This document shows, one piece after another, positions 1 to 64,000 of a stretch of DNA of 64,000 nucleotides. Source of the DNA: Eledone cirrhosa (lineage: Eukaryota). Position 1 is the first letter of the stretch. The number at the start of each line of letters is the position of its first letter. Position numbers and translations under genes: made by a program. The notes under the pieces were generated by a model. The model saw only the letters and a program-made list of their open reading frames with translations, was not told the origin of the DNA and ran no database searches. The DNA is taken from assembly GCA_964016885.1 (NCBI GenBank), contig OZ024754.1, positions 11,346,001 to 11,410,000 on the forward strand, read 5' to 3'.

Positions 1-5895
<5,895 letters not shown>

Positions 5896-6504
5896 TGGTG
5901 GCTGCCAACTCGTTTTCGAGTACGGCCACTACTTTATATCCATGTAGGAGAACCCCTACTGATGCGCTGAACGAGTGTGACTTTTTAGTCCAGCCAGCGA
6001 CTTGAAAGCTCTGGTACAAACACTACACTTGTGACAATTATTGACACATAGTGCTGGGCCCATGGTACCATGTGACGACAAATGCAGAGAGATCTCCAGA
6101 TATAAAGCAATGCCTGTGCCGTGAAGCTTTTATAGTGAGCAAAGGCACTGCACAAAGCCAGTCCCACTCTCTTAACCAAGATGATATTTACCAAAAAGAA
6201 GAACAAGTCAACATCATTGGATACCATCAGGGTTGCAGGTGTTATATCAGAGTTTTCCTTCTCCTAGAATTCTGCCTTGACAAAGGCTAAGGGGTCATCT
6301 CTCCCGGTGATTTTGGATGGCCATTGACTCTTAAGAGCTCCTTTGCCTTTTGACAGGTTTTGTTTTTAGTCCTGCAGGATGTCCAAAGTCACCCTCCTCA
6401 CCAAGAAACCTTGGTGGGGTTGCCAGTTTAGTCGCCAACGACCCGACCATGGGACAGGTTGTACTGGAATACATGTTACCAGTAGCACCAACTGGTGACC
6501 TGAC
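5896..6504 (-). mobile_element. Short bipartite (internally deleted) non-autonomous RTE-type retroelement inserted in the TA array
   Basis: Minus strand has the RTE-like leader motif TCTAGGAGAAGGAAAACTCTGA, then a C2H2 remnant [24 protein letters not shown] near the 3' end; no endonuclease or RT between them. Confidence 0.6.
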
Positions 6505-6520
6505 ATATATATATATATAC

Positions 6521-6559
<39 letters not shown>

Positions 6560-6935
6560 CATACATATATATATACATACATACATACATATATATACAT
6601 ATATATATACATACATACATACATATATATACATATATATATACATACATACATATATATACATATATATAGATATATATATATACATATACATATATAT
6701 ATACATATATATACATATATATACATATATATACACATATACATATATATATATATACACATATACATATATATATATATACACATATACATATATATAT
6801 ATACATATACATATACATATACATATATATACATATATATATATATACATATACATATATACATACATATACATATACATATATACATATATATACATAT
6901 ACATATATACATACATATACATATATACATATATA
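6505..6935. repeat. (TA)n/(TACA)n microsatellite
   Basis: Directly visible. Confidence 0.98.
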
Positions 6936-7073
6936 TTGGAAAGTGAGGTTTTTTTTGCAAAATGAAAAATAACTGAGGTGTCCTACACGAGTGAAAGTAT
7001 AAAGAAAGAGGGATGAAATCGAAAATGCGACTGGAGTCTTAATTTAAAAAAATATATATATATTCATTTGGTT

Positions 7074-7111
7074 CCTTTACCGGTTTCGCAGTTCTTCTGC
7101 TTTTCAAAAGG
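7074..7111 (-). ncRNA. Minimal type-I hammerhead ribozyme motif, U3-A8 core variant (Penelope-type)
   Basis: Minus strand reads CCTT-TTGAAAA-GCAG(AAGAA)CTGC-GAAA-CCGG-TA-AAGG: stems I and II pair perfectly and loop 3 is palindromic. Confidence 0.7.
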
Positions 7112-7560
7112 TGAGTTGAGATGGAGGGTCTGTCGTTTTTCTCACATTTGAACACTACAGAAACAAGCATCACATTACATCCACCATAAATTTAATACAC
7201 TAACACCTTTGCTTAATATGCTCGTATACCTGTGTTATTTTAGGTGATACCTTTGCCATACAGTATTTATATATGCCTAATACCTTTGCTTGTTTCCTTC
7301 ATATATATGACTAACGCATGTGCACTCTCTACACGCTTGCATATGTACTGCTAGTGTCCTCATTCTTCCTTAATGCCTCTTTAATTATTAGACTATTACC
7401 TTGTATTCTGTCGCATGTATTCCACTCTGCGCTTTTAATCTTAATTTGAATTATTGTACAATTCTCGTATATGTCGCATCCATTCCACCCTGTAAATACG
7501 AAACTGTTGCTCACAACATCAATATATATGTATCTATATGATTGTTCAGTTGAATAGGAG
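7112..7560 (-). mobile_element. Degraded Penelope-like element remnant (possible GIY-YIG C-terminal region)
   Basis: Interrupted minus-strand frame containing ...QVYEHIKQRC, ending at a hammerhead motif. Confidence 0.4.
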
Positions 7561-7588
7561 GTTAATTTTATGTACAAACATTGATAAA

Positions 7589-7633
7589 GCTCTGATGATT
7601 CCAAACGAAAGTTTGGAAGAAACGATTGTCGAC
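7589..7633 (+). ncRNA. Hammerhead ribozyme motif (canonical core, weak stem I)
   Basis: CTGATGA-TTCCAAAC(GAAA)GTTTGGAA-GAAA-CGATTG-TC; GUC cleavage triplet. Confidence 0.65.
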
Positions 7634-7834
7634 AATAAAATGATTTGAACATAATTTTGATAATTGTGTAATTTATATATATATATATTTTTTATTATTT
7701 ATTATTTATTATATAATTTCAGAAGATCCCGTTAAGGGTGAAAGCAGCGATTCTGTGCTTGAATTTTAATTTGCACTTATAATATATATATCTCTCTAGT
7801 GTGTTACCTTTTCAACATATATATATATATATAT

Positions 7835-8179
7835 CATTTCATTCATCATTTCATTTTACGTCCGCTTTTTCCCTGCTTGCAAGGGTGGGATGGGAACAGA
7901 TTCTGGCTTGATTTCTACAGCTCGAAGCCCTTCCTAACACCAACCTCATTTACAGTGAGTGCTGGGTGCTTTTTTGCCATGGCACCTTCACGACCACTTT
8001 GCAGTGGAATGATAGGGACCGCAGTCCCTATCATCTCATTTCTACAGCTGAGTAAACTGGAGCAATGTGAAATAAAGTGTCTTGCTCAAGGAAACAACAC
8101 ATCACCCGGTCTGAGAATATTGAACTCGCAACCTTTCGATTGCAAGGCCAATGCTCTAACCACTAAGCCATGTGCCTCC
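7835..8179 (-). mobile_element. tRNA-derived CORE-like SINE with RTE-type 3' tail (family A). Further copies at about 19213-19503(+), 28954-29292(-), 59694-60022(-), 62424-62752(+); related heads at about 11200, 14420-14650, 15400-15615, 31200, 31680, 57240-57470, 58085-58292
   Basis: A/B-box-like head GGCTTAGTGGTTAGAGC...GTGAGTTCAATTC, CCTTGAGCAAGACACTTTA core, and a tail matching local RTE 3' ends plus (ATG)n. Confidence 0.9.
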
Positions 8180-8425
8180 ATATATATATATTAGAACATT
8201 TAAGCAAAGAATCACTGGTTTCACACTAGTACAACATTTTCTGAAACTCAGAAGATCCCGTAATAGGGTGAAAGCACCGATTCTTTGCTGAAACTTTAAT
8301 CTGTACTAATAATAAATATTTGTTCTACTGGTTTTATATATATATATATAAAAAAATCCTTATCGAGCCATCTTCAGATTTTGGTCATCATAATTATTAT
8401 TACTATATATATATAAATATATATA

Positions 8426-8614
8426 GGAACGAGTAGGACTCCGACGGCTGAGCTCAAGCCGTTTCGACGGCTAATTTAGTCCAGATTTAGCCGTTGAAAC
8501 GGCTTGAGCTCAGCCGTCGGGGTCCTACTCATTCCTATTACCCACTCTACTACCATAAGTATTGAGTACTTTGGTGCGTTATGGTCCATCTGGTTCCTTC
8601 CCACATTTCCTTCG

Positions 8615-8615
<1 letters not shown>
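8426..8615. mobile_element. Unclassified (TA)n-embedded element with a terminal palindrome of about 110 bp. Other copies: 25468-25657, 48000-48196, 48219-48352 (inverted), 62318-62394 (diverged)
   Basis: Five homologous copies, each flanked on both sides by TA repeats. Confidence 0.8.
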
Positions 8616-8651
<36 letters not shown>

Positions 8652-9121
8652 GAATATATATACACACAAACAGCTAATCTGTATCTATGAACACATACAT
8701 ATGTTCTAATAGATAACCATTGTTCTATCATAAAATAAATTGATCTGTAAAGATTGTTAGAATTACACCTGAGAGGGTAAACAGTAAAAACATTGCTTGA
8801 AAAGTAAAGAAAATAAGAAACTTATAATAACACGAGAATTTACAACATTTTAATAATAGAACCCTATTCTGCCATAGTATCAAAAGATAGAAAGCCCATC
8901 AGTCTTTACTGATCAACTCTTGAAAATAGCCTCTTGTTAACAAGTTAGAAGATTTTAGGTGAGAATTATCTGTATAAATAAATTGATGTCCACAGGCAAG
9001 AATCCTTGGTTTAAATTCATATTTCAATTTGTGAGCAATTTAATTGATAAAGAATTAAACCAAAGAGTGTTGTTGTTATGTTTGAAAGCTAGATTTCTAG
9101 TTCTGAAGAGTTTATTTTGTT

Positions 9122-9499
9122 TTAATTATTTTTATGTACTTTAATATTTGAAAATGATGAGTCTGTGTTCAGAGAGATTTGTACTTCTCGATCAATTAAT
9201 ACGACATTTCGTCGACACTGAAAACAAATATAAGTTCTACGTGGCTTTCGTGATGGTTCAGGATGAGATAAAACCTGAGCTATGAGGGTCATTGGTACAG
9301 TTTCAGTGTTTGAATTTTGTTTGTCGTTGGACAGGTCTTCATTGGAGTTATTAATAGAATATACCATTGCAGTAGGCGGAAACGTTTGCATTGGAATACG
9401 CATCAATTTAGTCTCTTTTGTTACAGGGGGTTCTTCCATGTTTATCAGCTCTTCCTGTGTCATATGGCATTTAACTCGTTCTTGAAGGTCTGGAGGCAA
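9122..9499 (-). CDS. TJAP1: TJAP1/BEGAIN-family protein, last coding exon (LPPDLQERVKCHM...KVHKNN*)
   Basis: Acceptor AG at 9500-9501, phase 0, open to TAA at 9122. Confidence 0.85.
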   Translation of the reverse strand: MPPDLQERVKCHMTQEELINMEEPPVTKETKLMRIPMQTFPPTAMVYSINNSNEDLSNDKQNSNTETVPMTLIAQVLSHPEPSRKPRRTYICFQCRRNVVLIDREVQISLNTDSSFSNIKVHKNN

Positions 9500-9654
9500 C
9501 TGAAAAATATACAACATAACTTTCTTTTAGAACAATGTTAACAGATGAAGAAAAACAGAGGAAATATTTCAAAGTATGTAACATATTCTTTAAGACTTTT
9601 CAAAGCTCCAAGATGATAGAATGTTGATAAGATGCCTGGTGGTACCTTCTCTGG

Positions 9655-9990
9655 CTCACACATACACTCCAACACACCTACGCACACTCCAACACACACA
9701 TGCACACCAACACACACAAGCACACTAGCACACACACACACACACACACATGTACACTAACACACACATGCACACTAGCACACACACACATACACCAACA
9801 CGCACATGCACACCAACACACATATATACACCAACACACACATGCACACTAGCACACACATACATACACCAACACACACATGCACACACACATGTACACC
9901 AACACACATGCACACTAGCACACACACATGCACACCAACACACATATATACACCAACACACGCACACACCAACATACACATCTACACACA
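9655..9990. repeat. CA-rich degenerate micro/minisatellite (intronic)
   Basis: Repeats of CACACACATGCACAC(TAG/CAA). Confidence 0.95.
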
Positions 9991-10146
9991 AACCTAATGG
10001 TTTTTCGCATTATTTATATCTACCAAATTCCATTGGCAAGGCTTCAGTTAACCAAAGGCTCATGGTAAAAGAGACTTTTTCTAAGATGTTAAGAAGTGGA
10101 ACCAAACATAGAATATCAGCTCGATACCATTATTACATACTAGTAG

Positions 10147-10340
10147 GGCGGTGGAATGGCAGTATTGGTAGAGGGTCAGACGCCCTTTATGATCTGAGTT
10201 CAAATCCTGCCGAGGTTAACTTTGCCTTTCATCCTTACGGGGGTCGATAAAATAAAGTACCAGTCACGCGCTGGGGTCGATTTAATCGACTTTCCTCTCC
10301 CCCAAAATTGCTGGCCTTGTGCCTATATAAGAAACCATTA
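10147..10340 (+). mobile_element. Second SINE family (family B). Other copies at about 13005-13170(+), 14990-15335 (foldback), 17140-17322(-), 21572-21760(-), 23739-23885(+), 26076-26262(+), 33868-34015(+), 34905-35052(-), 45117-45301(+), 46655-46835(+), 55902-56100(+), 61558-61733(+)
   Basis: Shared GAGTTCAAATCCCGCCGAGGTTAACTTTGCCTTTCATCCTTACGGGGTCGATAAAATAAAGTACCAG core with a B-box. Confidence 0.9.
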
Positions 10341-10377
10341 TTACATACTAGTGAGATATCAAGAAATGTAGACTTAC

Positions 10378-10461
10378 CGAGTTCAATTTATGGGCAATAA
10401 ATGTAGATGGTTTACACTGAAGTAATTGGACAGCTAAATTACAATCTTTACGATAACGATC
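10378..10461 (-). CDS. TJAP1: TJAP1/BEGAIN-family exon (DRYRKDCNLAVQLLQCKPSTFIAHKLNS)
   Basis: 84 nt, AG/GTAAGT boundaries; YRKDCNLAxQLLQC is the BEGAIN/TJAP1 signature. Confidence 0.93.
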
Positions 10462-10741
10462 CTAAAAGTTTAAATTAAAAATTCATGACAAACATAATGG
10501 AAAAAAATGGGAAAACTTATTACAGATAAGTATATTGGTGGTTGTTTAAAGTTCTTACTGCAATCTCCTGTCCATTAGCCATATCATCTGTATCAGGTAT
10601 CTTCAACTTGCAGGTCATGCCAGGAGAGGCAATGAACCTGATACAAAAGTTGTACTATGGGAGCCCACTAATGTGAAATGTAACTGCAGAAGACCTCTCA
10701 AGACATTAAGAAAGTCATTGAGGAAGATACAGAATTATCTG

Positions 10742-11123
10742 GTGATATGCGGCAGCTGGAGAGAAATGAAGCAAACATGCTCCGTTGGATGTGCAATGTC
10801 AATGTGCGTGAACGACCAAGCATAGACGAGTTGAGAGAGAAACTGTCTATAAGAGGGATAAGCTGTAGTGTGCAGGAGAGAAGACTGAGTTGGTACGGAC
10901 AAGTGATGCGCATGGAGGATGACCGCTGGGTAAAGAAGTGCCAAGAAATCCCAGTAGAAGGAAGACCACGAAAATCATGGACGGAGGTGGCGAGAGCTGA
11001 CCTCAGATCGCTGAAGCTCACGGAGGAGATGACGAAGGCCCGTGACGAATGAAGCGATGCTGTGCTGAATAGAACCTGTCCCACCCTTGCAAGCAGGGAA
11101 AAGTGGACGTATGATGATGATGA
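10742..11123 (+). mobile_element. RTE LINE 3' fragment. Similar fragments at about 36225-36627(+), 36790-37005(+), 11570-12095(+), 34180-34745(-)
   Basis: MRQLERNEANMLRWMC...GRPRKSW motif and (ATG)n tail. Confidence 0.9.
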
Positions 11124-12716
11124 AGAATTGAGTCAGATAATATTGGATCACATGAGATGGAAAGTTTTGATCATATCACCACAAAGAAGTGGATGAATTT
11201 AGTAGTATATCAGTGGTTAGAGGACTGGACGCTCAATCATGTAGTTGTGAGTTCAATTCCTAAACTGGGTGATGTGTTATATCCTTGAGCAAAACACTTT
11301 ATTTCACGTTGCTGTTTCTGCAACTGGTAGATAATATCAGCAATTGGAAAAACCAATGAAAACATTGTTTCCTTGGTCTGATTTGAGTTGCACATCACTC
11401 AGTAAGTGAATGAGGTCTGGAATTTTGTCGTTGAATTCCTTTTATATCAGAATAATTTCAATGATGATGCACGACCCCCAAAACTAATAAGAAAATCCAG
11501 CTGCATCAAAAATAGTTAACTTCGTGTTAACATATTTAACCCTTTATAATTTACATTATTGTAAAAAAAAGTGCAGGGTGATAAAAATAGACGGAGTAGG
11601 CAGACCCAGAAAAACCTGGGACGACTTGACAAATTCTGACCTCACACACTTACACCTCTCCAAGATAATATCACTGGACCGAGATCTTTGGCGCTACACA
11701 GTAATACAAAGCGAAACCTACAGTCAGTAGGCACCTCTAACAAAAACACCCCCCCGTCCCACTACCCCCACCCCATCCACACCTCCCCTTTCAATGTAAA
11801 GTTATGTTGGTACCACAACATCCAGTCCGAAACAAATGAGGTCGTGTTGGTGTCACGACAAAAAAAACACACAGTCCACGGTGTAATGTGGCCGTGTAGG
11901 TAACACGGTAAAAACCCCCCAGTCCACACTGTAAACGTGGTTGGTGTTAGGAAGGGCATCCAACTGTAGAAAACCCGCCAGACAGTCCTATACGAGCAAG
12001 ACAACAAATCTTGCCTCAAGTGGAAAAATTCCCGTCCAAACCCATGCAAGCGTGGAAGATGGACGTTAAACGATGATGATGATGATGATGATGTTGATTA
12101 TTCTATATCTACTATTGTATTTTCACGGTAATTATCTCACATAATTATGAGTGGTCAGTTACGGCCAGTTTGAACAGAAAGAAGTGAGAGTATTCTGGCC
12201 AGACACAGCTGGTTTAAATGCTAAAGGGTTAATCAATATTTTACAATATCATCAATTAACATTCAATTAGTGATTGACAAAACAGTGAGTAAATGTACAA
12301 AATTGTACCTAGTTTGACAAAGGAAAATATAATCTTAACTCAATTTCACCAAATTTAGTTAATATAAATATAATGTTGGTAATCTATGCACTGAATACAT
12401 GCTATAAAGTGGTTGGTGATAGGAAGGGCATCCAGTCGTAGAAAGCTTGCCAAACAAAGGGTTGGGAGGACCCTTTAGTTGTGTCAAGGACATGACACCC
12501 CCCCCCCCCCCAGTGGTGGCGATCAACACAATAAAAGCAACTAGTACATGCTGTAACGGGGTTGGTGTTAAGAAGGGTATCTAGCCATAGAAAGCTTGCC
12601 AAACAAGGGCTGAGGAGGACCCTTCAGTTTATGTCAAAAGACATGACACCTTCTCCTCTGCACTCAATATGACTGTACATAACCAAGTAGTGAAATGTTT
12701 TAAAGATTAAACTCAC

Positions 12717-12824
12717 ATTTTCTTCTTCCAGCTCACAGATAGTTACTTGACAGTCAACTAGTTTAGATGTAACAGCAGCATGTTCTTTCTGTATACTAGT
12801 TTTCTCTGTCTCAAATTTATTGAC
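12717..12824 (-). CDS. TJAP1: TJAP1/BEGAIN-family exon (VNKFETEKTSIQKEHAAVTSKLVDCQVTICELEEEN)
   Basis: 108 nt, phase 0/0, AG/GTGAGT; coiled-coil character. Confidence 0.92.
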
Positions 12825-13959
12825 CTGAAATTTTGAAGTTAAATATCACAAAAATGTAAAGGGAATTTTTGAAATTGCTTGTATCTACCATTAAGAACTT
12901 ATTACATTTATTGTTAATTACCATATTTCCCGGCGTCAAAGACGCTACTTATTTCCTAAAATATGTCTCAAAAATCTACCATGCGTTCTGGAGGCTGAAG
13001 GTTGTTTGGCAGTATCAGCAGAGGGTTGGACGCCATGCTTTGCAGCATAGAGTTCAAATCCCGCTGAGGTTAACTTTGCCTTACATCCTTATGGGGTCGA
13101 TAAAATAAAATAAAATAGCAGTAATACACTGGAATAATTGCTGGCCTTGTGCCAAAAGTAGAAACAATTATTTTTTTCCAAATTTTTGGTTGTCAAAATT
13201 AGGGTGTGTCCTAGAGGACGAAACGTCTTCGGCGTTGGCGTTGGTAAATAGGGTAATCAACCACAGTCTGTCAGTCTGACAGGAAGTGGTGACCAATTTA
13301 GCTTTTGGGGGTTCAACATGTTTCAGGTATTCCTGTGGTAATATTTAGAGAAAGACAGTTTGGTGACTGCTTTGGATATCATAAAGAAAATCAATATGAT
13401 AATGGTTTCTGATTTAGGCACAAGGCCAGCAATTTTGGGGGAGGGGAAAATTGATTAAATCGACCCCAGTGCATTACTGTGTCACTACTCCACACTAGAG
13501 CAGCCTCTCAACACATTCTACCATTGCTGCCTGAAACACATCCTAAATATCAAGTGGACTAACCAAGGTCCCAACAATAAAGTCCTAGCTTGCACCCAGC
13601 CACCCCATTTGCTCCTACAACAACACATCTCTGTTGGCTGGGTTACATACACCACAAGTCAGATGGGAGGACCCCAAAAGATCTGTTGTATGAGGGGCTG
13701 GCCTCCATTAAAAAGGCACATGGCTGACCGCATCTTTGTTTCAAAGACATCCGCAAGAGAGAGACATGTAGCCATCAATCATGAACATTGAAAGAGGGAA
13801 GATCATCGCAATTGATGATGGTTGGAACTAGGATAGGTTGTGAAAAGATGAGAGAAGCTGAGATTTTCTGCTAAGATTGGAGCAATAATGGTCTTATTTA
13901 CGTATAAACGTTATTCCTTTTTGAATATTCTGAAAGATAAAAAGAACCAAAATACTCAC

Positions 13960-14026
13960 AACTTTCAGGAGTTTATCTTCTAAATTATGGTTTTGTTTCT
14001 GAAGGCGCTTGTGACTTTCTAACAAT
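13960..14026 (-). CDS. TJAP1: TJAP1/BEGAIN-family exon (LLESHKRLQKQNHNLEDKLLKV)
   Basis: 67 nt, phase 2/0; NxxLEDKLL family motif. Confidence 0.92.
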
Positions 14027-14926
14027 CTGAAACAATTGAGAAATTTAGTAAAGAAATCTATTTTTATATCAAATTAAAATTTAACTGAGGTCATTTCCAA
14101 TAGTATTTTCATAGGGAAAGACATTTCCAAAAATGAACTGTTCAGTTAAATATTAATTGAAGAACTCCAGCTATACACTAGATAAATATAGATTTATGTA
14201 AAGACAATAGATTAACACTTATCCAAAACTTCAACATGACAGATATCATCATCTTTCTGGTCACTTGCTCCACTACATTAAATGTTATTATTTTTATTGA
14301 TACTGAGCATTTTAACAAATAAAGCATGACAGATTCAAACTTAATTGTAATTTACAGAAAAAACTCTTCCTTCATATTCTAAAGTCTGTTTTGAGCCAGT
14401 AGGTTTATCTGGCCAGTGCTTACCTCGGTTTCTGTGGCATGAAGCAACTGAGCATACAAGACTTCCGACTGGACAGGATGCTAGTCCATTGCAGGGTTAA
14501 ACTCCCAGCTACTGCTGATACTCATTTTCAGCTGAGAACACTGGAGCTATGTGAAATGAAGTGTTTTGCTTAAGAACACAACACATAGATCAGTCCAGGA
14601 ATTGGACCCACGACATCATGCTCATAAATCCAACACTAGGCCACACACCTCCACATTTCATATAGTTCAACTATTAACATCCTGAGATGATTTAGCAGAA
14701 AGTATCTAAAAACGTTAATTCAAATGTCTATAGTATTTTTACTAGTGGACAAATCTTTGTGGAAATTTACAGAGTTAGAGTAAAAACCTTAATTTTCCAT
14801 GTGATACAGTCATAGTTTTGTTAATGTGGTTCGATGTGGTACAGGACATTAAGAGGTAAACAAACCAAGCCAGACTGCTAACTCCATTTTTTTAATTAAC
14901 ATGGTCAGGCTTTCATCATGCTACTC

Positions 14927-15398
14927 CATTAAGTGAATGAGGTCTGAGATTTTGTCAATCAAATCTCAAATCTCTCTGAGCAGACCTATAATTGTTTCTA
15001 CTTTTGGCACAAGGCCAGCTATTACCCCAGTGTATTACTGGTACTTTATTTTATTGACTCTGTAAGGATGAAAGGCAAAGTTAACCTCGGCGGGATTTGA
15101 ACTCAGAATGGCAAGGGCCGTAACTCAATGCGTCAAGGCATGGTGTCCGACCCCCTACCGATATTGCCAGAGGGTCGGACACCATGCCTTGACGCATTGA
15201 GTTACAGCCCTTGCCATTCTGAGTTCAAATCCCGCCGAGGTTAACTTTGCCTTTCATCCTTACAGAGTCAATAAAATAAAGTACCAGTAATACACTGGGG
15301 TAATAGCTGGCCTTGTGCCAAAAGTAGAAACAATTATAGGTCTGCTCAGAGAGATTTGAGATTTGATTGACAAAATCTCAGACCTCATTCACTTAATG
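14927..15398. repeat. Near-perfect 227-bp inverted duplication with an 18-nt spacer
   Basis: Arms 14927-15153 and 15172-15398 are reverse complements; one mismatch seen. Confidence 0.95.
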
Positions 15399-15713
15399 AG
15401 TGGGGTGGAGCACGTCAAATTGGACTGAGGAAACAATGTTTCTATTGGTCTTTCCAATTGCTAATACTATCTACTAGTCGTAAATCCAGACAGAAGGAGT
15501 AACATGAAATAAAGTGTCTTGCTCAAGGACATAACGCATCGCCTGGTCCAGGAATTGAACTCACAACCTCATGATTGCAAATCTAGTTCCGTAAACACTC
15601 AGCCATGCGCCTTCATGGAGGTCTGCTCTATCAGGGCTAAAAACCACCATCAACAATACCACTGATGCAGCCACCACCACGATCAACTACAACAAGAAAG
15701 ATTTGAAATTTAC

Positions 15714-15878
15714 CTGTCATAACGGTCTCTAAGTCTGGATATTTCCTCTTTCACTTTATAAACTTCATATTCAGAAGCCTGTTTGCTGAGTAAGTGTTCT
15801 TCTTCTTTGTGATGGATATGCTGGTTGTTGCGAATAAGGTTACTCTGCAACTCTTCTATTTGTTGATGAAGATCTAAG
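15714..15878 (-). CDS. TJAP1: TJAP1/BEGAIN-family exon (LDLHQQIEELQSNL...KEEISRLRDRYD)
   Basis: 165 nt, phase 2/2, in frame with both neighbours. Confidence 0.9.
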
Positions 15879-16020
15879 CTATTGGAGGAAATAAGAACAG
15901 TTAATTAAACAGAGAAAAATACACCAAACTTAATAATTATAAAAATATTTCACACACCTCATAACCACTATACTTCCACCCATCCTTGTCCACAACACCC
16001 TTACACTGTAAACAAAATGT

Positions 16021-16521
16021 ATCCAGCCCACACCACTGTAAAGTGGTCATGTAGGTGTCACGACAAAAAGCACCCAGCCCACACTATAAAGTAGTCATGT
16101 AGGTGTCATGACAAAAAGCACCCAGCCCACACTATAAAGTAGTCATGTAGGTGTCACAATAAAAAGCACCCAGCCCACACTGTAAAGTGGTCATGTAGGT
16201 GTCATAACAAAAAGCACCCAACCCACACTATAAAGTAGTCATGTAGGTGTCATGACAAAAAGCACCCAGCCCACACTATAAAGTAGTCATGTAGGTGTCA
16301 CAATAAAAAGCACCCAGCCCACACTGTAAAGTGGTCATGTAGGTGTCATGACAAAAAGCACCCAGCCCACACTATAAAGTAGTCATGTAGGTGTCATGAC
16401 AAAAAGCACCCAGCCCACACTATAAAGTAGTCATGTAGGTGTCATGACAAAAAGCACCCAGCCCACACTGTAAAGTAGTCGAGTAGGTGTCATGATAAAA
16501 AAAGTAAACAGCCTACACTGT
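16021..16521. repeat. 48-bp minisatellite (about 10 copies) derived from the SINE family A 3' region
   Basis: Unit CACCCAGCCCACACTATAAAGTAGTCATGTAGGTGTCATGACAAAAAG; runs into the SINE tail TAGGAAGGGCATCCAG. Confidence 0.93.
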
Positions 16522-16877
16522 AAATGTGGTTGGCATTAGGAAGGGCATCCAGTTGTAGAAACCTCATGATTCAAGCTCAACTCTCTAACAACCAAGCCAT
16601 GCACCTTCACATACATATTCATATATCAACAAACTGGGTTTGTTGAATATAATAGAGTCCCTATAATACAAACTGAAGGATTATGGGAAATCCCTTATTT
16701 TTTCTAAATATTTTCATTAAGCAACTCTATTATATCAGGCACTCTTTATTTAGTTAAAAACTTGCAAAATGGATAATAATAAGCTCATGTAACTTAAAGG
16801 TAAAAAAAAGATTTTTAAGAATAAACTAAAAACTAGAATGTAGTTTAAAAATAATAAAATATTAAATGTATAAATAC

Positions 16878-16918
16878 CTATTGTTGTTGAAGCAAGTATT
16901 GCACCTGCACCCACATTC
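16878..16918 (-). CDS. TJAP1: TJAP1/BEGAIN-family 41-nt exon (ECGCRCNTCFNNN)
   Basis: AG/GT boundaries, phase 0/2 fits both neighbours; Cys-rich. Confidence 0.85.
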
Positions 16919-17624
16919 CTGAAAGTCAAGAAGGAAAATTAAAAGTTGCTCAAATAAAAAAACAAACATCCTATCCTGAACAATTTCCTACCTCTTTTAA
17001 CCTCTTTAGCACATCTAGAAATCTTATAGCAAAACCAGCTGGTCCTTGTATGTCTTTAGTGGAGTCCACTCTGTTGCAAGTATTGAGATCAGGTCTACAG
17101 TTAGAGAATAACTCAATATCTTAAGACCCTGCAAAAAATAATTGTTTCTACTTTTGGCACAAGGCCAGCAATTACCCCAGTGCATTACTTTATTTCATCG
17201 ACCCTGTAAGGATGAAAGGCAAAGTTAACCTTGGCGGGATTTGAACTCAGAATGGCAAGGGCCGTAACTCTATGCGTCAAAGCATGTTGTCCGACCCTCT
17301 ACTGATACTGCCAATCCACTGCCCTGCAAAACATAATGGAGACCGTTCTTTCTCCACTGACTGAATATTTATGGTATTTCAATATAAAAGGGTGTAATCA
17401 AATAAACACCAAGCATTTTGTCCATCGTTCTACTGATTTTGATATTTCACAATCCTAATTAAATTAATTACTTAATTAGATCGTGGTGATGATAATGGCT
17501 TCTAACATAGACACAAGGCCTAACATTTTGGAAGAGAGATGTAGTCAATTAACCTCAGTGACCCAAAAGGAGGAAAAGTAAAGCTGATTATGGCGGGGTT
17601 TAAACCCAGAAAATAAAGAAATAC

Positions 17625-17823
17625 ACTGTATATATACAAATATAAGCTGACCCCACTTTTTTATGTCTGAGAAATGGGCAAAAATCCAAACCTTATTTAC
17701 ATCAAATTTGAAGTTGGTGAAAATCATCAAAATACTGACTCCGAATATAAACCGATACCCTACTTCTACTATCGATTTTTTTTGGTCACATATTCCTCGG
17801 CTTATATTCGAGTATATACAGTA
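17625..17823. mobile_element. MITE, Tc1/mariner-pogo type. Related-type MITEs at about 12920-13255 (split by a SINE), 19503-19647, 35650-35845
   Basis: Imperfect terminal inverted repeats ACTGTATATATACAAATATAAGC / GCTTATATTCGAGTATATACAGT. Confidence 0.6.
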
Positions 17824-17911
17824 TTTTGTCGGGCGGTTACTAATCAAAACAAAAGCTACGGTTAACTCAAAAGTTTCAAACTAGTCATATTGATGATCCA
17901 TTTTAACTTAC

Positions 17912-17980
17912 CTTGCATATGCTAGACATTTTTGGAATAAACACATGAGGCTGAGTAGGTGGGAGTAGCTGGCGAAACAT
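17912..17980 (-). CDS. TJAP1: TJAP1 probable start-codon exon, coding part (MFRQLLPPTQPHVFIPKMSSICK); whole exon 17912-18070
   Basis: AAG|GTAAGT donor in phase 0; joins the next exon to give CKECGCRCNTC; in-frame stop upstream within the exon. Confidence 0.7.
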
Positions 17981-20900
17981 GAGAAAACACTGGTGTTTGA
18001 TTTGGACTTAAAATAAGATACGAAATACATCGGGCAACAATCAGCACAATAGCTCTTTAAGCATCATGTTCTAGAAAATAAAATAAAATAAAAAATAATA
18101 CATATTGTAGGAAAATAAAATAAAATAGTTATCAGCAAACTCTTTTTGTTTTAAATAATAACATTTCTATATTACAAACTAAAATCATTACAATATCTAC
18201 ACAATAAGTAAAGAACTCATCATCATTCGTCGATCGTCGACTACTGTCGAGATGATGGATCTCACTCTCATGCCCCAGAATTCCCTGTCCCCCATCGCTG
18301 CCCCCAGGTCCTGTCTACTGATTCCCGTATCCCTAGAGATAACGTCAGGGAATGACAGCTTCCTACTCCTAGTCAAGAACTAAACAATTTGATATTAAAA
18401 ATAATTTTGAATTTTCATTATTAAATAAGAATTAGTTCCAGATTAGGCCGAGTTAGAGTGGCTCAGGAAAGAATCACCACATGGGTAAATCTCCAGCCCT
18501 AAACCTAAAGACAAACCTAACAGATACTATGGTATAATGTGGAGTAGATTCCTACTGCCTTCTCCATGATTATGGCTTCATCTCAGCACTTGGTATGGTT
18601 TATGTCCTCCACATGTCATTGTGCATCTTGCACCACCTATACACCTTTGTTGATCACCTTGCAGTTGATCATCTTTTATTTTCAGATCAAACGGGGGTCA
18701 AACCACATTTTGAGATGTTTAGGCGGGAGGTGGGGCATGGTTTAGATAAGGTTGGGAACCACTGGTGTAGCACCAATGAAAAGATATGAACAACAGGATT
18801 TGGAGCTAGTGTCAAGTTGTTTACACCACTCCCAATTGTGATTCCACTCTCTCGCTGTCACACACACAAGTAATTACTAACTAATTAGTAACAATGCTTC
18901 ATTTTGTAATGATTGAAAATGCAAGACTGTATGTTACAATGAATGAATAATCTCACCTTATAATAAATATATACACTACTTTTTGTATTGAGTACTTTGA
19001 TTTCTAATTGTTACACTAGAACAATTATATTATGGAAGTGATTTTACAACATACAAAATAGTGTTACATTCACTTTCATAAATCTCTTAACCCTTTAGCA
19101 TTTAAACCAGCTGTATCTGGCCAGAATTCTCTCACCTCTTTCTGTTCAAACCAGCTGTAACTGGCTGCTCGTACTAATGTTAAGGCATTGTTCTCAAAAT
19201 AAATACCATATTTGGAGGCACATGGCTTAGTGGTTAGAGCATTGGCCTTGCAATCGAAAGGTTGTGAGTTCAATTCTCAGACCGGGTGATGTGTTGTTTC
19301 CTTGAGCAAGACACTTTATTTCACATTGCTCCATTATAGAGACTGGGGTCTATATAATTCCACTGCAAAGTGGTCATGGAGGGGCCATGGCAAAAAAGCA
19401 CCCAGTACTCACTGTAAATGAGGTTGGTGTTAGGAAGGGCATCCAGCTGTAGAAATAAAGTCCTTGCAAGCAGGGAAAAGCAGACGTAAAATGATGATGA
19501 TGATTTCCCGGTGCCGAAGACCTAATTTTGACAACCAACATTTTTTTTTTTAAATGATAAACAACCTTCAGCCTCCAGGACACATGGTAGATTTTTTAGA
19601 CTTATTTTAGTAAAAAAAATAGCGTCTTCGACGCCGAGAAATATGATGATATTAAAATCTCATAGATTCGTTAAAATGTGAGATAAAGCCTTTATCATGA
19701 AAATACAATAATAAATATAGGGTAATGTAAATGGTAAATAACTAAATAATACTGGATACTGTGAAGTATAGTAAAGTGTCATTGCACTTCAGTGAAGAGA
19801 TCACTGACACAGTTTCATGAATTATATCAACGACATTGCAGAAATGTACTGAAACTTTTTGAAGCTTCATATCAGACATTGGTACAATGTTTTAAGGTCA
19901 TCACCCCTGACGAAGCAAAGGTTAACCTTGAGAGCCCCATGACAAGCTTCTCTAATTCTCCCTATTGCCTACTTCTCCTTCCACCAAACCCCTGGCTCAC
20001 CATTTTTAGCCCTGTTTTACTTGGTCTTCCCTTCTTCTGCTTCCTCCCACATTTATTTCCATCACTTCTCTTACCCAGTCACTTTCATCCTTCCTCAACA
20101 CATCTTATTCCATTTCTGTTCACAATATCTATCTCTATTCTCATCCTCTGCAATTTATTGTTTGTCTTCTCTCTCTCAGTAATACTCCACTCCTCCATAG
20201 CCTTGCCTGTTGCTTCACATTCATCCCTCGTATTTTTGACAGTACTATTAACCGTTTAGCATTTAAACCGGCCAATTAAGGGGGGGTTTAAGCTGGGAGA
20301 TAGATAAGCTAGAAGCAGGGTAAGATCCATCTATTAAGGAGTAAGATTAAATTAGATTTAGGAATTAAGTTTGAGAAGGATTAATGTAGTTGAAAAAAAA
20401 AGCTTAGATAGAGAGATAGAATAAATTTAAGGGAGAAGTTTAAGAAGGATTAACTTAGCTAAAAAAGAGGGGATAAAATAAAGAGATTGGGAGATTTAAG
20501 GGACAAACTTCAGAAAAATTAATTTAGTCTTTAAAAAAAATGAAATAAGATGGAAAGAAAAGATCTTAGCAAGTTTAGTTTGAGAATTAATTTATCTAGA
20601 AAAAAAAAGGGGGGGGGGGGGAATAATATCACACTTGTCATGAGTGGGTGACAGGAGAGTGTGACATGAGAAAGATTCATTTAGGTAGAGATTTGCATTT
20701 GTATGTTTATATTCTATTCCAGTGTTTACTGACAGAAGTTTCCAATTTGAAATTCCCACTTAGTTATAAAAGCTAATAATTGTTTCATGCAATAACCACA
20801 AACATTTGAATGTCTTGTGTCTATCTTATCATCATCATCGTTTATCCATGCTTGCATGGGTTGAACAGAATTTTTTCAGCACATCTCTCTACTCATCATG

Positions 20901-21867
20901 TTCCTTTGTCATCTCCTCTGTGAGTCTCAGCAATTTGAGGTCAGCTCTCACCACTTTTGGCCAGGTCTTCCTTGGTCTACCTCTACTGTGGGTTTCCTAC
21001 CACTGGGATTTTCTGGTACTTCTTCACCCAGCGAAGAATAAGAAATAATTAGTGATATGAAATACCTTCACTGACCAAACCAAAACCCCTGAATACAAAA
21101 GAACCCTAGTTACTCGGTTCCTTGATGATCTCTCTATTAAAATAGATGGAGGACTTTTCAGTTGTGTCAAAGACATGACAACTTCCCCTGTGCACTTGAG
21201 AATGCATGAAATGAAGTGTTTTGCTCAAGAACACAACACAACACCCATGATTAGTAGTTTACTGTTTACCGATAAATATATCTTTAAACATATGTTCAGT
21301 ACAAAAAAAAAACAAATACAATGAAACACCAGCTGCTCTGAAATTTACTGGTATTTCTTTAAATAACTCTAAGAAAAGATCAATCCTCTTAACTAGGACA
21401 AATAGAAAACACACATGCACCAATAGAAAGAAAGTAAATTTAGCATATAGGTACGGGAACAGCAATTTGCTTCTTGTGGTTGTATCTACTGAAATCAAAA
21501 ACTGGATGACTTAGATCACCTGAACATTACAAAAAAGACAACTAAAAATACACACAAATAAGACATCTGTCAATAATTGTTTCTACTTTAGGCACAAGGC
21601 CAGCAATTACCCAGTACATTACTGGTATTTTATTTTATCGACCCCGTAAGGATGAAAGGCAAAGTTAACCTCGGCGGGATTTGAACTCAGATCATAAAGG
21701 GACGCAAGTCTATGCTTCAAAGCATGGTGTCCGACTCTCTACTGATACTGCCAATCCACCAATGACAAATGGACAGTATTGATTGAAACAGGGTTGCCAG
21801 ATCCATATCATAAAAAGTAGCAAATTACATTAAAAAGTAGCCCAAAAGGAAAATTTTGCTAGCAAAT

Positions 21868-22074
21868 TAACCCTTTAGCATTTACATCACTCTATATATA
21901 CTATTGTATTTTCACGGTAAAGGCTTTATCTCACATAATATCGAATCTATGAGATTTTGATATTATTTATTTCAAGAACAATCCCTTAATGAGCAGCCGG
22001 TTACAGCCAGTTTGAACAGAAAGAGGTGAGAGAATGGTGGCTGGATATGGCCAGTTTAAATGCTAAACGGTTAA
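21868..22074. mobile_element. piggyBac-like MITE. Other copies or fragments at about 12100-12232, 19088-19205, 31350-31563, 32515-32714, 39661-39888, 60745-61210, 61855-62076
   Basis: TTAA-CCCTTTAGCATTT...AAATGCTAAAGGG-TTAA termini and shared internal sequence. Confidence 0.8.
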
Positions 22075-25000
22075 ATACCATTATCATTATTTTTACATCA
22101 GATGCTTGCATGGGTCAGACAAGTCCTCTCTAGCACAGCATCTTTCCACTTGTCTCTTTTGTCATCTCCTTTGTGAAGTTCAACAACCTGAGATCTGCTT
22201 TCAACCACCTCTGGCCAAGTCTTTCTCAGTCTACCTCCACCACACCTTCCACTAAATATCCTTATATCACCTACAGCATGTACTTGGAGTGTTTATTATA
22301 TAGATCACCAACACTAGGGAGGTTATCATGTTCTTGACACAAATGGAGGGTCCCCCCAACTCTTTTTTTGGCCAATTTTCTATGGTTAGGTGCCTTTCCT
22401 ATCAGCAACCACTTTACATATGTAAGGGTGTGTTTCTCCTGTAGATCACCAACACTAGAGAGGTGGTTGTACCATTATCCACTCAACCCTCCTATTAGGC
22501 ATGGGTTCTACAGCGGGGTGCTCTTCCTGTTGCCAACCATCTTGCAGGGTGTACCGTATACATTTTTGTGGCACCATCACTAAAGTGGTTGTTGGTCATG
22601 GTCCCAATTGAAGAGCCCACTCTGCTCTGTGGGGCAACAGATAGATGTGACACTGTAGATGTGGTGATTTGGTAGGGTGATGAGTAAAGGGAAGGGGTAA
22701 CTGATAGTATATGGGGAGATGGGCGTGGATGGTGTGGTCTCGTGGTGGGGTGGTGATAAAGAAATAGCTAAGGGGTAATAGTGGGGGAAGTGCACAGGGT
22801 TTAGAAAGAGTGGCTACATGGGTGCAATAGTGAGTTTCTAAGAGTTTTGAGGGGGGGGGGGGGGTAGCTAGGGAGTGGTACTAGAGGGGCCATAAGGGGG
22901 ATGTGCAGTGGTTGTGAGGATAGTTGCTGGGGGGAGTGTGAAAGAAAAGGAGAGGGACACATGAATGGATCAAGTTATATTGTATGTCACAGTATAGCGC
23001 CACATAATATATATATTATCCAACTCATGCCAGCATGGAAACGATGGATGGATAATGATGATGATGATGATATGATGATGATGATATCATCATCATCATC
23101 ATTTAACGTCTATCTCCCACTCTAGCATGGGTCAGACGGGTTTGTCCCATTAGAGGCAAGTTGGGTCGGGTTACCGTGACTCACACATATAGGACTATTT
23201 CTGGCTAGTTTTCTACGGTTGGATGCCCTTCCTAATGGCAACCACATTTATGGTGTGTGCTGGGAGCTTTTTGCCATGTCTCCTACACAACCACTTTACA
23301 GTGTGGACTGGACTGGGTGTTTTGTGTTACCAATATAACTTCAGATATATTTATGAGAATTTCTATTAAAATTTCCAAAATGTTATTCCTAAATCAATTT
23401 GGTTTAGCTGATCAATTGTTCTTGATCTTCTATTACAATTTCATTTACATCTCGCCATCACCCACAGTAATGCTGTGAGTGTTTTGGTTTTCCCCCAAAA
23501 CTATTTGAGGAAGGTTTCGATGCCAATTGACCAATTGACGCGTTTAATGTTGAATTGATGTTTTTGGGGCGCTTTTCTTTTTCGCTTTGATTGTATATTT
23601 TTGTGTGTTATCTTTATAAGGTTCCATGAATTCTATTTTTATACGAAACATAATGATTATAATACCTTGCTAATGAATTTTTGTTGTTATAAATGCAAAC
23701 GAAATAAAGATGAATGTATATATATATATATATATAATTGGCAGAGTCGTTAGAACGTCAGATAGAATGCATTGTAGTATTCGTTTCGGCTCTCTGCGTT
23801 CAAATCTGCCCGAGTTCAACTTTTCCTTTCATCCATTCGAGGTCGATAAAAAAAAGTACCAGTCTGGTAGTGGAGTCGATTCTTACTCTACATCTCTTTC
23901 TCACTCCCGTTCTCTCACTAGAAGAAAGAGGAGAGGGGCTCCGGCAAGTTTTTTTAAAATGTCAGTACGGTGCCCCTACCACTCCCTCAGGGATATGTAA
24001 CCACCCCCAGTACTTGAAAGACAGTTAACTTTGACGTAACTTAGTAAAGCGACTTAACTAAACACCCCAATGTATTTGAAATGTATTTTGTCCGATGTCT
24101 AAATGATTCTGTTAATATACCGCTTTGATTTAAAAAAAAAAGAAACTGTTTATCTTAATAAACATGTCTTTGCTTTGTCCCCTTTTCTTGTGCGCGCTTG
24201 TGGCTAATAAAGAAATATATCTTAATAAATATGCCGTTTTTATATAATCAGTGAGACGTCAACTAGGTGTCTGTACTGACTATATGGCTATGACTTCACT
24301 CGATACGTGAATGTTTCTACAGAAAATCACGGATGTGTACAAACGTAGTTATCTAAATCAATGTATCAAGAAAAACACTGAAACATTTACTGTGACTATT
24401 TGAATTTGTAGATATATCCAACCCTCAAATCAAAAATCTTGTTTGAAATGGATGTTTGACTACAGGGGAGAAAATATACTAACGTCATTTAAAAAGACAA
24501 TAAAGTAAATATTTTATATAGTGGATGTATTATATACACACATAATGCGATGTTTAAATGAAAGTTTCAGCTGTCGATAGATTGGGAAAACATCGATCAG
24601 TGACAGTGATTGACAAAGTGGGAGGGGATATATTGATTGACAAAGGGGATGGGGACATATTATAAGCTGAAGTTTCTGATTATTCAAATGATTCAACAAT
24701 ATATATTTATCAATCTATATATATATACACACACACACACACACGCCCGTATGTGTGTGTCTATATATGTATATATTATAAACTAATACGTTATATAAAT
24801 TCTGCATTAGCATTATTAATATTGATGTTATATAAATGATTTTTTTAAATGTTCAACAATACGCTAAAAATAAACATAAGGTAGAATAGAATTAACAGCG
24901 AGTATTTTATAGGGTTCGAATCTACTTAAAAACTAATAACATTAAAACTATTTCTAGTGTATTTTTAATTTTAATGTACTTAGATACAAACGTATAGTAT

Positions 25001-25155
25001 ACAGAATAGCTGTCAACATAATTACACCAAAACATAGATACATATCTAGGAGAAGACAGTATGGTTATTACAGTAAAAACAAAGATAATAGAGACACTTA
25101 CAATAAGATAACTTTCGTAAAAGATAACTAAATACAATGGATAAATGAATGATAC

Positions 25156-25230
25156 CTTTGTTGTGATAGCTACACGTCTACTGCCGTCGTTGTTACGTGT
25201 CAGAGTAGCAGAAACACTGCTGACTTCCAT
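25156..25230 (-). CDS. TJAP1: Probable TJAP1 first exon ORF (MEVSSVSATLTRNNDGSRRVAITTK): alternative N-terminus or uORF
   Basis: ATG at 25230, AAG|GTATCA donor in phase 0, unique CpG-containing sequence next to an ETS motif. Confidence 0.55.
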
Positions 25231-25315
25231 CTTTCAAAACAAATACAACACACTTCCGGTTCCTCTTTACAACACGCTCTTATCTCGCTTTCATCGACCT
25301 TAACAACCGGACAGA
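25231..25315 (-). promoter_or_regulatory. Putative TJAP1 core promoter / TSS region
   Basis: ETS-type ACCGGAAGTG (minus strand, 25251-25260) just upstream of the ATG; local CpG enrichment. Confidence 0.5.
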
Positions 25316-25373
25316 AGCTTTTAATCAATCCTATTTTAAGCATTATATATATTAATTTATTAAATTATATATG

Positions 25374-25421
<48 letters not shown>

Positions 25422-25701
25422 TATATATATATATATTTTAAATTATATATGTATGTATATATATATAGGAACCAGTAAGACCCCGACGGCTGAGCTCAAG
25501 CCGTTTCGACGGCTAATTCTGGACGCAATTAGCCGTCGAAACGGCTTGAGCTCAGCCATCGGGGTCTTACTGGTTCCTATTACCCACTCTACTACCCCAA
25601 GTATTGAGTACTTTGGTGCGTTATGGTCCACCTGGTTCCTTACCACATTTCCTTCGTTATATATATATATATATATATATTGATTTATTAAATTATATAT
25701 G

Positions 25702-25747
<46 letters not shown>

Positions 25748-25831
25748 TTTATTAAATTATATATGTATATATATATATATAAAATAATTAAGTCAAATAT
25801 TTAAAATTTAGCTTCGTTTAATAAAGATGTA

Positions 25832-25888
25832 CTGCTATATATATTTCGGTGACAGCCATCATTGGCTGTGACCTCTTCAGGTAGTCAG
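25832..25888 (-). ncRNA. Minimal type-I hammerhead ribozyme motif with intact core
   Basis: Minus strand reads CTGACTAC-CTGAAGA-GGTCACAGCCA(ATGA)TGGCTGTCACC-GAAA-TATA-TA-TAGCAG. Confidence 0.75.
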
Positions 25889-26299
25889 AATTGGTGTGGT
25901 AGAGACAGGTACACATGTTCTTGAAGTGTTTTACTCTGTCAATACTCCGATATGTCCAACTCCTGGTTGGGTTGAAACAACCAACATATACTCAAAATAT
26001 ATATATATATATACATATATTATTTTTATCGAGCCCTCTTCGGATTTTAGTCCTCATATTTATTATTATTACTTGTGGATTGGCAGTATCAGTAGAAGGT
26101 CGGACGCCATGCTTTGACGCATAGGGGTTACGTCCCTTTCCATTCTGAGTTCAAATCCCGCCGAGGTTAACTTTGCCTTTCATCCTTACGGGGTCGATAA
26201 AATAAAGTACCAGTAACGCATTGGGTTATTGCTGGCCTTGTGCCAAAAGTAGAAACAATTATTACTATATGTATATATGTATGTATGTATGTATGTATA

Positions 26300-26625
26300 C
26301 AGTTGTCCCCCGGTATTCGCAGGGGTTACGTTCCTAAAGGATCTGCGAAGAGTGAAATACCGCGAATATTGGATGTGTCCTTAAAAATACCTATAAATGT
26401 CAAAACATAACTTAAGGTATAGGCCGACAAATACGGTATATTGTTATTAATAATTTAGCGTTAAAAAGCATGAAAAAATATATATTGCCACAAAAAAAGC
26501 CATTAAAAAATCGCGGAAGATACTTACGATTCCGCGAATATGAGGTGGATTCACGAACAATTATTAGTTTGATTCTAAGGAAAATTTCGCGAATAACTGG
26601 TACCACGAACGCCAGGAGTACACTG
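26300..26625. mobile_element. Tigger-like MITE
   Basis: TA-CAGT...ACTG-TA termini with imperfect inverted repeats. Confidence 0.7.
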
Positions 26626-26647
26626 TATGTATATATATATATATATA

Positions 26648-27670
26648 CAGTGAGTCCTCGATATACGGTATATATGCGTTCCTGAAACCCTTACCGTATA
26701 TCGAATTACCGTATAAAGAACCCATTATAACATGAAATAGATAGGGATGCGTTCCAGTACATCGAAAAAGTCATTCCTATAGAAAAGAAATAATGTTTTT
26801 TTTTTTATTTACTGTACCTTACACATGCAGATGATGTGCCTCTTCATCTTTGACTGCAGTGGATGTTGAAGGGCCAGCTGTAGCACAGTTGGCAGGTGTG
26901 ACTGGCTTGAAGAAAGAGTAGATGGAGGACTGTTTGGCGGTGTTTCTTTTGGCTTCATACATTTATTGGTAAATCTTGACGCTTTTCCCGACGTCTTGAG
27001 CCACTTTGCTGCTCCTAGCAGGGTTGGGGTCACGCTCCTTCAGGGTTTCTGAGATTGTTTCGATACTCCCGAGACATTCTCTTAGAGTTTTTATGTCCAA
27101 GCCACGCACAGGTTCTTCTTCCTCCTCTTCTTCTTTTTCTGTCTCCTGTATCGCCTTGTCTAGTTCTATGAGTTCATCATTGGAGAGTGGTTCAGCGTGG
27201 CTTTCCAAAAGGTCTTTCACATCATCATCATTAACACCATCGAAGCCAGCTCTATGGCAGAGATTTACAATATCTTTTTTTATCGCACCAATGTCCTCAG
27301 CAAAGCCATGGAAGTTATTCACACATGCTGGCCATAATTTCTTCCAGGCCAAGTTCATGGTAGACTGCTTCACTTCTTCCCAAGATGCCTTGATGTTGTC
27401 TAAGCCGTGCTTGATGTTGCACAATTTCCACCTTTCCCTGATCATCGGCTTGTCAGGCCCATCTCTGCCCTTTATCAGCTGCTGCATGGTTCTCCGCTGG
27501 TCGCATGCCTTAAATGTTTTGATGACTGTTTGATCCATCGGCTGAATGAGAGCTGTGGTGTTTGGGGGGAGAAACAAAACCTCTATATTTTCTGACCAGT
27601 CTTCCATTGCCCGTGGGTGGCTGGGGGCGTTGTCCACTAATAGCAGAAAACGGTTGGCAATGTTGTTAGC
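26648..27670 (-). mobile_element. Truncated pogo/Tigger transposon (DDE transposase C-terminal part, ORF 26963-27637)
   Basis: LLVDNAPSHP...FLPPNTTALIQPMDQ motif, acidic tail; TA-CAGTGAGTCCTCG terminus. Confidence 0.92.
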
Positions 27671-27674
27671 TAAT

Positions 27675-28407
27675 GCATTAGGCGATTTAGCGATCGCTCT
27701 CTATAATTCTTAGTCTTTCTCTTTTTAGATAGATACATACATATAACGTCGCGCCCTTATAATATCTGTCTGTATGTCTGACTGTCTGCATTACGTCACT
27801 TCCCTGAGGATGTCTGTGTGTGTGCGTGTTTAAATCCCTAAAACTCGAGAAGTACTCAACCGATTTTTTTCAAACTTTACATGTGTATTACTTATGTTTC
27901 AAGGATAAAAAAATTCAACTTTTTTATCTCCTAGGGCCCATTAGGGGAAAAACTGCGTTTTTTAAGCTTTTTAGGGGTTTTTGAGGCGTTACGTCAGACC
28001 GATTTCTTTGAAATTGTAACTATGTATTAGTCAGTCTCTTCTTCATACCGTGAGCAAAGAAAATCCAACTTTTTTATGGCCTGGGCCCGCATTAGGTGAA
28101 AAAATTCATTTTTTCAGCCATTTAGGCTTTTTTGAGGCGTTACGTCTAGCCGATTTTCCCGAAATTTCAAGGCGTATTATGCACATAAAAAAAATTCATT
28201 TTCTTGATCCCCTAGGACTCGCATTAGGTGAAAACCTGCATTTTTCCTGCTTCTTCGAGGAAAATCTTAAAGATTATCCAGCCATCAGAGTATTAGGTTT
28301 ATTTTCTTTACATATTGTCCAGTCATGCAGTTTTTCCACGATTAGGTCTGTTGGCGGCTCGCGTTCCAAAATACCTTATCCCGTGCAACGCCGGGTACCA
28401 CTGCTAG
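27675..28407 (+). mobile_element. Non-autonomous Helitron-like element; homologous pieces on the minus strand at about 45050-45530, split by a SINE
   Basis: 3' hairpin CCCGTGCAACGCCGGG followed by CTAG then T. Confidence 0.7.
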
Positions 28408-29824
28408 TATATAATAAAACACTCACTGTTTGGTTGGGGTTGTTTTCGCTTCGTATATTCTATATCCCTATAGTTGATTTAACTAGCAAACAATGTATAT
28501 CATTTGCAAAACATATATATATCCGGGGTTCAATCGGGTGTCACCACAGTAAGTAAAGTACTCAATACATTAGTCGAGTGTATACAACAAATTTAATATA
28601 TCTTTATATTGCTGTTGGTTCACTAACTTGGGCACTGTGTGTGTCTGACTACCATCACCTAACCCTTAAATATTTTCTCGATATTTTTACCCTCTCCACA
28701 ATTATTTTATCTAGATAGGTCAGGATAGATACATTTGACTACTCATATATGTGAATATATACCTTATGAACGATCACTAAGCCAAATATTTATACACTCA
28801 ATCACACACAGCCACTCACTCATGGTTTCATAAAGATTCTTTACAATTTGATAAACAATATATGCCTTTATATTGCATTTGCAATTTAGCCTTGAACTAG
28901 CTGTTGAAACAGCAAGAGCCCAACTGTCAGGGCCGTGACTCATTCATATATATATCATCATCATCATTTTACGTCTGCATTTTCCCTGCTTGCAAGGGTG
29001 GGACGGGAACTGATTCTGGCTTGATTTCTACAGCTGGATGCCCTTCCGAACACCAACCTCATTTACAGTGAGTGCTGGGTGCTTTTTTTGCCGTGGCACC
29101 TCCACGACCACTTTGCAGTGGAATGATAGGGATCCCCAGTCCCTATCATCTCATTTCTACAGCTGAGTAAACTGGAGCAATGTGAAATAAAGTGTCTTGC
29201 TCAAGGAAACAACACATCACCCGGTCTGAGAATTGAACTCACAAACATTCGATTGCAAGGCCAATGCTCTAACCACTAAGCCATGTGCCTCCATATATAT
29301 ATGAATTCTACTGCTTCCACTATTATAAGCTTTTTGTTGAAGTGTAATAAATAATTAAGTATTGCATATGATTGAACAAGATATATTGTAGTCAGTATAT
29401 ATAGACAATTATAATAGATACAGAAACATATGTTAAAACAAATAAATTCCTAATCTCCTTCATGCAGACGTTTTATTTTTCTTTGTGCAATACTTACTTG
29501 CTTATATATATATATATATGTGTGTTGGTATTTTAACGATAGTTATAGCTCTGATTTTTCCAAATTATTGAGCCCTCTGCCACATATATCGGATATTGTT
29601 TATCATGATTTCGTGGGCTGATATTCCGATTCTCGATTATTCTACTATATATATATATATATTTATTTATATTTATATAAATATATATATATATGAGGTG
29701 GTATCAAAAAGTTCCAGGAATAGTTATATTTAAAAAAAACTAATATATTTAGTTTTAACATCATCTCCTTCAAAATAGTCCCCTTTCACAACAATACACC
29801 AAGCCTTTAATAAACTTCTTCATT

Positions 29825-30810
29825 ACCCACTTATTCCTGAGAGGGTCATGGGGGAAGAGTCCTCAAACACTCCTTCCAGAGGGTCCCCAAGCGAGACCAG
29901 CCAAACTCATGGATGTTATCCAACCATCTTGCTTAGGGTCTACCCCTGGGTCTCTTCGCGGTTCGTTTTGCCCGTAAAATCTGTCCCGCAATTCTTTCCT
30001 AAGACATTCTAACCACATCCCCATTGTATCAGAGCTGTGATCTCCTAATTCAGAGAAGTAGTAGTAGCTCTACCAGGAGTGACTCTCTGATCTCTGAACT
30101 ATGCATTTTATTGAGTAATGTTACACCAAAGACCCTTTGATGAAACCTTATTTCAGCTGTTTGTATTTACAATCATATACTTTCAATCATGACTGCACCC
30201 GCTCCTGCAATTCTTGCATTTAATTCAGCTTCCTGCTTTCCAACACTCATGAACACATCCCCAAGATACTTGAACTTCTCTAGTAGCTTCAGTGGAACTC
30301 CATTCATATATAGCGTGCACTGTGCAGGCTTCCCTGAGAGCATGACTGTCTCAGTTTTCACAGCACAGATTTTCATTCTAGCCATGCAGCATTCAGCATT
30401 AAACCTATCAAGTGCAAGTTGCAGATTATCTGTCAAGTTAAGTAACATCATGTCGTCACCAAATTCCAGCCGACTGATTTTACACCAGCCAGTCATGATA
30501 CCACTTCCAACCCAACTCCGCATGTCAATCCTGTTCATGTAAATAATGAACAGGAGAGATGACAGTACGTACCCTTGGCAAAGTCCACCTCCCACATTGA
30601 ATGGCTTTGATTTAGCACCATTTATCCAAACAGATAATTGGGTATTTGTATAGAGACATCAGGGCAGCAAGGAGCTGACCATCAATTCCATATTCCTGCA
30701 GAACCTTCCACAGCAGGACCCGAGGGATGCAGTCATATGCCTTTTCAAGATCGACAAAACAAGAATATACTTCTTGGCAACACTCCCATGATCTAGCACC
30801 ATTTATCCGA
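29825..30810 (-). mobile_element. Degraded RTE LINE (RT and C-terminal region)
   Basis: FVDLEKAYD, GLCQGYVLSSLLF, FGDD and FKYLG motifs with frameshifts. Confidence 0.9.
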
Positions 30811-31889
30811 ACATAAATACTTGACAATTGTAATTAATTTGAACCACTTAATTACTTAATTCAAATCCTATTCAATAGAATAGCATTCATAGACAGCAAG
30901 AGACTGGTTCTCAATCACTTAATACAATGAAGGTTTATATAAGTTCTAGCAGAAGAACTATAATACATGCTTTCCAGAGACAGGCAGTATACACTAGAAT
31001 CTTCTAAAATTGAATTCAGGCTAAAAGCTCTCTTAGTATCCCTTATCCATCATTGCCTATCCTATATATTTGTAGCATGTGTGGTTCCATAACTCCTGAG
31101 GGAGTCATAGGTGTGCCATACTAACATGGAAATTCTAGGACAGTTTTGAAAACCTAGCATGACCAAAACTAAAGATTTTTTTTCTAATGAGAATCGCAAG
31201 TGAAAGCGCGTGGCTTAGTGGTTAGAGAGTTGGATTCACAATCATGAGGTTGTGAGCGATTCCTGGATTGGGTGATTCGTTATGTCCTTGAGCAAGACAC
31301 ATTTATATATATACTTACACACTAGCCTCTTTTGATATAAGTGTATATTAATCCTTTAGCATTTAAACAGGCCATATCCAGCCAGAATTATCTCAACTCT
31401 TTCTGTTCAAACCAACTGTAACTGGCCACTCATACTGACTTTAAGGTGTTTTTCTCAAAATAAATAATATCAAAATCTCATAGATTCAATATTATGTGAG
31501 GTAAAACCTTTACCATGAAAATATAATAGTAAATATAGAGTAATGTAACTGTTAAAGGGTTAAACAAATTAATTTTTTTTGTATGATATTAAAAACAAAA
31601 ACTGTGTGTATGTGTGTATGTATATGTGTCACTATTATATCATGGAAGGGTCATTTCAGCCATCTATGAATATTGTGAAGGTGCATGGCTTAGCAGTTTG
31701 AGAATTGGATTCACAATTGAAAGGTTGTGAGTTCGATTCCTAGACAAGATGATGCATTATGTCCTTAAGCAAGACACTTTATTTCACATTGCAACCAGTA
31801 GGTAGTATCAGCAATTAGAAAGACCAATGGAAACATCATTTCCTTGGTCCGATTTGACGAGTTCTGCCACACTCCAAGTGAAGTCTGGG

Positions 31890-32155
31890 ATTTCACAGCT
31901 CCGATACTATGGGCATGGAGTTAGAATGTCTTTGGAAAGAATTTCTGGACAGATTTTACGGGCAAAACCAACTGACAGGAGACCCAGGGGTAGACCCCGA
32001 GCAAGATGGTTGGATAACATCCATGAGCTTGGCTGGTCTCACTTGGAGATCCAGCCAGATCAGTTGAAGAGGGTTGCTTATGACAGGACCCGCTGGAGAG
32101 GGTGTTTGAGGACTCTGCCTCAACAACCCTCTCAGGAATATGTGAGCGAAGAAAA
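31890..32155 (+). mobile_element. RTE LINE 3' fragment
   Basis: QLRYYGHGVRM...RPRGRPRARWLDNI. Confidence 0.85.
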
Positions 32156-35100
32156 AGATTTAAAAAATTAATTTAAAAAAATGAGAATCAATATTTTAGA
32201 ATCAAACAAATTGAACACCAAATATTTTCTGAAAGTTTTTTTATTGGCAAAGACTCAACATATTAGTTAATTGAAATATAAACAAAGTTTTAAACAATAC
32301 TTCATAACCTTTCATTAACTATCTGTCATTAATATTGAAAGGTTAATTAAATTTTACTAATTTAGCCTTTGCTTACTATTTTTTGCATAATAATTAATAA
32401 TTAGCAAAATAGTTTGACTCCAATTTAGAAAATAAACAACTTGTTGATATTTTGACTGCTATTAATGGTAGTCTTTATTTTCAACAAAACAATATCTAAT
32501 GTGTGAAGACCCTTAAGCCTTTAGCATTTAAACTGGCCACAATTCTGTATCCTCTTTCTGTTCAAACTGGCCGTAACTGGCTGTTCATAATTATGTTAAG
32601 ATATTGTTCTCAAAATAAATATCAAAATCTCATAGATTCGATATTATGTGAGATAAAGCCTTTACCATGAAAATATAATAATAAATATAGAGTAATGTAA
32701 ATGGTAAAGGGTTAAAGATATAAAAAGAAGCTGTCATTAGCTGCCATGAGGAATACCTGATAATTCACCATAATATGAATTATCTTAAAGGAATTAGGAA
32801 TTATATTCTCTCCATTTCAAATATTCTGGTTTCATATTAAAAGGATTTATCCATAGTAAAGCACATCTATAAAATAAATAAATATCATTTAGTGTCTGAA
32901 ACTTATAATTAAATTCATCATCATCATTTAACATCCATTTTCTCTACTAGCAAGTGTTGGTCAAGTCTTCGCAGACCAAGTCAGTTCTCAAGCAGAGCTG
33001 CTGACCTCTCAGAAGGAACAGGGAGTGAGGGGAGGGAGACTACATCTCACTTACATACAATCTCATGCTTTACCCAGTGTATTTTATCATGGCATCAGCA
33101 CTAGGAAGGTTGCCATGTTTTTTGAAACAGTTGAATAGTTCTCCAAACCAATTGTTTGGTGGGTTCTCGGTGGCTGGGCATCTTTTTTGTCACCAAACAC
33201 TTTACAGAGTGTACTGGGTGTGTTTATAATGTAGATCACCTCTAGAGAAGGTGCCATGCCATCAACACAACTTAAGAGTATTAGGGTGAGTTTGCCTCAT
33301 GGTCCCAACAGATAGGATGGAAAAGACATTGTCCCAGAGGATGGTGAGGGAGATATGCCAAGAACAGCCGCACTTCCTTGTCGGGCTCACACTTGCAGGT
33401 AGCCAACTTTATCCCAATAGCAGTGAGTAGGGATGTGATCCAGGAAGGAGGGGTGTCCAAGAACGCTGGAAGTCTCCACTGCCTCAGCCACAGACCTATC
33501 AAAGAGTGGCCAATACTTTGACAGTTTGCCCTCTTTAGCCTGGCAGGCAGTGAAACCTGGGCTATTAGCTCAACACCAGGTTGCCACTGGAATTGTGCCA
33601 ACATGATGTGAACTGTAGTTGGTAATCGTAAGATATTCTAAATTCTCAGTGAAGTATTTTTGGTGAAGACATTTCTTTTTTTTACTAAATATTGTTAATG
33701 GTCGTTGATGGTTATTAAAGATCTTCATTAGATATGCAGGAATATTTCATATTCCCATACCACAGTTAAATGATTTCTTTTTTTAAACAGCCTTAGAAGC
33801 ATAAGGATAAAATAAAACCTGAATATAATTGAAAATAAAACTCAAATATATTTGAAAATGAAGCAGTGAATTGGCAGAGTTGTTAGAATGTCAGATAGAA
33901 TGTTTTGCTGTATTTATTTTGGCTCTCTGAGTTAAAATCTCTCTGAGGTCAACTTTGCCTTTCATCCAGTCAAGGTCAATAAAATAAATACCAGTCTAGT
34001 ACTGAGGTCGATTCTTTTTTATCTCTTTCTCACTTTTTCCCTCTAGCTTCCATTCTCACATTATTTCCATCCTTCATTGGAAGAACTCTGCTGTATTCAG
34101 ATCTGGAGAGGAGATGGGCCCTGCCAGGTTTTAAAAAATGCCCTAGAAGTGCTGTCAATACAGCACCTCTATTACAGGAATCATCATCATCATCATCATC
34201 ATCGTTTAACGTCCATCTTCCACGCTTGCATGGGTTTGGATGGGAGTTTTCCCCACTTGAGACAAGATTGGTTGTCCTGCTCGCATAGGACTGTCTGGTG
34301 GGTTTTCTACAGCTGGATGCCCTTCCTAACACCAACCACATTTACAGTGTGGGGCTGGGAGGTTTTTACCGTGTTGCCTACACGGCTACATTACAGCGTG
34401 GACTGTGTGTGTTTTTTGTTGTGACACCTACACAACCTCATTTGTTTCGGACTGGATGTTGTGGTACCAACATAACTTTACATTTAAAGGGGTGGTGTGG
34501 ATGGGGTGGGGATAGTGGGACGGGGTGGGGTGTATTTTGTTAGAGGTGCCAACAGACTGTAGGTTTCGCTTTGTACTTAGGCAAGGCGGGTCTTCTGTAT
34601 TACTGCATAGCGCCAAAGCTCTCGGTCCAGTGACATTGTCTTGGAGAGGTGTAAGTGTGTGAGGTCGGAATTTATCAAGTCGTCCCAGGTTTTTCTGGGT
34701 CTGCCTACTCCGTGGCTACCGTCTATTTTTATCGCCCTGCACTTAGTAATATACATAGATATTTGAAAATAAACTCAGATATATTTCATGTAACTTACAT
34801 TGCAGTTTATTTTGGGAGAATCCATATGATGGGAACATTCTGAAATATTTTCAAAAAATTCAATATCTAAAAAGAGAGAAAAAAAACAAAAAAAAAAAAC
34901 AATAATGATTTCTAGTATAGGCACAGGCCAGTAATTTGGCGGAGGGGAAAGTCAATTAAATTGACCCCAGTGTGTGACTGGTACTTTATTTTATCGACCT
35001 CGTAAGGATGAAAGGCAAAGCTAACTTCGGCAGGATTTGAACTCAGATCATAAATTGACTCAATGTATACTCATTTTTATTCTGTACATACATACTTGTT

Positions 35101-35896
35101 GGACTGCTAATTCATGAAACATAAAGGATCACAGCATAAGCAGATAGGGTGACTTAAGTTAAAGAAACTCATACACAGACAGACACATATTTACATATAA
35201 TGGGTTTCAGTAGTTTCCATCTATTGAATTCCGCATTGGTCAACTTAAGTTATAGTAGAAGACACTTGCTTTGTCTGGCTTTTTGCTCTCTCTCAGTTCA
35301 AATCCTGCTGAGGTCAACTTTGCCTTTCATCCTTTCGTAGTCGATAAAAAGAAATACCAGTCTAGTACTGGGGTCGATTCTTTATCTATATCTCTTTTTC
35401 CCTTCCACTATCTCCCTTTTTTTAAAATCTTTTTCTCAAAGAAATCTGCTATGTTCAAACCTGGAGAGCGATGGGCTGCGACAGGCTTAATTAAACTGCC
35501 CAAGAAATGCTGTATGCCACTACAGCGCCCCTAAAACTCCACCAAGAATTATGGGAGTTACATAGTAGGATCTAACCCAGAACCATGAGGTTGGAAAGCA
35601 AATTTCTTAACCATACAACCATGCCAGTAACTTGTTTCTTCATATTTTATGAGGGTAGGCTGAGAAGTTCATAGGCTCACTATGAAAAAGTGATGCTAGA
35701 GTTGTGAAATCTTGTAAGCATTAATTTCAACTCTTCTTAACTGCATTGTTTCTTTCCAGGGACTATGTTGAAAAAATAAACCTCATTTGGTTATTCTTTG
35801 AGAGTATTTTGGTCAGCCTATGAAACTTTCAGCTGACAATCGTATGATCTGAAATTTTGGTCTAAGTAAAATGAAAAAAAAAAAAAAAAAAAAATA

Positions 35897-36103
35897 CTAC
35901 TTACTTTGATTTTGAGTGTTTTGGCACGTAGAAAATGCTTCATTTGGAATGTCTATAATGAAATTAGATGTCACTGGCCTCGGTTGAGGAAGTGGTTTAC
36001 AGAAAGTTTCTATAAATGGACATTGCAACATTAATTCAAAATGTGGGCTGAATTGTGAGAGACTAGCTAACAAGTTATTCACAGACATGGAACGTAGCTG
36101 GAT
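35897..36103 (-). CDS. PH-like domain gene exon (IQLRSMSVNNLL...QNQSK*); ends at TAG 35897 or splices at the GTAAGT donor after 35905
   Basis: Pyrimidine tract plus AG at 36104-36105, phase 0, open frame. Confidence 0.75.
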   Translation of the reverse strand: MQLRSMSVNNLLASLSQFSPHFELMLQCPFIETFCKPLPQPRPVTSNFIIDIPNEAFSTCQNTQNQSK

Positions 36104-37357
36104 CTAGAAAAAAAAGAAAAACCAAAATAGGTGCATGTGTGTTTAGATAAATATATCATTAACTACACATCGATACATTCACACACCACTCACACAATAG
36201 ATTTCTTCCTCAAGTTTGTATTGAGGATATGCGATGACTGGAGAGAAATGAAGCAAGTATGCTCCAATAGATGTGCAATGTCAATGTGCATGAATAACCA
36301 AACATGGATGAGTTGAGAGTGAAACTGTGTATAAGAGGGATAAACTGTAGTGTGTAGGAGAGAAGACTGCATTGGTATGGCCATGTGATGCGCATAGAAG
36401 ATGACTGTTGGATGAAGAAGTGCCAAGAAATCACGGTAGAAGGAAGACACAGTAGAGGAAGACCATGTAAAATATGGTTGGAGGTGGTGAGAGCTGACTT
36501 CAGATCGCTGAAGCTCACAGAGGAGATGACAAAGGACCGTGATGAATGGAGAGATACTGTGCTGAAGAGAAGCTGTCCCACCCTTGCAAGCAGGGAAAAG
36601 CAGACATATGATGATGATGATGATGATTGCTTACATACAGATGCATATTGTCATCATTTCTACATAAACTTTGCCATGCCGACATGGATTAGATGTGACC
36701 TTTTGAAGTAATGTTTTACAGTCAGATACCCTTTTAGTCAATTCTTAAGACACACAAGGTTATGGTGTACCTATTCTAAACTGGATACAGACGGATGATG
36801 ATTGCTGGGTGCCAGGAAATCCTAGTGGTTAGGAAGTTGCAGTAGACCAAGGAAGACCTGGGCAGAGGTGGTGAGAGCTGATCTCAAATTGCTGAGACTC
36901 ACAGAGAAGATGAAGGCACATGACGAATGGAGAGATGGTGTGCTGGAAAGGACCCATCCAATTCATGCAAGCATGGAAAAATGGGTGTAAAAACGATGAT
37001 GATGATGTACAACATCATCATGCTTTAACGTCTATCTTCCATGCTAGCATGGGTTAGACGGGAATTGACCCACTTAAGGTAAAATTGATTAGGTGACCGT
37101 GTCTCACTCGTATAGGACTCTATCTGGCTGGTCTTCTACAGCTGGATGCCCTTCCTAACACCAACCACATTTACAGTGTGGACTGGGAGCCTTTTTATTG
37201 TGTCCCCTACACGACAGTGATGATCATGTCTGGAATATCTTTCATCATAGGTCTGCTCTATAGAGCAGTCAAAAAGCTAAACAACAACAACAGCAGCAGC
37301 AACAATAATAGCAGCGGCTCAATAACACACAATCAAGACAAATAATATTTCACTCAC

Positions 37358-37634
37358 ATAATGAAAAGGTATCTGGTACAATTCACCACAAGTAAGGTCT
37401 GTGTAGTGGGAACGATCATATTTAATATTTTTGGTAGAACCATTTTGGTTCTTGTTATAAAAGCATGACCCCACATACATATGAGGAGGAACTTTTACTT
37501 GAAGACGAAATTTATCTTTTTGTCCCCACATTGCCACAATTGTATTGAAATCAACTTCAATGATTGCAAAGTATTTTGTACAACCTTCAAAGGATTCAGC
37601 CATTTTTCCGACTTGGAACTCGTATACCAATTTC
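37358..37634 (-). CDS. PH-like domain gene exon (KLVYEFQVGK...TDLTCGELYQIPFHY)
   Basis: 277 nt, phase 2/0, AG/GTGAGT; motif resemblance to the TRF2/HOY1 PH-like domain. Confidence 0.85.
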
Positions 37635-37741
37635 CTTTAAAGAAAACAGAGGTTAAAAACAATATAAAAAAAATATTTAATGGAATTTAAATCTATTTAT
37701 AAAATTTAACATCATATAAATATATTGAGTATAAGAGTCAT

Positions 37742-38012
37742 TATAGATTGGTCTGGACCAATGTCAGTTTCAATGGTGTATATAACAGTCTATAGAATGG
37801 AATGGACCAATGTCAGTTTCAATGGTGTATATAACAGTCTATAGATTGGAATGGACCAATGTCAGTTTCAATGGTATATATAACAGTCTATAGAATGGAC
37901 TAATGTCAGTTGCAATGGTGTATATAACAGTCTATAGAATGGAATGGACTAATGTCAGTTTCAATGGTGTATATAATAGGCTATAGAATGGACCAATGTT
38001 AGTTTCAATGGT
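37742..38012. repeat. 44-49-bp minisatellite (about 6 copies)
   Basis: Unit GGACCAATGTCAGTTTCAATGGTGTATATAACAGTCTATAGAAT(GGAAT). Confidence 0.92.
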
Positions 38013-39465
38013 GAGTGTTCCAATTGTTCAAGCAATGGAACAGGTTACTCTTTAAATTAACAAGTAAGTAGCTGATCATTCCACAGACATATGTCCCCTA
38101 AATGTAATTCTCAGGGAGATTCAATGCACAGTGTGTGATAAGGTTGGCTCTTTGAATTATAGGTACAGTCCATCTGATGGGTTTTAAAACAGTTTCTGTC
38201 TACCCACTTTCACTCACAAGGCATTGGTCAACCCAAGGATATGGTAAATGACATTTGACTGAGATACCACATTATGGTGGGATTGAACCCAGGTCTCAAT
38301 AATTATGAAGTAAAAGTCTTAACTATTCAGCCATGCAGTGTCAACTGGCCCCAATATGAAACTTTATACTTTATTAATATAAATATTGTGAGAATGATTC
38401 AAAAGACGTTCAGAGTTGCCTTCAGCAGGTTGAGAGTTAGCAATGGGTTCAGTGAGGAATTTAGTGTCCATCAGGTCTCAGTTCTCTTCTATGTATTATA
38501 GTTCACCAAGCCACGACAGGGTAGTTTGAGTTTAAATACATGTCAATAACCCCGTTATCATAGCTGAATGTGTCAAAGAATTAGAGAAGAAATTCCAGTC
38601 GCTGTAGAAAAGCCTTACAGTTAACCTAGCAAAGACAAAATTTTAATTAGCATGAAGTTCACAGAAGAGATGACGAAGGACCATGACAAATGAAGAGATG
38701 CTGTGCTGAAGAGATGCTGTGCTGAAGAGGACCCATCCCATCCTTGCAAGCAGGGAAAAGTGGACATAAAATGATGATGATGATGAAAGATGGTAGGTCT
38801 CTACTACTATTTGGAAAGAGGCCACACTCAATGTGCAAAATAGCAGTAGGTAGGAATTCTGTACAGTGTAATATGTAATTTATGGGAGCACAAGAGATGT
38901 AGTAGGATACAAGGTAGGTTGACAGAGAAGAAAAAACTATGTGTGCAGTTAATGTACAAAAGATATTTAGAAGTTAAGAAGTTTGAGATAGTTCAGTATG
39001 ACCTTCCATAAATTGTAATAAATGGTTTTAGTAGGATGAAGTAAAAAACAAAAAAGTAATGTGATGTGTCTAACAGCACAATGCCGTGTCTGTACAAAGC
39101 CCCACTATTTTTTAGACAGTAGCATAGTATTTAAAACAGTCAAAAAATGCACTTATGTCCTCTAAGCTTCTAGACAATTTTACTAAGCTCAGCCTTTATC
39201 AAAGCTAATATAGGTTTTTTTACTCATAAATATATATTAAATACAGATGACTTATGATGCTGTCGTCTCTTTACTTTGGTTATATATTATTATTTACAAT
39301 GTGTCACATATAAAGCACAGAGAAGAAAATGGAGAGAACATTGAATAGAATAATTGAGAGTTGGGTAGGGGAATATAGAAAGAAATAGAAAAGAATGAGA
39401 TAGAGGAGAGGGTGAGAAAGAAAAGAGAAAAATTAGTGTGAAATACAACAATTACATAAACTTAC

Positions 39466-39527
39466 TTTTTACTAAAAATTACTTTTAATTTTGATGTCCT
39501 TTTGAAATTGCTATCTGTGCAAAAATA
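39466..39527 (-). CDS. PH-like domain gene 62-nt exon (YFCTDSNFKRTSKLKVIFSK)
   Basis: TAATAG acceptor and GTAAGT donor; phase 0/2 exactly bridges the flanking exons. Confidence 0.75.
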
Positions 39528-40025
39528 CTATTAAAAATATTGAAGTGAAAAAGTATAATCAATAAAGTTTTTGATCATATAAATTGATCTACCAAAATCC
39601 CCCTCAAATTCAATGAATTTAAACAATTTTGTAAAATTAAAACAAAAAAAACTGAAAATGTTATCCCTTTAGCATTTACATTACTCTATATATACTATTG
39701 TATTTTCATGGTAAAAGCTTTACCTTACATAATTATCTCACATAATATCGAATCTATGAGATTTTGATATTATTTATTTTGAGAACAATACCTTAACATC
39801 AGTATGGGTGGCCAGTTACAGCCAGTTTGAACAGAATAAGGTGAAAGAATTCTGGCCAGTTACAGCCGGTTTAAATGCTTAAAGGTTAACACCCATATGA
39901 TAAACAAAAGGTCAAACAAAACATTAAAAACAAAAAGAATTAAACAATATAACATGATGTACACTATTATCACCACAGTGACATAAGGTTTATCACAATA
40001 AAACTATCTATAATTTAATGTTTAC

Positions 40026-40156
40026 CTTAAAGTTTCTGATTTGTAAAAAGCTGAAATCAAAATGTTTTGGTCTGGGGATTTTATTTTCACAGAGATTTTT
40101 AACTTTCACAAACTTTTGATAATCTGATGTTGGTTGGTAGACTTTCATAGGAACAC
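40026..40156 (-). CDS. PH-like domain gene exon (VPMKVYQPTS...PKHFDFSFLQIRNFK)
   Basis: 131 nt, phase 1/0, only one open frame. Confidence 0.8.
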
Positions 40157-40344
40157 CTTAAAATAGAAGTTGTGTGGAATATAATTAATTCACAATACAG
40201 AGAAATCAAAGACATCACTTCTTTAAAACAGCCTGATTTTCTTAAGTATAAGGCATAACCCATTTTTATGTAACACTTATGCCTTCTCTCAAAATAGTAA
40301 TAGACTTGATTGAGAATATATCCAGGCTAACTATAAAAAAGAAT

Positions 40345-41450
40345 ATAGAATTATGTACTATAGTACTAATATCTAGTCAATATAGAATAGGGCACTATAG
40401 TACTAATATCTAGTCAATAAGATAGAATAGGGCACTATAGTACTAATATCTAGTCAATAAGATAGAATAGGGCACTATAGTACTAATATCTAGTCAATAA
40501 TATAGAATAGGGCACTATAGTACTAATATCTAGTCAATAATATAGAACAGGGTACTATAGTACTAATATCTAGTTAATAACATAGAATAGGGCACTATAG
40601 TACTACTATCTAGTCAATAACATAAAATAGGGCACTATAGTACTAATATCTAGTCAATATAGAATAGGGTACTATAGTACTAATATCTAGTCAATATAGA
40701 ATAGGGCACTATAGTACTAATATCTAGTCAATAACATAAAATAGGGCACTATAGTACTAATATCTAGTCAATATAGAATAGGGTACTATAGTACTAATAT
40801 CTAGTCAATATAGAATAGGGCACTATAGTACTAATATCTAGTCAATAACATAGAATAGGGTACTATAGTACTAATATCTAGTCAATAATATAGAATAAGG
40901 CACTATAGTACTAATATCTAGTCAATAACATAGAATAGGGTACTATAGTACTAATATCTAGTCAATAATATAGAATAGGACACTATAGTACTAATATCTA
41001 GTCAATATAGAATAGGGCACTATAGTGAATAACATAGAATAGGGCACTATAGTACTAATATCTAGTCAATATAGAATAGGGCACTATAGTGAATAACATA
41101 GAATAGGGCACTATAGTACTAATATCTAGTGAATAACATAGAATAGGGCACTATAGTACTAATATCTAGTCAATATAGAATAGGGCACTATAGTACTAAT
41201 ATCTAGTCAATATAGAATAGGGCACTGTAGTACTAATATCTAGTCAATAACATAGAATAGGGCACTATAGTACTAATATCTAGTCAATATAGAATAGGGC
41301 ACTATAGTACTAATATCTAGTCAATAACATAGAATAGGGCACTATAGTACTAATATCTAGTCAATATAGAATAGGGCACTATAGTACTAATATCTAGTCA
41401 ATAATATAGAATAGGGCACTGTAGTACTAATATCTAGTCAATAACATAGA
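40345..41450. repeat. 37-40-bp minisatellite (roughly 28 copies), intronic
   Basis: Unit TAGAATAGGGCACTATAGTACTAATATCTAGTCAATA(ACA). Confidence 0.96.
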
Positions 41451-41535
41451 ATATTGCCTCTATAAATTCTTACTTCTAGAGAAGAATATATTTCAAAGTT
41501 TGAAAACCTGAAATTATATGAATGTTTATACTTAC

Positions 41536-42795
41536 TTGAAATAAAACCAGGGCCTTCAATATTTTGTACAGGAGGCAGACTTTCTGGATTATTCTTAGAA
41601 TTTGGAAATGTATCATCAATTGGTAATATATTCATTAATATTGGATCAATTGTATTTATTTTTGAAAACAAACTTTCATTGTTGGTTTCAAATAGATGGT
41701 TTTCATTTTCTTTGTATAAGCTATCTTCAGAAAATTTTGAGTTATCAGATAAATTAAGGGGTATTGGAAAGGAATTTTGTGTATTCAAGTGGTTGCAGTT
41801 TGAAGTAAGTTTTGATTGTGTCACTATTCTTCTATCAGAAAATAGTTCTTTATTTAAAATATTCTCTTGAATAGTATCACAAGTTTTTAATAACTCTCGA
41901 ACGGTACATTTTCGCAAATCTTTCTCACTACAAAGAAATTTGGCATTTCGAGCTTTTATTGAAACTGGAACTCTTTTAGTATATTTTTCCACAGTAATCT
42001 TCTTTGAGAAATTTCTTGCTGAATATGGCACAAGGGGAAATGTTGGTAATAGATACCTATTAGGCTTAAAAACTCCTCTATCATGAAAAATTTTGTCTGG
42101 ATTCTCAAAGGTATTGGAAAAATCAACTGTAGGCATCAAACGAGACACACTTTGGTCACATTTAGAAATAATAGCTCCAGGAGTTTTATTTAATTTTGAT
42201 GGTACAATTTTTTCTTGAAAGAATTTATTAAAATTCAGAGATTCGACATTTTGTAGCTGTAAATTTTCCTTGTTTATAGTAACTTCTCTTTGTTTGTCAT
42301 TCTTCATATTAGATACATTGGACAAAGATACATTATTAAAATTGTTCATGTCAATATTCAATGATCTGATATTGTCATCATTTATTGGATTAGGACAATA
42401 ATAATAATCAGATAACTTTAGAGAACAATCAACATTATTACAAGAAGTAGCTGATGGTATGTTTACATCAGATTCCACAGAAAATAATTTAGGTGAACAA
42501 GAGATATTTTCTGATTGCAGTTCTTCCAAATTCAAACGATGTACTTGTTGGTGATCAACAAACTTAGAATAATTTACCTCCATACAACCTTCTGCAGAAC
42601 AAAAGCCTGGGACTTGTTGAATGTGAAAATAATCATGTTCAATCACATGAGTTTTATGTGAATCTGCTACTCTATGCCTTATATCTAGAGTAGGTGATGG
42701 CCAGTCAGCAAAGTTTTCCATTGAACTTATATGAATTATCCAAATAATTGTGTATATCTTGTTGAAAGAGGGATACTTCAGAATTCTTGGTAGAT
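41536..42795 (-). CDS. Large exon of the PH-like domain gene (N/S-rich, probably disordered N-terminal region; first Met at 42721)
   Basis: 1.26-kb open frame in AT-rich DNA; acceptor at 42796-42797; phase-1 GTAAGT donor at 41534-41535 matches the next exon. Confidence 0.85.
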
Positions 42796-43024
42796 CTGTT
42801 TAAAATCATTAATTTCTATTAAAAAAATTGCATTTAACATTGAAAAAATTTTAAATGCAGTGTACATATATACATTTTCCTGCATACATATATACATTTT
42901 CCTGCATACATACCCATGTATATGTACATACACATAGACACGCATACACCTACACACTCATACATAAACATATATACACAAACATTACATAGACATAGGC
43001 ACACAAACAAGCATAGAGACCTAC

Positions 43025-43054
43025 CTACACAGATATATATATACACACACACAC

Positions 43055-43089
<35 letters not shown>

Positions 43090-43200
43090 TATATATATAT
43101 ACACACACATATATATATACACACACACATATATATATATATATACACACACATATATATATATATATACACACACATATATATATATATATACACACAC

Positions 43201-43231
<31 letters not shown>

Positions 43232-43324
43232 TATATATATATACACACACACATATATATATATATACACACACACATATATATATATATACACACACAC
43301 ATATATATATATATATACACACAC

Positions 43325-43355
<31 letters not shown>

Positions 43356-43574
43356 TATATATATATACACACACACATATATATATATATACACACACAC
43401 ATATATATATATATACACACACACATATATATATATATATATACACACACACATATATATATATATATATACACACACACATATATATATATATATACAC
43501 ACACATATATATATATATATATACACACACATATATATATATATATATACACACACATATATATATATATATAT

Positions 43575-43617
<43 letters not shown>

Positions 43618-43852
43618 TATATATATATATATATACACACACATATATATATATATATATACACACATATATATATATATATATACACACATATATATAT
43701 ATATATATACACACATATATATATATATATATACACACACATATATATATATATATACACACACATATATATATATATATACACACACACATATATATAT
43801 ATATACACACACACACACATATATATATATACACACACACACATATATATAT

Positions 43853-43883
<31 letters not shown>

Positions 43884-44780
43884 CACACACACATATATAT
43901 ATATACACACACACATATATATATATATACACACACACATATATATATATATATACACACACACATATATATATATATACACACACACATATATATATAT
44001 ACACACACACATATATATATATACACACACACATATATATATATATACACACACACATATATATATATATACACACACACATATATATATATACACACAC
44101 ACATATATATATATACACACACACATATATATATACACACACACATATATATATATACACACACACATATATATATATACACACACACACATATATATAT
44201 ATATATACACACACACATATATATATATATACACACACACATATATATATATATACACACACACACATATATATATATATACACACACACACATATATAT
44301 ATATATACACACACACATATATATATATACACACACACATATATATATATACACACACACATATATATATACACACACACACATATATATACACACACAC
44401 ACATATATATACACACACACACATATATACACACACACACATATATATACACACACATATATATACACACACACACACATATATATACACACACACATAT
44501 ATATATATACACACACACATATATATATATACACACACACATATATATATATACACACACACATATATATATATACACACACACATATATATATACACAC
44601 ACACACATATATATATACACACACACATATATATATATATACACACACACACATATATATATATATACACACACACATATATATATACACACACATATAT
44701 ATATACACACACATATATATATATACACACACACATATATATATATACACACACACATATATATATATACACACACACAC

Positions 44781-44825
<45 letters not shown>

Positions 44826-44882
44826 CACACACACACATATATATATATGTACATACAGATATATATATATATACACACGCAG

Positions 44883-44917
<35 letters not shown>

Positions 44918-45047
44918 CGCAGATATATATATATATGTACACACGCAGATATATATATATATATGTACACACGCAGATATATATATATATATATATGTAC
45001 ACACGCAGATATATATATATCAAACTCAGACACACACACACACACAG
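43025..45047. repeat. Compound (TA)n(CA)n microsatellite array
   Basis: Directly visible. Confidence 0.99.
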
Positions 45048-45542
45048 ACAACCTGAGGGAAGTGATGTAATGCAGACAGACAGATATTCTAAGGGCGCGA
45101 CGTTATATGTGTGTAAGGCGGTGGATTGGCAGTATCAGTAGAGGGTCGGACGCCATGCTTTCCAGCATAGTTACGTCCCTTTACGATCTGAGTTCAAATC
45201 CCGCCGAGGTTGACTTTGCCTTTCATCCTTACGGGGTCGATAAAATAAAGTACCAGTCATACACTGCGTAATTGCTGGCCTTGTACCTAAAGTAGAAACA
45301 GTTAGATGTATGTATCTATCTAAAAAGAGGAAGACTAAGAATTATAGAGAGAGGTCGCTAAATCGCCTAATGCGGTCCCCAGGGCATTGAAAATTTGAAA
45401 TTCTGTTTGCTCAGAACACTCCCTGAAACATAAGTATTACATGTGTAAAGTTTGAAAACAGTCGGTTGGGTGGTTCTCGAGTTTTAGGGATACACACACA
45501 CACATACATACAGACGGTCAAAGCCGCATGTAGTGTTATCTA

Positions 45543-45543
<1 letters not shown>

Positions 45544-45609
<66 letters not shown>
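45544..45609. repeat. (TG)n microsatellite
   Basis: Directly visible. Confidence 0.99.
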
Positions 45610-45613
<4 letters not shown>

Positions 45614-45729
45614 CTTTTTATGTGTCTACGATTTAGTAAGCAGCCAAAATTCTGCTTGCTTCAACCGACGCAATTGATCAACTCAAGATTCTATAACGCA
45701 TGCACACACAATTCGCCCCTGATATATAT

Positions 45730-45831
45730 ATATTGTTATGCTTTGGGAGGGTCATGTTGCCAATAAGAAACACACGCACATGTGCGTGTGTTTCTTATTG
45801 GCAACATGACCCTCCCAAAGCATAACAATAT
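45730..45831. repeat. Perfect 102-bp palindrome with no spacer
   Basis: Centre at 45780/45781 (GCACA|TGTGC); arms match base for base. Confidence 0.95.
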
Positions 45832-45936
45832 CGGTTTCAACTCACGTTGTCAGATAAAGAATCTTGCTAAACAAATTCAGAAACGAAATTTATATATGTG
45901 TGTGCGTGTATGTGTGTGTGTGTGGTGTGTGGTGTG

Positions 45937-46650
45937 TGGAAGGTACACTCAAGAAGTTTTTAGACTTTTTCTTTTCAGGTATTTTTAATTGACTGAATGG
46001 GGCGATCAAAATCTGCTATGGCCAGATGGGGCTACAAGACCGGCCCAACCATCTGCGAATGCGGAGAGGAGGACCATACGATGCAGCACTGCCTTGTTTG
46101 CCCTCTACTACCCAACCAGTGCAGCTTAAAAGATCTCGCAGAATTTAATAATAATGCAAAGGGCTGTGTAAAGAAATGGGAAACTGTCACATAACCACAT
46201 GCTTCGAAGATACGAAAAGAAGAAGAAGAATTGACTGAAGTAACTGTCGCTCTAATACATCGTTGATATGGTTATAATAAACTAACATTGTAAGTCTTGA
46301 GACTCTGGTAACCTGTGACGAGAGCTGTTATAATCTAGAGACCAAGAGACAGAGTGCCCAGTGGAAACATTCTGACTCCCCAAGATCCAAGAAGGCCAGG
46401 CAAAGCAGGTCCACAGTGAAGCTCATGAAAATCCCATTCTTCAACAGCAAGAGCATCATTTACATTCATTGGGTCCCCTATGGCCAGACAGTCTACAAAA
46501 GTAACTATGTAGAGGTTTTGAGGCGGGTTCAGAAAGAGATTTCGTTGCAAGAGACTAGAATTCTTCAAGTCTAGTCAGTGGCACCTGCAGCAGAACAATG
46601 CCTCCTCGTTTAAATCCATCCTGGTGACCACCAACTACTTGACTGATATG
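45937..46650 (+). mobile_element. Degraded mariner transposon
   Basis: ETKRQSAQWKHSDSPRSKKARQSRS...WVPYGQTV...YVEVLRR transposase remnant. Confidence 0.85.
45998..46228 (+). mobile_element. 5'-truncated LINE 3' end nested in the mariner
   Basis: CECGEEDHTMQHCLVCP zinc knuckle, (AAG)n tail, target-site duplication AATTGACTGAA (45987-45997 and 46229-46239). Confidence 0.85.
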
Positions 46651-47886
46651 AGACTGTCGGACACCATGCTTCACAACAGAGAGTTACGGCCCTTTATGTT
46701 CAGAGTTCAAACCCTGCCGAGGTTAGCTTTGCCTTTCATCTTTACGGGGTCGATAAAATAAAGCACCAGTAATACACCGAGGATCGGTTTAATCGATCCC
46801 CCACAAAAAAAAGTTTCTGGCCTTGTGCCTATAGTAGGTCAGTGTAACGGTATGTTCTAAGAAAATCCAGAATGCAGTTTAAGTTTGACCAAGACAGGAA
46901 TAATTTTCATCTACGTTATTAAATCTTGGTTTGGGTGTATAATTATAACTATTTACAATACTGAGAAAATTATTTCTTTCGTAATTTCTTTATTTTTTCT
47001 TTAGATTTTATGAAGAGATGGTATTGCTTAGTTGTCATATAATATTCAATGAGACGTTAGCTCAGAATTGAAACTAGACCTTGACTTGCTTGCCATGCCA
47101 ACAGAAAAAAAAAAAAACGAATAGGCTATGTAGCCGGTAAATTCTAAAGAAGCACTACATCTGTTTATGTATTTACGTGTAACTAAAGCGTAACGTACGT
47201 TACGAATGGACGACTAAATAATTTTAACTTGTTTTTTTTAACAATTGACGGTGAAAAAGATTTCAAATTGTCTTAATTATCTTAACTCGGGCTGCAAATC
47301 ATGGTGTCTGACACTCTTACCGACTACATAGCATCTTCCCAAAGAAGAAAAAAAAAAAAAAATTTTTTCCCGGCGGATGGCGAGGGAGAAGAGCTGGAAT
47401 AGCCATTCCAGTTCGGGGAGATTCACACCTTAAGTTATTAACATATTTAGAAATTTACAACAGGACTGAAATTAGCATCAATTTTTCAATGTTACTGGAT
47501 TACTTGATATGAACAAACAAGTTAACGAAGTTAAATAATATTTACATACCTTTAAATCACGTAAACATGTCATATTTAAATAAGAAGCAAGGATTAATTT
47601 TACCAAGAAAGCATTGAATTTTAGAATATCAATGATTAAGAAGTCTACAGTTGTTATCACGTTGGTTTGTAGCCTAGAAATAGGCGGACAATGTTTGCAA
47701 TATATCTTACGTTTGAATTTATTGGTCGATGAATTTTTATGAACTCGATATTATTTCGACCATAAGTGTTAGTACTGATTGTAAACTAAAGTACTTACGT
47801 TCAAAACTCAGTAGAGTGAAACTTGGTTTATTTTATTTTTATAATTTAGAAATAAATACCATTTATCAAAGTCAAGTTGTTTCAAC

Positions 47887-47941
<55 letters not shown>

Positions 47942-47944
47942 AAC

Positions 47945-48001
<57 letters not shown>

Positions 48002-48350
48002 AACGAGTAGGACCCCGACGGCTGAGCTCAAGCCGTTTCGACGGCTAATTCTGGACTAAAAAGTCCAGAATTAGCCGTCGAAACGGCTTGAGCTCACTCG
48101 GGGTCCTACTCGTTCCTATTTCCCACTCTACTACCCTAAGTATTGAGTACTTTGGTGCGTTATGGTCCATCTGGTTCCTTACCACATTTCTTTCGTTATA
48201 TATATATATATATATATAACAAAGGAATTGTGGTAAGGAACCAGATGGACCATAACGCACCAGAGTACTCAATACTTAGGGTAGTAGAGTGGGAAATAGG
48301 AAAAGGTATGACTCCGACGGCAGAGCTCTGCCGTCGGGGTCATACCTTTT

Positions 48351-48395
<45 letters not shown>

Positions 48396-48503
48396 TTCGT
48401 TAGATGGTAAAGGTATATCTTTGAGGTATCTCTCAAAGATATATATATTTATTTATTAAAATAACATTAAAGTTTAAGCAAAGAATCGCTGTTTTCACCC
48501 TAT

Positions 48504-48539
<36 letters not shown>

Positions 48540-48548
<9 letters not shown>

Positions 48549-48860
48549 TAAAAAAATAATGAATAAAACAATGAAACAGTTCCTTATATTAAACAAAAAA
48601 AGTTCATTATTTAACGATCGTTTCTAGGATATATATGTGTTAGAATTTATTTCTGAAGACGGCATATATGTGTGTTTGGTATGTATATTTAATCTTGATA
48701 GTTTGTATAATTTTGTATAATTTTGTACATAGATCTGTTGAATATGCATGCCAATTCTAACACATATATATCCTAGAAACGATCGTTAAATAATGAACTT
48801 TTTTTGTTTAATATAAGGAACTGTTTCATTGTTTTATTCATTATTTTTTTAATATTTTAT
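48540..48860. repeat. Inverted repeat with arms of about 108 bp and a spacer of about 105 bp (Penelope-like terminal inversion)
   Basis: 48540-48647 versus 48753-48860; arm contains the hammerhead half-motif GAAACGATCGTT. Confidence 0.8.
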
Positions 48861-48994
48861 CTTGACTCTGTATTCCGTTTATCTTTCACCGAAAGTGATT
48901 TTTCATTGCATCTCTTCTTTCCATGATATCCGGACTACATTGAGTTCTTCATACGGATTGGACACTACCGTAAACTCTTGGTAGATTTATCTAC

Positions 48995-49034
<40 letters not shown>

Positions 49035-49369
49035 TAAAAAGAGGAAAAATAATAGGGGTGGGGTGGAATAAGCAGGGGGTTGGAATAACCGGGGGGAGGG
49101 AGTCGGTAATTGTATAGTGTACGTTCGTACTTGTAATGTTTTTGTTTTTTTCTCAGATATAATGTGTTTTTTTAATGTAAAGTGAAATAATTATTAGATT
49201 CTCCAGCTGCTGTATCAATATGAATCACTTACAATAAAATTTCGCTGGAGATAGATTAGCAAAATTTAATAAGTGGAGCGATTATTCAAGACATGAGAGT
49301 ATATGTATTAATAAGAAATTCAGTATTATCAATGTATAACAAAACTTCTTTGTCCACTTATTACTGGGA

Positions 49370-50945
49370 TGGTCGTTAAGCAGACCTTCCAGCAAATTTT
49401 GTCAGAAGCAGCCGTCTCCAACTGATCCAGATGGCTCCCCCCACGCGAGACCAGCCGTACTCATGGATGTCATTGAACCATCTTACTCAGGATCTACCCT
49501 TGAGTCTCCTGCCGGTTGGTTTTGCCTGTAAAATCCATCCAGCGATTCTTTCCTAAGACATTCTAACCACATACCCGTAATATCGGAGTTGTGATCTTCC
49601 AATTTGGAGAAGTAGTAGCTCTACCTGGAGTGACTCCAGCGATTCTTTCCTAACACATTCTAACCACATGCCCGTAATATCGGAGTTGTGATCTTCCAAT
49701 TTGGAGAAGTAGTAGCTCTACCTGGAGTGACTCCAGCGATTCTTTCCTAAGACATTCTAACCACATGCCCGTAATATCGGAGTTGTGATCTTCCAATTTG
49801 GAGAAGTAGTAGCTCTACCTGGAGTGACTCCAGCGATTCTTTCCTAAGACATTCTAACCACATACCCGTAATATCGGAGTTGTGATCTTCCAATTTGGAG
49901 AAGTAGTAGCTCTACCTGGAGCGACTCCAGCGATTCTTTCCTAAGACATTCTAACCACATACCCGTAATATCGGAGTTGTGATCTTCCAATTTGGAGAAG
50001 TAGCAGCTCTACCTGGAGTGACTCCAGCGATTCTTTCCTAAGACATTCTAACCACATGCCCGTAATATCGGAGTTGTGATCTTCCAATTTGGAGAAGTAG
50101 CAGCTCTACCTGGAGTGACTCCAGCGATTCTTTCCTAAGACATTCTAACCACATGCCCGTAATATCGGAGTTGTGATCTTCCAATTTGGAGAAGTAGCAG
50201 CTCTACCTGGAGTGACTCCAGCGATTCTTTCCTAAGACATTCTAACCACATGCCCGTAATATCGGAGTTGTGATCTTCCAATTTGGAGAAGTAGTAGCTC
50301 TACCTGGAGTGACTCCAGTGATTCTTTCCTAAGACATTCTAACCACATGCCCGTAATATCGGAGTTGTGATCTTCCAATTTGGAGAAGTAGTAGCTCTAC
50401 CTGGAGTGACTCCAGCGATTCTTTCCTAAGACATTCTAACCACATGCCCGTAATATCGGAGTTGTGATCTTCCAATTTGGAGAAGTAGTAGCTCTACCTG
50501 GAGTGACTCCAGCGATTCTTTCCTAAGACATTCTAACCACATGCCCGTAATATCGGAGTTGTGATCTTCCAATTTGGAGAAGTAGCAGCTCTACATGGAG
50601 TGACTCCAGCGATTCTTTCCTAACACATTCTAACCACATGCCCGTAATATCGGAGTTGTGATCTTCCAATTTGGAGAAGTAGTAGCTCTACCTGGAGTGA
50701 CTCCAGCGATTCTTTCCTAACACATTCTAACCACATGCCCGTAATATCGGAGTTGTGATCTTCCAATTTGGAGAAGTAGTAGCTCTACCTGGAGTGACTC
50801 CAGCGATTCTTTCCTAACACATTCTAACCACATACCGTAATATTGGAGCTGTGATCTCTTAATTCTGAGAAATAGCGGCTCTACCTGGAGTAACTCTGAT
50901 CCGGGTGTGTAGATAGACATAGCACTAACCATCAGACATTGGAGC
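49370..50945 (-). mobile_element. RTE LINE 3' fragment with an internally amplified 97-bp satellite (about 14 copies, 49539-50890)
   Basis: Unit encodes SLQVELLLLQIGRSQLRYYGHVVRM; homologous to single-copy sequence at about 29990-30085. Confidence 0.93.
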
Positions 50946-51829
50946 GTTTGAGACGCTTTTTTGAAAAGAAAAAACAAACAAACCTAAAAAAACCGGAAAG
51001 TTGTATGTCATGAACTACATTAGAAACTGTGATGTCATCAATGACAAGAATATGCTTACTTGTTAAAAAAAAAATAACACCCTCAACTTTATTTGACGAA
51101 GGGTCACTACGACTAACTTCAATATTACTGTGAATAGATACTAAGAAAAATTGGTAGTTATAATTTAAATTGTTTATAATGATACACAAACGTTTAACAG
51201 CTTTTTTCTCGTTATTTAGCCGTAAGTTAACATCGATCGAATTCATGTTCATCACCAAAGCTATTCCAGATATGTTCTTGTTATCCAATATGCGCTACTA
51301 TTTCTTGCAGCGGTACCCAACCTTTTCCATCCCGTTCACCCTGCGGTAACTTTTCGAAAGCAAATGTAACCCTTACCCACACCAACCGCTGTTTTGTTCA
51401 GTAAAATAGTTTATATGAGAAATGTAATGTATTTCACTCCATTTTCTTGTCTCTCCATGTTTTACTCGGTTCATTTACTTAGAATCCAATCTTTTCAATT
51501 TTATTCGATAATTCTGTCAGACCCCCCCCCCCCCCCCCCAAACAATCTTTTCGTATTTAAACTGTGATTACTGTTATACGTTCGTTTAATAACCTCGTAT
51601 TTAAACACTGATTACTGTTATACGCTCGTTTAAATTATGGATTTAGAATTAGATTATAAAAATAACCTTCTCGTTAACTTTTTCGGGAACATTTTTCCTT
51701 GTTCTTCTCTTCTCCTCTGTCCCCCAATGCATTGTTTATAAGCCTACACGCCCTCTCACACCCTTCCCCCCCCTCTCTCTCTCTCTCTCTCTCAGCAAGT
51801 ATAAAATGAACCTGTCCTTAAGTTTAAAA

Positions 51830-54307
51830 CTGGTTGCCTTTGATATGCTAGATGGACTATAGAATTCTGGAGAGTCTGAAGAATCTGGACACTCAATGAC
51901 AATGTCAAAGATAAAGATAAATTCACCTCATGTTGCCGGACGAGAATTTATCTTTATTTCAGACGCGGATGGCTAACATAACCCCATCTCCCTCACCCCT
52001 CCCTACACCTCCAACCCATCCTTTCCACCCACCAAACAAAATCCAAAACTTCAGAGTTGGTACCATGAATGTAGGCACTTTAAAAGGTCGCTCTAACGAG
52101 GTTGTAAAGATGCTTGAACATAAGGAAGTTGATGCTTGTTGCGTCCAAGAGACTAGGGGGAGGGGTGGGTCTGCTAGATTCATTGTGGGTAAAAAACGAT
52201 GCTATAAACTTTTCTGGGTGGGAAATGAAAATGGGCTGGGTGGAGTAGGAATTATGTTAGCAGAAAAATGGGTAGATAAGGTAATCGACGTAAATAGAGT
52301 GAATGACAGAATAATCAAAATACGACTTGTCCTAAATAGAACTACTGTGACAATAATATCCGCGTATGCACCCCAATCTGGACTGCCTGGCGTTATAAAA
52401 GACAGATTCTATGAGTCGCTAATGCTCACTACCTCCCAACTAACCGACAGTGACTACATAATTATTGCTGGTGACCTAAATGATCATGTTGGACAACATT
52501 GTGACGGCTATGACGGAATCCATGGAGGCTACGGGTTTGGTACCAGAAATGAGGAAGGCTTCAGAATCCTGGAATTCTGTGACGCTAATAAACTAACTAT
52601 CTGTAACACAAACTTCAAAAAAGGAGACAATCACTTGATCACCTATAGATCAGGGGAACATGCCAGTCAGATAGATTATATCCTTACCAGAAGACGTGAC
52701 AAAGTGTCTGTTGTAAACACTAAATCCCTCCCCCGTGAAGAATGCACCTCCCAACATAGCCTCATAGTTAGGGACCTCATAGTCAGGACAAGCACAGCCA
52801 GTAACAAATTTAAAAGCATATTACTTGATGCTTTTGACAGTAAGGAAGAGCAATTAGAGACGTACAGTATAGAGGAACAGTGGGAATTCCTGAAAGTTAA
52901 CCTGCTGAAGGCGACAGATGAAATCTGTGGCTGGAGCAAACCTATAGGCAGGAGGAGAGTAACATGGTGGTGGAACAGTAAGGTGGAGGAGTCAATCAAG
53001 GCCAAAAAGCAAGCTTGGAAAGTATGATGGGATTGGGGAAGTAGAGAAGACTATGGAAGCATGGCCTAGAATCAAAAGGCCTTAAAATTAACTTGTCTAA
53101 GACTAAAGTTCTAGTATGTAGGAAGGAAAATAGGGCACTGGTCCCCTCTGGGAAATGGTCATGCTCAGTGTGTAGGAAAGGAATAGGCAGAAACTCCATT
53201 TTATGTCCCAAATGCAAAGTATGGGTGCATAAAAGATGTAGTGGGATCACAAGTAAGCTAACTAAGAACATAGATTTTATATATGGCCAGTGTTCAGGTG
53301 CAATAAGTAGCAAGTGCCCACAGGATACTAGCTCCTTCCATTGCCCAGATGGTTCTATAGAAATAGTGGACACCTTCCATTACCTGGGTGACAAAATCAG
53401 AAGTGGTAGAGGGTGCTCTGAAAGTACAGTAGCCAGAGTCAGAACGGGATGGAAAAAGTTCAGAGAGCTTATACCACTATTGGCCACTAAAGGTTTCTCT
53501 CTAAAAATGAAAGGCAGACTGTATGATGCCTGCATACGAACAGCAATATTACATGGCAGTGAGACATGGGCATTGTGTGCAGAGGATCTGCGCAGACTGG
53601 AGAGGAATGAAGCTTGCATGCTTCGTTGGATGTGTAATAGTAATATACGTGAACGACAAAGCATAAATGAACTAAGTGAGAAATTAGGAATACGGGGGAT
53701 CAGATGCTGTTTACTCGAGAGAAGACTACGTTGGTATGGTCACGTGATGCGCATGAAAGACGACAGCTGTATAAAAAGTGCAGGGCAATCAAAACTGATA
53801 GAAGCTACGGAGTAGGCAGACCTAGAAAAACCTGGGACGATTTGATAAATTCCAACCTTACACACTTACACCTCTCCAAGACAATGTCACTGGACCGAGA
53901 TCTTTGGCGCTACGCAGTAATACAGAAGACCCGCCTTGCCTAAGTACAAAGCGAAACCTACAGTCAGTAGGCACTTCTTAACGAAAAATACACCCCCATC
54001 CCCATCTACACCACCCCTTTCTCTGTAAAGTTATGTTGGTACCACAACATCCAGTCCTAAATAAATGGTCGTGTAGGTGTCACAACAAAAAAACACAGTC
54101 CACGCTGTAATGTGGCCATGTAGGTAACACAGTAAAAACCTCCCAGTCCACACTGTAAACGTAGTTGGTGTTAGGAAGGGCATCCAGCCGTAGAAAACCT
54201 GTCAGACAGTCCTAAACGAGCAAGACAACCAATCTTGCCTCAAGTGGGAAAATTCCCGTCTAAACCCATGCTAGCGTGGAAGATAGACGTTAAACAATGA
54301 TGATGAT
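51830..54307 (+). mobile_element. RTE LINE with APE endonuclease ORF (51930-53027), deleted RT core and Cys-rich C-terminal region (53093-53815)
   Basis: GTMNVGTL, CVQETR, AYAPQ, GDLN, SQIDYIL motifs; no YADD region; (ATG)n tail. Confidence 0.93.
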
Positions 54308-55593
54308 TATACTTAGCCTTTGTTGACCTAGAGAAGGCCTTTGATAGGGTACCCCGATCTGTCATCTGGTGATCCCTAAGGAAACTAGGTTTTGAGGAAT
54401 GGCTTGTGAGGACAGGGCAAACTTTGTACAGAGGTACTGTCAGTAAAGTCAGAGTAGGAATGGAGGTTAGTGAACAATTCCAGGTACAAGTAGGCGTTCA
54501 TCAAGGTTCGGTCCTCAACCCGCTCTTGTTCATTATAGTCCTCCAAGCCATAACAGAGGAGTTTAAGACTGGCTGTCCATGGGAACTTCTCTATGCTGAC
54601 GATCTGGTTCTTATAGCAGAATCAGTAGAGGAGCTAGAGAATAAATTCTGGCTATGTAAACAGCAGTTGGAAGCAAGAGGACTGAGAGTGAACCTAGCTA
54701 AGACAAAAGTGTTGATGAGTAGAAAAAAGGACAAAACTCTGATTCCGTCAGGGAAATGGCCATGTTCGATATGCAGAAAAGGAACTGGCATAAATTCTAT
54801 AAAATGCACACAATGCAGATCCTGGGTACACAAGAGATTTAGCGGGATAGCAGGCAAACTAACAGGTAGGGAGAAATATGTATGCAGTAGATGTGCAGAG
54901 AAATTAGACAGTAGAAGTTGCATTGATAGACACATTTTTCAAATGCAGGCGGGTGCTATAGAAGTGGTGGGATAGCTTCCGGTACCTAGGAGATCAGATT
55001 AGCATGGGAGGGGGGGGGGGGGTTCCAAGGCCAGACTATCTAGAATAAGGACGGGTTGGAAGAAGTTTAGGGAGCTGCTTCCTCTGCTGACGAAGAAGGG
55101 TTTCTCACTGCGTACAAAAGGCTGGTTATATGATGCCTGTGTGAGGAGCATCATGCTGCATGGTAGTGAGACATGGGCAGCAACTGCAGAGGATATGCGA
55201 CGGCTGGAGAGAAATGAGGCAAGCATGCTCCGTTGGATGTGCAATGTTAATGTGCGTGAACGACCCAGCATGAATGTGTTGAGAGAGAAACTGTGTCTGA
55301 GAGGGATAGAATGTAGTGTGTGAGAGAGGAGACTGAGGTGGTATGGACATGTGATGCGCATGGAGGATAACCAATGGGTGAAGAAGTGCCAGGAAATGCC
55401 AGTTGAAGGAAGACGCAGTAGAGGTAGACCACGAAAAACATGGGCGGAGGTGGCGAGAGCAGACCTCAGACTGCTCAAGCTCACAGTGGAGATGACGAAG
55501 GACCATGAGAAGTGGAGAGATGCTGTGCTGAATAAGACCCGTCCCACCCTTGCGAGCAGGGGAAAGCGGACGTAAAATGATGATGATGATGAT
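54308..55593 (+). mobile_element. 5'-truncated RTE LINE (RT to 3' end) with stop codons
   Basis: AFVDLEKAFD, GVHQGSVLNPLLF, LLYADDLVL, FRYLG; (ATG)n tail. Confidence 0.95.
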
Positions 55594-56183
55594 GACTACA
55601 GCAACCGACAGTGGAGAAATTTTTTAATTATTTTCAAATAACAATAATACAACACAATGTTATTTTACCTACAACTACTGACAAACACAAATCTGTACTT
55701 TTTTTAGCATTTATAATTTAATTTATTTTATCAAACTAAACGATGTACATGAAATAAATTAATAACAAAGTTCACATTTTCCCCCAAACAATATATATAG
55801 CTTGACCTCTGCAGGATTTGTATTAATATTGACAAAACAAAAGACATGAAAGAAAGAAAACAACAAACAAATTAACTTGTAATATTTCTTTAAAATAAAG
55901 GACGGTGGATTGGCAGCATTGGTAGAGCGTCAGACATACTTTATGGTTTTACGTTCCAAGTTCAAATCCCACTGAGGTTAATTTTGCCTTTCACCGTTAC
56001 AGGGTCGATAAAATAAAGTACCCATAACGCACCAGGGTTGATTAAATGGTTTCCCTTCCTCCAAAACTGCTGGCCTTGTGCCTAAATCAGGAACCAATAT
56101 TTCTTTAAATTGAATTTATGAATGCGAAATATCAATTTATTTTTTGTTTTGTAAATATTACTTATGTTTTTTAGGTGTAAATC

Positions 56184-56297
56184 ATGGCATTTTCACAGAT
56201 CTCTCAAAGAGAACCAATAGGCAATAAGTCTGTTAAACAGCTGGCTGGGATTGGCGGAACTCTTGCAAAAAATCTTAAGAAAAAAGGATATAAAAAG
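56184..56297 (+). CDS. BANF1-like: Barrier-to-autointegration factor-like protein, coding exon 1 (MAFSQISQREPIGNKSVKQLAGIGGTLAKNLKKKGYKK); exon starts at 56175
   Basis: EPxGxKxVxxLAGIG helix-hairpin-helix motif; AAG|GT donor in phase 0. Confidence 0.92.
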
Positions 56298-58321
56298 GTC
56301 TAGTCTGTTTTATATTATCTATTTGAAATTATTTGATTTTTGGTGAAAATTACAAGCTTTCCTCTTTTTTTATTGTAAGTCATACGTATTTGTTAATGTG
56401 TTGTGGGGTAAGTAAATTAAAACTCTAGGGAGGTGAGGGATCTACCAAATTCAGTCACAAGGCATTCATTGAACTGATTTGCACAAGATGACACACAGTG
56501 GAATGGAAACCCAAAACTATGCAGCTGTGAAGTGACACTTCTTAACCATACAGCCATGCCTGTACCTTATACTCTTTGATATATTTTAAATTTGTGTGGA
56601 ATTTAGCCATAAAACAGCTACTCCTGAAATGATAAATACAAGCATGTATCTATTGATAACACGAGAAAAAGCACCCTGTAAGATGGTCGTGCTGGTGACA
56701 CAACAAAAAGCTCCCATTCCCTGCTGTTCGGTGGTCATTTCGGTGCCACGATAAAAAGTACAGTCCACACTGTAACATGGTTGGCATAAGGAAGGGCATC
56801 TGACCATAGAAACCAAGTCAAAATACAGCTCCGTATGAGCATGATGAAGTCTCCAAACCTGACTTGTCTCATGTGACAACCCATGTAAGTGTGGAAAATA
56901 GCTGTTAAATGATGATGATGACGATTATACAAAATAAAAGTATGATATTTATTGATAGTTATTCAGATATTCTTGTATACATCCATCCATGGGCCCTTAA
57001 CTTTAGTGGAATCATAGGGTTGCCACCATGACATACATTGCGCATTTAAACCTGGCAGAACCCAACCCTCCCCAGGTTGGAACACTGCTGATTTCTTCCA
57101 GAGAGACAGTAAACAAGAAAGAGATATAGAGGAAGAATCAACCTCAGATTGGACTGGCACTTTATTTATCAACCTTGAAAGGATGAATGACAAATTTACC
57201 TCAGCAGGATTGGAACTCAGAGCACAGATAAGTCACTCTCGAGCCCGGAGGGTCATCAGGTCGATGCTTATCCCAGTTTTTCCAGGACAGGATGCCAGTC
57301 CATCGCAGGGTTAAACCCCCAGCTATTGCTGGTATTCATTTTCAGCTGAGTTTTACTGGAGCAACATGAAATGAAGTGCTTTGCTCAAGAACACAACACA
57401 ATCAAGGAATCAAACCCACAACATTATGATTGTAAACCCAACACCCTTACCACTAGGCCACATGCCCCCACTCAGAGCACAGAGATCCAGAATCTTTACT
57501 CTAGTTTACTGAAAATTTTCACAATAACTGCATCACATTGACATTTAAAATCTTTAGTTTACTGCAAATAAATGTTCACAACAATCTGTCCACTAGTAAA
57601 TGGTTTACTGAAAATTTACACTATCCTCTAGTAACGATACTACAAAAATTAGGATAAAGAAACGTATTTTTATATATTTTCTATTAAATTATTGCAGGAT
57701 ATTAAGAGTTAATATGAACCAAGGCTGCTATTTAAACTATTGATCTTTTGGAGAAATTTGAAAATGCAGCAGAAACGTGTTTTTTTTTTGTTAATAAAAA
57801 TTGTTTTATATTATAATTATTAGGAAACTTTGGTGGCGAATCGGCAGTCATCAAAACGTCAGATAGAATATTTTGCAGTATTTGTTCTGGCTCTCTACAC
57901 TCTGAGTTCAAATCCCACTGACACGAACTTTACCTTTCACCCTTCCAAGGTCGATTCTGCCTCAATATCTCTTTCTCACTCTCTATCCTTCTCTGGAAGA
58001 AATCTGCTGTGTTCAGACCTAGAGAGGAGATAATGAGCTCCACTAAGCTTTAAAAAAAAAAAAAAAAGGATTAATCGACTTTCGTCAAATCGGACCGAGG
58101 AAACAATATTTCCGGTGGTCTTTCCAGTTGCTAATACTATCTATCAGTCACAACTCCAGGTAGAAGGAGCAACGTGAAATAAAGTGTCTTGCTCAAGGAC
58201 ATAACGCAATAACGCATCACCCGGTCCAGGAATCAAACTCACAACCTCAAAATTGTGAATCCAATTCTCTAACCACTCAGCCACACGCCTTCACTACTAA
58301 GCTAAGGATGCTCAAGACACA

Positions 58322-59261
58322 CTGTATGTTACTACGGCACCCCTACGACTCCATCAGGAGTTATATGTTATTACGGCACCCCTACGACTCCATCAGGAGT
58401 TATATGTTACTATGGCACCCCTACGGTTCCATCAGGAGTTATATGTTACTATGGCACCCCTACGACTCCATCAGGAGTTATATGTTACTATGGCACCCCT
58501 ACGACTCCATCAGGAGTTATATGTTACTATGGCACCCCTACGGCTCCATCAGGAGTTATATGTTACTATGGCACCCCTACGGTTCCATCAGGAGTTATAT
58601 GTTACTATGGCACCCCTACGGTTCCATCAGGAGTTATATGTTACTATGGCACCCCTACGGTTCCATCAGGAGTTATATGTTACTATGGCACCCCTACGAC
58701 TCCATCAGGAGTTATATTTTACTATGGCACCCCTACGACTCCATCAGGAGTTATATGTTACTATGGCACCCCTACGACTCCATCAGGAGTTATATGTTAC
58801 TATGGCACCCCTACGGTTCCATCAGGAGTTATATTTTACTATGGCACCCCTACGGTTCCATCAGGAGTTATATGTTACTATGGCACCCCTACGACTCCAT
58901 CAGGAGTTATATTTTACTATGGCACCCCTACGGTTCCATCAGGAGTTATATGTTACTATGGCACCCCTACGACTCCATCAGGAGTTATATGTTACTATGG
59001 CACCCCTACGACTCCATCAGGAGTTATATGTTACTACGGCACCCCTACGACTCCATCAGGAGTTATATGTTACTACGGCACCCCTACGACTCCATCAGGA
59101 GTTATATGTTACTATGGCACCCCTACGACTCCATCAGGAGTTATATGTTACTATGGCACCCCTACGACTCCATCAGGAGTTATATGTTACTATGGCACCC
59201 CTACGACCCCATCAAACACTGTATGTTACTATGGCACCCCTACGACTCCATCAGGAGTTAC
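58322..59261. repeat. 39-bp minisatellite (about 24 copies) in the BAF-like intron
   Basis: Unit TATGTTACTATGGCACCCCTACGACTCCATCAGGAGTTA. Confidence 0.97.
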
Positions 59262-59331
59262 AGGTTCTCCTCCTCCTCCTCTTCCCATTAGAAAAATTGC
59301 TGATTTATTTTTCTCTCTTCTTCTAATTCAG

Positions 59332-59478
59332 GCTTATAATGTTCTGGGTAAGTTTCTAGTTCTAAACAAAAATGAGAAATTGTTTAAAGACTGGCTCATG
59401 GAGACTGTCGATGCCACTTCAGAACAGAGTCAAGAATGTTACCAATGTCTGAAGATCCAGTGTGACAATTTTCTGTAA
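59332..59478 (+). CDS. BANF1-like: BAF-like protein, coding exon 2 (AYNVLGKFLVLNKNEKLFKDWLMETVDATSEQSQECYQCLKIQCDNFL*); 86 aa in total
   Basis: Pyrimidine tract plus CAG; matches BAF AYxVLGxFLVL...FxxWL...CxxCL..CDxFL; AATAAA at 59562. Confidence 0.93.
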   Translation, partial: AYNVLGKFLVLNKNEKLFKDWLMETVDATSEQSQECYQCLKIQCDNFL

Positions 59479-60180
59479 AAAATTGCCTTTTCATATTTTG
59501 TTAAAAGATAATAATGAATTTTTAAATAATTCACTTTACTTTAATATAACAAAAACGTCTTAATAAAGTTTATTTACTATTGAAATTGCTTGGCTTCCAA
59601 ATTTAATTCAACTATTATATTTTTTTTTGAGAAATAAAATGTCTTCTAATATGTACTTTTGGATATGTGTTTGTCTGTGCAAATATTTTTTTTTCATCAT
59701 TTTACGTCCGCTTTTCCCTGCTTGCAGGGGTGGGACGGGAACTGATTCTGGCTTGATTTCTACAGCTGGATGCCCTTCCTAACACCAACCTCATTTACAG
59801 TGAGTGCTGGGTGCTATTTTGCCGTGGCTCCTACACGTCCACTTTGCAGTGGAATGATAGGGGTCACAGTCCCTATCATCTCATTCCTACAGCTGAGTAA
59901 ACTGGAGCAATGTAAAATAAAGTGTCTTGCTCAAGGAAACAACACATCACCCGGTCTGAGAATTGAACTCACAACCTTTCGATTGCAAGCCAAATGCTCT
60001 AACCACTAAGGTATGTGCCTCCATATATATATATAAGCAAGAGGATGAGTGAATGAAAGAGTTACATGCTGTTAAAACATATCTTTATATATATATATAT
60101 ATAATATATATAACATATCTTTATATATATATATATATATGAGAGTATTGAAGTTTGCTTGAAGCATTGTGGAACAATAA

Positions 60181-60662
60181 GTAAATATCTTTAAGTCGTT
60201 TGGAAGCCTCGACAATGCAAATGGGTAAATCTCCGGGTAACAAGGTCCGGTGGTGGAGAGAGAGATGTAAGTGGGTGTACGTTGAGATGCGTGGTGTGTA
60301 TAAGATGTTTGAGATGTGTAGAATGAAGGGAAGAGTATAAAGGATAAAATAAAAATAACAAGACAAGAGAGAGTTAGCTTGGGAGAGATTTAATAGTCCC
60401 TATATATTTCGGATTCACATCCATCAACTGGGGTTTTTTCCCGGGGTGGGGGAAAAGGTTGTCTGTCGGACAAGTCCGGAACGCGTCCTTCGCTGTTTGT
60501 TGTTTTGAATATCCCTTCATTCTACACATCTCACACATCTTATACACACCACGCATCTCAACGTACACCCACTTACATCTCTCTCTCCACCACCGGACCT
60601 TGTTACCCGGAGATTTACCCATTTACATTGTCGAGGCTTCCAAACGACTTAAAGATATTTAC
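60181..60662. mobile_element. Penelope-like remnant: inverted arms of about 151 bp around a degenerate hammerhead motif
   Basis: 60181-60331 versus 60512-60662; minus-strand hammerhead-like fold at 60398-60433; flanked by TA repeats. Confidence 0.65.
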
Positions 60663-60879
60663 ATATAATATAACATATCTTTATATATATATATAATATA
60701 TATAACATATCATATATATAATTATAAGAACAGATTTGTGGTTTTACCATTTCCATTACTCTATATTTACTATTGTATTTTGTGGTAAAGGCTTTATCTG
60801 ATACAATTATCTCACATCATATCAAATCTATGAGATTTTGAGAAGAAATACCTTAATATAAGTTTGAGCAGCCAGTTAT

Positions 60880-61130
60880 TAACGCCTGGACTGGTTTGGA
60901 CACGCCTTGAGACTTCCTCCGGAGAGACTGGCGAACCAAGTACTTAAATGGGGCCCGCAGGGAAGCAGACGGAGAGAGCAACCCAATATGAACTGGCGCC
61001 AGACAGTTGAGAGGGACCTGCGAGCGACAAACAGACAATGGCGGGACGCTGTGCAACTGGCTGCTGACCGAACGCGATGGAACACTATGATTGCCTCATG
61101 CGTCGCAAGACGCGGGAGCTTCTGAGTCTG
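60880..61130 (+). mobile_element. RTE-type LINE 3' fragment nested in a piggyBac-like MITE
   Basis: WTGLGHALRL...QVLKWGPQGSRR-like frame; duplicated target AGCCAGTTA on both sides. Confidence 0.8.
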
Positions 61131-61454
61131 AGCCAGTTACAGTTGGTTTGAACAGAAAGAGGTAAGAGAATTCTGGCCAGATATGGTCAGTTTAAATGCT
61201 AAAGGGTTAAAATATTTCAAAGAGGCTAACTGTACCAACACCAAAATAAAACCCATAGTTTAACAAACAATAACATAATCCATAGGAGTATAGTTGTGAA
61301 TATTTTATTGAGATTTAGAGAGAGAAACATTTTTACAATGAATTGAATAAAAATTAACATTAAAATTGCAAAGCATATGTTGAAAAAAACTTATTTTGTT
61401 GAAAATGAAGAAAAGATGTATGAAAATTTCAATTACTGTAATGCTGGAAATTAA

Positions 61455-61471
61455 TCAGATGAGATCAGCCA
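61455..61471 (-). CDS. EIF4A3: eIF4A-III last coding exon (VADLI*)
   Basis: 17 coding nt complete MPMNVADLI*; TAG acceptor; AATAAA about 150 nt downstream on the minus strand. Confidence 0.9.
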
Positions 61472-63189
61472 CTATAATTAAAAGAAAGAGAGAGAGAGAA
61501 AAATCAATTAATTGCTGTTTAAAACAATTATTTAGAAACGTTTCTTAATATGAACTATTGCAGTATCGGTAGAGGGTTGGATGCCATGCTTTCTAACATA
61601 GTTACGTCCCTTTATGATATGAGTTCAAATCCTGCCAAGGTTAACTTTGCCTTTCATCCTTACGGAGTCAATAAAATAAAGTACCAGTAATGCACTGGGA
61701 TAATTGCTGGCCTTGTGCCAAAAGTAGAAACAATATCAACTATAGACAATATTTTGTCCTAGCAGATAATGTCACAATTGATCAAACATCAAGATTAACC
61801 TAATGTCTATTTATAAACATAAAACAGTACAAGAATGAAATCCAGCTCAGCCCTTAACCCTTTACATTACTCTAATATATATTATTATATTTTCACAGTA
61901 AAGGCTTTACCTCACATAATTCTCCCATTTAATATCGAATTTATGAGATTTTGATATTATTTATTTTGAGAACAATACCTTAACGTTAGTATGAGTGGCC
62001 AGTTACAGCCAGTTTGAACAGAAAGAGGTGAGAGAATTCTGGACGGATATGGCCAGTTTAAATGCTAAAGGGTTAACTGGTACTTATTTTACCAACAATG
62101 GAAGGATAAAAGGCAATATTGATTTTCAAACGATTGGAATTCAGAAATAAAAGGTGATAAATTACTGCAAAGTATTTTTCTAGCACTTTACTATTCTGAT
62201 TTGTCTCACACCAATAGATATCTAATCCTTTTGGTGCCAACCAGTCCCTAGTTCTGATACAAACTTTATTTTAAAGTGTCTATATATATATATATATATA
62301 TATACATATATATATAAGGAAAAGAGTCACGACCCCAACAGCTAGATCTCTGGTGCGTTATGGTCCACATGCTATCTTACCACACCCTCTTTGCTATACA
62401 TACATACATACATATATATATATGAAGGCATATGGCTTAGTGTGTTTTTTCCTTGAGCAAGACACTTTATTTCACATGCTCCAGTTTACTCAGCTGTAGA
62501 AATGAGATGATAGGGTCTGGGGTCCCTATCATTCCACTGCAAAGTGGTCGTGGAGGTGCCATGGCAAAAAAGCACCCGGCCCACACTGTAAAGTGGACGT
62601 GTAGGCGCCACGGAAAAAAAAGCACCCAGCACTCACTGTAAATGAGGTTGGAGTTAGGAAGAGCATCCAGCTGTAGAAATCAAGCCAGAATCAGTTCCCG
62701 TCCCTCCCTTGCAAGCAGGGAAAAGCGGACGTAAAATGAAATGAAATGAAATCAAAACTTTCCACCAGCTTAATAATGAGAAAGCTAGTTATATTACTAA
62801 ATCTCTTGAAATTTTTAATTTTTCAAGGCAGAGTCTTTCATTAGAAATAGGATGATGAAAGGGTTAATCCAACAAGTTTTTGGTTATAAGCTTTTCCAAA
62901 TGCTTACTAAATTTTAAATTTCAGTGCCCAGTCCACACTGCAAAGTGGTCATCTAGGTGTCATGACAAAAAGCACCCAGTCCACACTGTAAATGTGGTTG
63001 GCATTAGGAAGGGCATCCATTTGTAGAAACCAAGCCAGAATCAGTTCTGTATGAGCAAGACATGGTCATCTGATCTGGCTTGTCTCACAACAGGACAACT
63101 TGTCTAACCCATGCTAGAGTGGAAAAATGGATGTTAAAAGGTGATGGTGATGATGATGAATTAAAATAAAATAAAAATAAAAATCTTAC

Positions 63190-63317
63190 CATTCATAGGC
63201 ATTTCATCTATCTGAGTGGAGTAGTACTGTTCAATATCACGCAAGATTCGGATATCGTCATTTTTTACAAAATTGATGGCAACACCTTTTCGTCCAAATC
63301 TCCCCGAACGTCCAATC
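63190..63317 (-). CDS. EIF4A3: eIF4A-III (exon junction complex DEAD-box helicase) penultimate exon; gene continues beyond the window
   Basis: [42 protein letters not shown]; 128 nt, AG/GTAAG. Confidence 0.97.
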
Positions 63318-64000
63318 CTATAAACACAATAAATTAATAACAAAAATTACTCCATGCTTATTTACAAGTAATTTTCCACAAGTGTGTGTGTATGTGTGTG
63401 TGTGTATGTATGTGTGTGTGTATGTATGTGTGTGTGTACGTGTGTATTCACAAATACATCACCGTCATGTTTCACATCTATTTTATCATGCAGACATTGG
63501 TTGGATGAGACCTTTTGAGGTACAATTATAACAGCCGGACTGGGTACTCTTATCATGTTACCTTACGGCGTGACCACCTTACAGGCTGGACTGGAAGCTT
63601 TTAGCCATTTCAGCAGCATTGTGGGATTGTGGGAGAACATGCTCAGCTTTCCATGCTTGTATACATGGGTTGGATAAGGGATGTGCATCACATGTGGGAC
63701 GTGCATGTATGAAGTGTGGGGCTTGGAGAAAAAGGTCTAGGGTGGGGTATTTAGCTGGTGGAGGGTGGAGTATGGCAGGGGGGAAGAGGAGTGGTGTGTA
63801 TCGGGTTTAGAATGGGTACACTGTATCCCTGCATGTCATAAGAAGTGGCTAAAAGGTTTGATGTCAGGATGGACATCTGGCTGTAAAAGCTTGCCTCAAA
63901 AAGTCTTGTCCAACCCATGCCAGCATGGAAAAGTTAACGTAAAAGCAATGATGATGATGATAACTTAAATGTTCATACAACATATATAGGTGGATTTCCG

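What the first reader, a model, noticed from the sequence alone, without database searches (positions are those of the whole stretch)
35897..42795. Animal multi-exon gene with a TRF2/HOY1-type PH-like domain
Seen: five exons join in frame (phases 1, 0, 2, 0) into a protein of about 620 aa, with a long N/S-rich N-terminus and a compact domain PKHFDFSFLQIRNFKY...KLKVIFSKKKLVYEF...IIEVDFNTI...LQVKVPPHMYVG...TDLTCGELYQIPFHYIQL. From memory, these blocks line up in order with the plant/fungal TRF2/HOY1 PH-like pattern (ASNFPASxLxIGxW...LVAKCYFAKxKLVWE...KIEIQWSDI...LxxxPLFFRE...DFTxGQAS..RxHxL). I know of no characterised vertebrate or insect member. Inference: a patchily retained, uncharacterised animal branch of this family.
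Basis: partly seen in the sequence, partly recalled or inferred. Interest (0 to 1): 0.72.

Follow-up and report, generated by a model that had tools for sequence, protein, structure and literature searches.

The report
Octopus PH-like adaptor lacking zinc module
This is a real octopus-type gene, likely of six exons, that encodes a long, likely floppy protein with one predicted PH-like domain related to a little-studied domain of fungal gene regulators and plants; many relatives in clams, corals, spiders and lancelets add a zinc cluster that likely reads DNA, which cephalopods appear to have lost, so it likely works as a protein-binding adaptor in gene regulation.

Summary
The gene is real. The five exons join as stated, and octopod database proteins run contiguously across every junction, including the 62-nt exon. 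The 35905 donor is probably used: a sixth exon (34866-34775) matches the Octopus tail, giving 648 aa. The C-terminal domain folds as PH-like (orthologue model pLDDT 93; best solved matches RDR2, SYCP2, REC114). Octopod copies score below Pfam's PF24818 cut-off (14-17 of 24 bits), but lancelet, clam and acorn-worm relatives (30-34% identical) pass it, and the nearest Atlas model is PF24818 (TM 0.77). A 35-residue motif in the floppy N-terminal part is as conserved as the domain. Best reading: a non-catalytic, likely nuclear adaptor whose ancestor read DNA through CXC; function untested. No RNA run was listed for this species. Three paper searches found nothing on the family, but some animal members already carry the Pfam label, and this scan met the family twice before in other genomes.

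The parts
41536..42721 (-). Coding exon 1 (1186 nt, aa 1-395): long low-complexity N-terminal region; ATG at 42721; donor phase 1
   Evidence: start matches first residues of O. bimaculoides and Argonauta proteins
41867..41971 (-). Conserved 35-residue motif (aa 251-285) inside exon 1, ending in a TVRELL-type stretch; likely a docking motif
   Evidence: 83-89% identity against 22-51% in most flanks; related short motif in 12 of 29 long relatives, 0.08 expected, pattern chosen after seeing hits
40026..40156 (-). Exon 2 (131 nt): linker and first strands of the PH-like domain
39466..39527 (-). Exon 3 (62 nt): third strand of the domain; needed to keep the frame
37358..37634 (-). Exon 4 (277 nt): core of the PH-like domain; both intron edges appear shared with distant animals
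35905..36103 (-). Exon 5 (199 nt): last strand, C-terminal helices of the domain and start of the tail; donor phase 1
34775..34866 (-).
   Evidence: no matching seventh exon found

Best explanation
The gene encodes a likely 648-residue protein with no recognisable catalytic domain, made of a long, likely disordered arm and one predicted PH-like domain of the TRF2/HOY1 type, and it likely acts as a nuclear adaptor that holds partner proteins in gene regulation. Shown: the exon structure, orthologues in four other octopods, homology to an animal family, a CXC cluster in most long relatives and none here. Predicted: the PH-like fold. Inferred: the ancestral animal protein bound DNA through CXC, as fungal members do through a homeodomain, and used the PH-like domain and the conserved arm motif for partners; cephalopods lost the DNA reader, so their protein would be brought to chromatin by its partners or would act as a cofactor.
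For: PH-like fold with nearest solved matches RDR2 (Z 11.4, rmsd 2.9, 123 aligned), SYCP2 (10.1, 3.2, 105), REC114 bound to ANKRD31 (9.5, 3.0, 101) and FACT subunits (8.8). In the Atlas the domain sits with homeodomains in two fungal clusters (TM 0.68, 0.65). In animals it sits before a CXC cluster: 16 of 30 long non-cephalopod relatives fit the published CXC consensus of PMC3447885 (passages), 18 a looser one, and 10 of these 18 have R/K just before the fourth cysteine, the place I infer for the DNA-reading R543 of MSL2. In Pho2 the conserved interaction region is required for partner interactions (PMC6200990, passages), and its core is given as CDDF-E (PMC11508405, passages), which resembles the animal D-L-T-x-G block (D in 35 of 40 rows). 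No membrane segment (highest 19-residue hydropathy 0.98). Domain and arm motif are far better conserved than the rest.
Against: No partner, location or expression was measured. A shared PH fold shows no function, and many non-nuclear PH/FERM/PTB domains score Z 7.6-9.2. The window protein has no clear nuclear localisation signal; its only basic run lies in the domain. That PF24818 covers the Pho2 interaction region is my inference from a motif: no fungal sequence was aligned. Two-hybrid tests failed to show binding of the Grf10 region to Bas1 (PMC6200990 section 7), and modelling suggests the core residues are structural. 12 of 30 non-cephalopod relatives also lack a CXC match, some perhaps through incomplete gene models.
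Confidence: 0.45

Rival explanations
1. Germ-line chromosome adaptor: the domain binds a meiotic partner peptide as the PH domains of SYCP2 and REC114 do.
For: SYCP2 and REC114 are the second and third best structural matches; SYCP2 is second again for the acorn-worm model (Z 9.2).
Against: 6-8% identity; Z values within about 1-2 of unrelated PH domains; no expression data; fungal members are vegetative transcription factors.
Confidence: 0.13
2. RNA-silencing accessory: a stand-alone cousin of the N-terminal beta-barrel (PH-like) domain of RNA-dependent RNA polymerases that links to small-RNA machinery.
For: RDR2 is the best match in Foldseek (E 4e-3), VIA-align and Atlas features (0.92, PH_RDR2).
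Against: No polymerase or RRM domain in the orthologues; the function of that RDR2 domain is itself unclear (PMC8713982, passages); by Atlas structure PF24818 (0.77) beats the polymerase (0.57).
Confidence: 0.12
3. Cytoplasmic signalling or membrane adaptor that binds phosphoinositides or acidic peptides through the basic face of the PH-like domain.
For: PH fold; conserved basic residues K31, K33, K38, K/R39 of the domain; no clear nuclear signal.
Against: Relatives are fused to CXC or homeodomain DNA readers; classical lipid-binding PH domains rank lower (Z about 7.8).
Confidence: 0.12
4. The cephalopod gene is not truncated: further exons with a diverged CXC/zinc module lie downstream and the models stop early.
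For: Exon 6 has an internal GTAAGT donor right after a C-x pair; an unassigned single-copy 125-codon exon lies 25 kb downstream on the same strand; the Argonauta model is marked partial.
Against: Three Octopus species end in the same short tail; two unnamed contig-derived proteins end at the same residue without cysteines; a clam protein finds only exon 4 in the genome; a profile finds nothing in 214 kb (best 12 bits).
Confidence: 0.1

Closest known systems
Pfam PF24818, TRF2/HOY1 PH-like domain (plants, fungi)
   Same: Only Pfam hit, spanning profile positions 2-115 of 119; Atlas TM 0.77 over 149 residues; bridged by animal proteins above the cut-off.
   Different: Octopod copies score 14-16.5 bits, under the cut-off of 24; cephalopod-type arm motif; no homeodomain.
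Fungal Pho2/Grf10/Hoy1/RfeB homeodomain factors
   Same: Same domain type (Atlas clusters homeodomain + PF24818); a similar Asp-centred block near the domain's end (inferred).
   Different: No homeodomain here; animal relatives carry CXC instead, cephalopods neither.
Unnamed animal PH-CXC-zinc proteins (e.g. Branchiostoma LOC118408430, Mya LOC128208237, Saccoglossus LOC102808857, Lingula LOC106154036; some auto-named Tesmin/TSO1-like CXC domain protein)
   Same: 30-38% identity over the domain, long low-complexity arm, shared edges of exon 4, tree place among molluscs (88/88, not starred).
   Different: The window gene and five other cephalopod proteins lack the CXC and the second cysteine-rich module.
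RDR2 N-terminal beta-barrel domain (PF24823), SYCP2 and REC114 PH domains
   Same: Best solved structural matches (Z 11.4, 10.1, 9.5).
   Different: 6-19% identity; none of their other domains is present.

Membership tests
PF24818 TRF2/HOY1 PH-like | Score at or above Pfam's cut-off of 24 bits | tested here: not met
   Octopod orthologues 14.1, 14.4, 16.5, 14.7 bits; P0007 none; window exon 4 alone none. The spliced window protein itself was not scanned. Filed as a divergent relative, not a formal member.
PF24818 TRF2/HOY1 PH-like | Clear homology to proteins that pass the cut-off | tested here: met
   3 of 54 scanned hits pass, 2 cluster mates too; the window protein aligns to all 5 at E 2e-9 to 9e-24.
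PF24818 TRF2/HOY1 PH-like | PH-like fold | tested here: met
   Model of the O. bimaculoides domain (81% identical): pLDDT 93.3, pTM 0.88; PH-fold chains fill the list; Atlas TM 0.77.
Pho2/Grf10/Hoy1 factors | Homeodomain | tested here: not met
   No homeodomain hit at E<=1 in P0004, P0007 or exon 1.
Pho2/Grf10/Hoy1 factors | Interaction-region core (CDDF-E) | tested here: inconclusive
   Animal D-L-T-x-G block resembles it; no fungal sequence could be aligned.
Animal PH-CXC-zinc proteins | Homologous PH-like domain and shared intron edges | tested here: met
   153 bits against a non-cephalopod profile; 20 of 21 short single-exon-like hits have Val (GT read-through) where exon 4 ends, against 8 of 29 long proteins.
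Animal PH-CXC-zinc proteins | CXC (nine Cys plus Asn) and second cysteine-rich module after the domain | tested here: not met
   0 of 6 cephalopod proteins; nothing in the genome search or in 214 kb.
RDR-type RNA-dependent RNA polymerase | Polymerase domain | tested here: not met
   No PF05183 hit in the orthologues; protein too short.
Phosphoinositide-binding PH domains | Lipid binding | not testable with these tools
   Needs an assay.

The most novel reading that the evidence does not exclude
An unnamed, ancient animal family of chromatin regulators is the counterpart of fungal Pho2-type factors: the same PH-like partner-binding domain, joined to a CXC DNA reader and a second zinc module in place of the homeodomain, kept from corals to lancelets and lost in vertebrates and insects. 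Cephalopods dropped the DNA reader and kept a pure adaptor with a strongly conserved docking motif.
Probability: 0.3. Interest if true: 0.65.

Novelty: new variant of a known kind. Interest (0 to 1): 0.4.

Why it matters
The domain has no solved structure among the sequences searched and no paper under its name in the library. If the reading holds, a eukaryote-wide module travels with different DNA readers (homeodomain in fungi, CXC in animals, none in cephalopods), and yeast Pho2/Grf10 genetics would give testable residues for an unstudied invertebrate regulator that seems missing from the usual model animals. For now it is an annotation gain: the gene is already predicted, as 'uncharacterized', in other octopuses.

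Tried and rejected
No RNA holder listed; the three listed runs behave as genomic DNA of one sample and show no splice joints, so junction reads were not seen. PF24818 over the own genome did not find this gene (2 weak matches elsewhere, E 4.7 and 9): the exons are too short and diverged. No paralogue found. No solved structure by sequence; Foldseek had no match at E<=0.001. The fold searches with the acorn-worm model tested only its PH part, so the zinc module's fold is untested; Atlas features matched it only to unnamed clusters (0.93 mostly bacterial, 0.89 rotifer). The RdRP search of the own genome found nothing, but its control rang nowhere, so it is uninformative. No seventh exon matching the Octopus tail. 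Complex prediction of the arm motif with the domain was not available, so that question is open. Rejected: artefact or repeat-derived ORF; a known animal gene; horizontal transfer (the tree follows animal groups loosely, without a formal test or outgroup). P0054 (TPS secretion domain) is treated as a false hit and was left out of the alignment and the counts. Paper searches without result; supplements were not searched and could list these genes.

Full report
Observation. A search with exon 4 found 3 proteins among 7 candidates, from Octopus bimaculoides, O. vulgaris and Argonauta hians, 68-74% identical; cluster mates add RefSeq 'uncharacterized' models of O. bimaculoides (four accessions) and O. 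sinensis. These map exon by exon onto the window, including the 62-nt exon, and the Octopus tail maps to a sixth exon at 34866. Using the donor after 35905 gives 648 aa with a stop at 34775. An unnamed 831-aa relative lies unbroken on a 3005-base contig and reads through the same junctions, which suggests a spliced transcript in a related animal. No RNA run was listed for this species. The organism is an octopod by homology.

Selection. Against O. bimaculoides the domain (aa 422-586) is 81% identical and a 35-residue motif (aa 251-285) 89%, the other parts 48-50%; against the 831-aa relative 63% and 83% versus 21-29%. A short version of the motif occurs in 12 of 29 long relatives (3 of them cephalopod), 0.08 expected by shuffling; the pattern was chosen after seeing hits.

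Family. A profile of the cephalopod domain found 57 proteins among 1.84 billion representatives, three of them cephalopod proteins already in hand. I looked up 20; 15 had names: bivalves (Potamilus, Mactra, Mya), gastropods (Batillaria, Babylonia), Owenia, Lingula, Porites, Branchiostoma, Saccoglossus, and chelicerates (Nymphon, Tachypleus, Oedothorax, Dermacentor, Brevipalpus); one search adds a sea anemone. With the two named octopods, 17 of 57 are named; none is a vertebrate, insect or nematode, but 40 are unnamed or were not looked up. A tree of 33 domains (rows covering at least 120 of 165 columns) puts cephalopods among molluscs with moderate support (88/88). Short single-exon-like hits start and stop where exon 4 does (Val at the donor in 20 of 21, against 8 of 29 long proteins), so the intron edges look ancient.

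Link to PF24818. It is the only Pfam hit of the octopod proteins, at 14-16.5 bits, under the cut-off of 24. Of 54 further hits, 6 match it at E<=0.01 and 3 pass the cut-off; two cluster mates also pass. The window protein aligns to these five at 30-34% identity. The Atlas's nearest model is a plant PF24818 cluster (TM 0.77), then fungal homeodomain + PF24818 clusters (0.68, 0.65); by features the first hit is PH_RDR2 (0.92) followed by PF24818. The predicted domain (O. bimaculoides, 41 rows) is confident (pLDDT 93.3) and PH-like: RDR2 Z 11.4, SYCP2 10.1, REC114 9.5, FACT subunits 8.8; Foldseek also ranks RDR2 first, at E 4e-3. So: a divergent relative of PF24818, not a member by Pfam's own score.

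What the relatives add. After the domain, 16 of 30 long non-cephalopod relatives fit the CXC consensus given in PMC3447885 (passages), 18 a looser form, and 17 carry a second cysteine-rich module; 0 of 6 cephalopod proteins have either. CXC domains bind DNA in MSL2 and LIN54 (PMC4248295, PMC3447885; passages). A clam protein holding both parts finds only exon 4 in this genome, and a profile of the module finds nothing in the window, 100 kb downstream or 50 kb upstream. Loss in cephalopods is the simplest reading; an unused donor in exon 6 and an orphan exon at 9499-9122 leave a longer gene possible.

Mechanism. Shown: structure of the gene, homology, architecture. Predicted: fold. Inferred: a non-catalytic adaptor. 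In fungi the domain accompanies a homeodomain, and the conserved region of Pho2 is needed for partner interactions (PMC6200990, passages and section 7); against this, two-hybrid tests on Grf10 failed, and modelling makes the core residues structural (PMC11508405, passages). That this region lies in PF24818 is my inference. In animals the DNA reader would be CXC; the octopod protein, lacking it, would reach chromatin through partners bound by the domain and the arm motif (0.45). Rivals: meiotic adaptor, small-RNA accessory, membrane adaptor, or a longer gene.

Novelty. No paper in the held library names the domain, six gene ids or the PH + CXC pairing; subscription papers and supplements were not searched. 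One animal member is already labelled PF24818 in precomputed annotation. This scan noted the family in two other genomes (AI notes, not independent support). Verdict: real gene, new variant of a known domain kind, function untested; interest 0.4.

Noticed in passing
window 59332-59478 (+): Last coding exon of a barrier-to-autointegration factor (BAF) gene: Pfam SAM_BAF 42-88, E 3e-16, good acceptor.
   Followed up: partly
window 9499-9122 (-): Single-copy 125-codon open frame behind a T-rich acceptor, with one C-x2-C pair; no Pfam hit; may be the last exon of another gene or of a longer form of this one.
   Followed up: partly
window 26963-27700 (-): DDE_1 transposase fragment, E 1.5e-19.
   Followed up: no
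window 51921-55600 (+): Broken LINE-type element: endonuclease domain E 1.6e-8 and further fragments; related short pieces lie in the gene's introns.
   Followed up: no
window 40330-41450 and 37740-38010: Tandem repeats of about 40 and 45-50 nt inside introns 1 and 3; long TA/CA microsatellites at 1-6000 and 43000-45100.
   Followed up: no
L014:8091 (+), L015:7746 (+), L019:8791 (-), L018:3795 (-): Neighbouring exons that look like a TRIM9-type RING protein, eIF5B and a myo-inositol transporter (names recalled, not tested).
   Followed up: no
P0009 1200-1365 and relatives: The CXC plus cysteine-rich module of the relatives resembles unnamed stand-alone clusters in bacteria (0.93) and rotifers (0.89) by Atlas features; it has no Pfam name.
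   Followed up: partly
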